Assembly (NCBI GenBank): GCA_040225955.1 | Contig: JBECUL010000040.1 | Coordinates: forward strand, 1-20,245 | DNA length: 20,245 bases | Source: Candidatus Asgardarchaeum abyssi | GTDB taxonomy: Archaea > Asgardarchaeota > Asgardarchaeia > Asgardarchaeales > Asgardarchaeaceae | Reading direction: 5' to 3' | Made by a program: the position numbers and the translations under genes | The notes under the pieces: model-generated | Told to the model about the DNA's origin: nothing | Seen by the model: the letters and a program-made list of their open reading frames with translations, nothing else | The model's database searches: none | Part shown: positions 1 to 20,245 of the stretch, in pieces | Layout: each line of letters opens with the position of its first letter | Position numbering within the stretch: position 1 is the stretch's first letter

Positions 1-29
1 AAAGCCGGCGGCCGCACGCACCCTCTTTA
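1..29 (-). ncRNA. Probable 5' end of a GC-rich stable RNA, most likely RNase P RNA (runs off the window)
   Basis: GC-rich island in an AT-rich background. The minus strand reads TAAAGAGGGTGCGTGCGGCCGCCGGCTTT, resembling the P1/P2/P3 5' strands that precede GAGGAAAGUCC in RNase P RNAs. A BRE-TATA lies about 25-30 nt upstream. The diagnostic CR-I motif would lie outside the window. Confidence 0.45.
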
Positions 30-51
30 AATCTTAAAGAACGAGCGACGA

Positions 52-66
52 AGTTATAAGTTTTTC
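52..66 (-). promoter_or_regulatory. Archaeal BRE + TATA box for the leftward stable-RNA gene
   Basis: Minus strand GAAAAAC-TTATAA-CT (TATA at 54-59). This places the start site at about 29-30, where the GC-rich segment begins. Confidence 0.6.
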
Positions 67-279
67 ATATCAGACTTTTAATAAAAAAACTATCATTTCC
101 TATAGAAAAAAATTAATTAATCTCCTTATAATCTGTTGCAAGTTGAATCAAACGTTATGGTGCATTTAATATTGTAATTATCATTTAATTATAAATATTA
201 GAATGTTGCATTATACTCATACTTAGTAAGAATTATTTAATATTTCATCAAGTACTTGTCCACAAAGGAGAAAAAATCA

Positions 280-813
280 ATGAAATCAAAGAGCAAAGGT
301 GAAATAGAAGGTTTAGATAGCGACTTATTAAGAACCGTAGTTCAAAGTATTGCAGGAGAAGATGGGCTAAAGATAATTGATATAATACTTGAAAAAGACG
401 AAATCTCCGACGATGAATTAGCGCAGATTCTTGATGTAAGGGTTAATATAGTAAGGAAAATATTATATAAGTTATATGAACATGGTATTCTAATATATCG
501 AAGAACTAAAGATCCGGAAACTAATTGGTATATTTATTATTGGCGTCTTAATCCCGTAGGATTCCTCGACTCACTAAGGCGTCGGAGAGAAAAGTTACTT
601 AATAAATTAAAGGAACGTCTATCATATGAGGAAAGTAATATGTTTTATATTTGCAAAAATAAATGTGCTATTTTAACTTTTGATGAGGCCATCGAAAATT
701 CTTTTAAATGTCCTGTTTGTGGCGGTGACCTAAATTTTTATGATAATACCTTAATTAAAAGTATTCTAAAGAAGAAGATAACCCAAATTGAAAAGCAAAC
801 AAAATATTCATAA
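280..813 (+). CDS. tfe: Transcription factor E (TFE, TFIIE-alpha homolog)
   Basis: Winged-helix motif (ISDDELA..L...VRKILYKLYE.G...YRR.KD..TNWYIYYW) plus Zn ribbon (CKNKC...F.EA.E..FKCPVCG). ATG at 280 follows AAGGAG (265-270) and is preferred over TTG at 256. Confidence 0.95.
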   Translation: MKSKSKGEIEGLDSDLLRTVVQSIAGEDGLKIIDIILEKDEISDDELAQILDVRVNIVRKILYKLYEHGILIYRRTKDPETNWYIYYWRLNPVGFLDSLRRRREKLLNKLKERLSYEESNMFYICKNKCAILTFDEAIENSFKCPVCGGDLNFYDNTLIKSILKKKITQIEKQTKYS

Positions 814-838
814 AATCATTTAAGTTAGGTGTTCTAAT

Positions 839-1627
839 TTGGTTATTGCAGAGTTATTCATAAAGATCTATAGAACTATTAATTCAAATATTTTGTCATC
901 TCTTAAGAATCTATTAATAAATGATATAAAAGGCCTTGACGTAAGAATAGATTCTATTAATTTTTCCAAAGATATGAGATTTGTTTTTGTTTCCATAGAA
1001 GGGGAGGACTCTGAAGCTGCAAAAGCTTATTTAGAAGATAAATATGGAACGAAAAAACTTTTAGAAGAATTAAAACCAGGGGATGTAATAAAGGGATATA
1101 TCGCGAATTTAGGGAATGTTGGGTATGGTATATATATCGATATAGGGTTGGATAATTACAGAAAAGATGCTTTAATCCCTTTATATGAACTGAGAAAAGC
1201 TTTAGTTAATGGCGTACGAATTTCTACTAGGAAAATCGCATTTTTATATGGATTTGTAGAAAACTTCCCTATGAGAGTTGTTATTGAAAGAATAACTCAA
1301 ACTTTAAATGGCAAGAGAAATATTTATGCTGCACTTGATAGAGATCAAATTAAAATTTTAAAAATATGGATGAAGCAAGGGTATGAAAAGGTCATCGTAA
1401 CTGGCACTACTAGGCAAGAGATAAGAAAAGCTATTATAAAAACGGGTCATTTAAGAGATATAATTACAATAGAAAGGATTGGATTTCTTGAACATGTTAT
1501 AGTATGCAAGCGTGATACCGACGCTCCAGGAATAATCGCAGAAATAGGACCTAAATTGCCTTTTGCAAAGCTTGGGGCGTTTAGACCTACTTTGATAAAG
1601 GATATAATAGCTAAATCAAAAAAGTAA
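839..1627 (+). CDS. DUF2110 family protein (S1/OB-fold-containing)
   Basis: GEDSEAA...L...YG, G.VGYGIYIDIG, GH.RDI..IERIGFLEH.IVCK.DTDAPGIIAEIGP motifs; usual position after tfe. Confidence 0.85.
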   Translation: MVIAELFIKIYRTINSNILSSLKNLLINDIKGLDVRIDSINFSKDMRFVFVSIEGEDSEAAKAYLEDKYGTKKLLEELKPGDVIKGYIANLGNVGYGIYIDIGLDNYRKDALIPLYELRKALVNGVRISTRKIAFLYGFVENFPMRVVIERITQTLNGKRNIYAALDRDQIKILKIWMKQGYEKVIVTGTTRQEIRKAIIKTGHLRDIITIERIGFLEHVIVCKRDTDAPGIIAEIGPKLPFAKLGAFRPTLIKDIIAKSKK

Positions 1628-1631
1628 AAAA

Positions 1632-2972
1632 ATGAAAAGTTTTGAGGGATTACTAATGGAAATCATAGAGAAGTCATTAAATTTACTAAGAAAATATCCT
1701 CTCTGTGATAATTGCTTAGGTCGATGCTTTGCATTATTGGGCGAAGGACTGCCAAACGATCAACGAGGAAAAACAATAAAAACTTTAATTTTTTTATCAC
1801 TTTATCATTCCGCTATAAAATTAGGGTTAACTGAGGATCTTAAAAGAGATTTCATAGCGTTGGCTCAAAGCAATTATCCACAAGCTTTATCATATTTAAA
1901 GAAAAATGGTATTAATGTTGAAAGGAAGACTTGTTATATATGCTCTAACATTTTTAATAAAATATCCTATCTTCTTGAGTTCGCATTAAGAAAAATTGTT
2001 GAATATGAATTTGATACTTTCTTGGTTGGGTCTTCGATTCCAAAAGAATATCTAGCTAGAGAAGATCAACTCAAGAATGAGTTTAAGTTGGAATATAGCG
2101 AAAGTCTTAAACGTGAGCTAAATAGGGTTATAGGAAAGAAGCTTCAGCGTCTTGTAGGGAGGTGTGTTTCGTTCAATAACCCTGATATTATAATTTTATT
2201 TAATTTTAAGGAAGCTTCTGTTGAAATACAGTCATCATCTGTTTTCATATATGGTAAATATAGAAAACTAGTTAGGGGTATACCCCAATCTAAATGGGGC
2301 CGTAGGAAGTTGAGAAAAGATAAATCATATGTGCCTAAATATAACATATCCGTTGAAGAGTTAATAACATCCCCAATTCTTAATTTCTTCCAAGCCAAAG
2401 AGGCAATTCTTCATGCAGCTGGACGGGAAGACATAGACGCACTTATGTTAGGACATGGAAGACCCTTTGTTATTGAAATTAAAAATCCTAAGAAAAGGAA
2501 TGTTCAACTTGAGATGTTAAATGAGGCAATTAACAATTTTGCAAAGGGGTATATCGAAGTAAATCTAATATCCTACACAAATAAAGATAAAGTGCGTGAA
2601 ATAAAAATGATAGGGCAAAAAACAAGAAAAATTTACAGAGCGCTAGTAGAGGTTGATAGAAAAGTAACTCAAAATGACTTGGAAAAAATTGAAAAATCCT
2701 TAAGCGGAGCTACTATATTTCAAAGAACTCCAACTCGAGTTCTTCATAGAAGAAGCGATAAATTAAGACATAAGAAAGTTTATAAAGTAGATTTAAAGTT
2801 AATAAATGAAAATACATTTGAAATGAAAATTGATGCTCAAGGTGGTCTTTATATAAAAGAGTTAATTGATGGAGATCATGGTCGAACAACTCCTAGTGTC
2901 TCTGAGATATTAAATGCCTCTGCAAGATGCATTGAACTGGATGTGTTGGATATAATTCTAGAAGGTGAATAA
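1632..2972 (+). CDS. pus10: tRNA pseudouridine(54/55) synthase Pus10
   Basis: N-terminal LCDNCLGR.F and CYIC Zn site; catalytic HAAGREDID.LMLG.GRPF; QRTP.RV.HRR.D; GGLYIKELI.GD.GRT.PS. The start may be the ATG at 1656. Confidence 0.95.
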   Translation: MKSFEGLLMEIIEKSLNLLRKYPLCDNCLGRCFALLGEGLPNDQRGKTIKTLIFLSLYHSAIKLGLTEDLKRDFIALAQSNYPQALSYLKKNGINVERKTCYICSNIFNKISYLLEFALRKIVEYEFDTFLVGSSIPKEYLAREDQLKNEFKLEYSESLKRELNRVIGKKLQRLVGRCVSFNNPDIIILFNFKEASVEIQSSSVFIYGKYRKLVRGIPQSKWGRRKLRKDKSYVPKYNISVEELITSPILNFFQAKEAILHAAGREDIDALMLGHGRPFVIEIKNPKKRNVQLEMLNEAINNFAKGYIEVNLISYTNKDKVREIKMIGQKTRKIYRALVEVDRKVTQNDLEKIEKSLSGATIFQRTPTRVLHRRSDKLRHKKVYKVDLKLINENTFEMKIDAQGGLYIKELIDGDHGRTTPSVSEILNASARCIELDVLDIILEGE

Positions 2973-2973
2973 A

Positions 2974-3270
2974 ATGGTAAGAAAAAGTAAGGGATATCGT
3001 TCAAGAACGAGGAAATTGTTAACGAAACCTATTAGGAAAAGAGGTCTAGCTCCTCTTGGTAAAATATTATATGAATATAAACTTGGGGAGAAGGTAGTTA
3101 TAAAGATAGATCCCAGTGTTCATAAGGGAATGCCTCACAAAAGATTCCATGGCAAGGTAGGTCGTGTTATAGGTTTTCGAGGAAAAGCAATAATAGTTGA
3201 AGTTAAGGATTTTAATAAAACAAAACAAATAATTACCTTAAAAGATCATTTAGAGCCGTTGAGGGAGTAA
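2974..3270 (+). CDS. rpl21e: 50S ribosomal protein L21e
   Basis: SKGYRSRTRKLL, IDPSVHKGMPHKRFHGK.G.V.G.RG. ATG at 2974 follows AGGTGA. Confidence 0.97.
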   Translation: MVRKSKGYRSRTRKLLTKPIRKRGLAPLGKILYEYKLGEKVVIKIDPSVHKGMPHKRFHGKVGRVIGFRGKAIIVEVKDFNKTKQIITLKDHLEPLRE

Positions 3271-3272
3271 AT

Positions 3273-3620
3273 ATGCCTAGGAAAATTTTGGATAAAAAAC
3301 TACTAACACATCCAGAAGTAAAGGAAATTCTCACAAAACGCTCAGAAATAGGTGAATTAAATTATATTCAAAGAATAACTCTTGATTATGTTTCTAGATT
3401 TTCCAAGCTATCTCTCCAAAACTCTCAAAAACTGATTTCTATACTTGTAAATCAGTTTTCAATAGACGAAGAAACTGCTTATCAAATTGTTAATGTAATG
3501 CCCAAAACTCCGCAAGAGCTTTCTGTATTTCTTTCAGGAAGTAATTTATCTGGTGATGATTTTAAGAAAATTATTGAGGTAATAAAAGAATTTGCAGAGT
3601 CAAGTGACGAAGATAAATAA
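3273..3620 (+). CDS. rpoF: DNA-directed RNA polymerase subunit Rpo4 (F)
   Basis: EVKEIL...ELNYIQR.TLDY..RFSKL, AYQIVNVMP.T..EL; conserved position after rpl21e. Confidence 0.92.
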   Translation: MPRKILDKKLLTHPEVKEILTKRSEIGELNYIQRITLDYVSRFSKLSLQNSQKLISILVNQFSIDEETAYQIVNVMPKTPQELSVFLSGSNLSGDDFKKIIEVIKEFAESSDEDK

Positions 3621-3781
3621 CTTTGTAGTATAAATGGCATATCACTTATTTTGCATAATTTTCAAATATTAGATGAGATAAAATCTCAATATCATTAGAA
3701 GTTTACTATCATTGTATTAAGTATTATATTTCTCATAAATCTCATATAGGTGTACTTAAATAGATTTTATGATTAATAGCG

Positions 3782-4378
3782 GTGATAAAATTGGATTATA
3801 GGCGTCAGAGACAAAATAGGGAATATTATGAAGAATATGCTTATATCTTAGACTTCCTACCAGAGGGTTTATATACTCCTATTCAGAAAAGACGTGAACC
3901 GATAGCTCAAGCTATTGGTGAATTATATTTTACTTTATTAGAGTTAACACCTAAACCTGGGGTGTTTTTAGAAATAGGTGAACGTGTATATATTGGAAAA
4001 GGATTTAGGCAAAAGATAGCTCATGTTAAAGGTAAAATAACTTATGATGACTTAACCGCTACAGCCAAATCAGAATTACCAAATGTTTTAGAAATAATCA
4101 TACGGCAACGTGAGGCTTTTTTTGTTGATTTTTTCAATAAGGCAGGTCCATTAACTCCGAAATTGCATGCAATAGAGCTATTACCAGGTATAGGTAAGAA
4201 AACAATGTGGGAAATATTAGAAGAAAGGAAGAAAAAATTGTTTGATTCTTTTGATGATATATCTAAACGGACATCAATTTCAGATCCAATTAAACTTATT
4301 ATTCGACGTATTGAACAAGAACTTCAAAACGACGAAAAATACTATTTATTTGTCCCTAAGAGAAGACGTGAAGAGTAG
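3782..4378 (+). CDS. DUF655 family putative RNA-binding protein (OB + HhH)
   Basis: EEYAYILDFLP.G, QAIGE.YFTLLE, GERVYIGKG.R, FFNKAGPLT.KLH.IELLPGIGKK. The start may be the TTG at 3791 after GGTGA. Confidence 0.92.
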   Translation: MIKLDYRRQRQNREYYEEYAYILDFLPEGLYTPIQKRREPIAQAIGELYFTLLELTPKPGVFLEIGERVYIGKGFRQKIAHVKGKITYDDLTATAKSELPNVLEIIIRQREAFFVDFFNKAGPLTPKLHAIELLPGIGKKTMWEILEERKKKLFDSFDDISKRTSISDPIKLIIRRIEQELQNDEKYYLFVPKRRREE

Positions 4379-4387
4379 TAATGTAAG

Positions 4388-5257
4388 ATGACAATGGCAG
4401 ATAATTTATTAAAAAATCTACTCTACTTAAAACGAAAGTATAATATCGTTTTTAAGAAAAAGCTGTCTCAACATTTCCTAATCGATTATAAGGTACTTGA
4501 AAAAATTATAGATTTTGCAAATTTAAATAAAGATGATATTATTCTTGAAATAGGTCCTGGTTTAGGCTTTCTCACTCGTCTTATCATACCCAAAGTTAAA
4601 AAAGTAATTGCTGTAGAGATAGATAAAGTGTTTTCTGAAATATTAAAATGTGAGGTAAATACTAAAAAGCTTGAAGTAATAGAGGCTAATATACTGGAGA
4701 TCAATTATTTCTCTGTCAATAAAATAATTTCAAATGTTCCCTATTCGATCTCCTCAAAATTGTTTTTAAAACTATTATCATTCGATTTTGATTATGCCAT
4801 ATTAATGTTTCAAAAAGATTTTGTTGACAAAATATTTGCTAATCCAGGTAATAAAAACTATGGAAAGATCTCAGCTCTCTCACAACTATTCTATAATATA
4901 TCTCTATTAGAAATAGTACCTCCAGATGCTTTTTATCCTAAGCCTAAGGTTTATTCAGCTATTATAAAGTTATGTAAGAAAAAAGAACGGCTATACCTTA
5001 CACCTTATATAATATCGTTTTGGAATTTTCTAAGTATTTTTTTCTCCCGCCCTCACAGGATAAATAGAGCTACGTTTAAAGGTTGGGTCAAACAGAAATA
5101 TGTGTCTCAAAAACAATATTCTTACCTTAAAGAAAAATTTCCAGAGGTATTTCAAAAAAGAGCAATAAACACGACACCAGAGGAAATTCTAAGAATATAC
5201 AATTTATTATTTCCGGTGTTAAGTTATGAGGAAAAATATAATCAAGAAGGCAATTAA
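4388..5257 (+). CDS. ksgA: 16S rRNA m6,2A dimethyltransferase KsgA/RsmA/Dim1
   Basis: KKLSQHFL, ILEIGPGLGFLT, AVEID, SNVPYSISS, YGKIS, FYPKPKV.SA. Confidence 0.95.
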   Translation: MTMADNLLKNLLYLKRKYNIVFKKKLSQHFLIDYKVLEKIIDFANLNKDDIILEIGPGLGFLTRLIIPKVKKVIAVEIDKVFSEILKCEVNTKKLEVIEANILEINYFSVNKIISNVPYSISSKLFLKLLSFDFDYAILMFQKDFVDKIFANPGNKNYGKISALSQLFYNISLLEIVPPDAFYPKPKVYSAIIKLCKKKERLYLTPYIISFWNFLSIFFSRPHRINRATFKGWVKQKYVSQKQYSYLKEKFPEVFQKRAINTTPEEILRIYNLLFPVLSYEEKYNQEGN

Positions 5258-5861
5258 TTATCCAGAAGGTTTTAAATTGCTTATTTGTAAAAGAACATAC
5301 CCTCCCTCTGAAGATAGTTACTTGATAATTGATTCTTTATTAAAGATTAATTTAAAAAATATAAAGATAGCTCTCGATGTTGGGTGTGGTTCTGGCATAA
5401 TTACTTGTTTTTTAGCTAGGTTTGCTAACAAAGTATACGCCACTGACATAAATCCTTACGCTTTAAATTGTACAGCAAATAATATTATTCTGAATAAACT
5501 TAGTAATAGAGTAATTTTACTTTATAGTGACTTATTTTCAAGTATACCACCTGAAATAAAATTTGACTTAATAGTCTTTAATCCACCATATCTACCTATA
5601 AATGACACCGAAAAAATAGCTGATGAGTATCTTGAACTGGCTTGGTGTGGGGGTAGAGATGGGACAAATATCATTATTAACTTTCTATTACAAGCTATCA
5701 AACATCTCTATGTTGGTGGGCGTATAGTTTTGCTTATTTCCTCTTTATCAAATGTTAAAAAGATATACTCAACCATCAAGAAATTAGGGTTAAAATACTC
5801 TGTCATAGCGAATTATAAAACATTTTTTGAAGAATTAAAAGTTTTATTAATCTCCGAGTGA
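5226..5861 (+). CDS. HemK2/Mtq2-like (release-factor glutamine) methyltransferase
   Basis: YPPSEDSYL, LDVGCGSG, DINPYA, SDLF, FDLIVFNPPYLP, AWCGGRDG; conserved neighbour of ksgA. Confidence 0.88.
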   Translation: MRKNIIKKAINYPEGFKLLICKRTYPPSEDSYLIIDSLLKINLKNIKIALDVGCGSGIITCFLARFANKVYATDINPYALNCTANNIILNKLSNRVILLYSDLFSSIPPEIKFDLIVFNPPYLPINDTEKIADEYLELAWCGGRDGTNIIINFLLQAIKHLYVGGRIVLLISSLSNVKKIYSTIKKLGLKYSVIANYKTFFEELKVLLISE

Positions 5862-5867
5862 TCGTGA

Positions 5868-7706
5868 CTATAAAAGTAGAAGATAAATTAACGTAGTCAA
5901 TATTATTGCTAGAAAAATGAAAATTATGCTCATATATTTTAATAGTTTAAATGAGAGAACTATAACATTTAGCAAGGTATCAACTTTTTTTTCTCCAAGG
6001 ATTTTTGTGCTTACAAAAAATCTTTTATATCCAATTTTTGTTGCTCCTAAATCTTTGTAAGCATGATGTATTGCTTTAAGCGTTCTAGATAAGATTTCCT
6101 TTTTATCCCCTATTTCACCTATCGGATGATAACCAAACCTAGTTCTTGATAATCCATTAACATAATGAGTATCCGTTGTAAATACTTCGATTATATTGAT
6201 ATCTTTGAATTTTTTTAGTATTTCCTTAATTATCCAATCCTTAAAATGGTAATCCACATTATTTCCATCAAACAGAATATATAATGCTTTTTGTTCATCG
6301 ACTTTTATCAAAATGGCTCTTATACCACCTGGGCCAAAACCAAAGTCTGGAGGATAATCTATTTCACTCTGACCGAAACCTATTTCAAAATTACTGCTAT
6401 TTTCTTGATTACTTATATTGTTAAATCTTTCAAGCGCATTAACGATCTGGTTTAAAAGCGCTGATGATAATGAACTTTCAAAATATATACTTTCGCTTTT
6501 TTGAATTATTATTCGGCTATGTGCATCCACTAAAAATACATTCCGAATTTGTGGAAACTTTCTCTTTATAATTTCCTCTATAAGGACTCCCACCTCGCTT
6601 GATATGTCATCTATATGTCCATCGGCGCTACTTATTGAAAGAAAAAGAGTATCATTAAGCAGTTGCATTGTAAAGACAAAATTATTTGTTTTTTCTTGAT
6701 ATATTTTTGATATTTTTTCTTTACAAACTTCAATATTAATAATTTCTTCCTTTATTCTATCAATAATCTCCTTAACATATTTCTCCTTTGGTAAATTAAA
6801 ACCATGAGTAGTTGTCGAATGAAAAACTACAGAACAGAGTTCTTTATTGTTTAAATCATTCATAATTAATGCTGGCATGTTACTACTTCCAACATCTCTA
6901 AGAGGACCGGGATGTATTTGAGGCAGTATGAAAAGGATATTTTTACCGTTCTCTTTCTTGAAAAAGATAGTGTCAATATAGATTTCTCTGTCGTGAGCTA
7001 AAATATCTAGGTTTTTTTCAAATAGAGTTTTGTCCTTAGCTAAGTACATAGATGCAAAACTTCTAAAAAGCTTAAATCCCGAAATTTTTAACAATTGTCG
7101 ACTAGGTATACTAATAATACTAAGAAAAATAATAGTTAATATACTCCAAATAGTCATTTCCATCGCAACTAATCGGTAGTTTAAAGATGTGATTATTGGA
7201 CTATAATATAGGGCTATATTATTACAAAAAATAATAACCGCTATTAAACTAAAGGCTGAAAGCAATCTTAGATACAATGCTTTTTCTCCTACTGAGTATA
7301 ATACAACAACTCTGAATGATAATGTTAATCCTATTGAAATATAAAACAGAAGATCTAAAGGTAAAGAAATTGATAGCACATAATATAAAATTGAGAAGAA
7401 AAGAAAAGGCATAAAAAATACTATTGTACTGGTCATGGTCAGGATTAAGTGTCTTCTATATGTCAATATTCTATCATTCATAGTAAGTAAGTATGCAATA
7501 AAATTTCCTACTATAATTACGATACTCCAGAAAAATAGATAGTTAAGAAAGACTATTGAGAAAAAATCAATAAATCCCAATAATATAATTTGAGTTAATA
7601 TTGTAAGGAGTATGATTTCAATTAAACAATATAAAAGTAAGATTTGTGTTTTAGGAAAACTTCTGAGTTTTGTAAATAGCGTTACAGTTTCTTTTACTTT
7701 ATTCAT
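5868..7706 (-). CDS. DUF2070 family membrane protein
   Basis: Multiple N-terminal TM helices, then IHPGP...VGSSNMP, FHSTTTH.FN, VDAH, FDGNN, TTDTHYVNG, YHPIG and a C-terminal TM helix; usual neighbour of ksgA-hemK. The ATG at 7706 is preferred over GTG at 7712. Confidence 0.88.
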   Translation of the reverse strand: MNKVKETVTLFTKLRSFPKTQILLLYCLIEIILLTILTQIILLGFIDFFSIVFLNYLFFWSIVIIVGNFIAYLLTMNDRILTYRRHLILTMTSTIVFFMPFLFFSILYYVLSISLPLDLLFYISIGLTLSFRVVVLYSVGEKALYLRLLSAFSLIAVIIFCNNIALYYSPIITSLNYRLVAMEMTIWSILTIIFLSIISIPSRQLLKISGFKLFRSFASMYLAKDKTLFEKNLDILAHDREIYIDTIFFKKENGKNILFILPQIHPGPLRDVGSSNMPALIMNDLNNKELCSVVFHSTTTHGFNLPKEKYVKEIIDRIKEEIINIEVCKEKISKIYQEKTNNFVFTMQLLNDTLFLSISSADGHIDDISSEVGVLIEEIIKRKFPQIRNVFLVDAHSRIIIQKSESIYFESSLSSALLNQIVNALERFNNISNQENSSNFEIGFGQSEIDYPPDFGFGPGGIRAILIKVDEQKALYILFDGNNVDYHFKDWIIKEILKKFKDINIIEVFTTDTHYVNGLSRTRFGYHPIGEIGDKKEILSRTLKAIHHAYKDLGATKIGYKRFFVSTKILGEKKVDTLLNVIVLSFKLLKYMSIIFIFLAIILTTLIYLLLL

Positions 7707-7894
7707 ATGCACACACCTTTCTCATACTTCCTTTTAAAAATAGTCATTACTAATTGTTTTTCTTCATTAAGTAACCATTTTTACGTTTTAATAATAATTA
7801 TATTTTTATAACTGAATGTTTTCTAATTTCTAAATTATTTGTTCTAATCTCTTAATCTCTAACTATACATTCTCAAGCCCTTAAGGTGCTGACA

Positions 7895-8425
7895 ATGGAA
7901 GAACATATTGAGCAATGCCCAGTATGTCTTTCAAGTACTTTACGGGTTATAGTATGTGAAAAAGATATCCCATTTTTTGGTTCTATCATTATTATAAGTA
8001 AACTTTGCAAAAAGTGCGGTTATAAAAAGAATGATATTCTAATAAAAAACGTAAATGAACCAGTTAGATATGTCTTTCAGGTTGAAAATCAGGATGATCT
8101 AAATGCTCGTGTTATTCGTTCTAGTACTGGTATTATCAAAATTCCTGAAATAGGTTTTGAGATGACTCCGGGCCCTATATCGGATAGTTTCATCACAAAT
8201 GTAGAAGGTATTCTTGAACGAGTATTAAAAATTTTAGATAAAATTGAAGCGATAAAAAATAATATATCTCCTTCTAAAAAGAAGCGCATAGAAGAAATAC
8301 GAGAATATATAGCGCTTGTTAAAGAGGGGAAAAGAAAAATTACAATTATCATTGAAGACAATTTTGGAAATAGTGCAATTATTTCAGATAAACCAGATAA
8401 AGTTAAGAAAGAAATAATAAAATAA
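7895..8425 (+). CDS. ZPR1-type zinc-finger protein
   Basis: CPVC...DIPFFG......C.KCGYK.ND, DDLNARVIRSS.G...IPE.G....PGP....FITNVEGIL.R, ED.FGNSAI. ATG at 7895 follows AAGGTG. Confidence 0.92.
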   Translation: MEEHIEQCPVCLSSTLRVIVCEKDIPFFGSIIIISKLCKKCGYKKNDILIKNVNEPVRYVFQVENQDDLNARVIRSSTGIIKIPEIGFEMTPGPISDSFITNVEGILERVLKILDKIEAIKNNISPSKKKRIEEIREYIALVKEGKRKITIIIEDNFGNSAIISDKPDKVKKEIIK

Positions 8426-8489
8426 TTCTTATATTGAATATAAAATTATAAGCATTTTTTTATTACTTTAATTTATTATTACGTAATTA

Positions 8490-8602
8490 TGAAAATGGTA
8501 ACATCCGAAAATGGGTGATTTATAAATGATTTACCATGGGCCTTCAACTCCCAAATGCTAAAACAGTGTTATATCACCTATTCTCAAATGTTACCTGAAA
8601 AT
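8490..8602 (+). mobile_element. Miniature inverted-repeat element, copy A (99 bp, 8497-8595) with 7-bp TSD TGAAAAT
   Basis: Left end GGTAACATCCGAAAATGGGTGAT; reverse complement of right end GGTAACATTTGAGAATAGGTGAT. TGAAAAT occurs at 8490-8496 and at 8596-8602. Confidence 0.8.
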
Positions 8603-8605
8603 TAA

Positions 8606-8620
8606 CGAAAAGTTTTTTTA
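8606..8620 (+). promoter_or_regulatory. Putative BRE/TATA upstream of aglB
   Basis: CGAAAAG followed by TTTTTTTA, a purine-rich BRE and T-rich TATA-like box, about 90 nt before the aglB ATG. Confidence 0.4.
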
Positions 8621-8708
8621 TGGATCATTAATCAAAACATAATAACACCTAGGCATTCATCACATTCATTTATCTTCATTGTTTTCAGTGAGATTTGGAG
8701 TTGATTAT

Positions 8709-10928
8709 ATGAGTGTTAAAAAAGCATTAATTTCGCTTTTAGAATTACTAAAAAATGCGATATACTCCCCAATAGTTTCAATAGAGAGAGCTGCGTTAGT
8801 TAGAGGGATTTCTCTATTATTAATTCTAGTTATTGCGTTACTTATCCGTATTTCACCCTATTTTATGTATCCTATAGTTTTAAAGGCCTTTGACCCATGG
8901 ATGCAATACCGGTTGGCAGAGCATATGCTAAACTACGGCATATTCTCATTTTTTGACTGGTATGACACACTTTCATGGTATCCATATGGTAGGTGGTATG
9001 TAAAATCTGCATATCCCGGCACTCCAATGACGGCTGTAGTATTCTATTATTTCTTTAGATACGTTTTAGGACTTAATGTTACACTGTTGACAGTTGCTTA
9101 TTTTATACCAGCAATATTTGGCGTATTTACAACTTTTCTTAGTTACTTTCTAGGTAAAGAAATAGGCGGAAGTAGAACTGGTTTGCTAAGTGCTTTGTTT
9201 ATTGCAATTGTACCTGGTTATCTTCAAAGAACGATAGTTGGATTTTTTGATAATGAAGCGCCGGGAATTTTCTTTATGTTACTTACCTTTTATTTCTTTA
9301 TAAAGGCTTTAAAATACGGATCAATAACGTCTGCTGTGTTAGCTGGTTTTTCTTTAGGGGCTTTAGCAGCTACATGGGGCGCGTCTGTTTATGCAATGAA
9401 TCTAATTCCACTTACCGCATTTGTATTGGTTATACTAAAACGATATTCACGAAGGCTTTTAATAGCATATATTCCGACAATGGGCATTGGTCTCTTTATT
9501 GCCATAACAGTTCCTAGAATTGGTATAAATAAGTTATATTCAAATTTTGGATTACCTGCCGTTGGTATATTTATTTTGCTATTAATAATTGAGTTATGGA
9601 CAATATTTTCAACAAGGATTATTAGTAAAGTCTCTAAGTTTTTATCACTTATTCTTGAAAAAATCCCTGAGCGAGTCTATGAATATAAATTTCTTTTATT
9701 TTATATTTTCATTTCAATGATTGCAGCCGTACTTGTTGCGATATTCTACTACAACATAATTCCTGAAATAGAATCGTCATTGATTTCATTTTTTGGATCT
9801 AAGTTTTGGGGGACCTTGTCTCCGTTTTATCGAGAGAAAAATCAACTATTTGCGAGCGTAGGTGAGCACCTTACATCTCCATGGTCAATTTTCTATTATA
9901 ATATGCACTTTATAACAATATTCTTCCTTATTGGTCTCTATTTTCTCTTTAAACGTGGCAAGGATGAAGATATTTTCATCTTGTTAATGGGTCTAACCAC
10001 CCTATATTTCGCTGGCTCACTCATTAGGCTTGTACTTATCTTATCCCCTGCAGCCTCACTAATAGGTGCCTATGGTATAGTTGCAATATATTCACCTTTT
10101 GTGAAACTATTTAAAATAAAACCAACAATAGTTGTAAGACGTAGAAAACGAGTAAGTAAAATGATGAGTAAGGAGTTTATAGCGCTAGCATTTGCTGCAC
10201 TATTTATATTACTTGTCTTACAAACTTTTCATATTGTTACCGTTGATATGAGAATAGGTTCACCTGAAATTATTCCATCTGAAAATCTTACAGACTGGCC
10301 AGAAGCAATGGAATATGTTAACTTATATTTCCCAAAAAATGCTGTAATAGTCTCATGGTGGGACTATGGATATTGGATAACGACCCTAGGGAAAAGAGCA
10401 ACTGTTGCAGATGGCGCTACTATGAATAAAACACAGATTGCTATGATAGGATATGCTTTTATGGCTCCCAATATAACAGAAACACTCCGAGTACTTAGGA
10501 AATTTAGAGCGACTCATATCCTTGTGTATTTTGGTCTTTTCCAACAAGGTCTTGGTGGCGATGAAAATAAATGGATTTGGATGGTTAGAATAGCTGCTGA
10601 TGTCTTTGGAAATGATACAATTAATCCTGATGATTATTATAATGAGACCGGTGGAGAAGTTAAACCCATGTTCTTTAATTCTACTATATATAAACTGCTT
10701 GTATACAGAGAGCCAGGTGGGCCCTATGCCCAAGTGGTTCAACATGCGTTATACAATCCTCAGTCTGCATATTATGAGTGGAGTAAACATATGCCTGGTC
10801 CCGATGATCTTAAATTCCTTGAGTTAGAATATATTTCAACAAATCACTTAGTTAAGATATACAAAATTAAGTGGGATGAATGGGAACGTTATGTCATTGA
10901 GAATAATATTACCTTAGAATGGCCTTAA
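8709..10928 (+). CDS. aglB: Oligosaccharyltransferase AglB (STT3 family)
   Basis: FDPW, D..SWYP.GR, YPG, GFFDNE, SVGEH, SWWDYGYWI, DENKWIWM (DK motif); polytopic membrane N-terminal region. ATG at 8709 follows GGAG. Confidence 0.96.
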   Translation: MSVKKALISLLELLKNAIYSPIVSIERAALVRGISLLLILVIALLIRISPYFMYPIVLKAFDPWMQYRLAEHMLNYGIFSFFDWYDTLSWYPYGRWYVKSAYPGTPMTAVVFYYFFRYVLGLNVTLLTVAYFIPAIFGVFTTFLSYFLGKEIGGSRTGLLSALFIAIVPGYLQRTIVGFFDNEAPGIFFMLLTFYFFIKALKYGSITSAVLAGFSLGALAATWGASVYAMNLIPLTAFVLVILKRYSRRLLIAYIPTMGIGLFIAITVPRIGINKLYSNFGLPAVGIFILLLIIELWTIFSTRIISKVSKFLSLILEKIPERVYEYKFLLFYIFISMIAAVLVAIFYYNIIPEIESSLISFFGSKFWGTLSPFYREKNQLFASVGEHLTSPWSIFYYNMHFITIFFLIGLYFLFKRGKDEDIFILLMGLTTLYFAGSLIRLVLILSPAASLIGAYGIVAIYSPFVKLFKIKPTIVVRRRKRVSKMMSKEFIALAFAALFILLVLQTFHIVTVDMRIGSPEIIPSENLTDWPEAMEYVNLYFPKNAVIVSWWDYGYWITTLGKRATVADGATMNKTQIAMIGYAFMAPNITETLRVLRKFRATHILVYFGLFQQGLGGDENKWIWMVRIAADVFGNDTINPDDYYNETGGEVKPMFFNSTIYKLLVYREPGGPYAQVVQHALYNPQSAYYEWSKHMPGPDDLKFLELEYISTNHLVKIYKIKWDEWERYVIENNITLEWP

Positions 10929-10941
10929 ATGGGTTTTGAAA

Positions 10942-11112
10942 ATGGTTAAGCAATTACGTAAATGTACAGTTTGTGGACGGTATACGATGAAAAAAGACAA
11001 ATGTCCTGTCTGTGGTGGAGAACTTACTTTGCCCTATCCCCCCCGTTTTTCGCCAGAGAATAAATATCAAAAGTATAGAATTAAGCTTAAAAAAGAAAAG
11101 GGGCTTATTTAA
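10942..11112 (+). CDS. nop10: H/ACA RNP protein Nop10 (56 aa, missing from the ORF track)
   Basis: Manual translation gives MVKQLRKCTVCGRYTMKKDKCPVCGGELTLPYPPRFSPENKYQKYRIKLKKEKGLI*, matching the CxxC-YT-CPxCG-PPRFSPxxKYxxYR Nop10 signature. Confidence 0.95.
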   Translation: MVKQLRKCTVCGRYTMKKDKCPVCGGELTLPYPPRFSPENKYQKYRIKLKKEKGLI

Positions 11113-11114
11113 CT

Positions 11115-11903
11115 TTATTTCTCTCTTTTAAAGGAAAATATTAAACCATTTTCACGAGAAAATGATTCAATTTGAGTTGTAATTCTTTTAAGAGCTTCTT
11201 CGGCTGTTCTATAATCTCCCGCTATTACTTCCACTTTATACCTAGGAGCACCCACTGTATACATTTTTATTTCAACATCTTTCCTGCGAAATGCATTCTT
11301 ACTGTTTAGTAGTGCCTGCTTTATAAGCTCTACACCATTCGATGATGTTGATTGAAGTATTATAGTTCCAGATATTTCTACTTTAGGTATCTTTACCTGT
11401 GTTTTTATTATGTTATATATCTCTTTTGCTAAATTCTTATCTAATCCAGCATCTATTAAAATCTTCTCTCCTTTCTCTACTGCTGTTTCAAAAGCTAGAT
11501 AGACTTCACCATACTTTTTTTGTAGAATCCAGCATATTTCGTCTACCTTATCTGTAGGCATATTTGCTCGTTCTAAAGCTATTTCAATTATCTTTCTGGC
11601 TTTTTGTTCTCGTTTCCATGATTGTATTTTTAGGATTTTTTGTTGCTTTGTTACTCTTCTCATTGACAAATCTATTTGTCCTTTTTCTGGAATTACCCTA
11701 AGAACTTTGGCTACCACTTTCTGCCCTTCTCTCACATGATCTCTTATGTTTTTGACCCATGTGGTTGATATTTCAGAGATATGTATCATTCCTTCTATAT
11801 GATTATATTCGTCTAAAGCTACATAAGCACCATATGGTTTTATATTAGTAACTGTTGCAATAACAAGTTCTCCTTCTTCTGGTAATTTTCTTTTTTTTCT
11901 CAT
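11115..11903 (-). CDS. eif2a: Translation initiation factor aIF-2 alpha
   Basis: LPEEGELVIATV, YGAYV.LDEY, IHISEIS..WVKNIRD.VREGQKVV.KV.RV...KGQIDLS.RRV, GAPRY. The ATG at 11903 is preferred over GTG at 11912. Confidence 0.97.
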   Translation of the reverse strand: MRKKRKLPEEGELVIATVTNIKPYGAYVALDEYNHIEGMIHISEISTTWVKNIRDHVREGQKVVAKVLRVIPEKGQIDLSMRRVTKQQKILKIQSWKREQKARKIIEIALERANMPTDKVDEICWILQKKYGEVYLAFETAVEKGEKILIDAGLDKNLAKEIYNIIKTQVKIPKVEISGTIILQSTSSNGVELIKQALLNSKNAFRRKDVEIKMYTVGAPRYKVEVIAGDYRTAEEALKRITTQIESFSRENGLIFSFKREK

Positions 11904-11927
11904 ATATTCCACCCTATAATTATAAGC

Positions 11928-11968
11928 ATCTTAAAATGAAGTATTTTGATTTGTTTTCAGTTTAAGAT
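11928..11968. repeat. 13-bp inverted repeat (12/13 match, 15-nt spacer) between rps27e and aIF2-alpha
   Basis: ATCTTAAAATGAA (11928-11940) versus TTCAGTTTAAGAT (11956-11968; reverse complement ATCTTAAACTGAA). Confidence 0.55.
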
Positions 11969-12031
11969 AAAACAATATATTTTCTATAAAGCTTATTATA
12001 GTACAATAAAGTTCCTTAGGAATATAAATAG

Positions 12032-12229
12032 TTATGTTAATTCTTCTATTATTTCTCCATATATTTTAGATTTTCCACCTGTTGGTTCAGCTAATACTTC
12101 CCCACATACGTTACAAATAACGCGTATACTGCATCTATCAAAAATTATCTGCTCATTACCACATTTACATCTTACTCTTAAGAATTTACTTCGTGGTTGG
12201 GGTATTAGAATCTTTTTTTTCGAAGGCAT
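12032..12229 (-). CDS. rps27e: 30S ribosomal protein S27e
   Basis: IPQPRSKFLRVRC.CGNEQIIF......V.C.VCG.VLAEPTGGK. Confidence 0.97.
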   Translation of the reverse strand: MPSKKKILIPQPRSKFLRVRCKCGNEQIIFDRCSIRVICNVCGEVLAEPTGGKSKIYGEIIEELT

Positions 12230-12235
12230 GAGGCA

Positions 12236-12514
12236 TTACCTCATAATCTCTAATTTTTTTAAGCGAATTCCTTCTCTCATTATTATATAACCACATTCTT
12301 TACACTTTAATTTGAGAGTTTGCTTTTTAGTGACTTTTGCTGTTTTTCTCTGTATAGGCTTTGGCTGTCCTCCATATCCTTTTTTCTTTCTAGCATATCT
12401 TCTCGCACCAGCTTTTAGAGGCGATTCTTTTCCTTTCTTGTATATTGAAACTGTATGTATTGTGTGTGTTTTACACCTGGGGCAATATGTTCTTATTTCC
12501 TTTGTGATCTTCAT
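12236..12514 (-). CDS. rpl44e: 50S ribosomal protein L44e
   Basis: TYCPRCKTHT.H.V..YKKGK, G.RRY.RK.KGYGGQPKP, AKVTKK..L.LKC.ECG; GGAGG SD upstream. Confidence 0.97.
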   Translation of the reverse strand: MKITKEIRTYCPRCKTHTIHTVSIYKKGKESPLKAGARRYARKKKGYGGQPKPIQRKTAKVTKKQTLKLKCKECGYIIMREGIRLKKLEIMR

Positions 12515-12576
12515 TTTTACTGTCCTCCGAAAAGGCTAAAAAATTGTATTAAATTCCACTTATTAATCTTATGGTT

Positions 12577-12724
12577 AGGATGCGGTAACGTCAGAAAATA
12601 GATGATGCACCAAATATATGATTCGCCACCACCTCGCGTGGGCGTTTCTTTTGTTCTGGGGCATACGCTACTTATCGTCGTACCTCCTTTTTAAATCAGC
12701 AATTCTCGGATGTTACCAAGATGC
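12577..12724 (-). mobile_element. Miniature inverted-repeat element, copy B (134 bp, 12584-12717) with 7-bp TSD A(G/A)GATGC
   Basis: Plus-strand left end GGTAACGTCAGAAAATAGATGAT; reverse complement of right end GGTAACATCCGAGAATTGCTGAT. Flanks are AGGATGC (12577-12583) and AAGATGC (12718-12724). The interior is more GC-rich than the host. Confidence 0.78.
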
Positions 12725-12732
12725 AGTCAATC

Positions 12733-13371
12733 TCACTCATCTTCAAGTTTCTCTTCCAGATTAATTTGCTCTGCTAATCCATCGTTAATCAATAAGTTTG
12801 CATTTTCTTTTGGAAGTTTCGCAATATCTCCTCTCTTAAATGGACCATATGTATTCAAATCCACCCCTGTTATCTCTGGAAGGTCTTGTTTTATTCTGAC
12901 AATAATATACTCTTTACAAGCTTCCTTAGTTAACTCTAAGTCATGTCTTATAGGTTTTATTTTTTCTTCTTTTATTTCCACAATAGAAGGTATCCCTTGA
13001 TCAAGAGATATTCTCTCTCCTTTACTAATCGAATCAATAACTTTTTCAAGAATATGTGATATTTCAAGCAAAAAAACAGTTATTTTTAATTCAAAATCTG
13101 TTAATCGTTCAAAATCGGGTTTTTCATTTTCGTCAAAAATATACCTCATTATTTTCTTAAATCGTCTAAGAATTAATTCTTGTATCATAAATAGTACATA
13201 TTTTAATTCTCTTTTCTTTAATTCTTTCAATATTTCATTATCTGCCTCAGAAATTTCGTTTTTTAGGCTGTTAATGTAATCACTAACTCTGTCAAAAAAA
13301 TCTCTCTGCAATGGTCTTATTTCTTTGCATTCCTTCTCTTTCTTCCATGCAGAATAAATTTCTTTATACAT
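12733..13371 (-). CDS. GINS subunit Gins51 (Gins15)
   Basis: Helical A-domain (W.KE.....L...FF.....YI..L, R..KI) and C-terminal B-domain (IVRI..DLPEI.GVD..TYGPFK.GDIA.LP.ENA.LLI..G.AE); downstream of priS. Start is the ATG at 13371 or 13386. Confidence 0.9.
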   Translation of the reverse strand: MYKEIYSAWKKEKECKEIRPLQRDFFDRVSDYINSLKNEISEADNEILKELKKRELKYVLFMIQELILRRFKKIMRYIFDENEKPDFERLTDFELKITVFLLEISHILEKVIDSISKGERISLDQGIPSIVEIKEEKIKPIRHDLELTKEACKEYIIVRIKQDLPEITGVDLNTYGPFKRGDIAKLPKENANLLINDGLAEQINLEEKLEDE

Positions 13372-13396
13372 GTATATAACCACCATAAACTACATT

Positions 13397-14635
13397 TCAA
13401 TAAATTTCTGCATAATCCTTACCTACCAATAAGACCGCAACACTATCTGGGACTTCTACAATATCTCCTGGATTAAAGGGACCAAACAATTCCCCGTTTA
13501 AAACGATCTCTGGCGTTTTTTCAATAATTTTTATAATGTGATGTCCTTTCTTAAAAATAACCGAATCCTTCAGGGGATCAAATTTTTCCAGATCAGTATA
13601 ATTTATGATTGATACTTTTAATCCTGTTTTTCCATGGAGTGATGAGGGTAATCTCATAAGCCTTTTTATATCAGCAGTTACAACGCTATCTATTTTACAT
13701 GAAAAATCTTCAATTGCATACCTTAATATAATATTTAATGTATCATACCTTAATATAGATGTAGGTACAACTCCTTCCTGAAGTTTTTTGATTATTATTT
13801 CTTTATTAGTTGTTATTACCTCAACTTTTTCATGTCCTATATCTCTTTTTAGTTTTTCAATTTGCCTATTGTTTAGGTTTTTAAGAAAATTTATTAAAGC
13901 TTTTATGCTTTTTCCTCTCCAAGCAGGCTCATTCAGCAATGGTAAGATAATCTTTCCTTTTGTATGAACTATTCCTTGAAGTTTAGGATCCACACCTTGG
14001 CCCAGAAGATAGTTTACGATCTCTCTACGTGCATTTTGATCCATTTCCCTAATAATCTCTGAATTAACATGAATATGATAGCCCCTATGTCCGCTGAATG
14101 TGATTGTTAACTCGTTATAATTAAATCCAAAGTCTGGTATTAAAAAGTCATCAATGAGTTTAAATGTTTCATTCTTAGCAGCTTCTAAACATTTTTCACA
14201 GAACCAAGTCTTTACACTAATTTTTGTTAATCCACACTTTGGGCATATATTTGGAGCTATACCCTTACCACTAAAGCCACAATTTTGACATATCCATGAA
14301 TCATGAGAATCCTTACAGTCCGTGGGTATATGGTCTGCATCAATATCAAATACTAATTCAGCACCTATCCAAATTTTTTCCTGCATGCTTTTTGCATCTG
14401 GAAACTCATAATAAGCACTACTATAGTACGCATTTCTAGGGACTTTTCTCTTTAAATATAAAAAATACTCTTTCTCATTGCGAAATGAGATATGCCTTAT
14501 CATAACATTCTCTTCAAATAGAGAAAATCCAAATTCTCTTCTTGTTATTTCTTCTGGTATATATTTTTCAATCCATAACTTATTATAATACTCTGAAAAC
14601 TTATTTTTGAGGAACATTATGCTTTTTCGATTCAT
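13397..14635 (-). CDS. priS: DNA primase catalytic (small) subunit PriS
   Basis: REFGF, RH.SF, YYSSAYY..P, K.W.GAELVFDIDAD, FSGHRGYHIHV, ID.VVT.D.KRL.RLP.SLHGKTGL; Zn-binding insert; GINS-B-like C-terminal domain. Confidence 0.97.
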   Translation of the reverse strand: MNRKSIMFLKNKFSEYYNKLWIEKYIPEEITRREFGFSLFEENVMIRHISFRNEKEYFLYLKRKVPRNAYYSSAYYEFPDAKSMQEKIWIGAELVFDIDADHIPTDCKDSHDSWICQNCGFSGKGIAPNICPKCGLTKISVKTWFCEKCLEAAKNETFKLIDDFLIPDFGFNYNELTITFSGHRGYHIHVNSEIIREMDQNARREIVNYLLGQGVDPKLQGIVHTKGKIILPLLNEPAWRGKSIKALINFLKNLNNRQIEKLKRDIGHEKVEVITTNKEIIIKKLQEGVVPTSILRYDTLNIILRYAIEDFSCKIDSVVTADIKRLMRLPSSLHGKTGLKVSIINYTDLEKFDPLKDSVIFKKGHHIIKIIEKTPEIVLNGELFGPFNPGDIVEVPDSVAVLLVGKDYAEIY

Positions 14636-15677
14636 TCGTCTTCATCCCTCTAAGTCTTCTAAAATAGTACCTTATTGGATTTTTTTTTTTTTTTCATTGC
14701 ATTTCTTCAGTGCATATTCCATGTACTTTAAGTGTCTTGCACGATGGCGGTGTATATTTTGTTCCATTTCCTCTTTATCCTGCAATATGCTCAACTTGAT
14801 ATCTGGCAATGTCCTCATCAAAGTCTGGGGATAAGCGCCAAATATCAATAACGTCATCAACACTAAAGCCTGCATTCAAAAGAAAACTTGTTATTGCAAA
14901 TCTCGCAATATGCGGCAGATTTTCACCTTTTTTGATTTTATTTAAAATGTAACGCATACAAGGTGGAAATATATCCGAGCTTTTTCTCTTTATTTTCTTT
15001 TCTGAATAAAATTTCATTTCGGTTTTTTCAATAATCTCTTTTATCTCTTTAACGGCCGTTTCTAATTGAGCTGGTATTCTCTTAATTTTTGTTTTTGTTA
15101 TTTTTTCAAATACTTTTTCTCTTACTTTTTCGGAAAGCAATCTAGCAATTTCTTTTTTACTTAAATAAACATACCCCTCTTTTATAAGTTTATTAACTAA
15201 TTGCCAATATTTGTCATTGATATTCCTGCTTCCATCTAAATAATTTATAAAATGAATTCTAAATTCATATGCTGTTTCATTAATTTTAAATAGTCCGTGA
15301 CTAATATCCCATCCAAAAGTATTTCTTGCTATATTTACTAAGACTATGTTATCCTCATCTTTCAAATAATTAAAGGCTCTTTTCTGTTCAAATGTGCTTA
15401 TAAGTCTTGCTAAGTAAAAGCTTTCTGTTGCTGTTACTAAAATTAAGGTTATGTAATATACATAAACTTCTTCGAAGCTTTCTTCAGTTTGATGGGATGC
15501 TTTCTTTTTTTCTAATATTTTGATTACTCTTTTCTTAGCTTTATCGATTAGGGCTTGCTGGCTGAGAAGATATTCAATATCTATATTATTCTTCTTTAAA
15601 AAATCAATCGTAATATGACTCCACGGATATCTAATCATTAATTTGATTGAGGCTCCGCTTAATTGTTTAAGCTCCAT
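14601..15677 (-). CDS. priL: DNA primase large subunit PriL, interrupted as given (in-frame TAA at 14775-14777 and TGA at 14694-14696)
   Basis: RYPW, Y.IHF..YL......W.LVN.....GYVYL, FPPCM......GENLPH.ARF...SFL, PDFDE.IARYQVEHIAG. Past the TAA the same frame continues RGNGTKYTPPSCKTLKVHGICTEEMQ*KKKKNPIRYYFRR to a stop at 14601-14603. Confidence 0.9.
14680..14694. repeat. 15-nt homopolymer (T on +, A on the coding strand) inside the priL 3' region
   Basis: T15 at 14680-14694, the longest homopolymer seen in the window. Confidence 0.95.
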
Positions 15678-15759
15678 ATAATTCACCAAAGAATTAAAGA
15701 GTCTTCAATAAGAAGTAATACTAAAAAAATAAAAAGTTGTCTAAATTTAACTATAAAAA

Positions 15760-16506
15760 TTAAGCTTCTCTTTTAGGTGCTAAATAGTATGTAATCTTGC
15801 CACCACCTGGTATCAGATACTCCATCTTCAATGGCATATCCGTTGCAAAATTAATCGTGAGAACATCGGCAGCCGCTACAGCTGCAATCATATCCTCCAA
15901 GTAATTAAGTGGATAAACAGCTCTGCTATCCTCTTCTACAACATATTCTAACACGGTTTCATCATCTTTGTTTATTTCTACAACTATTTCCCCTATATTA
16001 CTTGAGGATCTAATAGTAAATAGAGTTGACGTGGCTTTCATTTCAACATATTCGCCAACTATTTTTGCGTCTTGAACAGCACTTTTAATTACATCTGGAA
16101 GTAACTTAATGTTAACTTTAAATGGAATGTTAGGCTTTCTAGCTTCCACTTCCTCTGTTTCCTGAAGAGCTATGCTAAATGTTCTTGTCACTTTTCCAAT
16201 GAATCTAACTTTTAAAACATTTTCTTTGTCATCTAAGATCAACTCTACGATGTCGCCAGATTTAGCTCTTCGAGCCACTTTTCTAAACTCATCTAGGTCG
16301 ACCTTGAATAAAGTTTTTTCTTCACATATATATTTATCAAATACGCTGTTTGGCAGTTCTATTTCCACCATGGCTACCTTAGCAGGATCCATTTCTGAGA
16401 GATATAATTTCTCTGGCGTAGCTACAAACGTCCCCTCATCAATTATAGCTAACGCTTTAATGATTGTAGCGAATAACTTCGGATCTGAGATTGATGCTTC
16501 AAACAT
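15760..16506 (-). CDS. pcn: PCNA sliding clamp
   Basis: MFEA...IDEG.F......L..MDPAKVAMV...LP..VF..Y, Y.L.YL.DM, L...FATDMPLK.EY....G.ITYYLAP; GGAGG SD. Confidence 0.97.
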   Translation of the reverse strand: MFEASISDPKLFATIIKALAIIDEGTFVATPEKLYLSEMDPAKVAMVEIELPNSVFDKYICEEKTLFKVDLDEFRKVARRAKSGDIVELILDDKENVLKVRFIGKVTRTFSIALQETEEVEARKPNIPFKVNIKLLPDVIKSAVQDAKIVGEYVEMKATSTLFTIRSSSNIGEIVVEINKDDETVLEYVVEEDSRAVYPLNYLEDMIAAVAAADVLTINFATDMPLKMEYLIPGGGKITYYLAPKREA

Positions 16507-16562
16507 AGTTTTTCCTCCATATATATGTTACTTACTTACTAAAGTAGAAGTATAAGTATATT

Positions 16563-16576
16563 TACTTATATTTTCG
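16563..16576 (-). promoter_or_regulatory. BRE + TATA box upstream of pcna, embedded in an inverted repeat
   Basis: Minus strand CGAAAA-TATAAGTA. TATAAGTA (16551-16558) and TACTTATA (16563-16570) form a perfect 8-bp inverted repeat. Confidence 0.55.
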
Positions 16577-16670
16577 TAACATAACTAATAAAAGACTATT
16601 TGATTTTCAATATATATCTTATTATTTATTTCAGTAAATAAAAACTAAAGCCATGTTTTTATTTAAAATG

Positions 16671-16982
16671 TCATACTCTACGAGTTTTTATGTACTCCAT
16701 CAAAATTTTAAAAATTTTTTCATCAAAAAATTGAATGATCTCCGCAAAGATGTAAGGTCTATTTTCCTCATCAATTTTAATTTCGCCAAAAATTCTTACA
16801 TATTTTTCTTCTCTTTCAATATCCTTTTTCATATTTATATTTGATATATCGACTCTCATTACTCCACTTCCATCATCAACTAATAGTATATTTTTTGTTT
16901 TACTTATTATTTGCCCAATTATTCTAACATAACCATTTGAACCTGTCAACTCCTTTATTCTTTTAAACTTATGAAACTTCAT
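16671..16982 (-). CDS. Small OB-fold protein, RPA14/RPA3-like ssDNA-binding subunit
   Basis: VRIIGQII......LLVDDGSG.M.V.....YVRIFG.I.......IFAEIIQ.F plus a C-terminal helix, the pattern of euryarchaeal RPA14. Start overlaps or abuts the carS stop. Confidence 0.65.
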   Translation of the reverse strand: MKFHKFKRIKELTGSNGYVRIIGQIISKTKNILLVDDGSGVMRVDISNINMKKDIEREEKYVRIFGEIKIDEENRPYIFAEIIQFFDEKIFKILMEYIKTRRV

Positions 16983-16987
16983 AGTGG

Positions 16988-17677
16988 TCACCAGGGCTCT
17001 TTCTTTATACCAGCAAGGTATCCTATTATGTTTCCTATTGCGTGTGCGGCTGGTGTAATAAAAATTATTGTTAATATTATCAACAAATCAGGCATAATAA
17101 TGAAATAACTAAAGATCAAAGCTCCAATAATGAAATCTATTTGGTCTAAGAGTGGAAAGAAAGCTCCTCTTTTTAATCCCAACCTTCTCTTTATAAAAGA
17201 GCCTACTAAATCTCCAACCAAGGCTCCAAAACCAATAATAAAAGCAGAAATGTAATTAACGCGTCTTGAAAAAGCAATTAAACTACAAATCCTATCAAAT
17301 TCTCTTACATTATATGATAATAGTATCTGATAAATTACATTGTAATTAATAAAGTAATATATTATACCCCCTAATAGAGCACTCATTAAAATCCCTCCTA
17401 TGAATCCTGAATATGTTTTACCTCTACCAAAAATAGGTTTTTTATCTAAAAAGAGTTTATTAAAATCAATAGGAGGGCCTCCTACTGTTTTTCCGAATAT
17501 CACTGCAAACCCATTTGCTATGTAAGCTGGTGATATAAAATAAAGTCCCAACAAAAAAGAACTTATTATAACTTCTTCTTTGATTTCTAAAATGAATATT
17601 TCGTATAGTACAAAGGAAATAGCTAATGAGATTGTAATTATCAAATTACATAGTCCAATTTTAATGTTTTTTTTCAT
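16988..17677 (-). CDS. carS: CDP-archaeol synthase (DUF46)
   Basis: PAYIANG.AV.FG....PIDF.K.F.D.K.IFG.GKT..GF.GG, GAL.GDL.GSFIKRRLGLKRG...PLLDQ.DF, H...N.IGY..GIKKEPW. Confidence 0.95.
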   Translation of the reverse strand: MKKNIKIGLCNLIITISLAISFVLYEIFILEIKEEVIISSFLLGLYFISPAYIANGFAVIFGKTVGGPPIDFNKLFLDKKPIFGRGKTYSGFIGGILMSALLGGIIYYFINYNVIYQILLSYNVREFDRICSLIAFSRRVNYISAFIIGFGALVGDLVGSFIKRRLGLKRGAFFPLLDQIDFIIGALIFSYFIIMPDLLIILTIIFITPAAHAIGNIIGYLAGIKKEPW

Positions 17678-17782
17678 AACCACCACAACTTTTTAATTCG
17701 AATATGTATTTCTTAATTTACAAATCAATTGTATAATAAATTATCAAAAATACTTAAATATGGTTCTATGGTAGTGATCGGA

Positions 17783-18118
17783 ATGAAATTCTGCCCAAAG
17801 TGTGGCGGTTTGATGTATCCAAAAAAGGTAAATGATGAAATAATGTATGTCTGTAATATTTGTAAATATTCTGAAAAGGCAGAAAATCTTAATACAAAGA
17901 TATTTATTTCTCAGAAAATAAAACATTCACCTAAAGAAGAAATTATAGTTTTAGATTCAGATAATATACAGGCGCTTCCCTCGGATGATAATGTTATATG
18001 TCCAAAGTGTGGATCGAAAGGTGCTTATTTTTGGCAGATGCAGACTCGTTCAGCGGATGAGCCAACTACGATTTTTTATAAGTGCAAGAAATGTGGACAT
18101 GTCTGGCGAGAATATTAG
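17783..18118 (+). CDS. tfs: Transcription elongation/cleavage factor TFS (RpoM-like)
   Basis: MKFCPKCG.LM.P...C..C Zn ribbon; CPKCG...AYFWQMQTRSADEP.T.FYKC.KCGHVWREY with intact catalytic DE. The real start is the ATG at 17783. Confidence 0.96.
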   Translation: MKFCPKCGGLMYPKKVNDEIMYVCNICKYSEKAENLNTKIFISQKIKHSPKEEIIVLDSDNIQALPSDDNVICPKCGSKGAYFWQMQTRSADEPTTIFYKCKKCGHVWREY

Positions 18119-18155
18119 TTCTCTTTTTAATAATTTTTTCATGATAATTAGATTT

Positions 18156-18563
18156 TTATTGTTTCTCATGAGAATGTCCTATTAGGAAATTTACAAGTGC
18201 TGCTATAGCTTTAGCTAGTTCGTAATCCGATGATAACGTATTATTATATAAAAAATTTGATGGCAGTGATCTAGTCAGATATTCTATACACTCATCAATA
18301 TTTAATTCCTTCCTTACCCAAAGTATTCCGAACAAAGCTTCTATGATATCACTTTTTTTACACTTTGGAAAATAATATCTTGCCATTTTATTTAGCAAAG
18401 ATAAATCTAAAGCTGTATTTAATACTCTGTTGCTAACTTTAAATCCAATGGGTTTCTTAAGTTTGTTTGAGAGGCTTGCACTACATATAAAATTAATAAT
18501 ACTATCTCCGAGTTTTGCATAATTTTGACATTCATTTCGAAGAAGTATTTCTATTTCCTTCAA
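18156..18563 (-). CDS. Archaeal RNase III-like domain protein
   Basis: AKLGDSIINF..S.SLS.....PIG.KV.N..L..AL and DIIEAL.G..W resemble RNase III signature motifs in a stand-alone domain; located after rpoL. Confidence 0.75.
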   Translation of the reverse strand: MKEIEILLRNECQNYAKLGDSIINFICSASLSNKLKKPIGFKVSNRVLNTALDLSLLNKMARYYFPKCKKSDIIEALFGILWVRKELNIDECIEYLTRSLPSNFLYNNTLSSDYELAKAIAALVNFLIGHSHEKQ

Positions 18564-18566
18564 TTT

Positions 18567-18857
18567 TCATCCCATAAGCTCTGCTAATGCTGCTCTATAT
18601 TTCTCTTGAAATTCTTTATATGTTGCGATTACCTCTTGTAATGCTTTTATAATTGCATCTCTAGCAGATATTTTACTATTAGTTATTACTTTAAATATTG
18701 GTCTTGGTACAAGAGGATGTGTCATCGTATAACCAGCAAATTTAACATCAGGTAGATCATTTAGTTTCTTGTTAATAACATTTGCTAGAGTGTGTGTTAA
18801 ATCTTGAATTTCTATTTCTATTTCGTTTTTCGTTTCTTTTAATATTTTCAATTTCAA
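18567..18857 (-). CDS. rpoL: DNA-directed RNA polymerase subunit Rpo11 (L)
   Basis: MKLKIL.....IEIEI....HTL.N.I...L.....VKFAGY...HPL...P; TTG start after GAGGTG. Confidence 0.95.
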   Translation of the reverse strand: MKLKILKETKNEIEIEIQDLTHTLANVINKKLNDLPDVKFAGYTMTHPLVPRPIFKVITNSKISARDAIIKALQEVIATYKEFQEKYRAALAELMG

Positions 18858-18873
18858 ATAACTACACCTCTAT

Positions 18874-19464
18874 TCAGTGTGTTAAATTTATATAATCAGA
18901 TGATAAATATCGTTTTTCTATATTTCCGCAATTTGGACATTTTAAAGTTTTATTACTTCTAATCAGTTGATGACCACATTTCGTGCAAAAAGCTAAGATA
19001 ACCCCAAGCCCCTTTCCATTAGTAGTTAATATAACTGGAATGATACTTTTTACAACGAGAGCTTTAACTATATCCCCTGGAGTAAATGCGTCTTTTGCAC
19101 TTCTTATAAAATTTCTTGAAATTTTATGAACAAAAATAACTCCTGTAACTGGTGTGCTTATATATTGATCTCTTATCTTATATATACTAGAAAACACCAT
19201 TTTATCCTTTACATCATCCACCTTCGCAAATACGATGTCTCCTTTTTTAGGCTTAAGAATACGATTTACGGCTGGAAAAACTTTTACTTCATGAGTTTTT
19301 TTATCTATTAAAACAAATCCTGCTTCTTGTGAGTAAATAATTCCATTTTCTTCGTAAGTGCCTCTTCCTGGAATATACTCTTCTATGACCCCCAGTTTTT
19401 GCCCTGGTATAACAAAGGAACCGGTCTCTATTTTATCGTTAATATCTTGTTTCAAAACGATCAC
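18874..19464 (-). CDS. csl4: Exosome RNA-binding subunit Csl4
   Basis: V.PGQ.LGVIEEY.PG.GTYE..G.IY, S1 domain (P..GDIV...V; F.PGDIVKA.V), LGVI.A.C.KCG..L.....LKCPNCG..E.R. The start may be the TTG at 19455. Confidence 0.95.
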   Translation of the reverse strand: MIVLKQDINDKIETGSFVIPGQKLGVIEEYIPGRGTYEENGIIYSQEAGFVLIDKKTHEVKVFPAVNRILKPKKGDIVFAKVDDVKDKMVFSSIYKIRDQYISTPVTGVIFVHKISRNFIRSAKDAFTPGDIVKALVVKSIIPVILTTNGKGLGVILAFCTKCGHQLIRSNKTLKCPNCGNIEKRYLSSDYINLTH

Positions 19465-19465
19465 C

Positions 19466-20083
19466 TCATAATATTCTATATAGATCTACTAGGAAGCGAT
19501 ATTTTGTTTTTCTATGGTGCTCAAACATATGTGGTATTTCGAATACAAATTTTAAAATAACATCAACATTTCTTCCTTTACTTTTTACAAATGATGTAAT
19601 AAATCTTCTTATTTCTTCCCCACTTTTATGCAAAGAGTATATGATATCTCCTATTTGCATTGCCTTTTCAAGGAATATGATATCACTGTGCCTTTTCTTT
19701 GTTCCAAAGGGGGGGTTCATAATAACTACATCACATGTTAGTTCTTCTAATTTTCTAACATCTGATCTTATAAAGATTATATTTTTTACTCCTATTTTTT
19801 TAGCGTTTTCTTTAGCGAGTTGAATGGCATCGTTATCTATGTCAACAGCGTATACAACTTTTGCGCCTAACAATGCTGCACCTATAGCAAATCTTCCACT
19901 TCCACAACCTAAATCACAAATTATTTTATCTTTTATGTCATCGTATGTAAAATTTACTATATGTAGTATCGTAGCCGCTAACTCGCTAGGAATCGTATAC
20001 TGTTCTAATGATATCTTGGGCTTTTTAAGCGGCTGTACTTTCTCTAATATGATGGCTAATTCTTTCCTTGTTAATAAAACCAT
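19466..20083 (-). CDS. METTL5-family N6-adenine RNA methyltransferase
   Basis: P...LEQY..P.ELAA, DLGCGSG..AIGA.LLGA, VDID, D.VIMNPPFG....H.D..FL.KA, IYSLH, IP.MF.HH.K. Confidence 0.9.
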   Translation of the reverse strand: MVLLTRKELAIILEKVQPLKKPKISLEQYTIPSELAATILHIVNFTYDDIKDKIICDLGCGSGRFAIGAALLGAKVVYAVDIDNDAIQLAKENAKKIGVKNIIFIRSDVRKLEELTCDVVIMNPPFGTKKRHSDIIFLEKAMQIGDIIYSLHKSGEEIRRFITSFVKSKGRNVDVILKFVFEIPHMFEHHRKTKYRFLVDLYRIL

Positions 20084-20166
20084 AATAATCACTATTTTCG
20101 ATCTTTTAATAAATATATTTAAATTAAATTGTTCACTCTGTTTTTCTGATGATGTAGGTGATTAAT

Positions 20167-20245
20167 ATGACCAATGAAGATATGTTTGCTATAGAACGTA
20201 TTGTTGCAAGAGAAATTTTAGATTCCCGTGGAAATCCAACAATCG
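20167..20245 (+). CDS. eno: Enolase, N-terminal fragment (runs off the window)
   Basis: MTNEDMFAIERIVAREILDSRGNPTI contains the enolase signature; AGGTGA SD at 20156-20161. Confidence 0.93.
   Translation, partial: MTNEDMFAIERIVAREILDSRGNPTI

Follow-up and report, generated by a model that had tools for sequence, protein, structure and literature searches.

Two mini-elements and their short ORFs

The window, a 20,245-nt stretch of DNA from Candidatus Asgardarchaeum abyssi, is archaeal and carries two MITEs, here termed A and B. MITE A (8497-8595, plus strand) is 99 bp long, has its IRL-like end on the left, and is neighboured by a ZPR1-like gene and by aglB/STT3. Its left terminal inverted repeat, together with a TTTATAAA box at 8519-8526, occupies 8497-8526 on the plus strand, and its right terminal inverted repeat (8573-8595, minus strand) reads GGTAACATTTGAGAATAGGTGAT on that strand. 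The element is bounded by a perfectly matching target-site duplication of 7 bp, TGAAAAT, with the left copy at 8490-8496 and the right copy at 8596-8602, and when folded it forms a long hairpin (z = -4.8). A 16-nt end motif matched the window four times against 0.23 matches expected, a significant excess, and an Rfam search of the window returned no match. As judged by eye, about 17 nt separate the outer tip of A from a T-rich TATA-like run ahead of aglB (8596-8625).

We found ten A-type copies in the genome, nine of them beyond the window copy and near-identical to it, and 12 or more in JGI metagenome contigs. Most of the genomic copies are flanked by target duplications of 7-8 bp (TGAAAAT, TTTTGTGG, CTAACGCC and ATTTATTA, among others). 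Diverged MITEs of the same family also occur as a cluster of nested or tandem units (C46:14740-15190 of the genome, G000; L037:950-1390; L040:240-582); these units measure 99-100 bp, have the same ends and are about 70% identical to type A.

MITE B (12584-12717, minus strand) is 134 bp long and has gins51 and rpl44e as neighbours. Its IRL (12695-12717, minus strand) is followed by a TTTAAAAA box (12695-12688), and its IRR lies at 12584-12606 on the plus strand. The left flank, AGGATGC (12577-12583), is an imperfect duplicate (6/7) of the right flank, AAGATGC (12718-12724). Contig L025 carries an identical copy of B at the same site. Again judged by eye, the IRR tip of B and the ATTAATAA stretch ahead of rpl44e are about 15 nt apart (12540-12583).

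Each MITE holds a short ORF, located exactly where the original prediction had placed it. ORF A (8536-8598, plus strand) runs for 20 codons from the ATG at 8536, ends in YHLFSNVT and is closed by a TGA (8596-8598) that the right copy of the target duplication supplies. ORF B (12575-12664, minus strand) has 29 codons and ends in HHLFSDVTAS. The final eight codons that the two ORFs have at the common end differ at six bases, in codon positions 1, 3, 3, 3, 1 and 3, and the opposite ends read in the same phase give NHPFSDVT and NQQFSDVT, both as had been reported. On this basis it had been proposed that the terminal repeat is or was protein-coding, either as the C terminus of a parent transposase running through the right inverted repeat or as a constant tag on variable micro-peptides.

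The parent insertion sequence and its transposase

The ends of A and B match the ends of four full copies of one insertion sequence (IS), found on contigs L017, L018, L019 and L028, and the two MITEs, which previously had no assigned parent, are thereby tied to their IS. The IS is 1341 bp long, with 23-bp ends beginning GGTAACATC and target duplications of 7-8 bp, which are less clearly seen beside the full copies than around A-type copies. Contig L017 consists of exactly one full IS of 1341 bp, from GGTAACATCC to GATGTTACC, with its gene at 54-1334, and the other three copies have the same layout. A single ORF starting at IS base 54 encodes a transposase of 426 aa. At the left end, a TTTAAAAA/TTTATAAA box occupies element bases 23-30, about 27 nt before the transposase ATG. 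The spacing from this box to the ATG would fit an archaeal TATA box with a leaderless mRNA.

The two MITEs relate to this IS in different ways. The left end of A corresponds to the IS end over 26 of 26 nt with one mismatch, the 23-bp inverted ends are common to A and the IS, and the sequence in common is limited to the left end of about 26 nt and the right repeat of 23 nt. The core of A between these two IS-derived ends is unrelated to the IS. The TTTATAAA box of A is the counterpart of the TATA-like box of the IS and could have a promoter role. By blastn against the four full copies, B is composed of IS bases 1-69 (12717-12649) joined through an 11-nt filler to IS bases 1288-1341 (12637-12584), and the nearest full copy is L018, at 93% and 91% identity for the two parts. 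In B the TTTAAAAA box stands 24 nt upstream of the kept ATG (12664), and this left end is predicted to provide a promoter and a leaderless start. The ATG and first five codons of ORF B (MPQNK) are the transposase's own (cf. P0003), and the rest is out of frame with the transposase C terminus; at the IRR, the transposase frame still gives ASSIF followed by TGA. B goes back to an internal deletion in the IS, by which the start codon of the transposase was fused to the final 54 nt in a different frame.

The genome itself (189 contigs, 34% GC) holds only IS ends, located at contig breaks, with at least four right-end and at least five left-end junctions. These junctions make a source of transposase in the same genome plausible. 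One break, on contig C16, keeps 439 nt of the IS left end, in which the first 128 residues of a zinc-ribbon/HTH protein are encoded, and a search for longer proteins yielded relatives of this fragment with 426-427 aa. Among 40 genomes of the same phylum, a DNA search found the IS end in G000 alone. Scanning species-representative genomes with the end pattern gave a single match, in a Clostridia MAG, no more than was estimated from pattern length and database size, and tblastn of the transposase against plasmids gave no match. The genome additionally contains a decayed IS derivative of 437 bp (C34:706-1142), in which what remains of the transposase gene can be recognized as its N-terminal and FPNAIHV regions, interrupted by stops.

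The transposase combines an N-terminal zinc ribbon of IS1/IS1595 type, an HTH and a DDE core. In 22 transposase sequences, D142 and D199 never vary and E373 is present in at least 90%; the second D and the E are set apart by a basic insertion of about 90 residues. In an AF2 model (pLDDT 79), the best fold match was the IS256-family ISCth4 transposase, followed by retroviral integrases. The D, D, E triad and the RNase H-like fold of the model identify it as a transposase of the DDE (RNase H-fold) type. No family in Pfam or NCBIfam scored above its cut-off; the best profile matches were ISL3 (E = 4.5e-9) and IS1, sub-threshold in NCBIfam, and more distant representatives also match IS6. At E <= 0.001, a set of 1.84 billion proteins contained just 72 cluster representatives of the family. 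The parent IS thus belongs to a rare family, unnamed in Pfam and NCBIfam, that is active in an uncultured archaeon.

Two named families were considered and rejected. Like the transposases of ISL3, IS1 and IS256, this one has a zinc ribbon, an HTH and a DDE core in a single ORF, with ends that begin with GG and duplications of about 8 bp. Unlike them, it has no Pfam family and carries the basic insertion of about 90 residues, and its scores are far below curated cut-offs. Against ISL3 the model NF033550 gave 35.9 bits (cut-off 180) and PF01610 gave E = 0.05, and membership in ISL3 was rejected on the distance from the curated cut-off. ISH6 had first been suspected from its GGT ends, 8-bp duplication and length of about 1.4 kb; compared with the ISH6 transposase of pNRC200, hhalign returned a probability of 1.8% and BLASTP E = 3.2, and this membership was likewise rejected.

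Reading frames through the right inverted repeat

The claim that the terminal repeat is protein-coding was borne out for the right repeat of the IS, in a different frame from the one proposed. In all four full copies the transposase ends in GASPIL-TGA or GASPIF-stop, with a stop codon that falls within the right inverted repeat and ends 7 nt short of the tip. The ORF therefore enters the repeat, spanning 16 of its 23 nt, as had been suggested for a parent transposase; it does not run through to the tip, and its frame is one base off the HLFSDVT frame, such that the third positions of HLFS are first positions of the transposase. The right-end junctions of the genome itself give the same C terminus, VANHVFGASPIL followed by a stop. 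Followed inward from the tip of the full IS, the HLFSDVT frame meets a stop at a distance of 19 codons.

A transposase stop within the right repeat is shared with ISH6 of Halobacterium pNRC200 (L046:1565-3001), where the transposase TAG (L046:2985-2987) falls within the right repeat CTCTAGACCGCTTTGCGAC. Unlike in ISH6, to which the present IS has no detectable sequence relationship, the stop is polymorphic (TGA or GGA) within one genome. A stop in the right repeat was reportedly described by Mahillon and Chandler in 1998 as a common IS layout. A repeat that encodes the last transposase residues is a textbook arrangement and belongs to ordinary MITE and IS biology; what is new here is membership alone, that is, an IS family unnamed in Pfam and NCBIfam together with its MITEs in an uncultured archaeon.

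The stop polymorphism is a small curiosity in itself. Among four intact right-end junctions of G000, two (C81:1-134 and C114:5200-5333) have GGA in place of the TGA seen in the junctions compared with them (C14:44376-44509 and C119:4807-4940); repeat position 10 is then C, as in the left repeat. In these GGA variants the transposase continues past the tip into the flank, by GCYL and a stop in C81 and by at least 23 residues in C114.

Read-through of this kind is the one observation that would favour HLFSDVT as a relic of an ancestral transposase C terminus that once read through the tip, with the present frame as a later shift. The read-through in C81 and C114 proceeds in the SPIL frame (SPILGCY), however, and not in that of HLFS. 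Transposase relatives at 75, 67 and 41% identity are all in the SPI[LF] frame as well; in the last of these (L020) the protein ends KSPIF-TAG, with the stop 8 nt from the tip. A more distant relative, L021, has different repeats, and its transposase stops at the inner edge of the repeat. Furthermore, the search that had been suggested for a transposase ending in HLFS[DN]VT found none: the motif is absent from 76 retrieved proteins, not one of which has a long ORF ending in H-x-F-S-D-V-T, and it ends no long ORF in the genome. In a six-frame translation of the genome it occurs 28 times, each time at one of these ends and after no more than 21 open codons. We therefore regard an ancestral tail as exceedingly improbable.

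The left repeat has the same sequence as the right one and is non-coding, which indicates that the peptide tail follows from the repeat sequence rather than shaping it. The end sequence is free of stops in two of its three frames, one of them the HxFSDVT frame, and H-x-F-S-D/N-V-T accordingly appears in any ORF that leaves in this first frame; the 'tag' of the short ORFs comes from the openness of the end in that frame. A tempting false lead is thereby removed, in that a peptide 'tag' common to the ends of mobile elements can come purely from shared end DNA.

Coding potential of the short ORFs and the nature of the MITEs

Frame conservation across copies, which the original prediction had put forward as a test, was evaluated in an alignment of 21 close A-type copies, of which the genome supplied 9 and JGI contigs 12, with three diverged copies kept out of the counts; many of these copies occupy orthologous sites in related strains and hence are non-independent. 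Within the 60 nt of ORF A, we found 15 substitution variants, which fall 5/5/5 over the codon positions and comprise 5 synonymous and 10 non-synonymous changes. The pN/pS ratio was 0.61 in the ORF A frame and 0.57 and 0.91 in the two control frames, which contain stops. Variant density was equal in the ORF and in the non-ORF part (15/60 within ORF A vs 9/39 upstream). Seven of the 21 copies are frameshifted, six by a 2-nt deletion that brings a stop at codon 8 and one, in C14, by a 1-nt insertion. Among 27 distinct end sequences, variants are distributed 10/9/7 by HLFS phase, with hot spots at repeat positions 9, 10, 13 and 17, and it is to the hot-spot positions 10 and 13 that the 'synonymous' changes between A and B can be traced. 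Four of the six A-B differences at one codon position correspond to P = 0.10, before correcting for frame choice. When the interior was shuffled and the ends were kept fixed, 56-66% of elements had an ATG-led ORF of at least 15 codons reading out of one end. The coding signal of the A and B ORFs is no more than chance; a pN/pS below 1, from 15 variants only, leaves room for weak constraint on ORF A. The two outcomes that the original prediction had named as refuting it, a motif that ends no transposase and copies that lack a third-position bias, are the ones observed.

These counts bear directly on whether the MITE carries a genuine micro-peptide gene in its A-type ORF, one whose constant tail would come from the inverted repeat and whose end would depend on where the element inserted. 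All 21 close copies have the ATG, 14 of them with a frame that stays open as far as the tip, and the ratio of 0.61 by itself would be compatible with such a gene. Against it stand the similar control frames, the even distribution over codon positions, the frameshifts in a third of the copies, and the lack of the ORF in all three diverged copies (TAA at codon 4 in L037 and L040, no ATG in C1). Moreover, the stop lies in unrelated flanking DNA, which makes the length of the product vary from site to site. The ATG of A, at element base 40, also lies downstream of the TATA-like box (bases 23-30) and upstream of the transcript start predicted near base 54, such that the element's own promoter would miss it. 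A constant tag on micro-peptides is likewise not supported, given that independent derivatives leave the end in other frames (b for L040; a and c for the 437-bp element on C34). A micro-peptide gene is therefore very improbable. We give equally little credence to the broader idea that the A-type and B ORFs are truly translated into micro-peptides with a repeat-encoded tail and insertion-site-dependent endings; if they were, they could represent raw material for new genes or a transposase decoy. ORF B taken alone may well be translated even if useless, with the TATA-like box and start codon of the transposase that it keeps.

Another possibility is that the ORFs are irrelevant and that the MITEs act as mobile promoters, with the left-end TATA-like box driving aglB in the case of A and rpl44e in the case of B. 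Both MITEs in the window aim at the start of the next gene, across gaps of 83 and 69 nt, and in the IS the TTTAAAAA/TTTATAAA box precedes the transposase ATG at promoter-like spacing. Over the ten scorable genomic copies, however, orientation is even, with five directed toward a start and five toward a 3' end, and both aglB and rpl44e have AT-rich boxes of their own between the MITE and the start codon. A promoter function for these elements is thus unlikely.

Taken together, these results make it very probable that A and B are non-coding MITEs, non-autonomous deletion derivatives of the 1341-bp IS, and that their ORFs are by-products that are not selected. In the mechanism that we propose, the parent is the IS with its one 426-aa zinc-ribbon/HTH/DDE transposase, whose gene extends from base 54 to the TGA in the right repeat, and the right repeat encodes the last transposase residues, S-P-I-L/F. 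The MITEs would retain just the ends that the transposase recognises, and A and B would presumably be mobilised in trans by it. A short ORF that arises by chance and leaves in the stop-free HxFSDVT frame would then carry the 'tag'.

MITEs with short ORFs at their ends have been described before. MITEAba12, which derives from ISAba12, has short frames led by a start codon at its ends that are able to fuse with neighbouring genes (PMC6382973). Like MITEAba12, the present elements are about 100-130 bp long, have the ends of a co-resident IS and target duplications, lack a transposase and occur in many intergenic copies; unlike it, they reside in an archaeal host, their parent IS is of an unnamed family, and two structurally different derivatives, A and B, are built on one set of ends. 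As cited in PMC6382973, Delihas (2007) proposed short ORFs in small mobile sequences (non-autonomous elements) as raw material for new peptides. In contrast to the elements of that proposal, the A and B ORFs are intergenic and without constraint.

Finally, we observed that copies of the MITE at the same site in related strains diverge far more than their flanks. Such same-site pairs are C16:35585-35681 and L034:2210-2308, C20:34554-34651 and L024:11914-12009, and the window copy at 8497-8595 and L025:4413-4511. Between C16 and L034 there are about 8 differing positions and a 2-nt indel per 99 nt, against 1 difference per 90 nt in the flank. The 2-nt deletion of A-type copies is found again on different backgrounds, and in L033 and L024 the flanks are rearranged directly at the MITE. 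The divergence at same sites suggests either that copies undergo gene conversion with one another or that a single site received insertions more than once.
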